DNA of 64,000 nt from a virus (taxonomy: Duplodnaviria > Caudoviricetes): IMG/VR virus record IMGVR_UViG_2595698834_000001, positions 85,845-149,844 of that record, one strand, 5' to 3'. The notes beneath the pieces are model-generated. The model did not search any database. It was not told where the DNA came from and saw nothing but the letters and a program-made list of their open reading frames with translations. Both the position numbers and the translations under genes were made by a program. Of this stretch, positions 1-64,000 are shown piece by piece. How positions within the stretch are numbered: the first letter of the stretch is position 1; every line of letters begins with the position of its first letter.

Positions 1-926
1 ACGCTGGATAGATCGGACAGTACAAGGCTTTGAGATGTTTGCATGTTGTTTAGGTACCTAGTAATTTCTGTTGTAATCTTTTGGTTGAAGGCGCTTGTGA
101 TTCCTGCTTTGTTATTCAGTGTGACAGTCACACTCACGTCTACATTCTTTTTCTCTACTGGAAGAACTCTTACTTGTATGCCAGCAGGTCTGTAGTCTTC
201 AAGTGTATTAAGAATTTTTTCTTTCACATCATCCGGAAGATTTCCGTTTCGATCATGGGCGTAAATGTTAACTCGACCTGTCTCTTCCTCGATCCAAACC
301 CCGGCGACTTCCGTGACTGTTCGTGTGCCGTACTCTAAAGCAGGTACTGTAGCTCGGCTAAGTGCAGTAATAAAGGCGTTAAATCTTGAGCGCTGTTCTT
401 CTAGAGGTTCTTGATCCTGACCTGTTTGGAAAGCTGCGGGGTTGTTTACTTCCTTGACGTTAGATATAGGAGACTGCATGACGTCAATCACATCTTCAGG
501 AATGTTCCCAGTAGCACCCGGAGATAAGCAATACACTTCAAACTCAGCTAATACTGACCCTCTCGGAATCACATAATCAACTCGTGTTTCATATAGCTGC
601 GTGTATTGCGGCATACTCGAGCTGAATCTTGATCCCCTTGAGATAGTGATATCGGTTTGTGTCGAATTATGGAAGGAAACTTGCACCACTCCATACGCTC
701 TAACTGCCTCTTTACGCTTAAACCCGAAAGCATTGTAGACTCCTTGCTCTACAGCTTCCAGCATGTTTTCCCGGGTTAACACATAGAACTGTTCCAGTTC
801 AATTGCTATAGACTCATAAATGGCACGCATAGCACTTCCTACAGAGAAGTCGTTAACATCGTGTGTGTTGGTAATGGTGTTATCTACAAGCCTTGAATAA
901 ATCTCTGACATTCGTTTAAAACGCAT
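1..926 (-). CDS. Baseplate J-like protein (runs off the window's left edge)
   Basis: Manual translation from ATG at 926 (GAGGAGG RBS): MRFKRMSEIYSRLVDNTITNTHDVNDFSVGSAMRAIYESIAIELEQFY...GQDQEPLEEQRSRF...LEDYRPAGIQV; baseplate J pattern and synteny. Absent from the ORF track because it is incomplete. Confidence 0.85.
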   Translation of the reverse strand, partial: MRFKRMSEIYSRLVDNTITNTHDVNDFSVGSAMRAIYESIAIELEQFYVLTRENMLEAVEQGVYNAFGFKRKEAVRAYGVVQVSFHNSTQTDITISRGSRFSSSMPQYTQLYETRVDYVIPRGSVLAEFEVYCLSPGATGNIPEDVIDVMQSPISNVKEVNNPAAFQTGQDQEPLEEQRSRFNAFITALSRATVPALEYGTRTVTEVAGVWIEEETGRVNIYAHDRNGNLPDDVKEKILNTLEDYRPAGIQVRVLPVEKKNVDVSVTVTLNNKAGITSAFNQKITTEITRYLNNMQTSQSLVLSDLSS

Positions 927-939
927 ATTGACCCTCCTC

Positions 940-1677
940 TCATGTTACTAAGTCATTGAAACTATTTAGTAGGACGACTGTCCCTTGATCTGCGGATACA
1001 ATAAAATCGAAAGCATCCTCTAGTGTGATAGATGAAACTTTAAACTCTGCCGCATAGGTATTACCAATAATGCGGCGCCTAACCAACTTACAAGTTGTAA
1101 CCCTTGTGTCTGTTCGAAGTGCCCGCTCGATCTCAATATCAATTAGAGAAGCATTCTCCTCGGTATTCTTTTTACCGAGATATAGATGAAGTCTTGAACC
1201 GTATAAAGGATGACCTATGTAACTTCCTTGCGGTGTGATCAGTCTCACAAATAATGATTGCTTTAAATTATCTACTCCTCGTACAGTAGCTATTCCACCT
1301 TTATTGTCTCCCTTAAGTTCTAGTATTTCTGCGTCCTGCCCGGGGTCGGTCATGCCTTTAGGGAGCGGCAAGATATTTAGGTCCTTTCCTAAAGCCAATG
1401 CATACAGCTCGTCTTGGCTATACTCCGAACTACGCTTTAGCTCCTGTATAAGGGTAGACTGTACGTCATCATCTACTCGCATCAGGATTGTGTCACCTAT
1501 AGTCACTAGATGATCCGGATTCTCCATCTTTTCTTTCAGTGTGTCAACGATGTAAGGGTATCTTAGGTCATTAAAAGAGACTAGCTCCGTCCACAAGGAC
1601 ATATCACCTAGTTTCTCTTGGGCAATAGCTTGCATGGTGTCTCCATCCCTTACGATATGTTCAACGAATTTTGACAC
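940..1677 (-). CDS. Baseplate wedge protein (N-terminal LysM-like, C-terminal gp25/W-like)
   Basis: HIVRDGDTMQAIA LysM-like start; GVDNLKQSLFVRLITPQGSYIGHPLYGSRL gp25-like motif. Confidence 0.75.
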   Translation of the reverse strand: MSKFVEHIVRDGDTMQAIAQEKLGDMSLWTELVSFNDLRYPYIVDTLKEKMENPDHLVTIGDTILMRVDDDVQSTLIQELKRSSEYSQDELYALALGKDLNILPLPKGMTDPGQDAEILELKGDNKGGIATVRGVDNLKQSLFVRLITPQGSYIGHPLYGSRLHLYLGKKNTEENASLIDIEIERALRTDTRVTTCKLVRRRIIGNTYAAEFKVSSITLEDAFDFIVSADQGTVVLLNSFNDLVT

Positions 1678-2180
1678 TATCTACGCCCCCTTTCGTTTAG
1701 TATTACGTCGATCTGATTTTCTAAGTACCCAAAGGAAATGTTCATGTCTCGGAGAACTTCGATTAGCCCGTAATACTTCTGTTCAGTACTGAGAAAGTCA
1801 GTAATGAAATTTAAGTTTGTTCGTGCTTTTCGGATGTCTGAGTGTGACACGTACTGTAGGTTTCGGAACTCGCTGTCTATTGTGTAAAGAAGTGAGAAGG
1901 CTTCTAGTACAGTTGCCCGCAGCAGCATGTAAATATCCGGAGCATAAGAACCTAGATCACTATCTAGCGCTTTGTAGACAACTGTCTCCGGTTCAAGCTC
2001 TTCAGCCTCTACTTCTATTTTACCACTTTTGAGCTCAGACTGGACAAGTCGTGCTACAGTGGACAATGAATATACGGGTTCGTACAGTTCTGATTGGAAC
2101 TTAGGGGATACAGGAATAGTTCCGTCATTCAGTGTAGGTATATTAGATACGAACCTAATTAAGTCTTCAGCGTATGCCAT
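1677..2180 (-). CDS. Conserved baseplate/tail region protein
   Basis: 167 aa ORF translationally coupled to both neighbours. Confidence 0.6.
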   Translation of the reverse strand: MAYAEDLIRFVSNIPTLNDGTIPVSPKFQSELYEPVYSLSTVARLVQSELKSGKIEVEAEELEPETVVYKALDSDLGSYAPDIYMLLRATVLEAFSLLYTIDSEFRNLQYVSHSDIRKARTNLNFITDFLSTEQKYYGLIEVLRDMNISFGYLENQIDVILNERGRR

Positions 2181-2953
2181 TACTTCTTCCTCCTTAAGTA
2201 GTAACCAATGGAGTAACCTAGACCACCCATCCCATATGTGTAGGACGTAGAGGAGGGTGCTTGTGGGTTTACTGCATCGTTACCCGGTGTTGTCGACATA
2301 GGAGAGTTATTAGAAGTTCCCTGTGACTGGTTAACAACACCGCTGTTATAGATTTTATCGTTTCCTGAAGTCGGGTCGTACGGATTGGCTTTGTCTACGT
2401 CATAAGGGCTTCGTTTACCTTCTTTACCTTTTGGCAGTGACGGGAACCTGTTACCGATTTCCGGGGAGAGCCTCTCCTCGTCAGAAGGTTCATTAGCTTC
2501 TCGTAGAATTACAAACTTGATGTCGTATCTGTAGGTAAGCGGAGAACTAACGTCTTGTGTGTAAGTAACCCCTTCAGGAGATAAATGGACTACGTAGCTC
2601 TCGTCATTAGTGAAATCATGGAAGAAAAGATCGCTAGCTGACTTGTTCCCGTTTCCTCCGAGACGAGCGTAGTAAATTAAATAGTCTTTCATTTCTTTAA
2701 TTTTATTAATACCTCGATCTGATGTTTTACCTGTTGGGTTAAATCCTGTGGTTCCGCCAATCGTCACAGTCGGGATGTCATCTTGAAAGTCCTCTATAAC
2801 GATTCTACTCTTCGTTTTTACGGCTGTTGCTCTATGGGGTCTGCTATAGACGATACTTTCAGGGTTCACAGCGAATCTATAAAATTTGTTCCCTAGTTGG
2901 AACGCTATTTTCCTTAAATTAGTTTTGCCATCTGACATGGTCATCTTAATCAC
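2180..2953 (-). CDS. Baseplate hub / tail-tube initiator-like structural protein
   Basis: FAVNPESIVYSRPHR...IEDFQDDIPTVTIGGTTG; typical Herelleviridae position. Start may be at 2938. Confidence 0.6.
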   Translation of the reverse strand: MIKMTMSDGKTNLRKIAFQLGNKFYRFAVNPESIVYSRPHRATAVKTKSRIVIEDFQDDIPTVTIGGTTGFNPTGKTSDRGINKIKEMKDYLIYYARLGGNGNKSASDLFFHDFTNDESYVVHLSPEGVTYTQDVSSPLTYRYDIKFVILREANEPSDEERLSPEIGNRFPSLPKGKEGKRSPYDVDKANPYDPTSGNDKIYNSGVVNQSQGTSNNSPMSTTPGNDAVNPQAPSSTSYTYGMGGLGYSIGYYLRRKK

Positions 2954-2970
2954 CTCATTCTTAATATAAG

Positions 2971-2992
2971 AAAAGACGGGAAGAATCCCGTC
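2971..2992 (-). terminator. Intrinsic terminator
   Basis: GACGGGA-TTCT-TCCCGTC hairpin followed by a T-run on the minus strand. Confidence 0.65.
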
Positions 2993-3032
2993 CTACTTAA
3001 ATGGTTTATTCGGTTGTTCCTTTAGAAGCTAC

Positions 3033-3314
3033 TTAGGCTCCACCCTCAAGGGCGTCTCTTTCTTCCTTCGTAAGAGCAGCCTCCGGAAGACCAATATCGA
3101 TTAGCATCTGCTTAGTAAGCGGTCTTTGAGCTACAGGTACTTTATCAAAGTCCCAGTTTCCTAGGAGGATAAAACCGACGTTAATTCGAATAATCGGAGG
3201 GTATTTCGCACGAATAGCGTCGTACTCTTCCATAGTTATTGGAAGTCTATATCCTGCCCCCATAGTAGTTACCGTTTGTTCTTCGATTACCTTGTTGCTT
3301 AGTATATTCTTCAT
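3033..3314 (-). CDS. Hypothetical protein (tail fibre accessory region)
   Basis: 93 aa ORF with AAGGGAG RBS. Confidence 0.6.
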   Translation of the reverse strand: MKNILSNKVIEEQTVTTMGAGYRLPITMEEYDAIRAKYPPIIRINVGFILLGNWDFDKVPVAQRPLTKQMLIDIGLPEAALTKEERDALEGGA

Positions 3315-3360
3315 TATAAGTAGTTGCTCCCTTCAAATTATGATCTCGTTAATGTAGGTC

Positions 3361-3813
3361 TTAGGCTTCCTCCTCTATCGGAACTTCACCGCCGCCGTCG
3401 TTAGCTGGAGGATCATCGAGAGGGTTTTTACCTAACTCAGAGAGAAGCTCAGAGATAAGGACTATGTAGTCTTCGTTCATTTTCGAAAGCATTTCGACCT
3501 TTTCTTTCAAACCTGCGGTCTCATCATCCTTTTCCTTAAATATTTTCTCGATGTTCTTAAGGATTTCTTGTCGTCTTTTCTCTGCTTCTTGCCTTTTTTT
3601 CTCTTCCTCTAAGTCTTTCTCCCATCTACTGTTATCATAGATTAATTCGTCGTTATCGAGTCTATATTTTCCGGGACTTCTAAAGAAAGGATGGTCTTCT
3701 TCTATTTCGTATGGAATTGTTCCCGGTGCATCTGAACTTGACCACCCGTCCACATAAAGTACCCCTTCTGTTTCTGTTCTGATGCACCATAAATAAATTT
3801 TTCTTTTTGCCAT
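3361..3813 (-). CDS. Tail fibre-associated coiled-coil protein (chaperone-like)
   Basis: Start re-assigned to ATG 3813 (MAKRKIYLW) after the GAAGGGA RBS; coiled-coil; follows a fibre gene. Confidence 0.6.
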   Translation of the reverse strand: MAKRKIYLWCIRTETEGVLYVDGWSSSDAPGTIPYEIEEDHPFFRSPGKYRLDNDELIYDNSRWEKDLEEEKKRQEAEKRRQEILKNIEKIFKEKDDETAGLKEKVEMLSKMNEDYIVLISELLSELGKNPLDDPPANDGGGEVPIEEEA

Positions 3814-3841
3814 TAAAATCATCCCTTCGTATATGTATAGT

Positions 3842-6244
3842 TTACCAAGTGTACACGTACCGTAAAACGGACGTGTTGTTGGGTGATACACTATTCTGAT
3901 TGTGACCGACTATTGTCGTATCTGTTACGTAGATATATTTAAAAACAGGCTGTATTTTATCTACACCTCCAGCACCCGTGGTAGGGTCGGCGCCTAGGGA
4001 TTGAACCATACCTCCTGCTGTCAGGTTGCTAAATCTTTTGGGTACATAGATGAAGTTCCAAAAAGAATTGTAAGGTTCTCCTCTGTCGTACCTACTCCAA
4101 ACCATAATCCACCCGTTAGGGCATTTTGAGATTGCCCTACTAGGGGTTATTGTCTGCCTGGCGTGCATGTACTGATACCCTGACCATAACTCTTCAAGCC
4201 CTTGGCGATCGGTGAATACTACGTTGTCGTTTAAGTACCCTACACCGTCCATCACCCTATTCCAGTCGTAGTCTGCGACGTTAGCACTGTTCTCAGGCGT
4301 ACCTGTTTTAGCCCACATTAGCCCTTCTCCTCTTACGTTGGCAGGGTCATTAAAATATAGACCGTTCAACCCTGTAACATCAGAGTTGTTTAGGAACATC
4401 GCCCCTGAGCCTTCGGTAGCTCCTGCGTAAATGTTCTGCCCGAACTCTACTGTGCCGTTAATCTTAATTGAGTATTCTTTGGAAGGGAAATCAAAAAATC
4501 CAACAGCTTTTAAGTCCGGGTCAAAGAACTGTATGGGTCTACCAGCAGAAATCACGTAGTCTTTTGTGACTGTAGATAATTGATCAACGGCTTCAATTTG
4601 AAGATTGAAAGTCATTAGTTCGCTCAAAGTTATAGTTTGTTCTACAGTGTAAACAGTTGGTCCTCCTGTTTTAAGCAAGTTCCACCACTGACCCCATGCA
4701 GATGCACTAGCTAACTTCCACCTAAATTTTAAAGATTTAAGGGAGTTTTTGTTGGTAGATCCTACATTTAGCGGTTTGAGCGTTACAGTTTTTGCTAAGT
4801 TTGTCGCTGCCTCAAACCCGTTATTGCGTGTCACCGACACCGAGATGTTAGGATTTGAGTACGGTACTATAGTGACTGCTCGGGTAACAGATGTAGAAAA
4901 CCCTCGACTGTCAGTTGCTTTGATTGTAATGTTAGTATTAGACGGAGATGAAACTGTTCCGAAAGATATTACTACGTCAGAAGTCGAGTAGTTCTCTGTT
5001 TTCGTTACTCCGTTGACAGTTACCGAGTACGTTTTCATGACGGCGCTATTTTGTGCTGTAGCGCTAGAGGACGATGGTATGGTTACCTGTAAGTTTGACT
5101 TGTTTTGAACGATTACCTGATCGTTGGTGGTAATAGCAGTTGTGATCGTATTTACGTCCTTATAGGTCACACCATTTGCTGTGAACACTGGTTTGTTTGT
5201 GCTTGGGTTCGCTACATATGTAAAAGTCTTGTTTGTTGGTATACCTACTTGCGTATTTCCGTAATACGCCGTTACTCGAATGTTGGCACTATTTGAAGAA
5301 GACTGCCCTAGCTGTGAATAGATAGAGCTTTGTTCGGAAGCTGATGGGGTCCATGAAGTGCTTGTGCCTACTCCTGTAATCGTCTTTCGGTAGTTTCCTG
5401 TACTAATCTCAACAGTGTGTGTAAAGCTGCTGTTAGACCTGTTAAGTCCAATTGTGAACGTCTGATCTACATACACATTAGTAGCTGATCCACCTTGACC
5501 GTTCGTAGAACTTACCGAAGTTAAGCTAGGTATCGTACACGTCCCGTTGTAAGTCGTAGTTCCTACTCTGCTGCTACCACTATAGGTGTTTACATTCCAC
5601 CTAACATCAGCCGATGTTCTTCCATCTAGTTGCTTAAAAATATTCTCGAACTCAGTGCTCGTAAAACTAGTAGACTTAGAGGTCTGTGATGTGGACAAAT
5701 CAACTCTTGTGATGTTGACCCATGACCCGCTTCGATTCTTGATGTCTAAGTATACAGTGTGACTGAACGTTGAAGATGCTCGGTTCACTGTGACGGTTCT
5801 GTTGCTACCTGCTGTTAATGATGCGCTTGAACTCATTGTTGAAGCTCTTGGGATAGTTGGCAAGCTAAACGTTTTAGCAGATATAGTAATACGGGTCCTC
5901 ATTACTCCTTGTAATGTGACTTGAGGGCTGAATTCTCCGCTAATTCGTACACTACCTGACCCATTGCCGCTATGCTTAACTGTTTTAGACTTTGTAGCAA
6001 GAAGCTTCTTTTGGTTAGGGTTTAACGATGGAGTAGCGCTAAAGCTGTAGTCTGTCCCATCAATAGTTATTTTCCCACTACGGGTCATAGACGAGTTCAC
6101 CCTGCCGTACCCATTTAAGGCTTCCCAGTAAATCTTCGCAGTAACCGTACTTGAGTTGTTAGACACGTTCTGTGTCGCAGTCCACGATACAGAAAGCCTC
6201 CAGTGCGAACCTACGTTAGTGTAAATAGTTCCTGATCCTGCCAT
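3842..6244 (-). CDS. Tail fibre / receptor-binding protein (DUF859-like N-terminus)
   Basis: 800 aa Ser/Thr-rich beta protein; QNVSNNSSTVTAKIY, TIPRAST and RASSTFSHTV repeats; C-terminal LWSG...CPNGWIMVWSRY fibre-tip motif. Confidence 0.7.
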   Translation of the reverse strand: MAGSGTIYTNVGSHWRLSVSWTATQNVSNNSSTVTAKIYWEALNGYGRVNSSMTRSGKITIDGTDYSFSATPSLNPNQKKLLATKSKTVKHSGNGSGSVRISGEFSPQVTLQGVMRTRITISAKTFSLPTIPRASTMSSSASLTAGSNRTVTVNRASSTFSHTVYLDIKNRSGSWVNITRVDLSTSQTSKSTSFTSTEFENIFKQLDGRTSADVRWNVNTYSGSSRVGTTTYNGTCTIPSLTSVSSTNGQGGSATNVYVDQTFTIGLNRSNSSFTHTVEISTGNYRKTITGVGTSTSWTPSASEQSSIYSQLGQSSSNSANIRVTAYYGNTQVGIPTNKTFTYVANPSTNKPVFTANGVTYKDVNTITTAITTNDQVIVQNKSNLQVTIPSSSSATAQNSAVMKTYSVTVNGVTKTENYSTSDVVISFGTVSSPSNTNITIKATDSRGFSTSVTRAVTIVPYSNPNISVSVTRNNGFEAATNLAKTVTLKPLNVGSTNKNSLKSLKFRWKLASASAWGQWWNLLKTGGPTVYTVEQTITLSELMTFNLQIEAVDQLSTVTKDYVISAGRPIQFFDPDLKAVGFFDFPSKEYSIKINGTVEFGQNIYAGATEGSGAMFLNNSDVTGLNGLYFNDPANVRGEGLMWAKTGTPENSANVADYDWNRVMDGVGYLNDNVVFTDRQGLEELWSGYQYMHARQTITPSRAISKCPNGWIMVWSRYDRGEPYNSFWNFIYVPKRFSNLTAGGMVQSLGADPTTGAGGVDKIQPVFKYIYVTDTTIVGHNQNSVSPNNTSVLRYVYTW

Positions 6245-6323
6245 TTTCGTCCTCCTTTATACATCAGCCACCCTTGTCGTCTCATCTATATTATATCAAT
6301 AATGGACAGGGCGGACTAATGGT

Positions 6324-9300
6324 TTATTCTATGTTTGGTACAACTGCCCAGCCGTTGCGAACAGAAGAGGTAATATTCAAAATTTTTACTCTACCCATTG
6401 TTATTTCGTCCTTAGCTCGTAACTTTTTGGTTACAGTTTCTTCCCCATTTAAGTAAAATATCTTTTCAAAGTTTCCTGTACCGTCCGGGTCGTAGAATCC
6501 TGCAAACTCTGTAGGCGTGATAGCGGTATACCCAATCTCATTTCTGTCAGCATCTAGCTGCGAAACACGAATACCCTGTAAGTTCATTCTAACATAAGTG
6601 TTATAAACTTCCCCAGTTGCTAGTGACCATTTAAGAGGAATGTCTCCGATTGTTAGCATAATACCAGTTAAAGTAGCGTCTACATCGTTAGACCCAATGA
6701 ACCGAACTGTAATGTTGTCAGTTGTAGGGGTGAACGTAATATATTCAGATTCATACCCGGAGGTTATAAGGGATGAGTTATCCGCTATCTGCGTTTTAAT
6801 GACGCCATCTTCTAAAATCTGCACCCAAAATCGACCTCTACTTGAATTTCCTGTTGTACGTTTATTTAGGTACCACGATAAAGTGTAAGGCTGCCCCTCT
6901 ATTACAGATACATTTTGGTTTACTCCTTGGTACAACCCGTCAGGCTTAAACACAAAACCACTACCAAACCCTAAAGAGTCAAGCTCTAGTGTGCTAATGG
7001 TCGAAACTGTCGAAGCATTGCCGGGGTATGTTAGTGTCCAAAAGTCTAAACCGGAGAACCCTATACTGTTTTTAATAAGGTTCATTCCGCCTGCTGCGCT
7101 AAACTTGGCGGTGATGTCATTAGCTGTCTGATCAAGTTGTGACTGGGTAACATACGGCGAGAAGTCGATGCTGTCAAACGTGTCTTTTATCTTTTTATCA
7201 ACATCGTTAGTTAGATCGTCTATTTTGTCGTTAGTAGCGTAGTTTCCTAGATCGTCTGTGTTGGCTTTACTCGCTAGGGCGAGTTGGTACGATACTGAAC
7301 TTGTTACAGTATTAACGATAGCGTCGTCTGTTATGGACTGCTCAGCTTCAGATATCCTCCGTTGTAGTATCGGAATAATATACTTTAGGTTGTCTGTTAT
7401 TGTGGCAAGGTTTAAGGCGTACTTTATGTAACCACTCTGTATAGTTGGGGTACCTAGAGGGTACTTTAATTCAATGTTATTTACTCCTGTCTTTAAGCCT
7501 AAGACACCATCAAACGGAACAGAGACTTGGACTAGTGTAGCTAAACAGTACAGTATTTGGTACATGTTAACTGAGAACTCGGATATAGCAAAAGAATTTC
7601 CAGAAGGTACTGTTGTAACGGACCTAGCAAGGTCGGTGTCTTTTAATGGGTGCCAAGTTTTAGTACCTGTTTCGTTATAGTTACTTCCGAATGTTCCGTC
7701 ACACATCTTCCACCCGAGGAAATATGCTTTCATTTCTTCCGGAGAAGGACTGTAGTTCTCTCCCCACCCAGTATCACTGTCTGCAACGGATATATATAAA
7801 TCACCGTCACTGTTTAACTGGGCTTGGTCTACTGTAGTAATTTCGGTTGTTGTTGTCAACAGCTCTCCCGTAGACTTAACTCCTGTTACAGTGGCTCCGA
7901 TAACGTCGGAACCGAATGACCGAGAAACTAGACTCTTAAACCCGTCCTTGTCGACTGCAAGCCCCCACTCGTAGGAGTCGTCAATTAGTATGTCTTCCCA
8001 TCTTTTTTCTTTTGTTAACTCTCCAGTAGTTTCCCATTTGACCCTGTCGTAGTAATCTCCTTGCCCGTAGAACTTACCATACATGGTTAGTGCGCCCTCT
8101 CCTAAGAACGAAGGGTTTGTAACAGGCACTATTCTGTTTCCGTTCGAAACCCATTCATTAGGCGGGTTAGCGGGGTCTATTCCGTTAGCGACCCACCCAT
8201 CAACGTGACTTCCGTGGAATTCAGGAAGACCTACACTTGCAATAGGTGAGTTTATCACCACAATATTTGAAGATGAAGTAATAGGAGCCGTCTCAAACTC
8301 TCCCGCTTTACTTACTGCTTGAATTGCGTCTCTTACTGCTCCTTCTCCGACTTGATCCGCATATTGCTGCTGTCTCTTCTGTATCTCGGTGTTTAGTAAA
8401 TGGTACCGAAGTTTGTAGTTGTTCCAAGCGTCATCCCACGTAGCCGAGTCAATTGTAAGACTACTAGCGGTGTCAATATCCCATGGTTTCGGTGTTAAAT
8501 CTCCGAGGTATGTTCTCAGTGCAGAGTACGCATTACCGAAGTTTACGAAAAACTCGTTGATACTAGATACTCCGATATCACTGGCAGCCTTTCGAATAGC
8601 GTAAGCTTGACCTAGTTGACTTGCGTCAATTTCTTCTAGGGTCGGCATACTCTCATTGGACTCAAGGAACCTTCCTACGATATTTGCGATCTCAGCCCTT
8701 ACAACGCTTCTCTCATACCGTGTGAGCTTGCTATCAGAGTCTAGGTCTGTTACCCCGTTGTAAGCATCCTTAACTTGCTGATCTGCGTTAGGATCAAGCT
8801 GCGCTAAGTTCAGGGGACCTGTTTGCTCCCATTCTCCTGTTGCCTCTCTGAAGATGTAGAATTTGAATGGTTCTTGAGACGTATTAACCCATATCATCCC
8901 GTCTGTAGGGTTTTCCGGTGGAGTTGGTGAAGTAGCAATGTCGTTCAAGTTTACAAGTGTCTTTTGTCCTGAAGAGATGATTCGTCCTTGGACTGCCTTT
9001 TTGCTCACGTCGACAATAAGGTTACTCGTTCCTTTTACATCCGCAGAAGGGACAGTTACTTTATCTCCGGTAACCGATGTATACTTTTTGACCAGCTCTC
9101 CATCAGACTTGTAGAGTGCCCACGCAAAGTTAAAGTCACTAGTAGGGATGATTGTACCGTTTTGAGTTAGCTGTGCTGTAAACTCCACAGACCCTACTCC
9201 GTTTTTGTAAACAGATGATCCGAGAATGTCCGCCATAATAGGGTCTTGGAAGTCTCGTGCGATAACCACACCCGAATATTTAATTCCGGTTGTAGGTGCC

Positions 9301-10079
9301 GTAGCGATACAGCGGAATCCTTTTACTCCGTCAATTGCACTCGCAGGTACTGAGATCTTTGAAGTTGTGTACCCAGTGACATCGTGGTTGTTTGTATCAG
9401 TTAGCAGCTCCCACCCGTCTCCACCATCCGCATCTCCTAGATTTTCCGAGGTCGCATCAGCATTTTGAATGTACCACTTAAACGCAGTAGGTGTTACTTT
9501 ATCCGACCCTTTGTACATGTCTGCTTGTATCTCTACTCGACCTGCACTGTTTCGGATCGTGTCGCCTTTAGGAGTCCAGAGATTGATGAAGTAAGCATCC
9601 ACACCTGAAATACCGCTGTCTACTTTAATTACTTCGAAACTAGCCTTGACGATAATGTCGAAGTTTGTTAGTGTCTCTGTATATGTAACAACGCAAGTGA
9701 AAATCTGATTTGTTTGGTTAGCAAGGTTAGACTTAATGACAAGCGTTTTAGTTACAGTTGTTGCCGGGTCAGCAGTTAATGAGTATGCTAGCCCGCTAGG
9801 TGTTGTTCCAGCATCCGTTTCAGCTAACGGGGTATCTGTTTGAGTCCCTTCGTACCATTTGAGTGACTTTACATTAGCAGAAGGAAGAAGGTTTGTACCA
9901 TCTCCTCCTGAAACGTAGAGCTCCGGTGTGATTCTTAAGTTATTATTTGTGAAGTTAGGCGTGTAGGTTCCTTTGTTCGGGTCGAATATTTGAGTACGTA
10001 CATTACCGTTTAGGTATAGCACGTACTGTTTCGCATCATTCAGGTTTGTTAGCGTTATCTGCCCTGCGGTTAATGCCAT
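6324..10079 (-). CDS. Large tail fibre / host-specificity protein with carbohydrate-binding-like domain
   Basis: 1251 aa; GQITLTNLND repeats, PPENPTDGMIWVNTS, GGMNLIKNS CBM-like C-terminus. Confidence 0.7.
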   Translation of the reverse strand: MALTAGQITLTNLNDAKQYVLYLNGNVRTQIFDPNKGTYTPNFTNNNLRITPELYVSGGDGTNLLPSANVKSLKWYEGTQTDTPLAETDAGTTPSGLAYSLTADPATTVTKTLVIKSNLANQTNQIFTCVVTYTETLTNFDIIVKASFEVIKVDSGISGVDAYFINLWTPKGDTIRNSAGRVEIQADMYKGSDKVTPTAFKWYIQNADATSENLGDADGGDGWELLTDTNNHDVTGYTTSKISVPASAIDGVKGFRCIATAPTTGIKYSGVVIARDFQDPIMADILGSSVYKNGVGSVEFTAQLTQNGTIIPTSDFNFAWALYKSDGELVKKYTSVTGDKVTVPSADVKGTSNLIVDVSKKAVQGRIISSGQKTLVNLNDIATSPTPPENPTDGMIWVNTSQEPFKFYIFREATGEWEQTGPLNLAQLDPNADQQVKDAYNGVTDLDSDSKLTRYERSVVRAEIANIVGRFLESNESMPTLEEIDASQLGQAYAIRKAASDIGVSSINEFFVNFGNAYSALRTYLGDLTPKPWDIDTASSLTIDSATWDDAWNNYKLRYHLLNTEIQKRQQQYADQVGEGAVRDAIQAVSKAGEFETAPITSSSNIVVINSPIASVGLPEFHGSHVDGWVANGIDPANPPNEWVSNGNRIVPVTNPSFLGEGALTMYGKFYGQGDYYDRVKWETTGELTKEKRWEDILIDDSYEWGLAVDKDGFKSLVSRSFGSDVIGATVTGVKSTGELLTTTTEITTVDQAQLNSDGDLYISVADSDTGWGENYSPSPEEMKAYFLGWKMCDGTFGSNYNETGTKTWHPLKDTDLARSVTTVPSGNSFAISEFSVNMYQILYCLATLVQVSVPFDGVLGLKTGVNNIELKYPLGTPTIQSGYIKYALNLATITDNLKYIIPILQRRISEAEQSITDDAIVNTVTSSVSYQLALASKANTDDLGNYATNDKIDDLTNDVDKKIKDTFDSIDFSPYVTQSQLDQTANDITAKFSAAGGMNLIKNSIGFSGLDFWTLTYPGNASTVSTISTLELDSLGFGSGFVFKPDGLYQGVNQNVSVIEGQPYTLSWYLNKRTTGNSSRGRFWVQILEDGVIKTQIADNSSLITSGYESEYITFTPTTDNITVRFIGSNDVDATLTGIMLTIGDIPLKWSLATGEVYNTYVRMNLQGIRVSQLDADRNEIGYTAITPTEFAGFYDPDGTGNFEKIFYLNGEETVTKKLRAKDEITMGRVKILNITSSVRNGWAVVPNIE

Positions 10080-10092
10080 TTAAGTCTCCTCC

Positions 10093-12129
10093 TTATTGAT
10101 CTTGAATCTCACAGTTAAACGTAGCACGAGCCCTTACATCGGCTGCGGTGATTACTATGGATTTCTTCCCGACAGCATTTGCGCTATTCCAATTCATATC
10201 CTCAGCGGCATCGTCTGATACTCTGGTCCATTTAAAACGACTAGCATCAATTGAGTCTGTGATCTCTTGGTCTCCTCTAAACACTTTACAGAAGATAGTT
10301 GTATTAATCAGCCCATCCTTAAACACGAGTCCGTTTGTACTGAAAATCTCTGCCTTATAAGGTACCTTCTTTTCGACCTCTGTTACTCGATCATTAGTAT
10401 TTTGAATGTCTTCCGTTGCCTTTTTCTCAACGTCTGCGATTTTCGTGTTAACGTCTGAGACAGCTTTAGTAAACTCCTCTGATTTGACACGACTCTTGAT
10501 CTCATTATCGAGAATAGTAAACTGTGCCTCTGTATACCTCCTAGATGCGTTCTCAGCTTCTTTAGCCATGGATAGTGCTATTGCATCTGCTGCCTTTTGA
10601 AACGCCGCAGAGAGGTTAGCAATAGCTGTTCTGTAGTCTTGGAAAGCTCCGTTAACTGCTTGACGGTCTTCATCGGTTATCTTTCCGTCCTGTATTGCAG
10701 CGTTAATGATGTCTATAAGCTCAGCGAATTTGCTATCATAGGCGCCTTTGGCAACTTCTAAAAAGTCATGTTGCTCCGTAGGCAAGTACTCGTTACTAAT
10801 CATTTCTTCGTACTTTGCGTCAAGATCAATCTTCTCAGTTCTAAGGTTGTTTATGTATGATTCAATGACCTTGGCTTCAGCTTGGTCAATAATTCCGTCT
10901 TGGAAAGCTCCTTCGATGTAGTCGTCAAGATTCTTTATAACATCGTTAAGGTCATCAATTTCTTTCTTGGCTCCGTCATAGAGTTCCTTTGATTTCCTCT
11001 CGACTTCTTCAAGATCAACGTCTAGCTCTTCTCTACTTACCTTCATATCTATTTTACCATTAACGACTGTAATTTCTGTTTTTATGTTGTTGAGGTCGTT
11101 AATAATGTCCTCTAGTGGGTTTTCCCCGGGTTCCCCTCCGCCCCAAGAGGATATCGGTTTTCCATTTATGTAAACACCTTTGCTGTTGACTGTAAGCTCA
11201 TGTTCTCTTGACTTCATGATTACGTCTCCGTCATCATTTATGCCAATCTTAGAAAACTTCTCCGGATCACCTTCAGGGTCAGTAGTCCCTTTGTTTTGGA
11301 CAATGTGAAATGTACCATCCGTAGTCATCTCCATGAAGGTGATTCCGGTCCCTTCTTTGTGCCTGCTGCCCATTCTAACCGTACCGTCTGCCTTAATGAA
11401 GAATGTTACCCTATGGCTCTCGTAAATGCCTTGGTGGACATACAACACAGTCGGAGAAGCAGCTGACTTTGGCTCTATTAACTCGCCATTAGCGTAGCGG
11501 GAACTAGGGAGATCGTCATAGTCAAACCCTCCGTCCTGCACATAGGAGTTGTCAGGATCAGAGTCAGTTATGTATAAAAATGACTTGCCTGAGAAGGTTA
11601 CTTCTTGGTTTCCATGTCCGTCAATGTTTCTATAAGTCATAGAAGGATATAAAGTGAATAGCTGCCACAGCTCTTGTTGGATAGCCTCCTGAGACTCATC
11701 AGCGCTAGAAAATGTTGTTCTTGTGAGCTGAGATTGGTTATCTGTATCTCCGTAAATATTTAGAACGATAGGCTGATCCTTGCTGCCTTCGAGGTAACCT
11801 ATTAAGACAAGTGATCCTACAGTCATTAGTGTGTTACTTCCGTATACGTTCCCGTCAGGAGTTGTACCTCCAAAAGCTACAGGTAGTCGTGCTGAGAACT
11901 TTCCGTTGTCGTTAGGGTTTCCTCCGGTCGTGTTCTTGTAGATTGTTGTAGTAACGTCTACTGTATTATATTTGTAGTTAACTTTCGTTACTCGAGCGAG
12001 GGATAGTTTAACAACTTTGTCTCCTTCTTTGTATCTACGCTCCCGTTCAGCTCCTAGTGTAGACTGGAACCTCATAGGCTCTAACGGGTTTAAAAAGTTT
12101 CCAAATTCGTTATCTGCCATTACATTCAC
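10093..12129 (-). CDS. Tail/baseplate central spike-like protein
   Basis: LARVTKVNYKYNTVDV OB-fold-like N-terminus, then beta strands and coiled coil; follows the tail lysin as in related myoviruses. Confidence 0.6.
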   Translation of the reverse strand: MNVMADNEFGNFLNPLEPMRFQSTLGAERERRYKEGDKVVKLSLARVTKVNYKYNTVDVTTTIYKNTTGGNPNDNGKFSARLPVAFGGTTPDGNVYGSNTLMTVGSLVLIGYLEGSKDQPIVLNIYGDTDNQSQLTRTTFSSADESQEAIQQELWQLFTLYPSMTYRNIDGHGNQEVTFSGKSFLYITDSDPDNSYVQDGGFDYDDLPSSRYANGELIEPKSAASPTVLYVHQGIYESHRVTFFIKADGTVRMGSRHKEGTGITFMEMTTDGTFHIVQNKGTTDPEGDPEKFSKIGINDDGDVIMKSREHELTVNSKGVYINGKPISSWGGGEPGENPLEDIINDLNNIKTEITVVNGKIDMKVSREELDVDLEEVERKSKELYDGAKKEIDDLNDVIKNLDDYIEGAFQDGIIDQAEAKVIESYINNLRTEKIDLDAKYEEMISNEYLPTEQHDFLEVAKGAYDSKFAELIDIINAAIQDGKITDEDRQAVNGAFQDYRTAIANLSAAFQKAADAIALSMAKEAENASRRYTEAQFTILDNEIKSRVKSEEFTKAVSDVNTKIADVEKKATEDIQNTNDRVTEVEKKVPYKAEIFSTNGLVFKDGLINTTIFCKVFRGDQEITDSIDASRFKWTRVSDDAAEDMNWNSANAVGKKSIVITAADVRARATFNCEIQDQ

Positions 12130-12135
12130 CTACCT

Positions 12136-14280
12136 TTAGGGTCTTTTAACATGCCCATTAAATTTCTGCCACCAGTAACCACTAGTCATATCCGCTTCAG
12201 CGATACCGCTGCTACTTTGTGCTCCGATAAATTTACCGTTCCCGTTGTAGATACCGATATGCCCATCCCGCTTATATGTATCAAAATACACTAGGTCTCC
12301 TTTTTGCAGCTGTGCTTTTGCTGCTGTCTTAGACGACCCCCTAGAACTAACAGTTCGTAGCTGAGGATCACTAGCAATGGTGTCTGTAGTCATTCCTGTC
12401 TTTCCACCTTTAAGTGTTATTCCGTTAAGATAGAAACACCACCAAATGAACGAAGAACAGTCAACGTTTACAGTTCCGCTGAGGAATGGGTTCTTTCCAT
12501 TTCTTCCTCCGCCAAATACATACTTCGACTTTCGGGACGTGGCTGCTTGAGCTGTTTGAAGGGCTCCCATGGCTCCTCCGCTACCAGTACCACCTCCCCA
12601 GTCTCCTCCGCCGTTCCCATCTGCGGGAGTGCTACTGGCTTCCTGTTTCTTTCTCTGTAGCTCTGCAAGGGAAAGTTCTCCTAGATATCCTCCTAGGAAC
12701 TCCTTAGATTTTCCCCATAGATTTCCGAACCGGTTTGAGCCTCCGTTAGGTAGACCTCGAGTAACCCCTACAACAGTTGTGTACCCATTAGCAAAGCTGA
12801 ACTCATGTTGGACAGCCTCAATGTAAAACTCCCACGTAGTATCCCTCTCAAAGTCAACGTAGTAAAGTTTCGAACCTACTCTATATGTAGGTGACCCTAT
12901 AATACGAATATCTCCATTATAGAAGTTAGCATTCTCGCAGTACCAGTTAAACAGTTTTTGTGTAAATGCTTCTAGCTTGTCAGTAGCGATAGAGTTTTCT
13001 TTGTTCACGCTCTGCTTTTGGTCAGATGTACCCGTCTCTGATAGGATGTCTCGGTACCTCTCACTTGTAAGGTCGTTATCTTTTAAGGCATCAATAATTT
13101 TGTTAATTGACCCTTTAGTTAGAGTTGGGAAAGTAGTCGCCATTTCGGAGAAAATAACGTTTCTTTGTGTTCTAATAACTTCCGGCTCATCAAACTTATT
13201 GTCAGAAATAAGTCCTAGAACTTCCCCATACTTAGGGGCGTCTCCCGTAATGTTTTGAACATTCGGATTTGTTGAAGCAGTGATTGTACCGGATAGAAGG
13301 TACCTATTTTGGGCGTCTAGTCTCTTGTACCCGTATTTCTTTATTAGATCTGGGTGGAACTTAGGGAATACTCCTAAGTCGATATTGTTGAACTCAGCTA
13401 AGTTAGGTGCCTGTACAACGAACAGGGAGTACATTTCTGCGTCAGATTTTCCGAACGTTTCTTCTACAACTACATCCGAGGTTATTCGGTACACTGGTAG
13501 CTGCGCCCATTTATCAGGATCGAATGGAGTTGGTCTCATTAGTGCTGCACATTTACCGTCCTTCGTGAACTCGAAGAACAGTTCGTTGAAGGGTTTAGCA
13601 GTAACATCATCGAGAAACTGCCGGATGCTGCCCTCATAGTTGATAAAAGGTGTGCTGTCTCCTAGAGATTCATATTCTTCCCAGCTAGAGAAGCTGTGCT
13701 CTAAGAAATCCGGTAAGCTTTTCCCGCCTGCGAACTCGTATGTGGCATACTGATAAATAAATCTATTCATCAATTCATTTCCGATACCTGCTGCGGTGTT
13801 TCCTGAAAATTTTAACCCTTTGTCTTCTCCATCCGGTAGCCAACCAATTGTTGGCACGTTAGCTGACACTTCTTGGATTACTCCTACTTCAAAGTCAATA
13901 AGTGCCTTTGTCATTGCTCGACCAGTAATACGGTAAAGAATAGTTCCGTCTGCGTATTCTCCGTCTCTTCGAATGTCAGAAATCATGCCTACCATTATGT
14001 ACGGGTTATCTGGACTAGGTTTTGTTCTATCTGGGTATACTCTAATACGCACTGCATCTCCAGAGCTTAGGAGTGTATCCCATTTCTCTTTAGCTAGTAG
14101 AACCAGTGAGAACACGGGGCTGTCATCTGACGAGGCATTTTTCGTGCTGAAGGAGATGAGCGATTCTTCGAAGTCTTTTGACGTTAGCGCTTTTTGTGTA
14201 TCGTACACTATGTTGTATGAATTTTCTTGTGTATAGAAATTTATTTTGAATGTTGGGTATCTTTTAACTGCGGTTGTCAC
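12136..14280 (-). CDS. Tail-associated lysin / baseplate hub with C-terminal NlpC/P60 peptidase
   Basis: YVFGG...DCSSFIWW...GDLVYFDTYKRDGHIGIYNGNGKFIGA NlpC/P60 Cys-His motifs. Confidence 0.85.
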   Translation of the reverse strand: MTTAVKRYPTFKINFYTQENSYNIVYDTQKALTSKDFEESLISFSTKNASSDDSPVFSLVLLAKEKWDTLLSSGDAVRIRVYPDRTKPSPDNPYIMVGMISDIRRDGEYADGTILYRITGRAMTKALIDFEVGVIQEVSANVPTIGWLPDGEDKGLKFSGNTAAGIGNELMNRFIYQYATYEFAGGKSLPDFLEHSFSSWEEYESLGDSTPFINYEGSIRQFLDDVTAKPFNELFFEFTKDGKCAALMRPTPFDPDKWAQLPVYRITSDVVVEETFGKSDAEMYSLFVVQAPNLAEFNNIDLGVFPKFHPDLIKKYGYKRLDAQNRYLLSGTITASTNPNVQNITGDAPKYGEVLGLISDNKFDEPEVIRTQRNVIFSEMATTFPTLTKGSINKIIDALKDNDLTSERYRDILSETGTSDQKQSVNKENSIATDKLEAFTQKLFNWYCENANFYNGDIRIIGSPTYRVGSKLYYVDFERDTTWEFYIEAVQHEFSFANGYTTVVGVTRGLPNGGSNRFGNLWGKSKEFLGGYLGELSLAELQRKKQEASSTPADGNGGGDWGGGTGSGGAMGALQTAQAATSRKSKYVFGGGRNGKNPFLSGTVNVDCSSFIWWCFYLNGITLKGGKTGMTTDTIASDPQLRTVSSRGSSKTAAKAQLQKGDLVYFDTYKRDGHIGIYNGNGKFIGAQSSSGIAEADMTSGYWWQKFNGHVKRP

Positions 14281-14381
14281 TTACAATCACCCTTTATATT
14301 TTTTATCACGTAAATCAACCCCCTCATATACTATTATAACACGAGTATTCTAAGTTATCTAGGAACAACAAAAGAGAGCTG

Positions 14382-17300
14382 TTACGCCCTCTTTGTCTCT
14401 TTAGAGTAGAAATTTGCCGAGCTGTACACTCGTGCTTGCACCGCTTGCCCGATTTTTTTAAGCTCACTACTATTCTTAACCTTCTCAGCTACAGACTCGT
14501 TACCACTAACTGAAACGTTAATATTTGAGTTGACCTGTAGTTTGCTACTTGAGGCAGTCGCTGTAGCTGCTCGTGATTTGCTATTGTCTTTATACTGAGT
14601 GGAACCGAATTTGTCATAAAAGTCTTGAGCATATTTTTGACGTTTCGGCATTGCTGATCCTCCTGACCGTTCGAAAGCTTTCTCGAACAGTTCAGTAGCG
14701 TTAGACACGTTAGCTCCTTTAAGGGCATCCATACCTCCATTACGGTTCAATATAGACTTAAAGGTGCTCTCTCCGCCGTTCATTTCTTTCCACATGAATT
14801 GGAGCTGTGTGTCTAGTGAGTTGACGTCCATTCCGCCCTTTTTAGCAAAATCGTGAAGGTTTTTCTTACGTCCTCCTAGCCATTGACCTACACCGAACGC
14901 TCCACTAGAGCTATTCTTGGCTGTAGGATCGAGACCTGATTCTTGCTGTAGGTTCCCCATGATACCCGCTATCGCAGACGGCTTAAAACCTTTGTCAGAA
15001 AAGAAATTCCATATCTTCTCTGAGTTGCTATTCCCTTCAAGAGGACCAGCAGCTACTGTACCTGTAGCGTCATTAGACGTGTTGGAGCCGAAGATACCAT
15101 TTTGAAGTCTTGCTTGGTTTAGCATGGCTTCTGCTCTTGATAGGAGGTTTTCGTAAATCTTAAGGTTCTCTCGCTCCTGAGCAATGTTATCGGTTCTTTT
15201 TGTTTCTGCTCGATCCTTGGTGTTGGTGTTCTCTTTGTCTAGCTGATTCTTTACGGTAGCCTCTTGGGTCTTGGATGTGGTTTCATTTGTTTGCGTTGCT
15301 GCCGCAGCAGTTTCGTTTTTACCTCCATCAAACATTCCACCAATCCATCCACCTAAGCTACTACCTGCGATACCTCCGACGATACCTCCACCAATACCTC
15401 CGACAATGTTACCGACTCCCGGTACAATACTCCCTAGAGCTGCTCCGGCTGCTGCACCTGCTCCGATACCACCTAAGATACCTCCAGCTGCTGCACCTGT
15501 AGCTTCACCCTTCTTGTCTTCAGGTGCCATAACGATAGACCCTACTCCGGTTGCAATACCGATAGGGAGTGCTGCTTTACTTAGGAATGATCCTGCTTTT
15601 GAAAGCATACCACCCGAAGCTCCCGTTGCTGCTCCTTCTACGGCTCCACTTGCTGCGCCTCCGCCTCCGAACCATCCTCCGATTTTACCTAGGATGCCTT
15701 TAGAACCTCCGGATGCGCCTTCAGCTGCTGCGGTTGCGGCAGATGATATAGGTCTGCCATCTGCTCCGACAATGCCTCCAGTACCAGCTGCTCCAGTACC
15801 AGCTGCGACACCTCCGCCCCCGCCGGGACGTCCTCCAGTGCCTGCTGCGAATGTTGTAGCACCTCCGGGTCCTCCTGTAGCATGTTGCCCTCTACCGAAC
15901 CTGCCGGATAGAGCACCTACGCCTTTACGAAGTAATGCTGACCCGCCTAATGAGGCTGCTGCTGTTGCAGCTGCGACAGTGAAGGCTCCCATAGCTAGGA
16001 TACCAGCGTAGGTAGCAGCGTTGAACCCTGACATGCTTGCATTAGCTTTACGAAGAACTTCTCCGTAGTCGTAGAGTTGCGTGGCTTGTTTCTGTGTAGT
16101 TGCGTCACTTTGGTTATCAGTAGCCTCATGTGACTTTTGGTACTGGTCTAGCTTATCAGCTCCTGCCTCTGCACCTACACCTTTGTTACCTTCAAGAACA
16201 CCTTGTAGATTCTCTTTTGTTAGAGATCCGTTCCTGTATAGTCCCATAAGTCCTTCTGTCTGAGAGGATGTTATATCTACTCCTAGCTGAGATTGGACGA
16301 TTCTTGCAAAGGCTTCATTCTGTCCGGACTCATCGGTAGTCACACTTTCCGCAGCAGCTGCGAGGTCACGTATGTTGTCAGGATTACTTATCCCTTTCTC
16401 CATGCGTTCTCTGAGCTCCCAGCTTCCGCTTAGACCTTGGTACTTCGTACCTTGCCCCATAAGGAGTCTTAGTTGCGGGTTGTTAACACCTTGACGTAAA
16501 CCTTCATTCATATTCGTTAAGAGTTGCCCGCCTTGTTCTCCTTGAAGCGATCTAACACCTGTACCAGCTAACATAGACTGCATTCCCATGACGTTCATGA
16601 CGTCTTGGTTATTTAGGGCTCTACCATTTGAAACGCTCCCTAGAAGCCCCTGTAAAGCTTTTAATTGATCCTTCTCTCGACCTTCCATACCGCTTTGCTT
16701 GATAGCGCCAATGAAGCCATCTTGAATGTCTTTCACTTGGTTACCGCTAACTGCTCCTGTCTTGAACATAGAGCTAAAGAAGTCACCTGTAGTCTGTGCA
16801 TCTATTCCAGCTGAACGGGAGAATCTCGCTTGGTTTACCATTGCAGAGTTAAGATCGTCCATATTAGAGAATCCATTTGCAGACATATACCCGCCTTGGA
16901 ATTGCAACATCTCTTGACCTGTGAAACCTAGTTTATCCTGTAGTCCACCTTCAAGAGCCGCATCTCTAATTTGGCTACGCCATTGGTCTCCTTCAAGACC
17001 TGCGTGGCTACCCATACCGATAACATCGTCACGCATACCTTTATTCAAAGAAGCGCCTTGCATATATAGACCGCCTGCTACAGCACCTACAGCACCCGTC
17101 ATCGCAAAACCTAAAGCAGGGGCACGTTCATAAGCCATACCAAGAGCAGTTCCTCTATCCGGTTTAACCTCTACTCCGCCATTCTTTGATACACGTTGAT
17201 TATACTGTTTCATGTTCTCAGTAGTTCGGTTAAGGACACGGTCAAACTCCATACGTGCTTCTCTTTCTTTATCTAACGCTTCGATAGTCTGTTGAAGAGC

Positions 17301-18134
17301 GACCTTCTTATCAATCTCAGCTTGTGTAGCTGCTGGATTGTTTTCAATATCTTTAATCTGACTACTAATGTCTGTACGTTTCTGACCTATCTTGGTCATC
17401 TCGTTAAGGTTTTGCTCTCGCTGCCTTGTATAGTCTTGTGTTGCTGTGAAGTAGTCTTTTTTAAAGTTCGAGGCTTGTTGGTGAGACATATAGTTGGAGG
17501 CTTCAGCTCGTCTTGATAAGCTCTCAGATCGACGATCAAGTTTCATTACTTCTTGAATTTGTGTCTTCAGGTCTTTAACTTTGCTTGTAACTCCGTCGGT
17601 ATCCTGTGCCATTTGCTGCATAACACGTTTTGCTCTATCGAAGTTCTCGGCACCGGAAGGTAAGTTGTACACATCGTTAGAGTTAAAGATGTGCTTAAAG
17701 TCTTTGCTGGACTTCTGTTGGAAACTTACAGTCTCCCTATGTCGTGCTAAGGTTTTTTCGTATTCTCGTTGCAGCTGCCTTTGTTGCATAATAGCGTTAC
17801 GAGATTGATCGTCCATAGCCTGTTTTAACTTGTTTATTTCCTGTCTCTGCTGCTCGGTAGCTCCCTTTGGTATCTGAATACTTGAAGACATATCTCTCAT
17901 CTTCTGCTTCAACTGGTTAAGGTCTCCGCTCATGTTTCGATACATTCTAGTCAGCTGCGACATAGATCGTAAACTTTTGTCCATATCCTTTTGGGTAGTT
18001 GTGGAGTAGCTGTCTACACCTTTGTTACGTATGTCTTCGATAGTCTGCATGTGCTTTTCAAGCTCTTGTAACTTTGCAACTGCTTTACTAGTTTCAGCAT
18101 CAACATTAAAAATATACTGTTCTACGTTAGCCAT
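14382..18134 (-). CDS. Tape measure protein with C-terminal phage tail lysozyme domain
   Basis: 1250 aa with helical and Gly/Ala-rich segments; IWNFF...AIAGIMGNLQQESGLDP...GVGQWLGGR...FEKAFER lysozyme motif. Confidence 0.85.
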   Translation of the reverse strand: MANVEQYIFNVDAETSKAVAKLQELEKHMQTIEDIRNKGVDSYSTTTQKDMDKSLRSMSQLTRMYRNMSGDLNQLKQKMRDMSSSIQIPKGATEQQRQEINKLKQAMDDQSRNAIMQQRQLQREYEKTLARHRETVSFQQKSSKDFKHIFNSNDVYNLPSGAENFDRAKRVMQQMAQDTDGVTSKVKDLKTQIQEVMKLDRRSESLSRRAEASNYMSHQQASNFKKDYFTATQDYTRQREQNLNEMTKIGQKRTDISSQIKDIENNPAATQAEIDKKVALQQTIEALDKEREARMEFDRVLNRTTENMKQYNQRVSKNGGVEVKPDRGTALGMAYERAPALGFAMTGAVGAVAGGLYMQGASLNKGMRDDVIGMGSHAGLEGDQWRSQIRDAALEGGLQDKLGFTGQEMLQFQGGYMSANGFSNMDDLNSAMVNQARFSRSAGIDAQTTGDFFSSMFKTGAVSGNQVKDIQDGFIGAIKQSGMEGREKDQLKALQGLLGSVSNGRALNNQDVMNVMGMQSMLAGTGVRSLQGEQGGQLLTNMNEGLRQGVNNPQLRLLMGQGTKYQGLSGSWELRERMEKGISNPDNIRDLAAAAESVTTDESGQNEAFARIVQSQLGVDITSSQTEGLMGLYRNGSLTKENLQGVLEGNKGVGAEAGADKLDQYQKSHEATDNQSDATTQKQATQLYDYGEVLRKANASMSGFNAATYAGILAMGAFTVAAATAAASLGGSALLRKGVGALSGRFGRGQHATGGPGGATTFAAGTGGRPGGGGGVAAGTGAAGTGGIVGADGRPISSAATAAAEGASGGSKGILGKIGGWFGGGGAASGAVEGAATGASGGMLSKAGSFLSKAALPIGIATGVGSIVMAPEDKKGEATGAAAGGILGGIGAGAAAGAALGSIVPGVGNIVGGIGGGIVGGIAGSSLGGWIGGMFDGGKNETAAAATQTNETTSKTQEATVKNQLDKENTNTKDRAETKRTDNIAQERENLKIYENLLSRAEAMLNQARLQNGIFGSNTSNDATGTVAAGPLEGNSNSEKIWNFFSDKGFKPSAIAGIMGNLQQESGLDPTAKNSSSGAFGVGQWLGGRKKNLHDFAKKGGMDVNSLDTQLQFMWKEMNGGESTFKSILNRNGGMDALKGANVSNATELFEKAFERSGGSAMPKRQKYAQDFYDKFGSTQYKDNSKSRAATATASSSKLQVNSNINVSVSGNESVAEKVKNSSELKKIGQAVQARVYSSANFYSKETKRA

Positions 18135-18184
18135 GAGATCACGCTCCTTTCATAAAAAGTGGGTAAGGGTGCAGAACCCTTACC

Positions 18185-18775
18185 CTACAGTGCGGTGAAG
18201 TCGTCATCGTCATCATTCTCACCATTGAATAGTGAGATAGACTTATCCATTACTTCCTTGTTTAGTACTGCCGAGCTATCGTCCTGCTTACCTTCGATAA
18301 TTGCTCGGTCGTCCACAAGTTTACCTTTTCCACCAGCAGACTCTATATCTTTTGCTTTATCAAGAGCCTCTTGAAGTCGTTTGTTCATGTACTGCTCTAC
18401 TTCAGTCTCTTTGGCAGTTTGTCCGCCTTCTTCTCGATATTGACTATACTCGTCAAGACCTTCAAACTTACTATCAAGATTTTTCATATCCTCTTGTTTA
18501 GTAAGTTTCTCGACCTGCTTGGCGATGTCTTCAGCGTCATGATCGTCTTTAAGTACATCCCATTCATCAACATCACGATCCCATACTTCCTCATCGAATG
18601 TTGTATCGTAGTGTTCAGACTCCACAGTAAGTCCTTTTCTTGCAAGTTCCATCTCTCTAGCATCCTCATTCATAGACATAATCAGTAAAGTGATCTGTTT
18701 GTCTGACAGGTCTCGGAAAGAGGGGTCGGTTGGCAAAGTCTTAAACGTCTTCATGATTCCCCAAAGGTTCCTCAT
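18185..18775 (-). CDS. Tail assembly chaperone, frameshift-extended part (gpT-like)
   Basis: Frame stays open upstream to 18829 and joins the upstream gene by a +1 shift at TCC TTT CGA. Confidence 0.75.
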   Translation of the reverse strand: MRNLWGIMKTFKTLPTDPSFRDLSDKQITLLIMSMNEDAREMELARKGLTVESEHYDTTFDEEVWDRDVDEWDVLKDDHDAEDIAKQVEKLTKQEDMKNLDSKFEGLDEYSQYREEGGQTAKETEVEQYMNKRLQEALDKAKDIESAGGKGKLVDDRAIIEGKQDDSSAVLNKEVMDKSISLFNGENDDDDDFTAL

Positions 18776-18821
18776 ATACGGTGTTCTTGCTAAGACTTTG
18801 TAACCACCTAGTGAATCTACC

Positions 18822-19229
18822 TTAGCGTCGAAAGGAGTTTAGCCACTCTTGGAAATCCTTCCCGATAGTATATAAAACGTCAAGGTTATAGATGTCCTCG
18901 TCATTAGCTAACTCTTTTGGAACGTCAATACCTACTACACGTAAAGAAGCAAGCGCATTGTAACTAACAATAAAGTAGTCACTAGCGTAGTTGTTCATTC
19001 CGTTTAAATAAACAGCTGTACGAGAATGAATTTTACCAGCATCAATAGCGTTAGGCGCTCGTAACTTTACTGTGAAGGGTTTATCAAACTCTGCGAAGTC
19101 GTACGTTTTCTCGAATACATCATTAACCCCTCGGATGATACGATCAATAGCTTTCTTCTGTTCAAACTGCTTTTCGACAGCAAGCTCCTCAGAAGTTTTT
19201 TGTGTATTATTTTCTAAATTTTCTGACAT
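18822..19229 (-). CDS. Tail assembly chaperone (gpG-like)
   Basis: Lies upstream of the tape measure gene; ends ...NSFRR* over a slippery site. Confidence 0.8.
   Translation of the reverse strand: MSENLENNTQKTSEELAVEKQFEQKKAIDRIIRGVNDVFEKTYDFAEFDKPFTVKLRAPNAIDAGKIHSRTAVYLNGMNNYASDYFIVSYNALASLRVVGIDVPKELANDEDIYNLDVLYTIGKDFQEWLNSFRR
18828..18836 (-). promoter_or_regulatory. +1 programmed ribosomal frameshift site UCC_UUU_CGA
   Basis: The +1 frame reads F-D-A-K-V-D-S-L-G-G-Y-K-V-L-A-R-T-P-Y-M-R-N-L-W into the next ORF with no stop. Confidence 0.75.
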
Positions 19230-19259
19230 GTTTAAATCCTCCTATGTAATGTCCTTACT

Positions 19260-19272
19260 AATAATATAGCAG
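19260..19272 (-). promoter_or_regulatory. Late-promoter-like motif TGCTATATTA
   Basis: (T/C)GYTATATTA-type motif recurs upstream of structural genes (also ~28940, ~30780, ~45700). Confidence 0.55.
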
Positions 19273-19311
19273 TGTATAGTGTCCTATTTACATTATAACA
19301 TACAAAAGGGA

Positions 19312-19896
19312 TTACTCCCCTTTGTACCGGTAGTAACCCCAACTTGCTTTTGTAACTCTCGATTCATACTCCCTAACCTGTTGGAGTAGGGCGTACATGG
19401 AATGTGTCGGAATGTTTCTCTTTTCTAATTCTTCTTTAAGTTTGTTAAGGCTAATCGGCTCTTTGGCTTCTTTTAGGATGTGTACAACAAGCTTAGCGAC
19501 TTTCTTAACGTCTCGTCTATCTGACCCTGATCTCGATGTTTTATACTTGCCTCGTCTCTTTCCTTTGTTAGCAGACTTACGAGGAGACGTTGTAGCAAAC
19601 GGCAATGGAATATCATCCTCTCTTTCATTGTCGTCAGTTACGTTAAATGAGTTATTTTGGTTATAGGCTCTCACGACTGCTGCTGTAATGCTATCATTTT
19701 CTGTTCCCGTATTATTTTCTATTTTATTTTCATCTATTAGTGGAGTACTAATTGAATCTAGCTTTTCTATTTTTTCAACTACGCCTTTGAGTTCTTCTTG
19801 TACCATTTCTATACGATATTGGCGGTAAACCACCTGCTGTTTAAGATATTCTGCATACATACGGTTTGCTTCTCTTTCTGTGTACATCTTTTCCAT
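19312..19896 (-). CDS. Rok-like DNA-binding protein (xenogeneic silencer homolog)
   Basis: N-terminus MYTEREA...IEKLD resembles B. subtilis Rok MFNEREA...LRELD (recalled sequence); basic linker KRRG; C-terminal winged helix ending VTKASWGYY vs Rok VKKPYRGQY; similar length (194 aa). Confidence 0.6.
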   Translation of the reverse strand: MEKMYTEREANRMYAEYLKQQVVYRQYRIEMVQEELKGVVEKIEKLDSISTPLIDENKIENNTGTENDSITAAVVRAYNQNNSFNVTDDNEREDDIPLPFATTSPRKSANKGKRRGKYKTSRSGSDRRDVKKVAKLVVHILKEAKEPISLNKLKEELEKRNIPTHSMYALLQQVREYESRVTKASWGYYRYKGE

Positions 19897-19942
19897 TGTT
19901 CGAACACGCTCCCTATTAGTTTATTTTTCTCTCTGTAAGGTA

Positions 19943-19971
19943 ATAATACTAGAGGTTGTAGCATATGTCAA
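19943..19971 (-). promoter_or_regulatory. Sigma-A (early) promoter for the Rok-like gene
   Basis: TTGACA-17nt-TATTAT. Confidence 0.7.
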
Positions 19972-19980
19972 CAAGATAAT

Positions 19981-20006
19981 AAAAAAAACAGGAGAAAAAT
20001 CTCCTG
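19981..20006 (-). terminator. Intrinsic terminator
   Basis: ACAGGAGA-TTTT-TCTCCTGT plus T-run. Confidence 0.7.
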
Positions 20007-20615
20007 TTAGTTCTGGACTGTAACATTTACTGTTTTACGTCCGAATTGCAATGCGTCTGATCTGTTTGGCATGAAGATGTCAATGCGGTTTCCTTTAATT
20101 GCTCCGCCTGTATCTGCTGCGATGGCTTGTCCGTACCCTTCAACGTATACTGTAGAGCCAAGTGGAATTACATTAGGGTCTACGGCAATGACTTTTTGGT
20201 TAGGGTTAGATCGTAAATCGACTCCTGTAGCTGTGATCCCTGAGCATCCGTAGCAGTAAGCTGTATATGCTGTAGCAACTACCTGTAGGCTTCTTCCATT
20301 AACAGCTTGCTTTCTTTCTGCGACGGGCTTGCTTTCTACAACAGGTGAAGATTTTTTAGCAGTCTTATAGGAAACGGCACTAGATTCTCCTCGTAGTTTA
20401 CTTAGTAATTTGATGTTTTGTTGTTCAGAACCTCTGTATTCAGAAATACCGATCGTGTCTGCAAGCTTTGTTCTGTTATCAAAGCTCGCATCTTTTCCTT
20501 GTGCGGCTAGATAGTCAACCACGCTGTTTCTGTCGTAAGCTGACGCAGCGCCTGTGCTTGAGAATAATGCACCTACTGTTACTGCACAAGTAATGAGTAC
20601 CTTCTTCAAATTCAT
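20007..20615 (-). CDS. Secreted 3D-domain (YocH/MltA-like) cell wall protein
   Basis: Signal peptide ending ASA; ATAY...TATG...IAVDPNVIPLGSTVYVEGYGQAIAADTGGAIKGNRIDIF 3D motif. Confidence 0.9.
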   Translation of the reverse strand: MNLKKVLITCAVTVGALFSSTGAASAYDRNSVVDYLAAQGKDASFDNRTKLADTIGISEYRGSEQQNIKLLSKLRGESSAVSYKTAKKSSPVVESKPVAERKQAVNGRSLQVVATAYTAYCYGCSGITATGVDLRSNPNQKVIAVDPNVIPLGSTVYVEGYGQAIAADTGGAIKGNRIDIFMPNRSDALQFGRKTVNVTVQN

Positions 20616-20839
20616 TGTGTTGCCCCTCTCTAGGTTTTGTACATTATTTTGTACTTACTATAATGTAACACATATCATGACTGTAATCTACAAATTAGAG
20701 CGATTGTAACATAACTGTAACATAGAGAGTAGTAAAAAAGACCCGTTAGGGTCTTTAATTAGAGCAATGTTAGTTCAGTCGACTCTCGCATCAAGGAACG
20801 AACCCCTCTACAGTCAAAAGATACTTATCAGTTGTTTAC

Positions 20840-21202
20840 TTACAAGCAGCTATACTCATCGAAAAGCGTTAAAATTTCTCCTAGTATTTTGGCTTTTTCC
20901 CTGTCATGTCCATATGCATCTTCCATACATCTTTCAATAATATGTTTTTCACTCACTTCTGTCGTAAATCTTCCTGTTATCGCTGCCGTGATAAGATCGC
21001 TAAGCTCTATATCCCCTAAATGGCGATATACCGTACCCTCTTCCTTATGCGGAACCTCATTATTCCAACATTCCCACTTTTCCATAACAATTTTAGTTAA
21101 CTCGAATTGATCGTAACGTTCTCTGATCGCAAGCAAAGCTGCCTCCTGAGATAGGGTGACGACAAGTCGTCCTTCATTAAACATTCTTGGGCTTTTAATC
21201 AT
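20840..21202 (-). CDS. Hypothetical protein
   Basis: 120 aa with AGGAGG RBS; own terminator at 20735-20756. Confidence 0.65.
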   Translation of the reverse strand: MIKSPRMFNEGRLVVTLSQEAALLAIRERYDQFELTKIVMEKWECWNNEVPHKEEGTVYRHLGDIELSDLITAAITGRFTTEVSEKHIIERCMEDAYGHDREKAKILGEILTLFDEYSCL

Positions 21203-21342
21203 GTTATTTCCTCCTACTAACTATTTTATACTCTGTATGTTACAGTCTTTTCCTGTTTAATTCAACTACATTTTGTATAAAACTTTTAAAAACAATAAAA
21301 AAAGAGACCTTAAAGGTCTCTTAATCGTTGGTATATCAATAG

Positions 21343-21768
21343 TTAGCTTCTTACATTCGCAGATGTTAAAAAATAAAATCTAGCGCTCTCACTGCTAATC
21401 TCTCCAACACTTGTAGTTTCGTTGTATGTATCAATAGAGCACCCACGGTATGCAATGATAACTTCTTTTGTATAGTTATCGAACAGTACGATGTCCATGA
21501 TGTCCATTTGAAGTACTTCTTCTCCAAGAGCAGCTAAACCAAGTTTAGCTAAGTTTTCTTTCTTCATTCGGAAACGCTCTACGGTTACAGAGCCTTCATA
21601 GCGAAGATATACGTGCTCTTGCGGCATGATAGAACCGATTTGATATACCCCAGTAGTTCCGAAAGAACGTTCAGCTGAGATAGACTGTGCCCGTGCGATG
21701 GGAACGTTTTTAATCATGAAGTACACTGTATTACCAGTTTGTACGGATTGGTTAGTAACACTTGCCAC
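21343..21768 (-). CDS. Tail tube protein
   Basis: MASVTNQSVQTGNTVYFMIKNVPIARAQSISAERSFGTTGVYQIGSIMPQEHVYL, the conserved Herelleviridae tube; follows the sheath. Confidence 0.9.
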   Translation of the reverse strand: MASVTNQSVQTGNTVYFMIKNVPIARAQSISAERSFGTTGVYQIGSIMPQEHVYLRYEGSVTVERFRMKKENLAKLGLAALGEEVLQMDIMDIVLFDNYTKEVIIAYRGCSIDTYNETTSVGEISSESARFYFLTSANVRS

Positions 21769-21819
21769 AGGTTTTCACTCCTATTCTATTAGTTTAGGGG
21801 AGACTTGCTCCCCCGTTCG

Positions 21820-23532
21820 TTAAGCAGTTAGTTCGTTATCCTCATAAGTCATGTAAACGTTGATAAAGTCAAGACCTTGAGAAGGTTGAACTGTTAAGTT
21901 AATACGGGCTGTGTTGCCGCTGATAACAACCTGAACATCGTCCGGGTTATAATCAACGATAAGTCCGCCAACGTTCTTTTGCAGATCAAGGAATGATTCA
22001 ACTCTGTTCTTAATGATAGATGCAGAAGTTTGTCTAATACGGGTACCGACAAACTCAGTGTCAAGAACTTCTCGTAGTTCAGTTGTTAAGAAGTCTGAAA
22101 TCTCTCCGAGAGAGATACGATTCTGAACAGGCTCAGTGCTTACGTTGTAAGTAGTTGGATCACTTACAATACGGAAGTGAGAAGATGCACGAGTTCTTAC
22201 AAATTCGAACATGATGACTCCAGAGCTGTTAAGCTGGTCAAGTTGGTCTCCTGTGAACTTGCGGTCGAGAGACTCGATGTTCAAACGTTTGTATGTAAGT
22301 GGCTCCCCTACGTCAAGTCCACTAGCGATACCAGCTACCATAGCGGCGGTCATGTAGCCCGGAATGTTGTAGATACGTCCATCAGACATTCTGCGAGATC
22401 CTGACGCCCCTACAAGCCCTACACGAGCGTTACGGAGGTTCATTTGACGACCTCTTAAGGATTCAAGAGACTCATTGATTCCTGCCCCTACAAAGCCTCT
22501 GAGGTGTGCTCCGTTGTTTGACTCGTCACGTAAGAACTGAGAAAGCTCTCCGTGTACTGCCGCATCTGAAGTCAATGGGACGATGTAGTAAGCGCCCATA
22601 TCAGCTACTTTAGCAAACAAGCTAGCCCATGATGCAGGAGCTGGTTCTGTTTTAGCGCCTGAAAGGTTTGTAAGTGCGATTGTTGCAGGAACCGCTTGAA
22701 GACGGTTAACTTCGACTTCTATGTATGAGTCACTTTCAATTTGGTTTTGTAAGTCAGCACCAATAGCTTTAATTACAGCGTCTTTTCCTTTAACGTCTGT
22801 TGCATCAAGAGCGTCTAGGTAGTCAGTGAAGATGTTCTTGTTTCCACCTAGGGAGTTCATGCTTGCTTTGAAGTCAGGCAAGTTGTTAATGTCGTTTACA
22901 AGTACGTGAACGTCTTGGTAGACACCTTGTCCTAATTCATAGGTACGAACAGCTGTTAAAGATTCAGCATCGGCACCTACGCTTAGGATTAAGCGAGTAG
23001 CCATCTTAGAAGTTGAATCAACTTCAACCTTTACGGAAGCTGCTGCTTCTTCTCCAGTGTACTGGACGCTGAAGATGTTTCCAATGTTGTCGTATACTTT
23101 CTCATAGCGTTCTTTTGTGAAGTAGATGCTTAAACGCTTAGAGTTTGTAATAGTGTTATCAGCAAGTTCTAGTTGAATAGAGTTTGCGTCTACTCCGTAA
23201 AGTTTAGACTTAAAAGTAAGTCCGCCTTGTGATAAAGTAGCTTGTGTTGCTTCATCTGTACGAATAGCAACAATTTTACCTGCGCCTGCTACGTTTGGAG
23301 ATGGGTTCCAAGCTAACTCAATAGCATCTAGTAACTCTCCACCACGGAAAATGTCACGAGCTTGAGCATAGTTTGTGATCGTAACTGGCGTGTGTGGTTT
23401 TCCACCATTAGCGGAACCAACTAAAATAAGTGATTTTTCAGATGTTGGGTTAGCAGCACCTAATGAACTTGAATCAAGGAAAATCTCAGTTCTTGGGCGG
23501 ACTCTGCTGTGACCATATGATTGTTCTGCCAT
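21820..23532 (-). CDS. Contractile tail sheath protein
   Basis: 570 aa; IFRGGELLDAIELAWNP and SLGEISDFLTTELR...FVGTR motifs. Confidence 0.92.
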   Translation of the reverse strand: MAEQSYGHSRVRPRTEIFLDSSSLGAANPTSEKSLILVGSANGGKPHTPVTITNYAQARDIFRGGELLDAIELAWNPSPNVAGAGKIVAIRTDEATQATLSQGGLTFKSKLYGVDANSIQLELADNTITNSKRLSIYFTKERYEKVYDNIGNIFSVQYTGEEAAASVKVEVDSTSKMATRLILSVGADAESLTAVRTYELGQGVYQDVHVLVNDINNLPDFKASMNSLGGNKNIFTDYLDALDATDVKGKDAVIKAIGADLQNQIESDSYIEVEVNRLQAVPATIALTNLSGAKTEPAPASWASLFAKVADMGAYYIVPLTSDAAVHGELSQFLRDESNNGAHLRGFVGAGINESLESLRGRQMNLRNARVGLVGASGSRRMSDGRIYNIPGYMTAAMVAGIASGLDVGEPLTYKRLNIESLDRKFTGDQLDQLNSSGVIMFEFVRTRASSHFRIVSDPTTYNVSTEPVQNRISLGEISDFLTTELREVLDTEFVGTRIRQTSASIIKNRVESFLDLQKNVGGLIVDYNPDDVQVVISGNTARINLTVQPSQGLDFINVYMTYEDNELTA

Positions 23533-23559
23533 TATCTATATCTCCCTTTCTACTTTGTA

Positions 23560-23820
23560 TTAGTCTTCAATTTTGAAGTGCTTCTTTAGTTCTTCCAAAA
23601 ATACCTTCTCGTCATGCTGGTAATGACGACCTCGCATTTTCGCTTTAAACCCTGCTACCTCTACCGAGGACAATTCATAAAGATGTTGTGCGGTTTGTAA
23701 GAAAGTATTGATATGGATATATGATCTAGGCTTTGGGTAAACAGCCTTTTTCACTTCTTTGACTTCTTTGACTTCTTTTTTAACTTCTTCAGAACGCTTA
23801 GTGTTCTTATTCTCAGCCAT
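23560..23820 (-). CDS. Hypothetical virion-region protein
   Basis: 86 aa coupled ORF with short KEV repeats. Confidence 0.6.
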   Translation of the reverse strand: MAENKNTKRSEEVKKEVKEVKEVKKAVYPKPRSYIHINTFLQTAQHLYELSSVEVAGFKAKMRGRHYQHDEKVFLEELKKHFKIED

Positions 23821-24679
23821 CTGCTCTCTCCTCCTGTTCGTTATTTAAATGGACAGTTACCTTAATGTGCTCTAGTATAGCGTCAGTGATAGGGGAGTCT
23901 AAGCTGTAGGATGATGTATAAGATACAATAGTCTCTCTCCCATAAAGGATTTCAGGTTTTACATCTGTGTTGACGGGTATCTCTTCTGTCTGACCAAACT
24001 GAAGCTTTTGAAGTTGAAAGTTATTGCTCTCTTCTGCATTACTACGCATTAAGATCATAATTGCCTTGATAATAAGATCGAGGCATCTTACAGTGTCCAT
24101 GTTTGTAGATATCGCAAGGATAGAATACTGTTCAGTGGCAGTAAATCCTCGCTTGAACCCTGCTTCTTCATCGCCTTTGACTTCATAGTGTACTGTAACA
24201 TCCATCCCTATAAGTTCTTCGTCGTATGTGAAGTATATACGGTTACCTTTAGTGGTTACATTATCCGACGTAGCAAAGGTTATTTCAGCTACGTTTATCA
24301 ATAAACCAATTTCCTTTTCTACTTCGATGAATAACTTTGAGTTGTCTGCTGATGCTTGAATGGTAGACGTCTCGGTTACTGTGCCTTCTTCTTTAAACAG
24401 ATAGTCACCTTCGAGGTTGCCAATGCTACTTTTACTCTCTACGCCTTCTCGAAGACCTATGTAAATAGCTCCCTTTTGGGTATGCCTATCTTGAGGCATA
24501 GCGTACACTATAGGTATTTCATTTACGGTGTCTGCACCTGCGTAAGCATTTATAAAGTTAGCGGCGATGCTAGGTTTAACACCTTTTAATATTTCCTCTA
24601 TAATATAACGGTTCTCAAGAATTATTTTGAGTTTACTCTCTATTTCGTTATGTAGATAAGTGTCCACACTTACTATCAC
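23813..24679 (-). CDS. Neck / tail terminator-like structural protein
   Basis: 288 aa; conserved position upstream of the sheath. Confidence 0.6.
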   Translation of the reverse strand: MIVSVDTYLHNEIESKLKIILENRYIIEEILKGVKPSIAANFINAYAGADTVNEIPIVYAMPQDRHTQKGAIYIGLREGVESKSSIGNLEGDYLFKEEGTVTETSTIQASADNSKLFIEVEKEIGLLINVAEITFATSDNVTTKGNRIYFTYDEELIGMDVTVHYEVKGDEEAGFKRGFTATEQYSILAISTNMDTVRCLDLIIKAIMILMRSNAEESNNFQLQKLQFGQTEEIPVNTDVKPEILYGRETIVSYTSSYSLDSPITDAILEHIKVTVHLNNEQEERADG

Positions 24680-24691
24680 GAGTATAACCTC

Positions 24692-25333
24692 CTACTTCCA
24701 ACCGTTCTTCATCTTCCACTTCATAAGTCGGTTGACGTTGCTGACAAATGTTTTAGAAGTGTCGTCAGAGTTAACCCGGTCTCTATTAATTATCCAGCTG
24801 CTTGCTGGTGATTTATCAGATACCGTCCGGAATGCGACGTATGTATGTCGATTCGTTCTCGTTTTGATCTTAGTAATGTTGTTTGATTTTGGCTGGTAGT
24901 TGAGCATACTTGCTCCGGATTGCTGTCTACGGTCATATAGATAGCTTGAGACAACTGTTTTTTGCTCACTAGGGGATATGTCAAAGGAGTTTAGCTGTTT
25001 ATACATCCTACTTGACATACCACGTCTCTTACGTCTTATAGGGACTCGTAGGTACCAACCTCCGCCTTTCTTCATCTTCTTGTGAGAACTTCGAGCAAAA
25101 TACTGCTTAAGGTCGATGACTCCTAACTTGTCTAATCGCTTCTCGGTTACTTGCAAATACTTAGGTTTCCTAGTAATCTCTACTTTGGTACCTCTAGTAT
25201 TTTGCTGGGACAGAGATGCGGCTTCTGCTCCTGCATCTATCGTCTTCTGAATAAGGGCATTCCCTAAGTTCTGCATCGCTGTCTTAGGTGCTTGCGGGTT
25301 TTTAAATAACCTTGGTCTACGGTTTCTGGTCAA
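24692..25333 (-). CDS. Basic head-tail/neck protein
   Basis: Start re-assigned to TTG 25333 after GGAGGT; GGGWYLRVPIRR and FRTVSDKSPASSWI motifs. Confidence 0.6.
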   Translation of the reverse strand: MTRNRRPRLFKNPQAPKTAMQNLGNALIQKTIDAGAEAASLSQQNTRGTKVEITRKPKYLQVTEKRLDKLGVIDLKQYFARSSHKKMKKGGGWYLRVPIRRKRRGMSSRMYKQLNSFDISPSEQKTVVSSYLYDRRQQSGASMLNYQPKSNNITKIKTRTNRHTYVAFRTVSDKSPASSWIINRDRVNSDDTSKTFVSNVNRLMKWKMKNGWK

Positions 25334-26162
25334 AACGATTACCTCCGCCTCTAAAGAAACCATTAAGTCCGTCAGTAGAAGGTTTACGTTTAGGATCAAT
25401 CATCTCTTGTACCTCTGTATTGCTGGCTCCTACTTCAAAGGCTTCTTTATCAATAAATATGTCTTCTCTCTTAAGAAGAAGTTTCTGCTGCATTCTCACA
25501 GCTTTCTCCGTTGGGGTAGGTGCATACCTATGTTCTTTTAGAAGATCGGCTACCATATATCTTAAAGTTGTCATAATATTTATAGAAATTACTTGCCCTA
25601 ACAACTCAGGTTTTGGGAAGAATAAATTGTTTTTCAGGTCAACTGTGTAGTCTTCACCTTCATAGAGCTCACCTTTTACAGACACGGCTAGTGTTATTTC
25701 CTTGACATCGTATACCATGAAAAATCCATTTTTGATACGTCTCTCAGAAACATCAAAGATAAAGGACTGAGAAATGCTGGTGTGCGGTAGAGTGATTCGG
25801 TCTCTAAACGATATGGTTAGGTTCCTATCCTGCGGGGTGCCAATAGCAGTTCCGGAGTCTAGGATGCCGAGATCGCCGTTAAATACACCTTTCTCTTGTG
25901 ACTGGATCATCAGCTCTATGGAGGCAGGAGTTAGGTATGCTATTCCTCTTCCTTTGCATATTGGACATGATTGATTGGGTTGCCTAGTACTACGATCTCT
26001 ACAAGGACACAAATAAGATCTTTCCCAAAGAGCAGGCATACTAACGTTAGATGTTGCAGCATCGAACATATCAGGTCTAATGTTAGCCATAGACATGCTG
26101 CCGTTTATGGCTGGTCGTTCAGTAGGTGGAGGACTACCTAGTATTGACGGTTTCTCTGCCAT
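25317..26162 (-). CDS. Head completion / neck protein with Zn-binding Cys motif
   Basis: LWERSYLCPC...CPICKGRG. Confidence 0.6.
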   Translation of the reverse strand: MAEKPSILGSPPPTERPAINGSMSMANIRPDMFDAATSNVSMPALWERSYLCPCRDRSTRQPNQSCPICKGRGIAYLTPASIELMIQSQEKGVFNGDLGILDSGTAIGTPQDRNLTISFRDRITLPHTSISQSFIFDVSERRIKNGFFMVYDVKEITLAVSVKGELYEGEDYTVDLKNNLFFPKPELLGQVISINIMTTLRYMVADLLKEHRYAPTPTEKAVRMQQKLLLKREDIFIDKEAFEVGASNTEVQEMIDPKRKPSTDGLNGFFRGGGNRFDQKP

Positions 26163-26175
26163 TGTTTACCCTCCT

Positions 26176-27048
26176 TTAGATGAGTCCTACATTTGTTCCG
26201 TAGTAAGACTTCAGTCCTGTATATAGTTTTCCTATGTCTTCATTGAGCTGAACGATATCGGCAGAAGCTCCTCCATACATCGCACTCTGTGTAGTGTCAA
26301 TGCTTTGTGTGATGCCGTCGATACCGATAGACATGTTGGCAATACCTGCACCGATAATAAGCCTACCCCATTGCTCGAATACTTCTTTGAGTGCCAGCTT
26401 AATAATCATGTTCCATAAGTCAGGGTGCATTTCATTAGGTGCTGTTACTCCTCTTCTTGAAGGCGGTAACATACCTCCTACGTACTCTACATGGAACATT
26501 TGAGGGGCAAAGTTTTTCCCGCTTGCAGGTAGTCCGGATAGTACGGGCATGTTTCCCTGATAGGCTTGTGAAAGAGATAATCCGTCGCTTCCTCCGGACA
26601 GCAGTGTGTTCGGCATTATCTGGAGGTGTCCGGGGAGGTTGTAAACTTTCCACCATCGAGTCGGATATCTATACAGCGTCCCTGTTCCGTATTCAAGCGT
26701 GATCTTCTCTACTTGCAGTACTGGTTTATGGAACGTGTGTATGAAAGCGTAGCTGTTGTAATCATTACTATAGAAGTCATGATGCTCTGTAAGAGCTCTA
26801 GGAAGGATTACGATGTCTAGCATCTTTTCAGCTTGCGATACGGCAGCTTCAATTTTTGACTCATAAAAGGCGTCCGGAAGGTATTCACCAGTCCTCGGGT
26901 CAGTTACAGATACACCGAAGTGGTTGAGTTTGACAGCGTCTACTGTAAGTCCGTAGTCGCTCAGTGTATACTTGTCTACATCTTCGATGTTAATGTTCTT
27001 AGGGTTATTGTGTCCGTACGGGGAACCTGCTTCTTCATTTGTAAACAC
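26176..27048 (-). CDS. Head-tail connector/adaptor protein
   Basis: WGRLIIGAGIANMSIGIDGITQSIDTTQSAMYGGASA conserved neck motif. Confidence 0.7.
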   Translation of the reverse strand: MFTNEEAGSPYGHNNPKNINIEDVDKYTLSDYGLTVDAVKLNHFGVSVTDPRTGEYLPDAFYESKIEAAVSQAEKMLDIVILPRALTEHHDFYSNDYNSYAFIHTFHKPVLQVEKITLEYGTGTLYRYPTRWWKVYNLPGHLQIMPNTLLSGGSDGLSLSQAYQGNMPVLSGLPASGKNFAPQMFHVEYVGGMLPPSRRGVTAPNEMHPDLWNMIIKLALKEVFEQWGRLIIGAGIANMSIGIDGITQSIDTTQSAMYGGASADIVQLNEDIGKLYTGLKSYYGTNVGLI

Positions 27049-27071
27049 TATCGTAACCCTCCTTATCTCCC

Positions 27072-27317
27072 TTATTTCTTGTTAGTCTCTTTTTTACTAG
27101 TAGATTTCTTTGTTTTCTTTTCTTCTTTAGGCTCCTCTTTCTTGTCCTCTTTAACATTTTGTGTCTTTTCTTCAACTACAATATATCCTGCTAATCCGTC
27201 AAAAGCTTTCTCTTGTTCCACCTTTAGGTCGTTGCATTCTCCTTTTTCGTTAAATGAAAGTTCTCCGAATGAAGAAGCTACCTTTAAACCTGCCAGTCTA
27301 CTGTTAATTAATGTCAT
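27072..27317 (-). CDS. Small capsid-adjacent protein
   Basis: 81 aa with Lys-rich tail and RBS. Confidence 0.6.
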   Translation of the reverse strand: MTLINSRLAGLKVASSFGELSFNEKGECNDLKVEQEKAFDGLAGYIVVEEKTQNVKEDKKEEPKEEKKTKKSTSKKETNKK

Positions 27318-27339
27318 AGTTTTCCTCTCCTTTTAAATA

Positions 27340-27369
27340 AAAAGGGAGCAGATTTTCTGTCTGCTCCCT
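27340..27369 (-). terminator. Terminator after the major capsid gene
   Basis: GGGAGCAGA...TCTGCTCCC hairpin plus T-run. Confidence 0.75.
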
Positions 27370-27398
27370 ATGAATTTTTCTATTTAGTTATTTTCTGC

Positions 27399-28823
27399 TT
27401 ATTGCGTGATTGAAGTCTCAGCCGCTAGTGCAGGAATGTAACGAACGTTCTTGATACGAACCCATTTCTTAGGAGCGTAAAGTGCAAGAGCTCCGTACCA
27501 TAACACAGTGAACGTGTTTGTAGCGTTCATTTGTGCAAGAGGTAACTTCATCATTGGAAGCAGTTGAAGTAAGCTGATAACGTTCGGGCTCATCTCGCCA
27601 ATGAATACGTCAGTTGTTTCAGGAATAACTTCGTTTGTATCAGTGAAGACGATTTGGTTGCTTTCGTTCACTTTAGAATATGGTACACGAGCGATTTGGA
27701 AGTAGTGACCAGTCTCTGCACCTTGACGGTAGATTGTAACAAATTGAGGAGCTGCTTGGTACATTGGTTGTAGTGTAATCTTAAGCTCTACTGCGTCTGT
27801 GTTGTTTGTAATTGTAGCTGCTACTGCTTCTGAAGATGGTGACTCTGCGCTTTCAGCGTTAACAACAACTTTGTAAGACAAGACGTTCTCTTTGTCTTTG
27901 TTGAATTTACCTTTAGCATTTGTTTTAACAGTTGCTGCCACTGCTTGAGCTGGAAGTGGAGCGTTTTGCTCAGGCATACGATTTTCGATAAGAACGTTGT
28001 CGTTCTCCATGATTGTAGAACCATGTAAGCGGATGTTTCCACGGCTTGACATAAACTCAGTTACTGCGAAACCAGTAGACATACCGCCCGCACCTGATGG
28101 CATAAGTGCTCTTTGACGATCTAGTAAGCTGTTAGTGAAGTCAGCTTGTACTCCAATAGGCATGAACGCATCTGTAGCGATTCCGTAACCTTTACCAACA
28201 ACAACTGCTGCTTTGTTAAGAACCTGCTCAGTAAGCCCCTCGCCACGAAGGTCAAGAACGTTAGTTTTTTGATCAATAAGCTTATGTAATCCGTCGAACT
28301 CAAGACCAGCTTGATCGTTTGTTGGGTCATTAGATAGAGAAGCATCTCCGTAGAATGTAGCCCACTCGATAGTCTTAGCAAGAACTGAAACTGCATCCTG
28401 TGTTAAGAAAGTCATTGGATCAGCAACGTTACGAACTAATCCAGCTGCAAGAGATTGTTGTTTAGTATCAGATAAGAATTTCATCTGTACGGTCTTTTGA
28501 CGTAGGCTTGGAGAGTTGATTGGTGCTACTCCTACCTCACGTACGAATCGGCTTGAGCCAGTACGTCCATGTTGGTTAAAGATTGGGTACTGGTATACAG
28601 TACTTGTTACTTGAGATTTGTTCAACATTGGGTAAATCGTAAAGTCATCGTTACCCCAAGTTAGTACGTGTACCTCATCGTCGAGTAGTTCGTATCGTAG
28701 AGCCGCTGCGTCATGTTGATCTTCTGAGTTAATTGCGTAACCAGTCGTGAATGTCTTTAAAAGGAAATCTTCAGCTTCTTTTGGTAAGCTTACTTGTCCT
28801 TTTTGGAATTTTGATTCGCTCAT
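27399..28823 (-). CDS. Major capsid protein
   Basis: K|TFTTGY processing-type site, AAALRYELLD, GLEFDGLHKLID, WYGALALYAPKKWVRIKNV. Confidence 0.95.
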   Translation of the reverse strand: MSESKFQKGQVSLPKEAEDFLLKTFTTGYAINSEDQHDAAALRYELLDDEVHVLTWGNDDFTIYPMLNKSQVTSTVYQYPIFNQHGRTGSSRFVREVGVAPINSPSLRQKTVQMKFLSDTKQQSLAAGLVRNVADPMTFLTQDAVSVLAKTIEWATFYGDASLSNDPTNDQAGLEFDGLHKLIDQKTNVLDLRGEGLTEQVLNKAAVVVGKGYGIATDAFMPIGVQADFTNSLLDRQRALMPSGAGGMSTGFAVTEFMSSRGNIRLHGSTIMENDNVLIENRMPEQNAPLPAQAVAATVKTNAKGKFNKDKENVLSYKVVVNAESAESPSSEAVAATITNNTDAVELKITLQPMYQAAPQFVTIYRQGAETGHYFQIARVPYSKVNESNQIVFTDTNEVIPETTDVFIGEMSPNVISLLQLLPMMKLPLAQMNATNTFTVLWYGALALYAPKKWVRIKNVRYIPALAAETSITQ

Positions 28824-28937
28824 TTATGTATCTTCCCTTCTAATTGTATGTATAATTTTTAGAAAATTCTGATAAAGGAGACTAGAGAATTAGGAGGAAG
28901 GAACTCTCTAGTCAAAACCCTTTAAGGTGTTCTGCTA

Positions 28938-28950
28938 ATAATATAACACT
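28938..28950 (-). promoter_or_regulatory. Late-promoter-like motif TGTTATATTA upstream of the capsid gene
   Basis: Exact TGTTATATTA, matching the late-promoter consensus described for Twort-like phages. Confidence 0.6.
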
Positions 28951-28952
28951 TG

Positions 28953-29912
28953 TTACTGGTTTTTCTGGTCTTTTACGATTTCTTTGAAAACTTCAATGTC
29001 ATGCTGCGTAGGAGTACCTCGTTTTACCCGAGACATTGCTTGGAAAACAGTGTTTCTGTCTCCTGCACTAATAGTCTTAGCGTGCTTATCACAGTAGGCA
29101 ATAACGTCCCCAATATGTTTACTTGGGTCAAAGGCTTCTTCTTTAGGCTCTTCTGCTACTTCTTCTTGAGCTTCTGATTCCGCAGGGTCTTCAGTTGAAA
29201 CTTCAGGTGCACCAGCTGCTCCATCAATAACTGATTTTGTAACATACTCGGCAGCTTTGCCTTCCGGAATCTCTTCTTCGGATTTGACCACGACTTCTTC
29301 CTCACTAGAGAAGGAGATGTTTGTGTCGTTAAAGACAACAGCATCTTTAGGTTGGCTAACAGCTTCAAGAACTGCTTCAAGAGTCTTTTTCATACTCTCT
29401 ACTTCCTTAGCTAGTTCGGAATGGGATGTGTGAACCTTTCCATAGGATTTAACAACAGATTCAAAGACTTGAACGACATCCTCGGTTACTGCGAGTTCAT
29501 AAGCGCTCTTTTTAACAGACTCTTCGTCCTCTTCTTTTGCTTCTTCTTTTTCTTTTGCTTTGTCTTTCTTCTTTGCTTTGTCTTCTTTCTTGTCTTTCTT
29601 TGCAGGTTTGTCTTTTTTCTCTTCTGCTTCTTCGTCTTTCGACTTTTCCACAGTTTCAGCCTCTTCGGATTCTTCAGCAACTGCTTTAGCTTCTTCTGCC
29701 TCTTCCTCTTTAGCCTCTTCGACAACATCGGATTTTTCTTCTTCTTTTACTTCTTCCGCTTTCTCTTGCTCTTTTGCTTCTTCTTTCTCTTCAGCGGCGT
29801 CAGCTTTTTCAACATCTTCTTTAACTTCAGCTTCATCGCTTTTCTCGACTGGCTGTTCTACAGCTTCATCTAACTCTTCAGCGATCTGCTTAAGTGATAA
29901 ATTTTTACCCAT
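28953..29912 (-). CDS. Highly charged scaffold-like protein
   Basis: Glu/Lys-rich 319 aa between protease and capsid; repeated EKS/KKS motifs. Confidence 0.65.
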   Translation of the reverse strand: MGKNLSLKQIAEELDEAVEQPVEKSDEAEVKEDVEKADAAEEKEEAKEQEKAEEVKEEEKSDVVEEAKEEEAEEAKAVAEESEEAETVEKSKDEEAEEKKDKPAKKDKKEDKAKKKDKAKEKEEAKEEDEESVKKSAYELAVTEDVVQVFESVVKSYGKVHTSHSELAKEVESMKKTLEAVLEAVSQPKDAVVFNDTNISFSSEEEVVVKSEEEIPEGKAAEYVTKSVIDGAAGAPEVSTEDPAESEAQEEVAEEPKEEAFDPSKHIGDVIAYCDKHAKTISAGDRNTVFQAMSRVKRGTPTQHDIEVFKEIVKDQKNQ

Positions 29913-29916
29913 TTGT

Positions 29917-30708
29917 CTACTCCTCTCTTGATCTTAAAATTTGATCTACTTTCTTAATAGCTTCTGTTCTCGACATACCTTTTGCGAGCTGTAAGAAAAC
30001 AACAGCGCTTTCCGGGGATGTCCGTCCCATAGCATCTAGGTAACTACCAACATCTTTCCACATAGTCTCAAAGTCCTTTTTGTTTTCAAAATGCTTATAT
30101 GACTGAGCTAGGTTATGTATACTGCGCCCGAAAGACTCAACTCTAAGGGCAGCGGCGTCTACCTGTTTATCAGGGTTTATTTCGTACCCTGTTACAAAGC
30201 TCTTTGCGAAAGCTTCCCAACTAGTTTGAGGATTAGCCGGGTTTGTAGTGACAGCAACGTTCGTGATCATACACTCTCGAATAATTCGTCTGTCATGTTC
30301 ATCCCGCTTTTTAACGAATCCTTCAATAGAGAATCCTAGTGGGCGGTGAATACCGGACTTCTTAACTTCTTGAGCATGGTTCCACATTTCCGCTGCGTAC
30401 GGGTTTCCTTTATAGAGCTTTCCTTCTATATGAAGTCCAACGTCATCCACGTAGCAGTTTTCGGTAGGTACTCCGATGATGAAATCCTTACCTCTATGAT
30501 GCTCGTAGTTCAAGTAGCCTTGCTCTATAAAATAACTAATGGATAGTCCTTTAGGGTCAACTATGTCATCCTGTAAATCAAGATCAGGAGTAGTAGCGTA
30601 GCCTTTCAGGTACCATGATTTTTCTTGAGGGTTAGCGGAGTTTTTCTTGACCGTTTCTTCTAGGTCGATAGGAACAAAAACATCTACCTTTTTACTAAGA
30701 GCTTCCAA
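29917..30708 (-). CDS. Prohead protease
   Basis: GYATTPDLDLQDD, NYEH, GFSIEG, VAVTTNPAN motifs. Confidence 0.9.
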   Translation of the reverse strand: MEALSKKVDVFVPIDLEETVKKNSANPQEKSWYLKGYATTPDLDLQDDIVDPKGLSISYFIEQGYLNYEHHRGKDFIIGVPTENCYVDDVGLHIEGKLYKGNPYAAEMWNHAQEVKKSGIHRPLGFSIEGFVKKRDEHDRRIIRECMITNVAVTTNPANPQTSWEAFAKSFVTGYEINPDKQVDAAALRVESFGRSIHNLAQSYKHFENKKDFETMWKDVGSYLDAMGRTSPESAVVFLQLAKGMSRTEAIKKVDQILRSREE

Positions 30709-30824
30709 GGGCTTTCCTCCCTTCTATCATAACATAGTTTAATGTTTTACCCTTCGTTACATAAATGTTACTGTCCATAATATAGCAGATACACTATCTA
30801 GTTACGGAAAACAGAGACTGGGAG

Positions 30825-32483
30825 TTATGCTTCCCAGTCGTTTACTACATTTCCGTTATCATCTTTTCCGCCTTGCGGTGTTGAGTTTGTATTAGCCTGC
30901 TGTTTTGATTGACCATCTTTTCCTACGTTTTGGTTGAACGAGTCTTTACCATTAACATTGTCCATGTTTCCATCATAGCCTGTTTGCTGTGCTAAGAATT
31001 GATTGGCGTCCATTTGACGTTGGTACTCGACTTGTTCTTGCTGCATAATCTGACCTAGTCGCTGTACATGTACGCCTGCAAGTGTAACATCTCCGCCCTC
31101 AGTATCAGGGTATCCAAGCTCTTTACGAATATCATTGATTGTAAGACCGATCTTAGCTTTAGACTCTAGGATAGAGATGATTTCAGCCTCTGTCTTGGCA
31201 TCCCCGCCCACGAAGTTGAATACGTAGTCTCCACCAAACTGGGAAACGATATATTTGTTTACTGCGTCTTCGATAAACTTTAAAAGAGGTTCTAATCCTT
31301 TATCCTTAGAGTTTCGATACTTCTCTGCACTACTTCCTTCATTCAGCGTGTTACCCGAATGACCTGTTGCTCCTCCTCTATTCGGGAAGTTAATTTCTGA
31401 GGGGTCAATAGAATAAATGGAACAGATAACGTTGATCAAGTAGTTTAGCCACTTCTCGAACTCCATATCTTTCGACGACTGTGTCATGTTGACAAACTTA
31501 ACGTCTTCTGCTGTAATAACGGGTATCTTCCAAGCTCCGTTTATTCCACTGAACATTGAAGTCCATTCTCTTCTGAACGAGGTGAGCGCTTGGTTAGATT
31601 GTTCTTGTCCTGTTTTAATATGTAGCAGTCCTCGAGTTGTCCCGCCTTGAGCGAAGAACCTAGCGTTAAACACCTCGGTGTTGTCGTGATACTGTAAGTG
31701 GTTTAAAGCGATCTCTAGTTCAGGGTATCCGTACTTACCAACTGTTAGGTCTGTTCGAGGGTTACTTACTTCCCAAGCCATTTCTTTTGCCTTAAACTTA
31801 GCAACCACTTTGTCGTCTATGACTTGCACATATCGAACACCATCTTTGGCTTTTCGTTCCTTACCGTCTTCATCTACTGCGACATATACCGTAGAGGCGT
31901 CCACAGCTTTAAAGTTATGTAAATCACCAAGTTTGTCATATACTAGCTCGAAGTTTATCTTGTCATATGTAAGTCTGTCTCTAACGAGCTTCTTAACGAA
32001 TGATCTAAAGTTATCACGAGTGAAATCGTTATCTATTCGTCCAGTCTTCTCGATAAAGTTCTCAATTTCCTTAATCTTCTTCTTATTATGGTCATTAGGT
32101 TCTTGCAGAGGGTCTTTTAACCTAATCTCATACCCTACGCCTTTATCACTGTTACGAGCGGGTGTACAGAACATAGAAACTTGGTTTACCCTAGTTATGA
32201 TAATTGCGTTGAGGATGATATTCTTCCTCGACCATAGCTTGAGCATCTGAAGGAGGTTTTGCTTCCCGTGTATAGAAGGAGCTTCTTTGAAGTCCGGGTT
32301 CATTGACATACTACCAATGATCGGCTCCTCGTACGCCTTTGGCTTGTTTGACTTCGTATTCTTTCCTTTTTTTAGGATTGCATCTTCCTCTATCTGCTTG
32401 ATTCGGACAGCCATGTCATCGTTAATGTCTATAATATTGTCCTGCTGTTTTCTGCCTTTAAAAAATCCGTCTAGCAAACCCAT
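30825..32483 (-). CDS. Portal protein
   Basis: 552 aa; FFAQGGTTRGLL, GINGAWKIPV, KDMEFEKWLNYLIN. Confidence 0.93.
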   Translation of the reverse strand: MGLLDGFFKGRKQQDNIIDINDDMAVRIKQIEEDAILKKGKNTKSNKPKAYEEPIIGSMSMNPDFKEAPSIHGKQNLLQMLKLWSRKNIILNAIIITRVNQVSMFCTPARNSDKGVGYEIRLKDPLQEPNDHNKKKIKEIENFIEKTGRIDNDFTRDNFRSFVKKLVRDRLTYDKINFELVYDKLGDLHNFKAVDASTVYVAVDEDGKERKAKDGVRYVQVIDDKVVAKFKAKEMAWEVSNPRTDLTVGKYGYPELEIALNHLQYHDNTEVFNARFFAQGGTTRGLLHIKTGQEQSNQALTSFRREWTSMFSGINGAWKIPVITAEDVKFVNMTQSSKDMEFEKWLNYLINVICSIYSIDPSEINFPNRGGATGHSGNTLNEGSSAEKYRNSKDKGLEPLLKFIEDAVNKYIVSQFGGDYVFNFVGGDAKTEAEIISILESKAKIGLTINDIRKELGYPDTEGGDVTLAGVHVQRLGQIMQQEQVEYQRQMDANQFLAQQTGYDGNMDNVNGKDSFNQNVGKDGQSKQQANTNSTPQGGKDDNGNVVNDWEA

Positions 32484-32507
32484 GCGTTTATCACATCCAA
32501 TCTTCCT

Positions 32508-32771
32508 TTACTTGTACTTGTGTTTAAAAACTTTGCGACTGCTTAGAACTGTTTGATAGTCCTTTTCTACATCCTCTCCGTCCGAGTCTGTAAGTAGTAC
32601 TGTATTGTCATTAAGAGCTGTTTGTATCTCAAACATCTCTCCGTTTAATACTGCGTAAACAGTAACATCTTCGCCTTGAATATGATGATAGTAGGATACT
32701 ACTTCAATCCAGTCAAGGTGACCTACAGCCCGTTTAGCTTCCATCCATTTTTTATCTTGGCTAAATTTCAT
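32508..32771 (-). CDS. Conserved hypothetical protein upstream of portal
   Basis: Start re-assigned to ATG 32771 (MKFSQDKKW) after AGGAGG. Confidence 0.65.
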   Translation of the reverse strand: MKFSQDKKWMEAKRAVGHLDWIEVVSYYHHIQGEDVTVYAVLNGEMFEIQTALNDNTVLLTDSDGEDVEKDYQTVLSSRKVFKHKYK

Positions 32772-32868
32772 AACATCCTCCTTAATATAATATAAGACTA
32801 AGGTGCCTCTATTTACAATTATATCATACACAGGTACTTACGCTTGCTTACCTTAAAAAGAGAATAGA

Positions 32869-32894
32869 AAAACCACACCATAGGGGTGTGGTTT
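32869..32894 (-). terminator. Terminator closing the tRNA-Met operon
   Basis: AAACCACACC...GGTGTGGTTT hairpin plus T-run. Confidence 0.65.
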
Positions 32895-32904
32895 GTAGTA
32901 GTTA

Positions 32905-33027
32905 TTAACTTCGGCTAGCTACAGCGTGCTTATCTAAGTCCCACGCACCTGTCATATGGAAACCTGCTTGTTTAAATCCTAGTCCCATTCCTCCCGCACC
33001 ACAAAAGAAATCATTTACTTTAAGCAT
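32905..33027 (-). pseudogene. Truncated C5-cytosine DNA methyltransferase (motif I only, 40 aa)
   Basis: GAGGT RBS then MLKVNDFFCGAGGMGLGFKQAGFHMTGAWDLDKHAVASRS*; FxGxGG SAM-binding motif I, then an immediate stop and terminator. Confidence 0.8.
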
Positions 33028-33045
33028 CCAGTTACCTCTATTTTG

Positions 33046-33420
33046 TCATTCACTTGGAAGTCTCCCTTCCTCAAACAGCATTTTAGCTGCACTATTGCCT
33101 AGCTCATACGCCGACACTCGCAAGTCCAATTCAGTCGTACGGCTAGCTTGGTCTGCTGCCGATTGGTCATAAAAGAGTGCAGACCGCCCATAGTCTAAAA
33201 TTGACGATCCTTTATACCCTCCAATAACAAAACCGAACATTTCACAGGCTTCTATAACTGCTTCACTGTTATTTTCTTGTTCATTCTTAAGCTTTGCTAA
33301 ACTTGCTGCTGTTTCTTCCAGTTCCTTCTCGAGTCTAGCAATGTCACGATCTAGCTGACCTTCTCTGACGTTGTGAATGTGCTTCATGGTTTTAAATACC
33401 GTATCTTTCAGATAGTCCAT
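33046..33420 (-). CDS. Hypothetical coiled-coil protein
   Basis: 124 aa with AAGGAGG RBS. Confidence 0.65.
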   Translation of the reverse strand: MDYLKDTVFKTMKHIHNVREGQLDRDIARLEKELEETAASLAKLKNEQENNSEAVIEACEMFGFVIGGYKGSSILDYGRSALFYDQSAADQASRTTELDLRVSAYELGNSAAKMLFEEGRLPSE

Positions 33421-33442
33421 TTCGTATTCCTCCTTTTTTTGA

Positions 33443-33515
33443 TGGGTCCCAAGGGATTCGAACCCCCTCTCTTACCAGTTATGAGCTGGCAGCTTTACCA
33501 CTAAGCTAGAGACCC
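33443..33515 (-). tRNA. tRNA-Met(CAT) (elongator Met or Ile2; CCA not encoded)
   Basis: GGGTCTC..GCCAG-CTCATAA-CTGGT..GGTTCGAATCC..GGGACCC-A cloverleaf. Confidence 0.9.
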
Positions 33516-33688
33516 ATAAGTTAGTGTAGGGTCAAACCGGCAACCACCCTACCTGTATTCAGCTCTCTTACCTGAGACCCGAGGGTACCACTCGGCAGGT
33601 AAAATTACCTCTACGGTTTTATTTCATTCGGTTTTTAAAAGTACTCTCGGGGGTCCGCATTGGCAAGAGGCGTGAGAGCTTCTATGAC

Positions 33689-33960
33689 GTAGAAGAGGAA
33701 GAAAAAATTCATTATATCTTGTAGTTGCTACATTCCATAGCCCAACGTGCGGTGAACCGGATTATTTGTACGTCGTCCGTCGTTAATCGTATACCCGTTT
33801 CCCATTGTCACCAATATTGGATTGTTAGTAATGTCCCTATTTGAAAGGTTAAATAGTTGAGATATGCTCTCAACAAAAGCAGGTTTTCCTCTTCTACTGC
33901 TGGTTTGCACCAGCTATCAAGGTAGAGATTGTCTACCCTCATAGCTAAGGCAAATGCCTA
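33689..33960 (-). ncRNA. Unassigned structured non-coding RNA downstream of the DUF6847-like gene
   Basis: 12-bp long-range helix (33886-33897 with 33689-33700), GCAA-tetraloop hairpin, several internal hairpins, no credible ORF. Confidence 0.55.
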
Positions 33961-33965
33961 GCTGC

Positions 33966-34487
33966 TTACATGTACTTATCAGCGTTTCCAAAAGAGATGT
34001 AGTGAGTATGGTTTGCTCTTTCAATGGCGTTAGAAAGTGAGTTAGCAAACTTCTCTAGTTCCTCTCCTTGAGATTTGAGCGACTTAGGATCGAACTGGGC
34101 GTACTTGTATTCTACTTCTGAGGAGTTGTAACTTGGTAAACGTTCAGTTTTCTTAGCTTGACCATAACGTTTCAGAAGAGAAGCTTCTGCTCTCAGTTGC
34201 TTAGCTAACTCCAAAGCTTCAACAATTGTGTAAACTGTACCTGTTGCAGTTTCGACAGTCGATCCTGAATTGGCTGCTGCGATCTTTAAAGAGATTTTTC
34301 TGTAGTCATTCCGAACATTATTTAGCTCTTCTGTGACTTCTTCGAATGTTCTCTCAGGTTTTTCGTACTCTTCACCTTTCTGAGCTGTTACGAATGCGAT
34401 ATCTTCACGTTCACGTACCAGTTCATGAAGTTTACGAGAGATGGCATTCTTTAATGGTAATGCCTCAAACAAATAAACTTTTGTCAT
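33966..34487 (-). CDS. DUF6847/DIP1984-like coiled-coil protein
   Basis: LFEAL..K..I.RKLHEL...KIAAAN...TIVEALEL...LSNAIERAN pattern; own sigma-A promoter. Confidence 0.55.
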   Translation of the reverse strand: MTKVYLFEALPLKNAISRKLHELVREREDIAFVTAQKGEEYEKPERTFEEVTEELNNVRNDYRKISLKIAAANSGSTVETATGTVYTIVEALELAKQLRAEASLLKRYGQAKKTERLPSYNSSEVEYKYAQFDPKSLKSQGEELEKFANSLSNAIERANHTHYISFGNADKYM

Positions 34488-34520
34488 ATTTATCGTCTCC
34501 TTTAATTTGACTGTAACTAC

Positions 34521-34550
34521 ACTATAGCATATAGCATGTTATACTGTCAA
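34521..34550 (-). promoter_or_regulatory. Sigma-A promoter (extended -10)
   Basis: TTGACA-18nt-TATAGT with TG; shares a 17-mer with the promoter at 34903-34932. Confidence 0.7.
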
Positions 34551-34559
34551 CAGTTTTTT

Positions 34560-34856
34560 CTATACTCTGTAAATAATATCTCTTCGTTTAACTTCTTCAC
34601 CGCTGTTAACTCTTTTAATGAGTTTTTCGTACTTTCTAACTTTTTCTTCATATGCCTTAATCCTCTGTCTCAGCTCTCCGTCTAGGTATTCTATTAGTCT
34701 TTGTGCACCAATCTCAGAAATACCTCTCTTTGTCACATCTCTTAAAATCTCCGATTCTGCTATCTTGCACTTTTCTAGTTGATACTGAGCTATTTCTAAA
34801 ATTTCCTGAAGACTTTCGATAGACACGACTGTGCCTAATAAATCATAGTTAGCCAT
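34560..34856 (-). CDS. Hypothetical coiled-coil protein
   Basis: 98 aa with AGGAG RBS and own promoter (TTTACA-18-TATAGT). Confidence 0.65.
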   Translation of the reverse strand: MANYDLLGTVVSIESLQEILEIAQYQLEKCKIAESEILRDVTKRGISEIGAQRLIEYLDGELRQRIKAYEEKVRKYEKLIKRVNSGEEVKRRDIIYRV

Positions 34857-35059
34857 GGTTAACCATCTCCTGCCGTTTTATCAGTATGTTTACTGTAACT
34901 ACACTATATCATACAACATCTTACATTGTAAACACTATTTATATAAAATAAAAAGGGTCAGACGCATCCGACCCTAGTAAGTATATGCCGAAGCAATATA
35001 CCGCAATTAATTTTATTATATCATATTAAACCACTAGGATATACTCTCCATGGTATTAC

Positions 35060-35131
35060 TGGTTGGTCTAAGGGAGTTGAACCCGTACCTGTCTGGCGAA
35101 AACAGACTGTTCTATCATTAAACTAAGACCA
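35060..35131 (-). tRNA. Degenerate tRNA-Glu(TTC)-like gene (6-bp acceptor stem, encoded CCA)
   Basis: TGGTCT-TA-GTTT..GAAC-A-GTCTG-TTTTCGC-CAGAC..GGG-TTCAACT-CCC..AGACCA-A-CCA. Confidence 0.55.
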
Positions 35132-35138
35132 CACGAAA

Positions 35139-35209
35139 ACTGCCTAGAGAGGAGTTGAACCTCTCTTATGGGGGTGTTTGAGCCACCAAACTAACCGTAG
35201 ATAGGCAGT
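35139..35209 (-). ncRNA. tRNA-like element (intact T-arm and closing stem, aberrant D and anticodon arms)
   Basis: ACTGCCTA...GAGAGG-TTCAACT-CCTCTC-TAGGCAGT. Confidence 0.45.
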
Positions 35210-35657
35210 AATATAATTATACAAGTATAAGCGTGCCATAAGGAGATCGTTCTTAAGTTAACCCTTCCGTCTCTTCTACGGGTAGTCACCCTCGTAGATT
35301 CTGTGCAGAGTACGAAGCTTAAGATCAAAAAAAAACACTCTTCGGTAGCAGAACCTTGACGGGGGATCAGCCCGCTGCACTGATCAGGTGCTTAATAGCT
35401 CTGCTACCTATAGAGTATGATTCTCAGTAAAGAAACCGATTAAGACCACTGAGAACGAGGTCGCTTCGCTTGGCAGAACCACTCAAACCCAAGCTAGACT
35501 CCCCTGTCTTATTTTATATACCTCTTTATCACAGGTGGTTAGATATGTGGAGGCGGTAAAAGTTGCCCCGTCTAAGCCGCAGGGGATGACATTTGCAATA
35601 TTATCTAGTCCCAATGCAACGGAACAACCTAATTGCGCTGGTCTATTAACGTGACAA

Positions 35658-36059
35658 CTACCGTCTCAGGAGTTGTACATCCATTTTTTCTACAATCTCT
35701 CCGTCTTTTAGTAGGTAGTAGTGGTTAACTAGAGCTTGCTGGTTGTTATCCGGTAACGTGTATACGCTAACTGTTCTGTTTCTAACAGTCAGTGTGTTTG
35801 GTAAAGTTGTTTCAAAGACCTTATGATCATCGGTTACTTCTAAGATGTCATTAGATGGGTTGTTAGCCCAGTGGTTAGTAGTCTCACTGAACGGATTCTC
35901 CTCAGTACCTCTAAATCTGTAGAGGACGTGTGGGCAGCTATACATTTCTACGTACTCAGTTAAACTACCTTTGTTGAACTTATAAGTCACTTCTAAAGAG
36001 ATACCTACAGTCGGGTTACTGCTTCCCTCGGGGCTCTCTTCAACAATTTTTTCGTTAAT
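35658..36059 (-). CDS. Hypothetical protein (probable ATT start at 36059; GTG alternative at 35990)
   Basis: AAGGAGG RBS 9 nt upstream of an in-frame ATT; no ATG/GTG/TTG between the upstream stop and 35990. Confidence 0.55.
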   Translation of the reverse strand: MNEKIVEESPEGSSNPTVGISLEVTYKFNKGSLTEYVEMYSCPHVLYRFRGTEENPFSETTNHWANNPSNDILEVTDDHKVFETTLPNTLTVRNRTVSVYTLPDNNQQALVNHYYLLKDGEIVEKMDVQLLRR

Positions 36060-36208
36060 GCTACTTCGCCTCCTTGTTCAAAACCTAACCTCCTAGGCAG
36101 GGATGTGAGTCTAAGGTGAAAATATAGTCAGGTGTGAGATAGTATACTAGAGGTAATCACACCAATTACCTCTGAGCAGGTTGCATTTAATGACTGTTTC
36201 CTAGTCTA

Positions 36209-36281
36209 TGGACTGAGAAGGGTTCGAACCTCCGACACAGGGATTTTCAGCCCCCTGCTCTACCGACTGAGCTACCAGTCC
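36209..36281 (-). tRNA. tRNA-Phe(GAA)
   Basis: GGACTGG-TA-GCTC-AGTCGGTA-GAGC-A-GGGGG-CTGAAAA-TCCCT..GGAGG-TTCGAAC-CCTTC-TCAGTCC-A. Confidence 0.92.
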
Positions 36282-36403
36282 AAGGTGTCTCACCTCTCGT
36301 AAGGGTATGAGGTTGAGCGGTGATAGAGTCACCTCCATAGGATTACGGGAGCATTCACTGGAGCCCCCTTGCATATAGAAGTGGCTAGCTAGCCCATTTA
36401 AGG

Positions 36404-36470
36404 ACGATCTGAGAGGAGTCGAACATCTTTACCTGCCGCAGCACTGCTTTTACCAATAAGCTACAGACCG
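36404..36470 (-). pseudogene. tRNA-like gene with collapsed anticodon arm
   Basis: CGGTCTG-TA-GCTT-ATTGGTAA-AAGC (normal acceptor and D arms), TGC-TGCG-GCA mini-hairpin, TTCGACT T-loop, CAGATCG. Confidence 0.55.
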
Positions 36471-36630
36471 ATATAAAAAAGTACACGAGCGTTTATACAG
36501 AGTGTATAAGTGAGCTCGCATACGAAGTGGGGTCGGGGGAGGTGACCCCTATCTACATCTTTCTCGCCTGAGACGTAGATGGTCGAAAATAAGGTAATTA
36601 CACAAGTTAAGGTACTTTTTAAGGTACCAA

Positions 36631-36702
36631 CTGTCGTAGTAGGACTCGAACCTACAACTTCTTGATTAACAGTCAAGCACTCTACCATTGAGTTATACGA
36701 CA
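36631..36702 (-). tRNA. tRNA-Asn(GTT)
   Basis: TGTCGTA-TA-ACTC-AATGGTA-GAGT-G-CTTGA-CTGTTAA-TCAAG..GTAGG-TTCGAGT-CCTAC-TACGACA-G. Confidence 0.92.
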
Positions 36703-37280
36703 AGGTTCAGGGTATGTAAGGGAGTACACGGTGGTGGTTGTATAAACTCCCTGTTACCCTGAGTGTATTTCTGTCTTAAGAGTTTAGAACCTACGACAAA
36801 TTTCACATAGTTGTGTTAAATAAAGGAGGAATAACCAACGTATGTTTAAGATACAAGATTCACCGCCTCGTGGCTGATGTCCAGTGAATCTTTATCTATA
36901 TACATTATAACATACTCTGATGTTATAGGGAGCCCTTTATTCGAATTTTCTTTAAAAAAGTTTAGTAGAGAAGAGTTAACCTCTCTACTATAGGAGAAGA
37001 GAAGAGGAAGAACACGGTGGATGTTTGTCCTGCGCCTTCAACCTATAACTACTATAACATAATTTTCTGAAGGTTGCAACATCTTCTGTGATTTTTTCGG
37101 CGGCGCTTTTTTGTCTATTTTTTTTTGACGTCGATCATAATATAAATATTATATAAAAGTATATAGATAAGTGTATAAATAAATATATAAAGTATTTAAA
37201 TATATAATACAGAGCACTTAAAATTAAAATAGGACACGAATATATTAAAAGGAGTCAGAAACCCTTATGTACCAAGGGAA

Positions 37281-38006
37281 TAAAATAGGACAAAAATTTT
37301 AAAATACCTTGTTTACCTTTAGAATAAGTTATGGTAGACTGACTGTGAGATACTAAGTGTAAAGGAGAGTCAGATATGTATAACAGTAACTCTAAACTAT
37401 ACAGAGTATGGACTACTATGAGACAGAGGTGCAGAGACCAAAAAGCAACAGGGTACAGCAGTTGTGGAGGAAAAGGTATCCAAGTATGCTCAGAATGGCA
37501 ATCTTTCTCTAATTTTGCTGAGTGGTCTTCGAGTAACGGATACTCAGAAGGTAAATCACTCTCTAGGGTTGATCTTAACAAAGACTTCTGTCCTGAGAAC
37601 TGCAACTGGATCAGCAAAGACAAGAGTCTCTCTAAGGCTAGAAAAGCCTTAAGGAGAAAAGAGGACAAGGAGCAGTTAAGGAAAAATTATTTCTACAGAG
37701 GGAAATACAGAACAATTACAGAGTTGTCAGAGATTACTGGTATTAGTTTTTCCATCCTATATGACAGACTATTTAGTCGTGGTATGCAAGTTTCAGAGGC
37801 ACTAACCTTTACGAACTCCGCAACAATGTACTACTATGACGGTAAACTGAAAACACTCAGAGAGTGGGCAGAGGTTACTGGTATCAGCTATAGTGCTCTT
37901 TATACTAGGTTAGTTCGACTTAACTGGGAAGTATCCAAAGCGTTTACAACCCCAGCTAAGGTAAAAAGTAAGAAGAGGTAACTGCCTCTTTTTTTGTCCT
38001 ATTTTA
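37281..38006. repeat. 16-bp perfect inverted repeat TAAAATAGGACAAAAA flanking the HNH-like gene
   Basis: Copies at 37281-37296 (+) and 37991-38006 (-); partial copy at 37225-37236. Confidence 0.7.
37376..37981 (+). CDS. HNH-like homing endonuclease family protein with C-terminal HTH repeats (possibly inactive)
   Basis: LYRVWTTMRQRC...GGKGIQVCSEWQSF...LSRVD...CPENCNW, plus two YxGKxxTxxExxExTGI repeats. Confidence 0.7.
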   Translation: MYNSNSKLYRVWTTMRQRCRDQKATGYSSCGGKGIQVCSEWQSFSNFAEWSSSNGYSEGKSLSRVDLNKDFCPENCNWISKDKSLSKARKALRRKEDKEQLRKNYFYRGKYRTITELSEITGISFSILYDRLFSRGMQVSEALTFTNSATMYYYDGKLKTLREWAEVTGISYSALYTRLVRLNWEVSKAFTTPAKVKSKKR

Positions 38007-38148
38007 TGTATAACTCCATCCCAGATGAAACAAACTAAACGCATCTCGGAATGAAACGCCCTTTTAAACTCATACGAAAATAGGTGTTGACTTTTAATCA
38101 ACATTGCGGTAAGATAGGTTTACAAGCAAACGATGGAGGTTATTAAAC

Positions 38149-38469
38149 ATGGCAACAGTAGCAAACAAACCAGTAAATAAAAATAAAACAAAAGAGGGTG
38201 GCAGCATGAAAACTGTAAAGAGACTTAAAAAAATTAGGATGGATGCAGGATATTCGATTTACACACTTGCAGCAAAATTAGAGGTAGACTCGTCTACGAT
38301 ATCTGTTTGGGAAAACGGTAAACGATTCCCACGTAGGAATGTATTGGAGAAGCTTGAAGATCTATTTAATGTCAGCTACAGAGAACTATTCGAAGACTTA
38401 ACTGAACCAGAAATTAAGGAGATCGAGAAACGAATGACTAGGATGTATAAAACAAGCGAATGGTATTAA
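38149..38469 (+). CDS. XRE-family helix-turn-helix regulator
   Basis: LKKIRMDAGYSIYTLAAKLEVDSSTISVWENGKRFP. Confidence 0.88.
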   Translation: MATVANKPVNKNKTKEGGSMKTVKRLKKIRMDAGYSIYTLAAKLEVDSSTISVWENGKRFPRRNVLEKLEDLFNVSYRELFEDLTEPEIKEIEKRMTRMYKTSEWY

Positions 38470-38496
38470 AAAAGAGACCTTGTGAGGGTCTCTTTT
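38468..38496. terminator. Bidirectional terminator
   Basis: AAAAAAGAGACC...GGTCTCTTTT between convergent genes. Confidence 0.75.
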
Positions 38497-38731
38497 ATTC
38501 GTAGCCTACTACGACTTCGACGATCATTTGAGGATTGATATACTTCATGTCCCCTGTCAGATCAACATTAGGGTACACTTTAAGAAGTTTTGCTGCACTA
38601 CCTGCAATATGATTCCATATAACTGCTTCCGGTTGTTCAGGGATACCAAAAGATTCCCTGATTGTAGGATCTACGTAGTACACTGCGTTGTTTATTAGTT
38701 TAATCTCAATCTTACTAACCTTTTTTGCCAC
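38495..38731 (-). CDS. Hypothetical protein
   Basis: 78 aa in a leftward operon. Confidence 0.6.
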   Translation of the reverse strand: MAKKVSKIEIKLINNAVYYVDPTIRESFGIPEQPEAVIWNHIAGSAAKLLKVYPNVDLTGDMKYINPQMIVEVVVGYE

Positions 38732-38753
38732 TAGTTAAACCGCCCTTCACTCT

Positions 38754-39080
38754 TTATTTTCCGCTAATCATGCTGAAGAGGTATGTAATTAGACCGCCAA
38801 GGAAAGCCATGAGTGCTTTTTCAATCAACTCCCGTTGTTTATCGCTTTTTCGATCTCCTGCACTCTCTAGCAGCTCTAGCTCTCTTTGAAGCTGCTCCAT
38901 CTTGTAGTAAAGGTGGGACTGTTTTTCTTGCTGGATTGCAATGTCTTTATCTAAAGAAAAGACGATGTTTTTGAGCTCGTCAACAACCCCACGTAACTCT
39001 GTAGTGTCTGTGTCTCGGTCTTGTATTTTACCTTCAACATTTCTTAGTCTCTCGATAAGTTCACCATTTTGGTTAGTCAT
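38754..39080 (-). CDS. Coiled-coil protein with C-terminal membrane anchor (XhlA-like)
   Basis: Heptad repeats followed by ALMAFLGGLITYLFSMI. Confidence 0.6.
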   Translation of the reverse strand: MTNQNGELIERLRNVEGKIQDRDTDTTELRGVVDELKNIVFSLDKDIAIQQEKQSHLYYKMEQLQRELELLESAGDRKSDKQRELIEKALMAFLGGLITYLFSMISGK

Positions 39081-39106
39081 TCAAACCCCCACCTTTTTAT
39101 GATATA

Positions 39107-39457
39107 TCAAATGATGCCTTGCCTCCCTATATCCCCTAACTCAGTGTCGTAGGATACATAGAAACTCTCTAAGACTTTCCTGCTCTCCTTCTCTGCTATA
39201 CTGCCGTAGTTTGAGTCTGTATCAATTTTAAAGTAAGCTGAGCCAAACTCTTTCAGATCGAGCTTTACCTCTATGAACTTGTCGTCTGTTGTATTTCTGC
39301 AATACTCGTAGGTGAAGTCAATTAAAACACCAAGGTGAAGTAATCGATGGATTGAGTACATATGAAAAATTGATCTGTCTGTATTAATAAATGCTCCGAC
39401 AAGATCTCTAAACTCAAGTTTTACTGTACTATGATACTTATTCTCGCTAATCTTCAT
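39107..39457 (-). CDS. Hypothetical protein
   Basis: 116 aa coupled ORF. Confidence 0.6.
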   Translation of the reverse strand: MKISENKYHSTVKLEFRDLVGAFINTDRSIFHMYSIHRLLHLGVLIDFTYEYCRNTTDDKFIEVKLDLKEFGSAYFKIDTDSNYGSIAEKESRKVLESFYVSYDTELGDIGRQGII

Positions 39458-39737
39458 GTCGTCTCCTTCCTGCGGTAACTATAACCAGTACCGTAGGGAG
39501 AGCTAAGCTTAACAGTACCGCATTCTTAATTATAATTGAGCTATGCAGAGTCAAGTCAAATAGTATGACATCTGATATAATGGAGATATATGCAACTCCA
39601 ATAAAGAGAGTAGACTTAATGACCGGGCTGTATAAAGAGTACTTAACTCCCTCGAACAGGATAGCCGCAGCGAAGAAGGTTAGGTAGCAGATGTTAATAT
39701 ACAGTAAAACTGTTGTAGTAGCTGCCATAACTAACAT
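39447..39737 (-). CDS. Membrane protein (3 TM; holin candidate)
   Basis: Three hydrophobic segments and a basic C-terminus. Confidence 0.6.
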   Translation of the reverse strand: MLVMAATTTVLLYINICYLTFFAAAILFEGVKYSLYSPVIKSTLFIGVAYISIISDVILFDLTLHSSIIIKNAVLLSLALPTVLVIVTAGRRRHED

Positions 39738-39844
39738 TTTTATCCTCCTCGCCTTGATTCTATTACTAATATAGTACTTCTAAACGTAATTTTTCGTAAT
39801 CCTCTATATTATAACTAAGAAATTACACTACTGGAGGTGCTTGC

Positions 39845-40117
39845 ATGTTAAGTCGTAGACAACTTGTAATCAAGATAGCGCTTGTAATTGTGGCAGAGGC
39901 AATCGCAATGACAGCTACGATTGGATTTTCTCACTATATATACCCTATAAAACACATCATGCCGATTCACATTATCTTCGGTGCTATACTTGCCGTTGTC
40001 ATCGTAGGAACGTATAACAAACGCATTAAGAAACGTAAGAAACGAGTTAAAGAGGAAATTAAAGAACTAGCGAGGGTAGCATTAAAACAGCTTCCCGACG
40101 ACATAGACGATAAATAG
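39845..40117 (+). CDS. Membrane protein (2 TM)
   Basis: Two hydrophobic segments then a KKRKKR stretch; GGAGG RBS. Confidence 0.65.
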   Translation: MLSRRQLVIKIALVIVAEAIAMTATIGFSHYIYPIKHIMPIHIIFGAILAVVIVGTYNKRIKKRKKRVKEEIKELARVALKQLPDDIDDK

Positions 40118-40119
40118 AG

Positions 40120-40644
40120 GTGAGACAAATGCTTAACCCGAAAAAGATTGGAAAATTGTTTCAAGATATAGAAGAGCTTGTCTATGACGAGATAACGTAC
40201 ACAATTATTCCAAAGGCTATGTTTTTTGTTCCTAGTAAACAAACATCAGAAGGGAACAAAGTCAACGATAGGTACCTGAATAATCTTATCGAGGATGTTC
40301 TATTAGTTGTAGAGACATGCGGACAAGAAATGCTTCTTCGCTACTTCGAGTGTAAAGAAAAGAATGCAAGCGAAGACTTGATCATTAAGGATCTTAAAGA
40401 AGAGTATGTCGAAACCATATACAACCAGTTTGTTAGACTGGGCATCACCACTACAGTTGATACAAGTAAAATTTTTGTATACCGATTAATGTTACAGCTC
40501 CCTAGCATCTATCTTGTACACAGTGGAGGAATAGACTTCGATAAAGAATACGACGATTGTATGAAACACTATGAGGAGATGGAAGATTACGTTGAGGACT
40601 TCCTTGACAGAGACGACGAGGAGGGGGAGGTCGATCTTGACTAG
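40120..40644 (+). CDS. Hypothetical protein
   Basis: 174 aa in the terminase operon; start probably ATG 40129. Confidence 0.6.
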   Translation: MRQMLNPKKIGKLFQDIEELVYDEITYTIIPKAMFFVPSKQTSEGNKVNDRYLNNLIEDVLLVVETCGQEMLLRYFECKEKNASEDLIIKDLKEEYVETIYNQFVRLGITTTVDTSKIFVYRLMLQLPSIYLVHSGGIDFDKEYDDCMKHYEEMEDYVEDFLDRDDEEGEVDLD

Positions 40645-40909
40645 GAGAGAACTTGTCGAAAAACGTAGAATTGTATACGGGAACTCAAAAAAGTATAATG
40701 TATTTAACGTTGGAGACAAAAGGGTCCACTCCCCAAGGTTATGTGTAGTATGCTCGAGACCGTTGACGTCACTTGTGCTTACAGAGCAGAGGTATGTGAC
40801 AGCGGTCTCCCACGTGCACGCCCATCTCTCAGGAGGCATTACTATCGACATGTGCGCTAATATTAAATCATGTTCCAGCAGAATTGAAAAACTACGAGAG
40901 GAGAGCTGA
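40637..40909 (+). CDS. Small Cys/His-containing protein
   Basis: TTG start after GGGGAGG; CVVC...HAH...C...C. Confidence 0.6.
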   Translation: MTRRELVEKRRIVYGNSKKYNVFNVGDKRVHSPRLCVVCSRPLTSLVLTEQRYVTAVSHVHAHLSGGITIDMCANIKSCSSRIEKLREES

Positions 40910-40914
40910 CGAAT

Positions 40915-41331
40915 ATGTCTATGGCAGAGAATATAAAGAAACGATTATCACAGAAAAAGGACGGAACTTCCGAGAGCCAAGTTCGTGAGTTAATGAACAC
41001 AGCTACTTCAAAAATGCTTGAACAGTTCTTGCAGCGAGTTACAACAGGTGAGATCCCTATAGACAACGTTGCAGACTTGCAACGTGTATTCTTGTTGTAC
41101 AAAGAGATAAACGGAATTAACGATGCAATGGAAGGAGCAGGCGGACAAGGAACGCTACCGGAGATCAACATGAAGCAAGATAAAGTTATACAAGACGTAA
41201 CTTCTGAAGGTACTGTAACGATTGACGACGAAGGAAACCTCGATGTTAGTGACCTTTCTGTAGAAGAAGCAGCAGAATTAGTACGGCAGATGGACATAGC
41301 CCAGAATGCCGAAAATGAGGGGACGTTCTAA
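40915..41331 (+). CDS. Putative terminase small subunit
   Basis: Coupled directly upstream of terL; GEIPIDNVADLQRVFLLYKEINGI...GTLPE. Confidence 0.65.
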   Translation: MSMAENIKKRLSQKKDGTSESQVRELMNTATSKMLEQFLQRVTTGEIPIDNVADLQRVFLLYKEINGINDAMEGAGGQGTLPEINMKQDKVIQDVTSEGTVTIDDEGNLDVSDLSVEEAAELVRQMDIAQNAENEGTF

Positions 41332-43753
41332 TGAGTATTGTAAACCCAATTGACGGAAAAATGATTCAGAATATTGCGAAACAAACATTCGGAAAGACTA
41401 GTTTAACAAAGGACGAGCTGGCGTATGTACTAACTATGCTTAACCCATCTTCGTACCTCTTGAAGCACCACAAAGTAAAAAACCACCCTATCACATTTCA
41501 CGTAAGCGGGCACGACTCCGTGAGAGCACAAGCGCACAGACCATGGCAGGTTCAGATGGTTAATGATATGCATAAGGATAAAGCAGTCATAAAGTCACGT
41601 CAGCTGGGTTTATCTGAGCTAGGGATAGGTGAAATGATTAACTTTGCAGATTTACATAGCTATGCAGGCGTTAAATGTTTATACACATTCCCGACCAACC
41701 GTTAACATTGGCGGTTACAAAACTCCCTTAATTGACTGGGACCCCCTAACAGGCAAGGCTGAGGGAAATCAGCAGCGAAGCCTCAACCGAGGAACGTTCA
41801 ACGACTAGTAAGACCTTATAACAAGGCATACACTCAAGCGAGTGGAAACAGGGAGCCCCTTACGGGGATGATATAGTCTGATCTACATGGAAACATGTAG
41901 CTGCCAAATGGCGGGCGAAAACTAGCGCACTTCGTCGAACAAAATGCAAATGAAAGACTTCGTTGCAACACGTCTTAACCCTTTACTAGAAACAGGATAC
42001 TACGGAACAATAACGGATAAGCACACAGACTCACTTGAGAAGAAGAAGATAAGAAACAGTTTCCTTATGTTCCGTTCTTCTTCCAAAGGAGGAGCCGTAG
42101 AGGGTGTCGACATCGACTATCTGTCTCTCGATGAGTATGATAGGGTATCAGCTTCAGCAGAGATATCAGCAATGGAGTCTATGACTTCTTCTGTGTTCCA
42201 ATATTTAAGACGTTGGTCAACCCCTACGATAACCTGTGGGGCATTGTAGAGTAATCTACAAATGAAAAACTCTGTTAAACGGGCATAGCTGAATAATCAA
42301 TAAGCTGGTAAGAAAGCCTAAGTCCTGAAAAGGATAGTGGTAATCCCGTGCTAAATCAGACCATAATAGTCTGTAAATGCCTAGAGACTAAACTTTCGGA
42401 TAGCTACCTAAATGGAAGTAGTGAGAACCGGATGAGAGGTTTACAAGCCAATATGTCTATACACCCGACAATCCTAAACTAGGTTACCTAAGTTACTTGT
42501 AAACTGTAAAGCAGAGAACCCTAAACCAAAAGTTAGGGTTGTGATATAGTCCATTCCGACTGTTAAATCAGTGTTAAAGTATAGCGAAAGCTACGGTATA
42601 TTAGACAGTGCCCGATTACGGGATACATGCCTTATACACTCAGTCAGATCAGCATGAGTATGTACATAAGTGTGACAGTTGTGGTCACTATAACCATTTA
42701 GACTACGAGAAAAATATTGAATGCCTAGATGAAAAAGGAGTAGACGTCCTAGCTAAAACAGTTAAAGACGGTTCCTTTAGATTTATTTGTTCGAAGTGCG
42801 GAACCTCACTAGACCGCTGGTATAATGGGTCATGGGTTGCAACATACCCTTCCCGTACAGAGGATGGAGGCGGTACTCGAGGGTACCTAATCACTCAGAT
42901 GAATGCTGTATGGATTAGTGCGGATGAGCTGAAACGTAAAGAGCTTAAAGCGAAATCTAAGCAGCATTTTTATAACTATGTACTTGGACATCCTTACCAA
43001 GACGTTGCTTTAGCTGTTCAAGAAAAGGACATTATGGACAACATTCGACCTTACTTAGAAGGTCCTAAATTTGATAGAGGGCAGTACCGATTTATCTCTG
43101 TAGGCGTAGATTGGGGACAGCACCACTGGATTACGGTAAGAGGATTCAGAGAAGACACGAAACAGATTGACTTAATTAGAGCTTTCTCGGTTGAGAGATC
43201 ACGAGGTGTAGCCAATATCGAGGCTGACTTAGAGAACATCATTAACCAGCTTGTACCCTACAATCCGGATATCATTTGTGCAGACATCGGGGACAATGGA
43301 AACTATGTTGACAAGCTCACAGACTACTTCGGAGCAGGCAAGGTATATGGAGTTAAGGTTAACCCTAATCCACGCTCTACGGGGCAAATAAAACCTGTAT
43401 GGCAGGATACTAGAGGTATGGTAACGGTAGATAAACTCACTCAGAATAAACTACACATCGCAGACATGAAGATGGGCAGACTAGGGTTCTACCGTAAAGA
43501 TCGTGACCTTGAGCTTTACGCTTTGCATTGGCGTAACGTTGTCATTCGAGACGAAGAAGATGAGAAGACTGGTCAAGTATATCAGATCATTACTAACAGA
43601 GGAGACGATCACTACGCACAATCCTCGGTGTATTCGATGGTTGGTATGGAGCATGTGCTTGAACCATACATCGTCGGAACTGAAGAGAATGCGTTTGGTT
43701 TCACTACAGTTACGGCACCACAATCAACAGATATCTATGCAAGAGGGTATTAG
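41331..43753 (+). CDS. terL: Terminase large subunit, spliced join(41331..41702,41947..42225,42605..43753), ~599 aa
   Basis: KSRQLGLSE Walker A, LSLDEYD Walker B, GVDWG and GDDHYA nuclease motifs; splicing restores FPTNR|QMKDF and WSTP|TVPDYG. Confidence 0.93.
41703..41946 (+). ncRNA. Group I intron 1 in terL (244 nt, ORF-less)
   Basis: 5' exon ends in U (AACCGU pairs with IGS GCGGUU); terminal G; core motifs AATTGACTGGGA, AATCAGCAG, TCAACGACTA, GATATAGTCT. Confidence 0.9.
42226..42604 (+). ncRNA. Group I intron 2 in terL (379 nt, ORF-less)
   Basis: CCCU/GGGG P1, CUGU/ACAG P10, AAACGGG/AATCCCGT P4, TAGAGACTA and GATATAGTCC P7, terminal G at 42604. Confidence 0.88.
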
Positions 43754-43874
43754 AGAGGCAAATAGCCTCTCTATTTTGTTATGGAATATGTTACAATATA
43801 GTTAGAGGAGGGTTACAGATGAGTAAAAAAAGTATCATTTATCGCCTGACAGCGTACAAGAGCTCACCGAGCGG

Positions 43875-44675
43875 TTGATAAAAGCAGCTCAGGAACCGGA
43901 CGAGGTTAATGATAGGCTAACAGAAGAATTTGTCAAAAAAGTAACTAAAGTTAAAGATATATACGATGTCATTGACCGTGAAGAGAAACTTAGTAAAACG
44001 TATCAAGGTCTTTTGTCTCTCTACGGATTCGATAGTATGTATGATATGTACCTGTACGCTATGTCGTGCTCACAACTCGAAACAGTAGCAAAGAGGAAAG
44101 ACTATAGCAAGCTTGTCCCGGTTAAACGTAAGATAACTCGCAATGGCAAAGAAACCGAAGTAACGGTGTATGAAGATCCTAATAAAGACAAAAAGGATAC
44201 AGAGGGCTCTGATCTAGCTAGTCGAGGTAATCAAGGTAGGCACGCTAGAGACTACAGAAAGACCATTCATGGTAAAAAGAAAAAGGTAGACCCTCAAAAG
44301 GTTGCCAAATTAAAACAGGTAACCTTGAGTATGCCAAAAGGTAATGAGTTTAGAAGCGAATCTGATTATTTCCTAGAGGTAACAGACGAACAAGGAAACA
44401 CCGTAGGAGTAGTAGGGTACTCGAGTAAAGGTAACTACTTAGTTATGGATTTCTACGTCGCAGACGGAAACTCTTCAGGAATTGCAGCTGTAGGATTCGC
44501 TACACTTATACGTATCGCTATCAGCGAGAACAAGGGAGTGAAGGCAGACAATAATTTAGAAGCTGCCGCATTCTATTCCCGATGTGGACTACAACAAAGA
44601 GGAGAACACTGGGAAGCTACTGCTCAAGAATTAAAAAACTTCTACGGAAACATAGACTCACATGTGGATTTCTAG
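43875..44675 (+). CDS. Conserved virion-associated protein, possible GNAT-like C-terminus
   Basis: KDYSKLVPVKRKITRNGKETEVTVY; C-terminal NNLEAAAFYSRCGL. True start probably ATG 43819 across an A7 run. Confidence 0.6.
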   Translation: MIKAAQEPDEVNDRLTEEFVKKVTKVKDIYDVIDREEKLSKTYQGLLSLYGFDSMYDMYLYAMSCSQLETVAKRKDYSKLVPVKRKITRNGKETEVTVYEDPNKDKKDTEGSDLASRGNQGRHARDYRKTIHGKKKKVDPQKVAKLKQVTLSMPKGNEFRSESDYFLEVTDEQGNTVGVVGYSSKGNYLVMDFYVADGNSSGIAAVGFATLIRIAISENKGVKADNNLEAAAFYSRCGLQQRGEHWEATAQELKNFYGNIDSHVDF

Positions 44676-45351
44676 GTTTTATGTTATAATAATACTAGTG
44701 GTTACATACACGGTAGTCATACTAGGCGGGCTTTACGCAGCTATTAATAAAGCAAGACGTACCGCCGGAGCCTACAAAGAAGTTCTATTTCAGATGATTA
44801 GTGAAATAAAAGATATTATCAAGGAGGAAGATAAAATGACACACCCACTTACACAGAAGGACACACTTACACAGAAGGAACCATTAACATTAGCTACGCT
44901 AATTCACAAGAAGGCAGTAGACTCAGAGTATGCCGAAGTCGTAGATTTACTTGCCCATCTAGCAAAGACAACATTCGAGAACTATAACTTCCTTATTCAA
45001 AAATCACCAGATGAGACAAAAGAAGCTCACTTTATGCAGCTTAGAAGTGCTTTCCATGAGTCTCCTCAAGTACATAAGCACATTTTTGAAAAGTCGATTG
45101 ACTACGGTATCGACTACGATGTTCTAGTTCAAAAGTTCAATGATAAACTCCGTACAGGTGAAATTATTTCTTGTGGAGAAGACGTTGTTATTATAACTGA
45201 CGACGGTACAGGAATGCCAGCTTCCGGTGTATCGCAAATTAACAGCGGTATCGAAGGCGGAGAAATCAGTTTCAACGTCTCGTTTGTATCAGCTAAAAAC
45301 TATGAAGCTTGGGCTGAAACAAACATCAAGAAAGATGAAGGCGATGAGTAA
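44662..45351 (+). CDS. Membrane-anchored hypothetical protein
   Basis: N-terminal TM segment. Confidence 0.6.
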   Translation: MWISRFYVIIILVVTYTVVILGGLYAAINKARRTAGAYKEVLFQMISEIKDIIKEEDKMTHPLTQKDTLTQKEPLTLATLIHKKAVDSEYAEVVDLLAHLAKTTFENYNFLIQKSPDETKEAHFMQLRSAFHESPQVHKHIFEKSIDYGIDYDVLVQKFNDKLRTGEIISCGEDVVIITDDGTGMPASGVSQINSGIEGGEISFNVSFVSAKNYEAWAETNIKKDEGDE

Positions 45352-45679
45352 CACTAACCTCCCTCTCACCACAAGTTTTAGAAAGACAATTGAAAAGTTT
45401 AAAAACCATAACTCGGTAGGGCTGATTGGGACGGAACATGTTATTTTCGTTCCCGCTAGTCAGCTACATGCCGATGGAGGTAACAGCGCAGACTCTCCTG
45501 CTTTCATGATGATGCTTGGAACTATCAACAGGAAGAAAGAATGGAACTGCCCGGTAGAGATCGGAAGAACAAGGATTGGTGCCATAGAGGGGTTGGAGAT
45601 TGTCATAAAATTCAGTAAAGAAACAGACTACCATAAAATTGGGGAATATCTCGACGTATTCATTAACGAGAATAGCTGA
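45344..45679 (+). CDS. Hypothetical protein
   Basis: Start re-assigned to the coupled ATG at 45344 (MSNTNLPL). Confidence 0.6.
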   Translation: MSNTNLPLTTSFRKTIEKFKNHNSVGLIGTEHVIFVPASQLHADGGNSADSPAFMMMLGTINRKKEWNCPVEIGRTRIGAIEGLEIVIKFSKETDYHKIGEYLDVFINENS

Positions 45680-45741
45680 GAATGGTCTCGTATCTTCCGC
45701 TATATTAAAAGTGTACAAAAACATTTAATGGAGGTATTAAT

Positions 45742-46677
45742 ATGGTAAGCATCAAAAAAGATCTCGTACCGGCAGGGCTTGCATCACAAGTTACGTATAA
45801 AGACGGTTACAACCCATGTAAGTACATTGTAGTTCACGAAACAGCTAATACAAAAGCAGGGGCAGATGCTCAAGCACACGCAAACTTACAAAAAAACGGC
45901 AACTCTCGAGAAGCTTCTTGGCATTATCAAGTAGATGATAAAGGTGTTATCCAGTCATTCGATGATCGAAAGCAATGTTGGCACGCAGGGTCTAGGGTAT
46001 ACAACCAAAACGCAATCGGTATAGAGCTTTGCGTAAACAGTGGAGGAGACTTCAAAAAGACTGTTGATAACGCCGCTGAGCTTATTAAGATGTTGATGAA
46101 TAAATATGGTATTCCTGTTAAAAACGTTCTCACTCATAAGGAGACTAGTGGAGGGAAAGATTGCCCTCACTTCCTACGTAGCGGTAGTAAAGGCGTGACA
46201 TGGGCACAACTTATCAGCAAAATCAGCTCAACTTCATCGTCAAGCGGAAAAACTCCATCTAAACCAGCTAAGACACCTAGTAAACCAGCTAAGTCTCCAA
46301 GTGGCTCCGGTTCAATTAACTTTAACACTAATAGCATTGTTGACTTCTTAAGCTCTGCAAAACTGGATTCTAGTTTTGCGAATCGTAAAAAGCTTGCAGG
46401 TAAGTATGGAATCTCTAATTATTCAGGCACAGCAGCTCAGAATGAAAGTTTACTGGCTAAACTTAAGAGTGATTTTAAATCTACTTCTAAGCCTGCACCT
46501 AAGCCTGCTTCAAAAGGAGATCAAAAAACGAACAGCATTGTTGACTATTTGGTTTCAATCAAGGCAGACTCCAGCTTTGCTAACCGTAAAAAGCTTGCGG
46601 ACAAATACGGAATCTCTAACTACAGAGGTACCGCTGCCCAAAACAGTACGTTACTAAAGAAGATTAGAGGAAAATAA
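45742..46677 (+). CDS. Endolysin, N-acetylmuramoyl-L-alanine amidase (Amidase_2) with two DUF3597-like cell-wall-binding repeats
   Basis: IVVHETAN, ASWHYQVDD, WHAG, IGIELC, THKE..GKDCP; two SIVD.L...DSSFANRKKLA repeats. Confidence 0.92.
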   Translation: MVSIKKDLVPAGLASQVTYKDGYNPCKYIVVHETANTKAGADAQAHANLQKNGNSREASWHYQVDDKGVIQSFDDRKQCWHAGSRVYNQNAIGIELCVNSGGDFKKTVDNAAELIKMLMNKYGIPVKNVLTHKETSGGKDCPHFLRSGSKGVTWAQLISKISSTSSSSGKTPSKPAKTPSKPAKSPSGSGSINFNTNSIVDFLSSAKLDSSFANRKKLAGKYGISNYSGTAAQNESLLAKLKSDFKSTSKPAPKPASKGDQKTNSIVDYLVSIKADSSFANRKKLADKYGISNYRGTAAQNSTLLKKIRGK

Positions 46678-46681
46678 AATT

Positions 46682-46708
46682 AGGCACGCTTAGGCGTGTC
46701 TTTTTTTT
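46682..46708 (+). terminator. Terminator after endolysin
   Basis: GGCACGC-TTAG-GCGTGTC plus T-run. Confidence 0.75.
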
Positions 46709-46751
46709 ATAGGTTAAATGATAAACAAGCCAAAATAAATAAAAATTTAGA

Positions 46752-46780
46752 TTGACAGGCTGTATCATACAGTGTAAGAT
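46752..46780 (+). promoter_or_regulatory. Sigma-A promoter
   Basis: TTGACA-17nt-TAAGAT. Confidence 0.65.
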
Positions 46781-46865
46781 GAGGTTATCAAATACACTAT
46801 GAAGGGAGTAGCACAAGGAGTATAGAATGGGATTACAACATATATCTTGAGGAGGAGCTACATAT

Positions 46866-47594
46866 ATGACGAATAAAGTTCCGTTAGACCTAAGCAAACT
46901 GAGTGAGAAGGAATTTCCTTTCATTAAGAAGCTCGACAGGCAGCAAGAAGATATGGTTACAAAACTTTTCAGATCAAAACGTGTTGTAGTAGACGCAGTC
47001 GCAGGATCAGGTAAGACAACTGTTCTTACTCAAGCATTTAAAGCATTGTTAGATAAAGGTCGCATTAGCGCCATCTACTATGTTGTGTTCCCAGTTCAAG
47101 AAAAATCTTTAGGGTACCTACCGGGAGGTATATCAGAAAAACTACAGGAATACGCCATACCTTTCTTTCAAGCCCTAACTGAGGCAGGGGTAAACCCTAG
47201 TGAGTTTGACGTAGAGGACGTATTCAACGTATTAACGTACGGTCAGTTCAAAGTAGTACCTCACACGTTCTTGAGAGGGCGTAACTTAGACGGTGTGGGT
47301 ATTCTAATCGACGAGTCACAAAACGGCACAGTAGATGAAATACGCAAGATTTTGACCCGTGTGACAGACAGTTGCTATGTAGCGTTAGCTGGGCACAGTG
47401 GACAGATTGATATCAAGAAAGATAGTTCAGGTTTCTCTCGATATAACCACCATTTTAAGTCGGGAGTAGAATCAGGAGAGTTTTCAGATATTGAGTTTGC
47501 GGACCTATGTGTAAATTACCGAGGTAAGTTTAGTTCGTATTCAGACAAAATTGGGCAGTTAAAAACAAAGGAGGAAACAAATAATGAAAAATAG
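46866..47594 (+). CDS. phoH: PhoH-family ATPase
   Basis: AVAGSGKT, LGYLPGG, FLRGRNL, IDESQN, GHSGQID. Confidence 0.9.
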   Translation: MTNKVPLDLSKLSEKEFPFIKKLDRQQEDMVTKLFRSKRVVVDAVAGSGKTTVLTQAFKALLDKGRISAIYYVVFPVQEKSLGYLPGGISEKLQEYAIPFFQALTEAGVNPSEFDVEDVFNVLTYGQFKVVPHTFLRGRNLDGVGILIDESQNGTVDEIRKILTRVTDSCYVALAGHSGQIDIKKDSSGFSRYNHHFKSGVESGEFSDIEFADLCVNYRGKFSSYSDKIGQLKTKEETNNEK

Positions 47595-48588
47595 TACCAT
47601 GTCAGGTTTAGTTAAGATAGTTTTAAGAGAAGTTAATGATGCAATTCTTGAGGAGTTAAAGAAAAAACTTGAGGGAAAAGTCGATGATAGTGACAAGGTA
47701 GCTAACTCTCTTGAAAATATGTTTAAGGATAAAGAGGAAATTAACGAGTTTATTAAAGACACGTTAGAAGACGCTCAAGAACTAGCTAGTCAAAGAGAAG
47801 CTGACATCAAGTATAGAGAAAAATTGGTTAGTTATTTAGATGTATTAACACAACAGGAACCTCCTGAATTTACAGAGGAAGAAGAGAAAGTGTTTAAAGA
47901 AAATTTAGAAAGTTCTTCTCAAGAAGAAACAGACAACCCATGCAGTCTTGTTAGCGCTGTGGAGCGGTTCTTTGACTTAGTTAATTCTGAGGAAGACGCA
48001 CACAAATTTGCAGAAGAACTTCAACTATTTTTACCAACCCACAAGAGAGGTAATTTTGGGTTTGGGACGAGTACAGGTATCTCATACGGAAGATATAGTC
48101 TTTGCGATAAGGACCTGACGTTAAAGTCAGATGGAGAACGAGTAATCGTACAATATACCTTAACTGAAGATGACGTAACGAATCCCGAACTTGCAAAAGA
48201 GCTGTTCCATTCTAACCATGAGCAAGGTGCAGATAGTACCGAGGTGTGTGGGTGTGTAAACAAGTGTGGTGGAGACGAAGATGATGAAGACAATGATGAT
48301 GAAGACAATGACGACTTCCCGGGAGTATACGATATTATTGAAGATATCGAAGAGACTGAAGAAGAATTTTACAACAGTGTAGAGGTTATCTTGCAAAATA
48401 TTATCAGACACTACTCTAACAACATGCCTAATTATGCGACCATGTCCGAGTACGATGAAGCTGCTATGAGATTTTTCTTAACTCATTGTAGCACTTTACA
48501 CTCTCCGGCAGCTATTACCGCCCTAAGTAAAGGCGATCTTTTGCACGAGTTTAAACGCAGAATTCAGGCTGTATCCAACTCGAAATAA
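47584..48588 (+). CDS. Acidic hypothetical protein
   Basis: 334 aa with an Asp/Glu tract. Confidence 0.65.
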   Translation: MKNSTMSGLVKIVLREVNDAILEELKKKLEGKVDDSDKVANSLENMFKDKEEINEFIKDTLEDAQELASQREADIKYREKLVSYLDVLTQQEPPEFTEEEEKVFKENLESSSQEETDNPCSLVSAVERFFDLVNSEEDAHKFAEELQLFLPTHKRGNFGFGTSTGISYGRYSLCDKDLTLKSDGERVIVQYTLTEDDVTNPELAKELFHSNHEQGADSTEVCGCVNKCGGDEDDEDNDDEDNDDFPGVYDIIEDIEETEEEFYNSVEVILQNIIRHYSNNMPNYATMSEYDEAAMRFFLTHCSTLHSPAAITALSKGDLLHEFKRRIQAVSNSK

Positions 48589-48673
48589 GAAAAAAAATTA
48601 CTAGAAAAAGGTAGTCTATCCGTTGACTACCTTTTTTCTATATGTTATACTCTGTTTATAGACTAATAGGGAG

Positions 48674-50161
48674 ATGAATTGGATGGATCAAATGCAGTTA
48701 GAAACGTTAGAGACAAACGAAAGAAACTATAAAGATGTAATTAGGGATATTGAGAATGAGGTAATGAAACCCGATCTAACTATAGGGAATATTCGTTACT
48801 CCATTATCGAAAAGACACCTTACTCATTCCATATTTATGTCGCAGAACAGCTACCTGCGAAAGTAAACTTATACGAAATGTTATACGACCTCCGGCATAG
48901 AAGGTATTTTCTATATAAAAACGGAAGAGAAATCAAGTTCACCGTTAACAATTTAAACAACATTATTCCTCGACCTAGTTGGCAATTTATAAGCCCTGCC
49001 CCAATGAGACAGCAAGAGGCAGTTGGCAACTTCCTTGAAATTGTGTCAGTCAGTGAAAATAAAGGAATGTATAAAAAGATGCTTGACATGATAGGTGCTC
49101 AGGGAGAAGAGAAAATTGATATGCCATCAAGAGCACTAATTAGACTTATCGAGAAGTATCACAAGCTAGAAATCCTTTACAAGTCCGGAGTTCCGTTTAG
49201 TTGTCTACCTGAATGTGTGTTACTAGACGCCGCTGCTAGAAGTGAAGAGACAAAGCCCCATAAAATACTGGGAGTGTCAAAGCAAGCCTTGAAGCTGGTA
49301 AAAGATATATGTGAGATTAGGGGAGGACGATTAAATGAATATATAGCACCTGACTGGAGGAGGTTACAAACATTAGCCCACCTAACTCAGCAACAACTTG
49401 ATACGTATAGATCATATATCAATTTTATACTAGAGCTCGAAGAGGAATATGATACAGGAACAGACCCTTTATATTCCTTTCTTCAAGATAACACGTTGTA
49501 CCAGTATAACCAAATAGGTAACACCGAAGAGGTAGAAAACATGGTAGGTAGATGGGGTTTACGGGACGATGTTACATGGTTTATACACAGGTATAATGTT
49601 AAAGATACTAAGAGGTTTATAAAATATATCTATTTTGACTGTTTAACACAGCAAGGAATGCAATCTAGCACTGCTATGAATCTATATAAAGACTATTACA
49701 GAATGAATGTTCTCATGGAGAATCCTAATTTTGAAAAATACCCAAGATACCTTAAAACTTTCCACGATATCACATCTCGAAACTTTAAATTTGTGGAGGA
49801 TGAGGTAGCTAAGAAACAGTTTGAAGAAGTAGCGAATGATCTGAAAGTATACGAATGGAAAGATACGGATTTTAGAATTGTTGCTCCTGAGAGTATAAGA
49901 GAGATCGTCGAAGAAGGGCAGAAGCTACATCACTGTGTCGCATCTTACGCTAAGTCTGTATGTGAAGGCAGAACACAAATTGTTTTCTTAAGAGACAACG
50001 AGGCTCCTGAAGTTCCGTTGGTTACAGTGGAGATAAAAGATGGAATTATTAGACAAGCTTATGGACTATCTAATAGAGTCGTAGATGTCAAGGAGCATAA
50101 GGCACTTCAAAAGTTCGCAAAGAAACATAAGTTATCATGCAAGTACTCAACATCTAGATAA
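48674..50161 (+). CDS. PcfJ-like domain protein
   Basis: YKDYYRM...YPRYLKTFHD...EEGQKLHHCVASY...IVFLR...LVTVEI...QAYGLSN. Confidence 0.8.
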   Translation: MNWMDQMQLETLETNERNYKDVIRDIENEVMKPDLTIGNIRYSIIEKTPYSFHIYVAEQLPAKVNLYEMLYDLRHRRYFLYKNGREIKFTVNNLNNIIPRPSWQFISPAPMRQQEAVGNFLEIVSVSENKGMYKKMLDMIGAQGEEKIDMPSRALIRLIEKYHKLEILYKSGVPFSCLPECVLLDAAARSEETKPHKILGVSKQALKLVKDICEIRGGRLNEYIAPDWRRLQTLAHLTQQQLDTYRSYINFILELEEEYDTGTDPLYSFLQDNTLYQYNQIGNTEEVENMVGRWGLRDDVTWFIHRYNVKDTKRFIKYIYFDCLTQQGMQSSTAMNLYKDYYRMNVLMENPNFEKYPRYLKTFHDITSRNFKFVEDEVAKKQFEEVANDLKVYEWKDTDFRIVAPESIREIVEEGQKLHHCVASYAKSVCEGRTQIVFLRDNEAPEVPLVTVEIKDGIIRQAYGLSNRVVDVKEHKALQKFAKKHKLSCKYSTSR

Positions 50162-50246
50162 CACTTTTCGGACGGTCAAAGTAAGACCGTCCTCGTTGTA
50201 TATGTTATAGTTAAATTATAGACAAAAATGTAAAGGGGAATGTAAA

Positions 50247-50798
50247 GTGAAGCTTTTCTTCGACACGGAAATGACCGGACTCCACCAAAAAACAACACTA
50301 ATTAGCCTCGGAATCGTGAGCAGCTCGTCGAAAGAGTTCTATGCGGAGTTTACTGACTATGACAAGGAGTATGTGGAGGCTGATGACTGGCTCCAAGAGA
50401 ACGTAGTTGATCGTTTAAAGTTTAATTCTATTGATCCGTTCTGCACTACAGTAGGTGCTGTAACTAATTGTAAGGGAGATACAGAGTTTATAACTAAACA
50501 TTTACGAAAGTGGATAAGTCAATTTAAGACCATCGAACTTTGGTCAGACTGCCATCATTATGACGTTACCCTCTTCTTCGAATTATTCGGAGGCGCCTTC
50601 ACTGTACCTGATAATGTTTACTACATACCATTTGATATCTGCACGTTGTTCAAGGCTTTCGGAGTTGATCCGGATATTAGCCGTGAATCGTTTATCGACC
50701 ACCCAATGACCGGAAGCAAGCACAATGCGATATACGATGCAAAAGTGATTAGATCTTGCTATGATAAGTTAGAGAGGAACTATTTATCTAGGATATGA
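50247..50798 (+). CDS. DEDDh 3'-5' exonuclease
   Basis: FFDTEMTGL...HNAIYDA. Confidence 0.8.
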   Translation: MKLFFDTEMTGLHQKTTLISLGIVSSSSKEFYAEFTDYDKEYVEADDWLQENVVDRLKFNSIDPFCTTVGAVTNCKGDTEFITKHLRKWISQFKTIELWSDCHHYDVTLFFELFGGAFTVPDNVYYIPFDICTLFKAFGVDPDISRESFIDHPMTGSKHNAIYDAKVIRSCYDKLERNYLSRI

Positions 50799-50893
50799 GC
50801 CCATTTATAAAAATATTCCTAGAAATTGTTGACGTTATAACGAGACTGTAATATACTGAGACCATAGAGAAAGATACAGACCGCTACAGGGAG

Positions 50894-51136
50894 GTGAATA
50901 AGGTGGCATCAAATGCTAAATCACAGGTAAACCTTACATATCTCGAATGCGAAGGCTGTAGCAATATTGTTACGATACCTCGCAAAAAGAATAAGGCTAG
51001 AAGCAAATATCATACAAAACATATGTACTGCTACAAGTGTAAGAAAAAAGTAGCTCATATTGAAACAAAAGAAGACTGCTTCTTACCACAATGGATAAAA
51101 GATCGAGATATTGCAGACAAAGAAAGTAACGACTAG
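50894..51136 (+). CDS. Zinc-ribbon protein resembling ribosomal protein L33
   Basis: LECEGC...RKKNK...MYCYKCKKKVAHIETK. Confidence 0.55.
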   Translation: MNKVASNAKSQVNLTYLECEGCSNIVTIPRKKNKARSKYHTKHMYCYKCKKKVAHIETKEDCFLPQWIKDRDIADKESND

Positions 51137-51140
51137 GAGG

Positions 51141-52067
51141 ATGAAATTTTTGAAACATGCAGATTTAGTATATGGTGATTTATTGAAAAGGATATTAGAA
51201 GAGGGAGAAGAGAAAGAAGACCGCACAGGAACTGGAACTCTATCGATATTTGGTCCACAGATTGAGTTTGATCTCTCTGAAGGTTTTCCTCTCTTAACTA
51301 GAAAGAAAGTACCTTTCAGACTGGTAGCGGAAGAGTTGTTTTGGTTCTTAAACGGAGACACAGACTTAAAGACTTTGATTGACAAGAACGTGAACATTTG
51401 GACTGACGACGGGTATCGCTACTACTTAGAAAGAGCAAAAGAAGATGAACACCGACACATTCACACAAAGGAAGAGTTCATTGAAAAAACAAAAATGCAC
51501 GGATTCTCTATGGGATCTATCTACGGAAAGAACTGGAGATCGTGGAACCTGCCAGCTAGTTTAGCAAATAGCGAGAATGAAGGAGTAGTAGATCAGATCG
51601 CTAACGTCATCGACTCTATTAAAAACAACCCACACAGCCGCAGACATATTGTCTCAGCTTGGAACGCAGGAGAAGTAGAACATGCTGCCTTACCACCATG
51701 TCACACGATGTTCCAATTTTATATCGGTCATGGCAATACATTAAGTTGCAAGATGTATCAAAGATCCGCAGATGCCGCACTTGGAGTACCCTTTAACATT
51801 GCAAGCTACGCACTATTGACTCACCTTATCGCAGAGATGACAGGACTAAAACCCGGAAAATTCATCCACACCTTCGGTGACGCTCACATTTACAGTAATC
51901 ATCTTGAAGCAGTTAAGACGTTACTAGACAGAGAACCTAAACCGCTTCCGCAGTTAAACGTTCTCACCGTGAAAGACAAGATTGAAGATTATACGATGGA
52001 CGATCTTGAGTTACTTGACTACAACCCGCACCCGAGTATTAAGGCAGACCTGAGCGTAGGTCTTTAA
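51141..52067 (+). CDS. thyA: Thymidylate synthase
   Basis: DRTGTGT, EELFWFLNG, ALPPCHTMFQF, YQRSAD..LGVPFNIASY, GDAHIY. Confidence 0.95.
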   Translation: MKFLKHADLVYGDLLKRILEEGEEKEDRTGTGTLSIFGPQIEFDLSEGFPLLTRKKVPFRLVAEELFWFLNGDTDLKTLIDKNVNIWTDDGYRYYLERAKEDEHRHIHTKEEFIEKTKMHGFSMGSIYGKNWRSWNLPASLANSENEGVVDQIANVIDSIKNNPHSRRHIVSAWNAGEVEHAALPPCHTMFQFYIGHGNTLSCKMYQRSADAALGVPFNIASYALLTHLIAEMTGLKPGKFIHTFGDAHIYSNHLEAVKTLLDREPKPLPQLNVLTVKDKIEDYTMDDLELLDYNPHPSIKADLSVGL

Positions 52068-52088
52068 ACAACCGAGGAGGAATTTTAA

Positions 52089-52724
52089 ATGAAAAACCAC
52101 AAACCCCTGAAAATTGCGATCTGCGGAGAAGTCCGTTCCGGTAAAGACACTGTCGGTAACATCCTAGAAGAAGAATTAGTGCTAATGCCCTTTGCTTTTG
52201 CTGACGAGTTGAAAAAAGATTTCCATAAGGAGAACCCTCATGTTAGGCAGGTTCCAAAGCCTCGTAAATGCTACCAACTTTACGGAGAGCTTAAGAGAGC
52301 TACTCATGGTGAAGACTACTGGATAACTAAGCTATTCCACAAAATCGAAGAATCTAAACATTTAGCTGAAAAATGGTTATCAACTTGTGTAGGAGTGTAT
52401 TACAAACCCTTCAACGTACTTGTTACAGACACTCACTACGGAAATGAGGCTCGCAGTTTAAGAGAGAATGGTTTTACACTTATTCGTGTAGTGGCTCCTT
52501 TAGAAGTCCGTAAAGAACGTATGATTGCGGAAGGTGACAATTTCAAAGAAGAAGACCTACACCATGTTTCAGAGACAGAAGTAAATAGTTTCGAAGTTGA
52601 TTATGAGATTGTTAACGACGGAACCTTAGAAGAACTATATGCAAAAGTTGAAGAGCTTATAACCAATATACGAGCAGATCATGAAATTGAAGAAGCTGTA
52701 GCTGAGTTACGAGAAGAAAAGTGA
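52089..52724 (+). CDS. Deoxynucleoside monophosphate kinase
   Basis: ICGEVRSGKDT P-loop, FADELK, HVSETE. Confidence 0.82.
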   Translation: MKNHKPLKIAICGEVRSGKDTVGNILEEELVLMPFAFADELKKDFHKENPHVRQVPKPRKCYQLYGELKRATHGEDYWITKLFHKIEESKHLAEKWLSTCVGVYYKPFNVLVTDTHYGNEARSLRENGFTLIRVVAPLEVRKERMIAEGDNFKEEDLHHVSETEVNSFEVDYEIVNDGTLEELYAKVEELITNIRADHEIEEAVAELREEK

Positions 52725-53224
52725 GAGGAACAGAAACAATGCACATTTCCATGATAGCCGCCATTGGCAAAAACAACGAGATCGGTAAAAACAACGAGCT
52801 GCTTTGGAATATACCGGAAGACATGGCATGGTTCAAAAAGCATACGACTGGAAAAATCGTAGTCATGGGTCGAAAGACATTCGAAAGTATCGGCAGAGCA
52901 CTCCCAAACCGAACAAACATCGTAATGACGAGAGATCCGGACTTTAATCATAAAGACGTCTTAGTACGTCAATCTATCTTCCAAGTACTAGCTGAGTGTA
53001 GAAATGAATTAGAACTAGTCGTTATCGGAGGGGAACAGATTTACAACTACTTCCTCCCCTATACAGACAGAATATATCTTACAGAGATCGACCACAGCTT
53101 CGATGCAGACGCTTTCTTCCCTCAGATTGATAAGAGTGAGTGGGGTCAGTATTTCAGCCAACAAGGAGATCAAAGCAGCGAGTACAACTACCGTTTTAAC
53201 GTTTATAAACGAAAACTAAAATGA
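52721..53224 (+). CDS. dfrA: Dihydrofolate reductase
   Basis: IGKNNELLWNIPEDMAWFK, VVMGRKTFESIGRALPNRTN, IGGEQIY, DAFFP. Confidence 0.95.
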   Translation: MRGTETMHISMIAAIGKNNEIGKNNELLWNIPEDMAWFKKHTTGKIVVMGRKTFESIGRALPNRTNIVMTRDPDFNHKDVLVRQSIFQVLAECRNELELVVIGGEQIYNYFLPYTDRIYLTEIDHSFDADAFFPQIDKSEWGQYFSQQGDQSSEYNYRFNVYKRKLK

Positions 53225-53240
53225 GAGGTAGAGGATTAAC

Positions 53241-54038
53241 ATGATCTTGTACAACAGAAGTAAGCAAGACTTCGATACTGAAATTGCTGTGATATACTTA
53301 GAAGCCCCTATTCATCGAGTGGACGTCCCGGAGTGGTTTCAAATGCGAGAGTGTGAAGCTAACAACTTAGAATTATATTCAGAGATTCCGATTATCGAGG
53401 TAGATGAAGACCTTTTCGATATGTTGCCTCTGATGACTGACTCTGTTCCATTGGCTCTTGCTGAAGTGGTAGATTTCAAAGCAGTAATTGAAGACTTTGG
53501 TCACCGTTCCTCGGACTTCGTAGCAATATGCGGAGATCAGGTATTAGTATTCGGAGTAAAACAGAGCGAATACTCTCCTACTGTTATGGCAGTTACTCGG
53601 GTAGGAAGAGTAGCTCCTGAACTAGAGGAAAAGTTCGTTGCCCTTGCAAGAAAGAAGAATATCGAAGTACATTCGGTAGATACTGCTGGGTTTAAGGTTT
53701 CTGATTTTATTCCTTTAGTAGACGTTGGGCTCACTCGAAGAGAAAAAGAAATGAAAGAGATTCTTATGACAGCAATAACGACCCTATCTCAGTCCGACTA
53801 TTCAAGAGGAGCAGTAGAGTACTTCTTCCACGCCCTTTACCCTAACATGCACAAGTACCAAGAAGAAGTAGATGCTACTACAAAAGAAAGTATGCTAGAG
53901 GACATGGTGTCATATCTTGTCGAAGGATGGGATAGCCAGCATGAGGAGTTCGGAGACGAGTTAATAAAGTTTGTAGACTCCGATTTGTTCGAGGAGTGGG
54001 AAGAGCTACGGAGGATAAACAAAGACGTAGTAGTCTAA
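53241..54038 (+). CDS. Hypothetical protein (YjbA/DUF3603-like)
   Basis: VPEWFQMRECE...GLTRREKEMKEILM...GWDSQHEEF. Confidence 0.5.
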   Translation: MILYNRSKQDFDTEIAVIYLEAPIHRVDVPEWFQMRECEANNLELYSEIPIIEVDEDLFDMLPLMTDSVPLALAEVVDFKAVIEDFGHRSSDFVAICGDQVLVFGVKQSEYSPTVMAVTRVGRVAPELEEKFVALARKKNIEVHSVDTAGFKVSDFIPLVDVGLTRREKEMKEILMTAITTLSQSDYSRGAVEYFFHALYPNMHKYQEEVDATTKESMLEDMVSYLVEGWDSQHEEFGDELIKFVDSDLFEEWEELRRINKDVVV

Positions 54039-54054
54039 GAGAGGAGATCAACAG

Positions 54055-54267
54055 ATGCTAGATAAATTGTTTATACTTGCTTTGCTATACGAGTCCGCAG
54101 TAAGTAATGTAAAGTTTGAAAGTTGGTCAGACGCTAGTTGGAAAGATAGAGTACTGAGACTGGTTTTCTATCTACCGAGTCTAATACTCGTTATTATTTG
54201 GTGGGCTTACTCATATGTATACTTTCCTATGTGGAGCTGGCTCCACTCTGTATTTTCAAGGCGTTAG
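54055..54267 (+). CDS. Small membrane protein
   Basis: Hydrophobic and Trp-rich; GAGGAG RBS. Confidence 0.6.
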   Translation: MLDKLFILALLYESAVSNVKFESWSDASWKDRVLRLVFYLPSLILVIIWWAYSYVYFPMWSWLHSVFSRR

Positions 54268-54357
54268 ACTAACAAGTAAATAACTACCCCAACGCTGAGG
54301 TGTTCTACGAGTCAGGTAAGCATCTTGGCGTTTTCTAAAAGAAGGAGATGAAAAGAT

Positions 54358-54768
54358 ATGGCGTTAATCGAAGTTAAATGCCCGAGGTGTAGTGCGAGTT
54401 ATAAGAGAATGGTAGACTTCATAAGTGACTCCTTTTGGGACAGTGAAGGAAATAGATATTACCACAAATGCTATCTTGACGAAGGTACAGAAGTGGAAGG
54501 GCAGTTGAACTCGGACACTCTTGTAATAGTCTTAGAACCGTTTGAAATTAGTCCAATAGAAGGTCATTTTATTGCGATGGATGAGTCTGTTCTCGACGTA
54601 CTTGTCCTAGGTACAGGAGGCGGTCTTAACGTTATTGCTACACGAGATAAAGATTTCTTAAAGGAGCAGGTAAAGAAATCACCGCTAAACGACTATGCTT
54701 TGTATCGAGTAGTTGACACTAGTAAGCAGCCTGTGATTTTCCTAAAAAGAATAGACTGGGAAGGCTGA
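54358..54768 (+). CDS. Hypothetical protein with N-terminal CxxC
   Basis: VKCPRC...YHKC; followed by a terminator. Confidence 0.6.
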   Translation: MALIEVKCPRCSASYKRMVDFISDSFWDSEGNRYYHKCYLDEGTEVEGQLNSDTLVIVLEPFEISPIEGHFIAMDESVLDVLVLGTGGGLNVIATRDKDFLKEQVKKSPLNDYALYRVVDTSKQPVIFLKRIDWEG

Positions 54769-54871
54769 GAAAGGGTACAATTAACTTTGTACTCTTTTTT
54801 TTAATTTTACAGTTGAAGTTACAGACTGGTTATAGTATAATTTGGTTATAACTTAAGAGGAGGAATACATT

Positions 54872-55546
54872 ATGGACGAGATCGAAAATAAACGGGAAAG
54901 ATTTTTGACAAAAGGTTTGGCAAGACATCTAGGATCAGAAAGATACTTAGCTGAGTTGAAAAAGGCTGTTAGCAGTCGACTATCGACCATTGAGTACGAA
55001 AGGTTAACCGAAGAGCAACTTTCTTCATTTGTTGACATTGTTCACTCCGCACAAGAACTAGTAGATAAAATAGACGAACATAATAGTAAGGCAGAGGATT
55101 TAATTAGCTTGGACGACTTTTGGGAGGAGCAGGAACAGATTATAAACGGGGAAAGTATTAGTGGTAGTAATGGAAACAAAGGCGAGGTAGATTCTAACCT
55201 CATGGAGTATACTACTAATAAACATTACAAAAAAGAAAATACCGATATAGAGATTATAACCCCTAGGGAAGTGCAGGAGCGGCTAAGCCCTAAAGAGGAT
55301 GGTCTGATAAAAGAGGCTGCTGAGGTTGTGAAAGATGTTGTTAATGGTAACCTAAAACAGCATATATTCGATGGGTACTACGAGGTTTACTTATCACAGG
55401 TAGCTTATCCGGAGAAAATCGTTCAGAGATTGGGAGAGATGTTGGAGCAAGCCGGATGGGATGTTAGGCTATCTAGTCAGGATGCTGCACATTACGAAGA
55501 CGATCCTAGTACTCGACTCGTTTTAAAAATTAAGGAGGAAAACTAA
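54872..55546 (+). CDS. Hypothetical protein, paralog family member 1
   Basis: IITPREVQE...LEQAGWDV. Confidence 0.65.
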   Translation: MDEIENKRERFLTKGLARHLGSERYLAELKKAVSSRLSTIEYERLTEEQLSSFVDIVHSAQELVDKIDEHNSKAEDLISLDDFWEEQEQIINGESISGSNGNKGEVDSNLMEYTTNKHYKKENTDIEIITPREVQERLSPKEDGLIKEAAEVVKDVVNGNLKQHIFDGYYEVYLSQVAYPEKIVQRLGEMLEQAGWDVRLSSQDAAHYEDDPSTRLVLKIKEEN

Positions 55547-55547
55547 A

Positions 55548-55646
55548 ATGAAAAATACTGATAACGAAATCAAGATTGTTATACCCGAAGATGTTCAGGA
55601 GCAAGTAGAAAAAAAATGGATAGAGCTAGCTATTCAAATATCCTAA
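55548..55646 (+). pseudogene. Truncated paralog family member (32 aa)
   Basis: AAGGAGG RBS then MKNTDNEIKIVIPEDVQEQVEKKWIELAIQIS*, resembling ENTDIEIITPREVQE. Confidence 0.45.
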
Positions 55647-55649
55647 GAG

Positions 55650-55856
55650 ATGCTTACAAAAAAATGCGTTTGTGGTAATAACGCTAAACTCAATTACCGA
55701 AATAAATATGGTCGAGTGAAGGATAAATTAATACTTGTTGAAAAAGTACCTGTTTATTCTTGTGGAGAATGCAACGATCAGTTCATGAGTGGATCTGATT
55801 CTAGCTTATTTGCAAAAAAACTAAAAGAAGCTTACAAGGAACAGGAGGAGGAGTAA
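55650..55856 (+). CDS. YgiT/MqsA-type zinc finger protein
   Basis: CVCG...ILVEKVPVYSCGECNDQFM. Confidence 0.7.
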   Translation: MLTKKCVCGNNAKLNYRNKYGRVKDKLILVEKVPVYSCGECNDQFMSGSDSSLFAKKLKEAYKEQEEE

Positions 55857-55857
55857 C

Positions 55858-56433
55858 ATGGAGAAGAGAAAACTACCTAATAACAAGTTTAACAACCTAT
55901 CAGAGAAAGCTTGGGAAGAGTCAAACGAAGTAACCAAGGAAACTAGAGAAGGAGACCCTAGCAGCAAAAGCCTCTCAGATTTACTTGGAGAGGTGGGGTT
56001 CCCTAATATTAGATCGAATAACGAGCCTAGAATTATAACCCCAGAGGAAACGAAGCATCTATCGGGCGTAGATTACGAGCCTATGTATAGAAAGGCTATG
56101 GAATACGTTAATCAGCTGTTACTCGTGCATTTTGCGGATCGAGCTAACCAAGGTCAAATGGAATTCTATCTTAACCATGATGAGTACTCCGTTCAGGTTA
56201 TTAATCATGTCATCGAAGAAATTAAAACCGCTGGGTGGAGTGTACGGTCAGCTGATATCAGCCCGAGTAATCGCTGGGTAACTCGTATCGAGTTATTCAT
56301 TCCTCGTGAATACTGTAACTTGACTGAAAAACAGGAAAAAGAGTTGGACATGATTGAAGGATGGCAAAAGGCGATTATAGCTTATCGGGGTAGAAGGAGA
56401 CAGGAAAAGGAGGAGGAGAGAGATGAAGAGTAA
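55858..56433 (+). CDS. Hypothetical protein, paralog family member 2
   Basis: RIITPEET...IKTAGWSV. Confidence 0.65.
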   Translation: MEKRKLPNNKFNNLSEKAWEESNEVTKETREGDPSSKSLSDLLGEVGFPNIRSNNEPRIITPEETKHLSGVDYEPMYRKAMEYVNQLLLVHFADRANQGQMEFYLNHDEYSVQVINHVIEEIKTAGWSVRSADISPSNRWVTRIELFIPREYCNLTEKQEKELDMIEGWQKAIIAYRGRRRQEKEEERDEE

Positions 56434-56899
56434 ACTATGGAAAAAACTTTGTAGCTTAGGTAAGTGGAAGGATACAGAACATAATTTTACCCGTCCTAAA
56501 CCTTCCGAGCTAGTATCCCCTGAACAAATGTTAAGAGGATGGGATGTAGAGAGTCGCAAACGATACACTCAGATGAAAAAAGAAATTAATGAAGAAATAA
56601 GTCGTGCTTATAAGTATTCCTCAGATGGGAAGTTCGTAATTATAGATTTTCGTAAAGGCGAGTTTAGCTCGACGATACTTGACGAAGTTATAAAGGAATT
56701 GATTGAGTTAGGGTGGGAGGTTGCAACTCGGACGACCGAGAGAGAAGTTCTACCTCCGTGGTATGAGGATGGTCCTCCCAAAAAATTTACTGGTGATTTT
56801 TTTGAGATGTGTGTCGCTCAACCGGGAGAACTCCGTGAAGCTATTGAAGGAACTGATTTTATCGTTTTCGGAGAGGAAAGCACTCAGATTGAAAAATAA
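56423..56899 (+). CDS. Hypothetical protein, paralog family member 3
   Basis: LVSPEQ...LIELGWEVATRT...AQPGEL. Confidence 0.65.
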   Translation: MKSKLWKKLCSLGKWKDTEHNFTRPKPSELVSPEQMLRGWDVESRKRYTQMKKEINEEISRAYKYSSDGKFVIIDFRKGEFSSTILDEVIKELIELGWEVATRTTEREVLPPWYEDGPPKKFTGDFFEMCVAQPGELREAIEGTDFIVFGEESTQIEK

Positions 56900-57353
56900 C
56901 AACATGTTCCACAAAATGTGGAAAAAGATGAAATATTCAAGAAAGATTAAGTACACGGAAATTCCCACCACACCAGAGGCTAAAGAGGCTATATCCGACT
57001 CTGTTTATCGAGAGCTTGCTGTTCTTAAGAAAGTAGTAGCTAAGGAAATGAAGAAGTGGCATAGGAGTAGTCCCGATAATAAATATATCTTGGTATCAAT
57101 TAAACAAAACCAGTTCTCAGAAAAAGCGTTCGACTGCTTAGTTAAACACGTACACGCTATGGGGTGGGATGTAGCAACAAGAACGTTCAAAAAAGACTAC
57201 TGGGATAGGAGCCGTCTCATGCAAGGAGATGGAAATGCTTACTACTCTGTACCGCACTTTGAAATACAGATTGCTTTTCCGGGGGAGCTAGTAGAAAAAA
57301 TTGACTACGTTAAATTTACACAGATACTTAAAGGAGATAATAATGGCGGATAG
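56889..57353 (+). CDS. Hypothetical protein, paralog family member 4
   Basis: IPTTPEA...HAMGWDVATRT...AFPGEL; start TTG 56889 or ATG 56904. Confidence 0.6.
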   Translation: MKNNNMFHKMWKKMKYSRKIKYTEIPTTPEAKEAISDSVYRELAVLKKVVAKEMKKWHRSSPDNKYILVSIKQNQFSEKAFDCLVKHVHAMGWDVATRTFKKDYWDRSRLMQGDGNAYYSVPHFEIQIAFPGELVEKIDYVKFTQILKGDNNGG

Positions 57354-57618
57354 AGTTAAATTAGCTGAAAATTTAAAAGAGACTGAGGAAGATATCAAAA
57401 TTATCGAGGATAATCTTGTAGCGATCAGAAGCTACTACTTTAAAGGAGGGAGACTGTCGTTAGAGATTGAGACCACTGACTTTGTACACGCAGGATCAGA
57501 GGACTACATTTGTTTTAATACTGAACTAATGGTAGCATACCTTGAAAAAGAAAAAGAGAGACTCCAAGAGAAGTCGTCTGATATCATTAAAGAAATGTCT
57601 AATAAGACTAGCGAATAA
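57343..57618 (+). CDS. Hypothetical protein
   Basis: ATG 57343 after AAGGAG. Confidence 0.6.
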   Translation: MADRVKLAENLKETEEDIKIIEDNLVAIRSYYFKGGRLSLEIETTDFVHAGSEDYICFNTELMVAYLEKEKERLQEKSSDIIKEMSNKTSE

Positions 57619-57630
57619 GGAGAGTAGCCG

Positions 57631-58167
57631 ATGAGTAGTAGAGAAAAGAATAGGTGGGATAGAAGCACAAATAAAAAGTTCTCAGACGTACGACTAACTG
57701 TTGTATTTACTACAACGAGAGGTAGGGTGGCTTATCGTGAAGGTGAGCCATTCTACGCCTTTACAGAGCCATTTAGAGATTCTCACGTAGTACAGGTTAA
57801 CTATGATTATATTCACCCACTGCATATGGGACTATTAAAAATTTGCCACCATTTAGAACCAGCCAAACCTCATGTCACTACGACATCTAGCGAAGATCGT
57901 ATTAAAGAGTATCAAAAGGAGTCTGAAGTTGTGGTTGAGAACTACTTCCCCGAAGGTACTTATATCTTTGATCATCTGTCATACTTTATTGAAAGGTCAA
58001 TTGACTCGCTTCAAGACATGCACAACTTGCTAAACCAACAGGTAGATATTCCGAGAAAAGAAGTATCCGGACTGGTACCGGATGAAGTAATAAAGATGGT
58101 AGAGAAAGCTTACCTCGACGGGTACGAAATTGTTGACTTGCACAAAACAAAAAAAAAGATGGAGTGA
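57631..58167 (+). CDS. Hypothetical protein
   Basis: 178 aa with AAGGAG RBS. Confidence 0.6.
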   Translation: MSSREKNRWDRSTNKKFSDVRLTVVFTTTRGRVAYREGEPFYAFTEPFRDSHVVQVNYDYIHPLHMGLLKICHHLEPAKPHVTTTSSEDRIKEYQKESEVVVENYFPEGTYIFDHLSYFIERSIDSLQDMHNLLNQQVDIPRKEVSGLVPDEVIKMVEKAYLDGYEIVDLHKTKKKME

Positions 58168-58368
58168 CTAGTAACCTCTCTTCTCCTATATTAGGTAAAG
58201 AAGGGAGGTTATGGTATTAGACAGAAAGGATAAGCCGATAATCCTAGCTAACGTCACCCTAATAGATGACCTTTATTCAAAGTAACGAATGTGCTCTACT
58301 ATTTACCACGCTTTCGGAAAAAAAACAGGAGGCAGGTGTTCCAATAATCTGTAAGGGAGCTCATTTTA

Positions 58369-60141
58369 TTGGAGAGTAGCAAACACGTTTACTTCATCGA
58401 CTTTGAAAAGCACGGTATCAAATCAGACGGAACAGCAGCAAGAGAAACAACAGACGGATTCACATATGCACTAAACGATGCGGTGAACAAAGGTTACAAA
58501 ACAGTGTATGTCCCTAAAGGTGATTATCTTATCAACGGAGTCGGAGAAGACAGAATGCCTGAGTATGGTGGAGGTATTCAATTCCCTTCTAATATTGAAG
58601 TAATTTTTCACAAAAAGGCAATTTTCAAAGTAGAACCTAACAGTTCGACCGGGTATGCCTGCTTCAACTTGGAGAATGTCGACAATGTCATCCTGAGAGG
58701 TGGCTGCGTGGTCGGAGAGCGCTTTGAACATGATTATGATATGAATGTATCAAAGTTCCGTAAAACCCATGAGTGGGGCTATGGAGTGCATATACGAGGA
58801 AGCAGGAATATTCTCGTCGAAGACATGCACATCTCAGACTGTACTGGAGATTGTATATGGGTTCCAGCTCACGGTATGATGAACTGGGGAGACACAGTAT
58901 ATATCCCTTCAGAGTCGATCACTATTAGAAAGTGTCGTACTGAAAGAGGACGCAGAAACAACATCGCTACAGATGGGTGTCTTGGTCTCCTTATTGACGA
59001 CTGTGACATCATCGAAGCTGGTGGAGATACAATAGGACCACAGCTAGGAATTGACTTAGAAGGTTTTGCAGAGGACGGGATTAAGTACGGACACCCTTAT
59101 GAAATTAATGTCGTCAACAACCGCATCCGAAACAACGGACGAGGTTCCCTTAACATAAATGTATCTGCGAAGGTACATGCGTCCAACAACTTCTCAGATG
59201 ATGTCTTCAGCTATGGATACTCTTCAGACGTTTCCATCTGTAACAACAAGATCATTAACGACTCAGGAAAAGTAAGAAAATATGGTATCGACTCCATTCG
59301 TAAGTCCAGCACCGAGACAGGTAACCGAGCAATTATCACAGGTAACCACATCATCGGTTTTGAGATTGGTATATGTGCTCGTGGGCTAGGAGTAAAAATA
59401 GCTAATAACTACCTAAAAGATATATCTTCTATAGGTATTTATCCCTACTTAGCCGAGGAAGTTAGCGTCTCAGATAACATTGTCGATAGTAATTGCTTAC
59501 ACGTATGGGTACGTGAGTCTAAAGATGTAAAAATCAGCGACAACAAAACAAAAGGCGCAGATAATGATTTCGCATACCGAGTTGAATCTTCTTCTGATGT
59601 TATCATCTCAGATAGTAAGTCACAAGCTAACGGCGGAATCCAAGTTATCCGTTCCCGTAAAGTCACCCTAAAGGATAACGACCTAACCCTTACTGGAGCA
59701 GACTACGGCATTTACTGGGACAAGCAGTCTGAAGTGGAAGTATTACACAACACAGTAAGAGACGCAGCTATGATCGCTATCGCAGGTAACTCCAATCTAT
59801 ACCCAAGTATTGTTAAAGGAAATAACATCAAAGACTGTACGTACTTAGTAGGCTTGTATATGAACGGCGGTAGAGATCATGTTATATGGGATAACGACGT
59901 ATCTTTCAAAGGCGTAGGCTCATCAAATGGAGGTTACGGAGTCCAACTAATCGCAACAACAAATGCATGGCTCATGGATAACAAAGTACGTGTTTCTAAC
60001 GGACGTACATTAAGTAGCGCTTACGAGTCACAGAGCTCGTATAAAACACTTTATGTTAACAACGCAATGCAGATAGGTAAAATTAATCCCCACGAGAGTG
60101 ATTACGTAAAGGGAACACTTGAACTACCGTTTCCCTTATAG
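58369..60141 (+). CDS. Right-handed beta-helix (pectate lyase-like) depolymerase
   Basis: GIKSDG, TVYVPKGDYLI, EWGYGVHIRGSRNILVEDMHISDCTGDCI, GRRNNI, GIDLE and repeated ISDN/IIGN rungs. Confidence 0.85.
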   Translation: MESSKHVYFIDFEKHGIKSDGTAARETTDGFTYALNDAVNKGYKTVYVPKGDYLINGVGEDRMPEYGGGIQFPSNIEVIFHKKAIFKVEPNSSTGYACFNLENVDNVILRGGCVVGERFEHDYDMNVSKFRKTHEWGYGVHIRGSRNILVEDMHISDCTGDCIWVPAHGMMNWGDTVYIPSESITIRKCRTERGRRNNIATDGCLGLLIDDCDIIEAGGDTIGPQLGIDLEGFAEDGIKYGHPYEINVVNNRIRNNGRGSLNINVSAKVHASNNFSDDVFSYGYSSDVSICNNKIINDSGKVRKYGIDSIRKSSTETGNRAIITGNHIIGFEIGICARGLGVKIANNYLKDISSIGIYPYLAEEVSVSDNIVDSNCLHVWVRESKDVKISDNKTKGADNDFAYRVESSSDVIISDSKSQANGGIQVIRSRKVTLKDNDLTLTGADYGIYWDKQSEVEVLHNTVRDAAMIAIAGNSNLYPSIVKGNNIKDCTYLVGLYMNGGRDHVIWDNDVSFKGVGSSNGGYGVQLIATTNAWLMDNKVRVSNGRTLSSAYESQSSYKTLYVNNAMQIGKINPHESDYVKGTLELPFPL

Positions 60142-60217
60142 CATCTAGCATCTAGCATCTAGCATCTAGCATCTAGCATCTAGCATCTAGCATCTAGCAT
60201 CTAGCATCTAGCATCTA
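60139..60217. repeat. Perfect heptamer tandem repeat (TAGCATC)x11
   Basis: 11 exact copies at 60139-60215 plus TA; the first TAG is the upstream stop codon. Confidence 0.95.
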
Positions 60218-60242
60218 CTCAATAAAAGGAGGCACACATACA

Positions 60243-60917
60243 GTGGCAGATAAGTATAACAATTACGCAGAGTTACGAGCAGCAGAACGAATCGGTAAGG
60301 ACTACAACATTGAATGTGAACTATTCAGCGATGAAATGATCTTGGTTGTCCCTCATGGCGGAGGTATCGAAGTCGGTACAACGGAATTATCACAAGAGGT
60401 AGATATTCGTATCAAGAATAGGCTTATTAGTTCCTACTTGTTTAACGCAATGAAGCCTTCTAATAACGTCGACCTCCATATCACAAGTGCAAACTTCGAC
60501 GAGCCAGTCGGGGTAGGGGCAGTTACAAACAATAAGCACGCTATCTCTTTCCACGGATACGCAGCCAGCAGGGAAGAAAACACAATTGTCGGTGGACTTG
60601 ACGAAGAGTTCAAACAGATTGTTATTAAGCATCTACAAGCACAGGGGTTTAATGCAGAGGCAGCTACAACTAGATTCACAGGTACCGACCCTAAGAACAT
60701 TGTTAATCGTTGCGAGCATGGAGCAGGCGTTCAACTAGAACTAAGCACTTTGCAGCGTAAAAGATTTTTCTATAACGATGACTGGTCTGCGGGTAACCGA
60801 CATAACCGTACCGAGGTATTAGAACGATACGCTAGTGCAATTGCGCTCGCTATTGAGGAGTATACAGAAGGTCGGATCGTAACCGATGAAGACAATCTCG
60901 TTATCACTTCTTTGTAA
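60243..60917 (+). CDS. pghP: Poly-gamma-glutamate hydrolase
   Basis: PHGGGIEVGTTE, LHITSANFDEP, ISFHGY, NIVNR, GVQLELS. Confidence 0.9.
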   Translation: MADKYNNYAELRAAERIGKDYNIECELFSDEMILVVPHGGGIEVGTTELSQEVDIRIKNRLISSYLFNAMKPSNNVDLHITSANFDEPVGVGAVTNNKHAISFHGYAASREENTIVGGLDEEFKQIVIKHLQAQGFNAEAATTRFTGTDPKNIVNRCEHGAGVQLELSTLQRKRFFYNDDWSAGNRHNRTEVLERYASAIALAIEEYTEGRIVTDEDNLVITSL

Positions 60918-60936
60918 AAATATGGTAATAGGTATT

Positions 60937-60967
60937 AAGCACTCAAAATTTTTTTGGGTGCTTTTTT
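60937..60967 (+). terminator. Intrinsic terminator
   Basis: AAGCACTCA...TGGGTGCTT plus T-run. Confidence 0.7.
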
Positions 60968-61017
60968 CTGTTCTTCGATCTCCTATATACGGGCTTTTAT
61001 AAAACTCTATATAAACA

Positions 61018-61181
61018 CGGGGAGGGGGAGGTGCTGAGGTGCTTTAGGGATGGCTATGAGGGGGTGACATTGGGGGTTCAAGTCGGGGGCGCTGCGGGGT
61101 ATCTGAAGGGGGTATACTAGGGGGTCAAGTAGGGGTTGCTGAGAGGGGAGGACGGGGTAACGAATCGTGACGCCACAGGGG
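61018..61181. repeat. Array of G4-5 tracts at ~12-nt spacing
   Basis: G-runs start at 61060, 61072, 61085, 61096, 61108, 61120, 61132, 61145, 61154. Confidence 0.75.
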
Positions 61182-61448
61182 ACTTGACACTTGTTTCTGA
61201 AACGGTAAGGGTTTGTTTTCTTTGGGTCATCGTCTATCGGTCGGGAAGGCAGGCAGGCAGGCATTGTTCACAGTTTACGTTTAAGATACTATATATTTTA
61301 CCTTTAAAAATTTTTTGCAAAATTTCTACCCGGGGTAGAGGGTATCACATAGGGTACCTACGCTTTATGGTAAAAAAACATACGGGGTGGGGTAGATGCC
61401 AGAATAGTCAGACAATTAACACCGAAAAGAAAGAGGACATCTGCCCTC

Positions 61449-61793
61449 TTATTCCGGTAGGTACTTGCCGCCGTACCATTGACAATCTTCCTCCGACTCT
61501 TCTTCCCACTTCTCTTCATATTCATCGTCTAGCTTATACCCTCTTTCAGATACGTATATAAGTGGTCGTTCTCCTTCATTGAATGCATACGCCGCAATCA
61601 ATTGCTTTTTAGTTAAGCTGCTTAAAACGCCTTTTAGCTGCTGCATTGGAATTTTTGTCGCTGCTGCGATCTCCTCTGCGTATACGTCCGAATAGTACTT
61701 GTCATAAATGCCTTCTGTTAAGAGATAAGTCATGACCTTACCTTCCATGTCTGTCATCTTACCTGCCGCTTGTAGTTCAGTGATCTTTTTCAT
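61449..61793 (-). CDS. Winged-helix DNA-binding early protein
   Basis: ATG 61793 after AAGGAG; AEEIAAATKIPMQQLKGVLSSLTKKQLI...IYVSERGY. Confidence 0.65.
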   Translation of the reverse strand: MKKITELQAAGKMTDMEGKVMTYLLTEGIYDKYYSDVYAEEIAAATKIPMQQLKGVLSSLTKKQLIAAYAFNEGERPLIYVSERGYKLDDEYEEKWEEESEEDCQWYGGKYLPE

Positions 61794-61883
61794 CTTAACC
61801 GCTCCTTTATGTATTGCTTTATTTGTTACCTTTAGTATATCATGGGGTTGATTTACTGTCAACCCCTTTTAGTGAAAAAAGTT

Positions 61884-62123
61884 TTAAAGAGAGAAAGCCG
61901 TATTGAAGTTATCAATGTGTATCATGCCGCCGTACTCAAATATCCGTGTACTGTAGACAATATCACCTGTGATATGGGAATGCTCGAACTGGATCATGAC
62001 ATCATCGTATAACTCACTGTTACGCTTGTTCTTCCATACAGGTATATAGCTAATAGTGTCACTCCGCATATACCGCTCTATATTATCCCTGTCTGTATAC
62101 CCTACTAACATTGGACTATTCAT
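61884..62123 (-). CDS. Hypothetical early protein
   Basis: Coupled ATG at 62123 (MNSPML). Confidence 0.55.
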   Translation of the reverse strand: MNSPMLVGYTDRDNIERYMRSDTISYIPVWKNKRNSELYDDVMIQFEHSHITGDIVYSTRIFEYGGMIHIDNFNTAFSL

Positions 62124-62406
62124 CGAGTGCAACCCCCGTCCAACTGTCAATATACTTTTGTACCTCATGTTCATCGTGTATACGAATCGCAATTAGTTCA
62201 CATGTCCAAGATGTCACAGGTTTAGCATGAATCACTAGATATTCAGTGCCTACCTTCTCCCCTGCAATGGTAAGGTCATGAGCGTCAAATATCACGTAGC
62301 TATCTTGGACAACTCCCTCATACTCATAGAAGTCGTATTCACCTTGTACCGCTTGATTAATCACGTCTAATAGTTCTTCTTTGTTAATAACCGTTTCTTT
62401 TTGCAT
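62116..62406 (-). CDS. Hypothetical early protein
   Basis: GAGGAG RBS and promoter. Confidence 0.7.
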   Translation of the reverse strand: MQKETVINKEELLDVINQAVQGEYDFYEYEGVVQDSYVIFDAHDLTIAGEKVGTEYLVIHAKPVTSWTCELIAIRIHDEHEVQKYIDSWTGVALDE

Positions 62407-62496
62407 GTTAACCGCTCCTCTTATGTAATGTCTTATTTGTTAACTCTAGTGTAACATAAGGGCTGACTTAGTGTCAACCCCTTTTAGTGGAAATGA

Positions 62497-62892
62497 TTAT
62501 AAATCTTTAATCATGTCGTAAAGCTCGTTAGACATAGAGGCTATAACTTTACGTTCCCTAGCAGATATAATCAGTTCAGCGATGTCCGTAAGGTTTGTGT
62601 CAAACTCCGTAGGTGGGTAAGAGCGGCTGAATGAGCCGATGTCGCTCAAATAGTCGTAACAGATAATAAACTCGTCTTCTACATCATACATATCGTTTTT
62701 GCTTGTTAATAGAACGGCACTATACGGATCATTCTTAAATGTATGATAGAAAAACTCCTCCGTATTGTTGTGTACAGTAAACCCGAACAACTCACTACAC
62801 TCCGTGTCTAACTCCTGTAAAATCTCTGCTAGTTCTCCAATGTTCTTTAGTAGGTAATCCTCAACCGCTTCTAACTTCTCTTCTCTTGTCAT
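62497..62892 (-). CDS. Hypothetical early protein
   Basis: AGGAGG RBS and promoter; acidic. Confidence 0.7.
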   Translation of the reverse strand: MTREEKLEAVEDYLLKNIGELAEILQELDTECSELFGFTVHNNTEEFFYHTFKNDPYSAVLLTSKNDMYDVEDEFIICYDYLSDIGSFSRSYPPTEFDTNLTDIAELIISARERKVIASMSNELYDMIKDL

Positions 62893-63058
62893 ATGTAACC
62901 CCTCCTAATTGTTATTGTACTTCTAGTGTAACATCTTATTGACTTACTGTCAACCCTTATTTAAAAATATACCCTGTCTAATGACTCCCACGACACTAGA
63001 TAGGATAATGCTCCAATGGTACCTTTAGTATACACCATGTATCAGATCATGTCAACAA

Positions 63059-63268
63059 TTATTTATAGATACTAGCGCCATCTGCCTCAACCAGTTCCCC
63101 GTCATGGCTTTCTAATATATACCAATGTACTTCATCCTCGATCTCCCTGCTGTGGACTGTAAAGAGTGTATCGTTTGTAAAACCATACTCCTTCATCATT
63201 TCATAGTCCATATTTACCTTTACTTTTTCTCCTACCTCATATTCGAATACTTCATTTGTCGTTTTCAT
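63059..63268 (-). CDS. Small SH3/KOW-like early protein
   Basis: YEVGEKVKV...FTV...WYIL; GAGGAGG RBS. Confidence 0.6.
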   Translation of the reverse strand: MKTTNEVFEYEVGEKVKVNMDYEMMKEYGFTNDTLFTVHSREIEDEVHWYILESHDGELVEADGASIYK

Positions 63269-63282
63269 GTTACGCCCTCCTC

Positions 63283-63663
63283 TTAAGAAAAATCAAGCAT
63301 TGTACTAATAAATGCCGTTCGACTATCTTCCCTATTGTCATATGCTTCTGCTTCTAGTCCTATCTCATCCATAGGATAGCATATAATAGCATCAACCGCT
63401 AACTCTTCATCCGTGTTGCTGATAGTGCCTAGAATGTCTGTCATGTACATAGGGTTCAGATCGTTAATATCAATAACCCCTTTAGCAACAATGAAAGCAG
63501 GATGACCATGTACAGTTATATCCGTCCACGTTACTACCTTTACCTTACCGCTAGGCACACCCTCCATAGTCGTGAGTACCTCCGCTTTATCCCCTACCGT
63601 AAAACTAGACCATATGTTACCCCATATGCTACCGTCATCAGGTAATCGTCTAACCTCTGCCAT
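63283..63663 (-). CDS. Hypothetical early protein
   Basis: AGGAG RBS before ATG 63663 (MAEVRR); promoter upstream. Confidence 0.65.
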   Translation of the reverse strand: MAEVRRLPDDGSIWGNIWSSFTVGDKAEVLTTMEGVPSGKVKVVTWTDITVHGHPAFIVAKGVIDINDLNPMYMTDILGTISNTDEELAVDAIICYPMDEIGLEAEAYDNREDSRTAFISTMLDFS

Positions 63664-64000
63664 ATGTACCAACTCCTAATTTGTTATTGTAACTTTAGTG
63701 TAACACGATTGTTTACTTAGTGTCAACCCCTTTATAAATTTTTTAAATTGTTTGACAACTATTACAGTATTTTTCAGAATATTTAGACTTATGCCACTGA
63801 TATTTGCTATAATTTACGTTTATTTGTGATACAATGCGTATAGAACCCCGTATTTGCCCATTTATAGCCTCGTAGAGCGGTTTTATATGCCGAGTAGACT
63901 AAATACACTAGATACCCCCTAAAAATCCGCCCTGCGCCGTCTAATCCTTCTAGATGCGAATGATATACTCTAGCTTACTGTCCATTAAAGATCGGTGCCC

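Follow-up and report, generated by a model that had tools for sequence, protein, structure and literature searches.

In type III toxin-antitoxin systems (ToxIN, CptIN, TenpIN), an RNA made of ~36-nt tandem repeats lies upstream of the toxin gene, with a terminator between the two. Regularly spaced RNA words are also read by TRAP on the trp leader and by HutP on the hut mRNA in Bacillus, where an oligomeric protein contacts one word per subunit, and the sites of HutP recur with a 7-nt period. Among phages, ROOL and GOLLD are large RNAs encoded near tRNAs, and the T4 tRNA cluster includes further stable RNAs.

The locus described here, from an Agatevirus-like Bacillus phage, shares some features with each of these. 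As in type III toxin-antitoxin systems, a protein gene and a repeat RNA on the same strand go closely together, the spread is mobile and patchy, and assembly of the RNA with the protein is presumed; however, the RNA follows the gene, the terminator of the bacterial copies comes after the RNA, the repeat units are 7 nt long and lie inside a closed structured domain, and the protein has an all-helical DIP1984 fold with no ToxN/AbiQ match. The likeness to TRAP and HutP lies in short words at fixed spacing on largely unpaired RNA. Those regulators act on the 5' leaders of other genes and have different folds, whereas here the array is located in the 3' tail of the protein's own mRNA and closed by a long helix, with the protein as its putative reader. 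Like ROOL, GOLLD, and the T4 stable RNAs, it is a large structured phage RNA beside tRNA genes and is probably co-processed with them, but it has no Rfam match at E<=10, and what defines it is the link to a protein gene. DUF3800-VIII RNA (RF03075) is likewise a prophage-associated structured RNA; it is a separate 64-nt element and is absent from the phage window.

With moderate confidence, the non-coding stretch is interpreted as a conserved, structured RNA that makes up a single genetic unit together with the upstream DIP1984/DUF6847 gene, and the product as a putative ribonucleoprotein on its own mRNA tail. The RNA class is absent from Rfam 15 and the gene-RNA unit is undescribed in print as far as could be found. 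The unit may provide the first functional lead for a protein family present in about 5-9% of sampled Bacillota genomes, together with an RNA class of 250-330 nt whose design, a heptad array enclosed by a purine/pyrimidine helix, is unusual. Since a lytic phage appears to have acquired the unit and to have a tRNA in place of its terminator, the phage copy may also offer a simple system for studying maturation and a role in infection.

Anatomy of the locus and its RNA in the phage

In the window (the whole stretch of 64,000 nucleotides analysed in this study), a sigma-A-like promoter, the 173-aa gene, 449 nt of non-coding sequence, and a tRNA-Met follow one another on the minus strand without a terminator; all features below are on this strand. 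The promoter, TTGACA-18-TATAGT with an upstream TG (34521..34550), agreed at 11 of 12 hexamer positions in a consensus scan and is a promoter on consensus evidence only; a near copy is located at 34903-34932, ahead of the preceding gene. The 173-aa gene (33966..34487) was assigned to the DUF6847/DIP1984 family from its open reading frame and a match to Pfam PF20935, and the tRNA-Met (CAU), directly 3' on the same strand (33441..33516), was called by ARAGORN and by the Rfam tRNA model (58.4 bits). A scan of the window revealed no terminator-like site between the 173-aa gene and 32894, and the first such site occupies 32894-32870. The promoter, the gene, and the missing terminator of the original prediction were all found in place, but its estimate of ~270 nt of non-coding sequence was too short, as the spacer runs for 449 nt (33517-33965), up to the tRNA-Met at 33516. 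This part of the phage genome is rich in tRNAs. The gene after the tRNA-Met aligns poorly among the phages and was left out of the comparison.

The 449-nt spacer has a predicted folding energy of -135.6 kcal/mol, compared with -111.8 +/- 5.5 kcal/mol for shuffled sequences (z -4.33; 0 of 100 shuffles as good). Its 5' module (33899..33962) folds into three hairpins, H1 (33944-33962), H2 (33915-33943; GCUAU-GAGGGUAGA/UCUACCUUG-AUAGC), and H3 (33899-33914; GCUGGU-GCAA-ACCAGC), of which H2 and H3 are present in both sequence and fold. The hairpins foreseen for this region do fold, although a single long hairpin that carries H2 at its tip is an alternative fold of the module. In all clade members listed, the H1 loop is complementary to the H3 loop. 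Next comes the 12-bp closing helix, whose 5' arm (33886..33897), consisting of purines at all positions but one, pairs with a 3' arm (33689..33700) of pyrimidines at all positions but one.

The domain closed by this helix contains the folded internal hairpin GUUGAGA/UCUCAAC (33857..33875), an array with a 7-nt period defined by a lag test (33746..33802), in which most units end in AC (UAC, AAC or GAC), and a folded small hairpin, GCUAU-GGAAU-GUAGC (33727..33741), which is invariant in the four phages and not recognisable in the Bacillus relatives. After the closing helix, a further predicted hairpin, GCUCUC ... GAGAGU (33643..33679), occupies the place where Bacillus relatives have AGCUC ... 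GAGCU/GAGUU. The last part is a phage-specific 3' extension (33517..33642) with a terminal hairpin at 33526-33552, which replaces the bacterial terminator. The GCUAU/AUAGC, GCUGGU-GCAA-ACCAGC, 12-bp, and GUUGAGA/UCUCAAC helices proposed earlier were thus all located as described, while a proposed CUAUUU/AAAUAG pairing and an AAUCC motif turned out not to be conserved in relatives. The proposed ACG-repeat stretch does contain repeats, but they belong to the 7-nt-periodic array.

Searches of 33517-33965 against Rfam 15 gave no match at gathering thresholds or at E<=10, ROOL and GOLLD included, in line with the original prediction, which could assign the RNA to no known family. The RNAs of four Bacillus loci likewise gave none at gathering thresholds, fifteen canonical loci gave none at E<=0.1, and twenty loci at E<=1 gave just two sub-threshold overlaps, one with mir-2756 on a hairpin of L033 (33.5 bits against 61) and one with Rev39 5' UTR on the opposite strand in L054 (19.9 bits against 88). 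No tRNA-like element was detected in the RNA by default ARAGORN or the Rfam tRNA model. When introns were allowed and the threshold was lowered, ARAGORN called a tRNA-Cys with an intron over 33847-33968, besides other weak calls; since neither default ARAGORN nor the Rfam tRNA model backs the tRNA-Cys, these calls were rejected as spurious. Exact 24- and 28-nt words of the RNA matched only the IMG/VR copies of Bp8p-C and Bobb, and the H2 pattern, with up to two mismatches, was found in 91 Bacillus-family genomes only in the three known ones. A published description of the gene and RNA as a unit was not found in a search of the literature outside the supplementary files of RNA-motif surveys such as PMC11109978.

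Conservation, covariation, and linkage to the gene

Among the four phages, 80-94% of the RNA columns are invariant, compared with 56% of the third codon positions of the gene and 80% of the tRNA-Met. The values are 94% for the 5' module, 86% for the array (measured on 33740-33796), and 94% for the hairpin after the closing helix (measured on 33636-33688). These sequence comparisons show purifying selection on the RNA in the phages. The phages alone give no covariation power, with changes on both sides in 1 of 129 predicted pairs.

The conserved, covarying structure that the original prediction called for downstream of homologues is present. In the clade that includes the window, 98.2% of the cells pair, as against 38-52% in slid controls. 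Nine of 34 pairs changed on both sides, and the covariation score was reached by none of 500 shuffles, while the count of both-side changes was reached by 38 of 500; these double changes mostly split the four phages from the bacteria and therefore represent few independent events. Compared with the Bacillus relatives, the closing helix has a different sequence with 4 of 9 pairs changed on both sides, and compensatory changes occur in H2 and H3; the internal hairpin (33857..33875) has 2 of 8 pairs changed on both sides within the clade. In a second, large clade, 21 RNAs share a hairpin and a closing helix spanning ~170 nt, with 96.6% of the cells pairing. Both sides changed in 11 of 21 pairs, a number reached in 0 of 500 shuffles, and in 8 of the 11 pairs of the closing helix. 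The 21 G-U cells in this clade, compared with 6 A-C cells, fit folding of the sense strand.

The link between gene and RNA extends across these relatives. On Bacillus chromosomes, genes for proteins 46-51% identical to the phage protein are followed directly after the stop codon by a homologous RNA, and the same order of protein and homologous RNA occurs in twelve prophage-like (SPbeta-like) IMG/VR contigs; at most a few bases separate the RNA from the stop codon. More distant protein relatives, found in 35 of the 401 host-order genomes that were sampled, have a structured RNA directly 3' of the gene, typically with a hairpin at its 5' end and a 7-nt array of UAC-like words enclosed by a long purine/pyrimidine helix. 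Judged by eye, the hairpin and array lie directly 3' of the gene in 29 of 30 loci from the protein-profile search. When the hairpin pattern itself was used as the query, it occurred in 26 of the 401 genomes (the reversed control gave one match), and in 25 of the 26 the match was directly downstream of a protein match, by at most ~40 nt; the remaining match follows a truncated gene copy. The sequence signature of the RNA is thus found only beside the gene or its remnants in all 26 genomes with a match. The proposal that gene and downstream RNA form one module is strongly supported by homologues ~50% identical and by more distant ones, which keep a structured, covarying RNA.

Canonical DUF6847 genes were found in 20 of 401 Bacillota genomes, and 16 of 18 of their loci share a G-rich motif 187-242 nt past the stop codon. 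Some canonical-clade RNAs contain a hairpin resembling a tRNA T-arm; none of the RNAs gives a match to the tRNA covariance model. The large-clade covariance model R1 recovers only the G412 copy and detects neither the window RNA nor the canonical-clade RNA, its best matches in the window (E >= 0.18) being located elsewhere than the RNA. The RNAs of the three clades are treated as one family by position and architecture and not by significant alignment.

Most copies are located in bacterial chromosomes with no tRNA nearby. The neighbours at 21 loci are unrelated housekeeping genes, which suggests that the gene and the RNA suffice as a unit. In three cases the gene has decayed and the RNA is kept, namely G254 (three stops), G366 (a split gene), and G412 (a truncated gene), the last with a full-length RNA recovered at E 1.5e-65. 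An intact large-clade gene without the hairpin was not seen in the surveyed genomes.

The DIP1984/DUF6847 protein and the seven-nucleotide array

Pfam DUF6847 (PF20935) matches the 173-aa protein above its gathering cut-off (33.5 bits, cut-off 27, E 4.8e-8), with residues 39-161 covering profile positions 22-138 of 141. The NCBIfam model NF038048 (DIP1984 family) aligns over positions 2-146 of 149 with 40.8 bits (E 2.4e-10), below its 70-bit cut-off. By sequence, the window protein is therefore related to NF038048 but outside the curated subfamily, on a diverged branch; a PF20935 search at E 1e-5 misses the Bacillus member of this branch in G003. The AlphaFold2 model (pLDDT 93.2) predicts four long helices and short strands. 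Its sole clear fold match is PDB 3KDQ (Foldseek E 5e-6, TM 0.62-0.70), to which VIA-align superimposes 151 of 152 residues over the whole chain (Z 12.4), while the next entry reaches Z 8.6 over 64 residues. 3KDQ is the DIP1984 protein of Corynebacterium diphtheriae, and a structure of the family was solved in 2009.

Neither fold search (Foldseek, VIA-align) returned a known RNA-binding relative, and PADLOC, a sequence search of solved structures, and the ESM Atlas led no further than 'DIP1984 family'. The family is also present in Deinococcus. Its members are often annotated as 'septicolysin', and Acinetobacter plasmids are reported to carry the family under that name. A published function for DUF6847/DIP1984 proteins was not found in literature listings and abstracts.

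The array was characterised by a lag test on regions defined by alignment. In single sequences, the 7-nt periodicity is no stronger than that of the best shuffled window (phage window 0.49, shuffle maximum 0.49). With aligned regions, a lag of 7 gave the strongest self-similarity in all 16 window-clade sequences and in 19 of 21 large-clade sequences. In consensus folds, the array of the large clade is unpaired; that of the window clade is mostly unpaired, with one short helix placed by RNAalifold at its 5' edge. The repeat word varies with the protein clade between ACG and ACC types, and the ACC type is confined to one clade (99/99 support); as the switch is a single event on the tree, it provides weak evidence of co-evolution.

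Possible mechanism and alternative explanations

Taken together, the unit is probably a self-contained module of protein and 3'-UTR RNA that forms a ribonucleoprotein. A possible scheme can be described as follows. The RNA would be the 3' part of the gene's transcript, comprising the 5' hairpin module, the long closing helix, and the ~185-nt domain. Several copies of the protein may bind the array, approximately one per 7-nt unit, with the closing helix keeping the ends of the array together, and the outcome would be a ribonucleoprotein built on the protein's own mRNA tail. In bacteria the unit stands alone and ends in an intrinsic terminator, which was present past the RNA at all 21 large-clade loci and at 11 of 12 Bacillus window-clade loci, compared with 0 of 4 phages. 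In the phage, which probably acquired the unit from a Bacillus or an SPbeta-like source, the 126-nt extension and the tRNA-Met stand in place of the terminator. The 3' end of the phage RNA may then be made by 5' processing of the tRNA (RNase P), as suggested by the absent terminator.

A bolder proposal, which is plausible but falls short of being probable, extends this scheme to the whole family. DIP1984/DUF6847 proteins would be RNA-binding proteins that form multimers on a 7-nt array in their own mRNA 3' tails. This would amount to a self-encoded ribonucleoprotein widespread among bacteria, plasmids, and phages, with a specificity for words of ACG, ACC or GUAC type that shifts with the protein clade; the phage copy would have been captured, its RNA released by tRNA processing, and put to use in phage-host conflict.

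One alternative is a pair resembling type III toxin-antitoxin systems with another layout, in which the protein is harmful alone and is sequestered, and so neutralised, by the RNA made in cis, for addiction or host conflict. Such a pair would show the patchy, mobile spread that was observed (a lytic phage, prophages like SPbeta, and single-copy insertions into chromosomes, flanked by unrelated genes), as well as the decayed genes with a retained RNA and the constant presence of the hairpin beside intact large-clade genes. Three decayed copies are too few to count, however, and the neighbours are housekeeping genes and not defence islands. Moreover, neither the PADLOC models nor toxin families including ToxN/AbiQ match the protein (Pfam, PADLOC), the units are of 7 nt and not ~36 nt, and an RNA placed after the gene and not before it would be transcribed at a ratio of 1:1. 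It is therefore considered unlikely.

A comparably low probability is given to a 3' UTR that acts in cis without binding the protein, for mRNA stability, localisation, or tuning of termination and read-through via host factors such as RNases, and in the phage for read-through into the tRNA-Met and the genes that follow it. The invariable cis position of the RNA, its start at the stop codon, and the terminator at its end in bacteria would suit this role, as would the tRNA and further genes that come after it in the phage, where the first terminator is at 32894-32870. A stabiliser, however, could do without 250-330 nt containing a long-range helix and a periodic array, and a clade-specific repeat word is unexpected if a conserved host factor is the reader.

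Less probable again is an RNA acting in trans, whose array sequesters a host or phage factor as a sponge or decoy, or pairs with repeated targets, the gene merely sharing its promoter. Its repeated short single-stranded words resemble those of sponge RNAs, and both the tRNA-rich surroundings of the phage copy and the T-arm-like hairpins of the canonical clade might be read in its favour; against it, the link to one protein family holds across three diverged clades, and none of the RNAs resembles a tRNA under the covariance model. Very improbable is a DNA-level element, with 7-bp iterons bound by a DNA-binding protein (e.g. at a partition or replication site) and the inverted repeats incidental. 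Heptad direct repeats do bind some plasmid regulators, but here the helices are kept by compensatory changes with a preference for G-U on the sense strand, the orientation to gene and terminator is fixed, and the chromosomal copies sit between housekeeping genes.

That the stretch encodes a small protein, either a 60-aa ORF with a GTG start (33728..33910, minus strand) or the 41- and 49-aa ORFs annotated by depositors at this place in the relatives Bobb and Bp8p-C, is scarcely credible, since the annotated ORFs are unlike in length and frame, the 60-aa ORF has no Pfam or PHROG match and is not conserved, being broken by indels of 7, 1, 1 and 2 or 6 nt in the other phages, and substitutions keep the base pairs and not the reading frame.

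Within the extension before the tRNA-Met, contigs from two metagenome runs have 71 other letters in place of 33560-33627. The sequencing runs found share only 5-18% of the words, and the four that were examined contain relatives ~90% alike. Soil metatranscriptome contigs of a relative, which say nothing of transcription, ends or strand, cover 33434-33897 (with 15 loose letters), 33720-33861, and 34216-34559, and none covers 33924-34190. In SPbeta-like prophages, and also in the prophage-like IMG/VR contigs, DUF3800-VIII RNA (RF03075) is located directly after the terminator of the module.

The phage locus and its non-coding spacer

The source virus record is 149,844 bp long with direct terminal repeats, and the nearest named relatives of the window are Bacillus phages of the genus Agatevirus (Herelleviridae), with identities over 33400-34560 of 90.6% for SDFMU_Pbc, 89.9% for Bobb, and 86.8% for Bp8p-C and Bp8p-T. 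The genes of this region lie on the minus strand. The sigma-A promoter of the original prediction was recovered by a scan as a promoter-like site, TTGACA-18 nt-TG-TATAGT, at 34550..34521 (-), which precedes the 173-aa ORF at 34487..33966 (-), identified by ORF calling and a match to Pfam DUF6847. The stop codon is followed by 449 bases without a credible ORF and then directly by tRNA-Met at 33516..33441 (-); as had been predicted, no terminator-like site was found by scan on the same strand from the gene to 32894. Every helix listed earlier for this spacer is present in the window. The spacer folds with -135.6 kcal/mol, compared with -111.8 +/- 5.5 kcal/mol for shuffled sequences (z -4.33; equalled by none of 100 shuffles), and the view that the RNA belongs to no familiar family agrees with Rfam 15, where the spacer had no match at gathering thresholds or even at E<=10. 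The promoter-like sites at 34903-34932 and 34521-34550 (-), which precede two consecutive small genes, have the same -10 box and following bases, TATAGTGTAGTTACAGT, and judging from their sequence they may represent a phage promoter family.

When the four phages are aligned, mean column identity over the spacer is 93%. The share of invariant columns is 94% in the 5' module (hairpins H1, H2, and H3), 80% in the domain shut by the closing helix, 86% in the array of short UAC-like words inside that domain, 94% in the hairpin after the closing helix, 80% in the 3' extension, and 80% in tRNA-Met, while codon positions 1, 2, and 3 of the gene have 86%, 93%, and 56%. A 60-aa ORF noted earlier at 33728-33910 is not kept, as it contains indels of 7, 1, 1, and 2 or 6 nt among the phages; it has no match in Pfam or PHROG, and the ORFs annotated in Bobb and Bp8p-C, of 41 and 49 aa, differ both from it and between these two phages. 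It was therefore rejected as a gene. The indels and the pattern of invariant columns together indicate selection on nucleotides, not on the reading frame. Among the four phages alone, 1 of 129 predicted pairs is changed on both sides, which is too few for judging covariation. At 33560-33627, within the phage-specific 3' extension, two metagenome runs (X1, X2) have contigs with about 71 other letters instead, and the greatest divergence of Bp8p-C is also found there.

A covarying RNA tied to one protein family

The 173-aa protein matched seven of 50,697 phage records by tblastn, all Agatevirus, and nine relatives were found in a large protein collection, including chromosomal ones from Bacillus sp., B. 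glycinifermentans, and B. licheniformis (49-51% identity) and Priestia filamentosa (46%). At each of four genome loci, an RNA clearly homologous to that of the phage lies directly 3' of the stop codon. These RNAs have the same H2 core with a different helix tip, changed pairs in H1, H3, and the internal hairpin, and a closing helix at the same place with another sequence; the internal hairpin is followed by a GGAAACGG-like motif and an array of (U)UACG-like words, and beyond the closing helix come a hairpin and an intrinsic terminator that ends the unit. A pattern derived from H2 recovered 13 IMG/VR stretches, namely the Bp8p-C copy and 12 prophage-like contigs, each with the gene upstream. 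Two of the four genome loci have ordinary chromosomal surroundings, and the other two are SPbeta-like prophages in which the module lies between a YonO-like plus HU-like gene and yonK. In such prophages (L013 4911-4976 (+), and prophage-like contigs) the module terminator is followed by an Rfam DUF3800-VIII RNA (58.8 bits), yonK, and then an exonuclease gene. In Bacillus sp. WMMC1349, the module is followed after about 0.9 kb by a group II intron with its reverse transcriptase/HNH ORF (L011 5400-5484 and 7755-7934 (-)).

Covarying structure downstream of homologues is present in both clades whose RNAs were aligned. For the window clade (the four phages and their Bacillus and prophage relatives), 16 distinct sequences were used, and only the helices aligned in register by MAFFT were tested. 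Pairing occurs in 98.2% of cells versus 38-52% with slid partners. Double changes affect 9 of 34 pairs, and 38 of 500 shuffles give at least as many; none of 500 reached the 42 cells changed on both sides, and none reached the covariation score. The double changes mostly separate phages from bacteria and therefore represent few independent events. For the large clade, the largest among the more distant relatives, 21 RNAs were aligned (alignment A4), and the first hairpin and the closing helix, which spans about 170 nt, pair in 96.6% of cells compared with 44-60% in slid controls. Both sides are changed in 11 of 21 pairs, among them eight of the 11 pairs of the closing helix, which none of 500 shuffles reached. 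The alignment has 21 G-U cells versus 6 A-C cells, an excess expected if the sense strand folds. Across all clades, purines make up nearly the whole 5' arm of the closing helix, and pyrimidines nearly the whole 3' arm.

The linkage between gene and RNA extends well beyond the phages. The protein profile matched 35 genomes in a sample of 401 from the order, and at 29 of 30 loci judged by eye a hairpin begins no more than a few bases from the stop codon, followed by more structure and the array; at the sole exception, L038, the protein match is truncated. The large-clade first-hairpin pattern matched 26 of the 401 genomes, and its reversed control matched once. Twenty-five of these matches lie directly downstream of a protein match, at most about 40 nt away. 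The 26th (genome G412, locus L085) is a full-length RNA (E 1.5e-65 with R1, the covariance model of the large-clade RNA) behind a 96-aa ORF, whose last 27 or so residues are the C-terminus of the family. The hairpin is also kept behind broken genes in G254 (three stops) and G366 (a split gene). At 21 loci the genes next to the module are unrelated housekeeping genes, and no partner recurs among the 39 proteins scanned. A terminator-like hairpin with a T-run follows the RNA at all 21 large-clade loci, and a terminator is present in 11 of 12 Bacillus members of the window clade and in none of the four phages. Overall, the RNA is a conserved, covarying sense-strand structure genetically tied to one protein family, and the module is self-contained, having a promoter of its own and, in bacteria, a terminator as well. 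The original observation is confirmed, and its reading as a protein-RNA module has comparative support far beyond the window.

In the stretch that the alignment delimits between internal hairpin and 3' arm, self-similarity peaks at a lag of 7 nt. This holds for 19 of the 21 RNAs of the large clade (mean identity 0.53 at lag 7, 0.41 at lag 14) and for all 16 of the window clade (0.46 and 0.34); for single sequences with freely chosen windows, periodicity was no better than in shuffles. The repeat word centres on ACC in large-clade RNAs; in those of the window clade and at L033, L034, L060, and L061, it centres on ACG or AC. In the protein tree, the ACC type is limited to one clade (99/99 support). 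It is thus one change on the tree, which fits co-evolution with the protein without proving it. The array is unpaired in the large-clade consensus fold and largely unpaired in the window clade by RNAalifold, with a single short helix on the 5' edge; when the window sequence is folded alone, parts of the array are paired.

The protein and the canonical DUF6847 genes

The 173-aa protein passes the Pfam DUF6847 cut-off (33.5 bits vs 27) and falls short of that of NCBIfam DIP1984 (40.8 bits vs 70). An AlphaFold2 model from 31 sequences (pLDDT 93.2, pTM 0.72) consists of four long helices plus short strands. PDB 3KDQ, a Corynebacterium diphtheriae protein that is itself uncharacterised, is the one clear structural relative (Foldseek E 5e-6; Z 12.4 with 151 of 152 residues aligned); other structure matches reflect generic helical similarity. 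Invariant or near-invariant polar residues include K37, R59, D61, R63, N73, Q97, R99, K106, N159, and Y172, which we infer to be candidates for nucleotide contact. PADLOC gave no match to the protein.

Genes matching Pfam DUF6847 itself (canonical genes) occur in 20 of 401 sampled Bacillota genomes; in a set of 14 control genomes, Deinococcus radiodurans also carries the family. They too have a conserved non-coding element downstream, in which 16 of 18 loci share a G-rich motif 187-242 nt past the stop, with a conserved UACUACC-like word and heptad-like units of GUAC or GYA on its 5' side. No Rfam family matched these elements at E<=0.1, and model R1 detected neither them nor the window RNA. 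Judged by position and design, the window-clade, large-clade, and canonical RNAs may form one family. At L062, L063, L066, L072, and L073, a mid-RNA hairpin has a loop like the T-loop of tRNA (GGUUCRA-like), and the Rfam tRNA model did not match these RNAs. Tandem canonical pairs about 2 kb apart were seen at G581:C4 24556-26993 (L064/L083) and G492:C35 118299-120713 (L065/L082), where the RNA past the second copy is without the G-rich 3' motif.

Possible roles and other features of the window

In the portions of the literature accessible to us, DUF6847/DIP1984 appeared as plasmid annotation and septicolysin as an annotation name, neither with a protein function or an RNA; nothing relevant was seen for 3KDQ, PF20935, or NF038048. 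Within that scope, no description of the module RNA or of the protein function was found, and the accessible text linking heptanucleotide repeats with noncoding RNA concerned only the unrelated TAACTGA repeats of Beggiatoaceae (PMC4679880).

The RNA would be the 3' tail of the mRNA of its own gene, and its periodic array could be the scaffold on which several copies of its cognate protein gather, with the closing helix drawing the array ends together. In the phage, a 126-nt extension and tRNA-Met would take the place of the terminator, so that cleavage by RNase P would set the 3' end. A toxin-antitoxin-like relation between protein and RNA is one possibility, at which the decayed genes of G412, G254, and G366 with their RNA kept weakly hint; however, the layout and the type of protein differ from those that define type III systems.

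The 40-aa ORF at 32905-33027 (-), just upstream of a terminator at 32894-32870, has the sequence FFCGAGGMGLGF, which we take to resemble motif I of cytosine-5 DNA methyltransferases, and which may be what is left of a truncated gene. In a permissive search, the tRNA model weakly matched 36404-36470 (-) (30.7 bits vs gathering score 29), where ARAGORN at default settings called no tRNA; this may be a degenerate tRNA inside the tRNA-rich region 35061-36703. A group I catalytic intron match is present at 41634-41900 (+), scoring 60.2 bits where the gathering score is 50.
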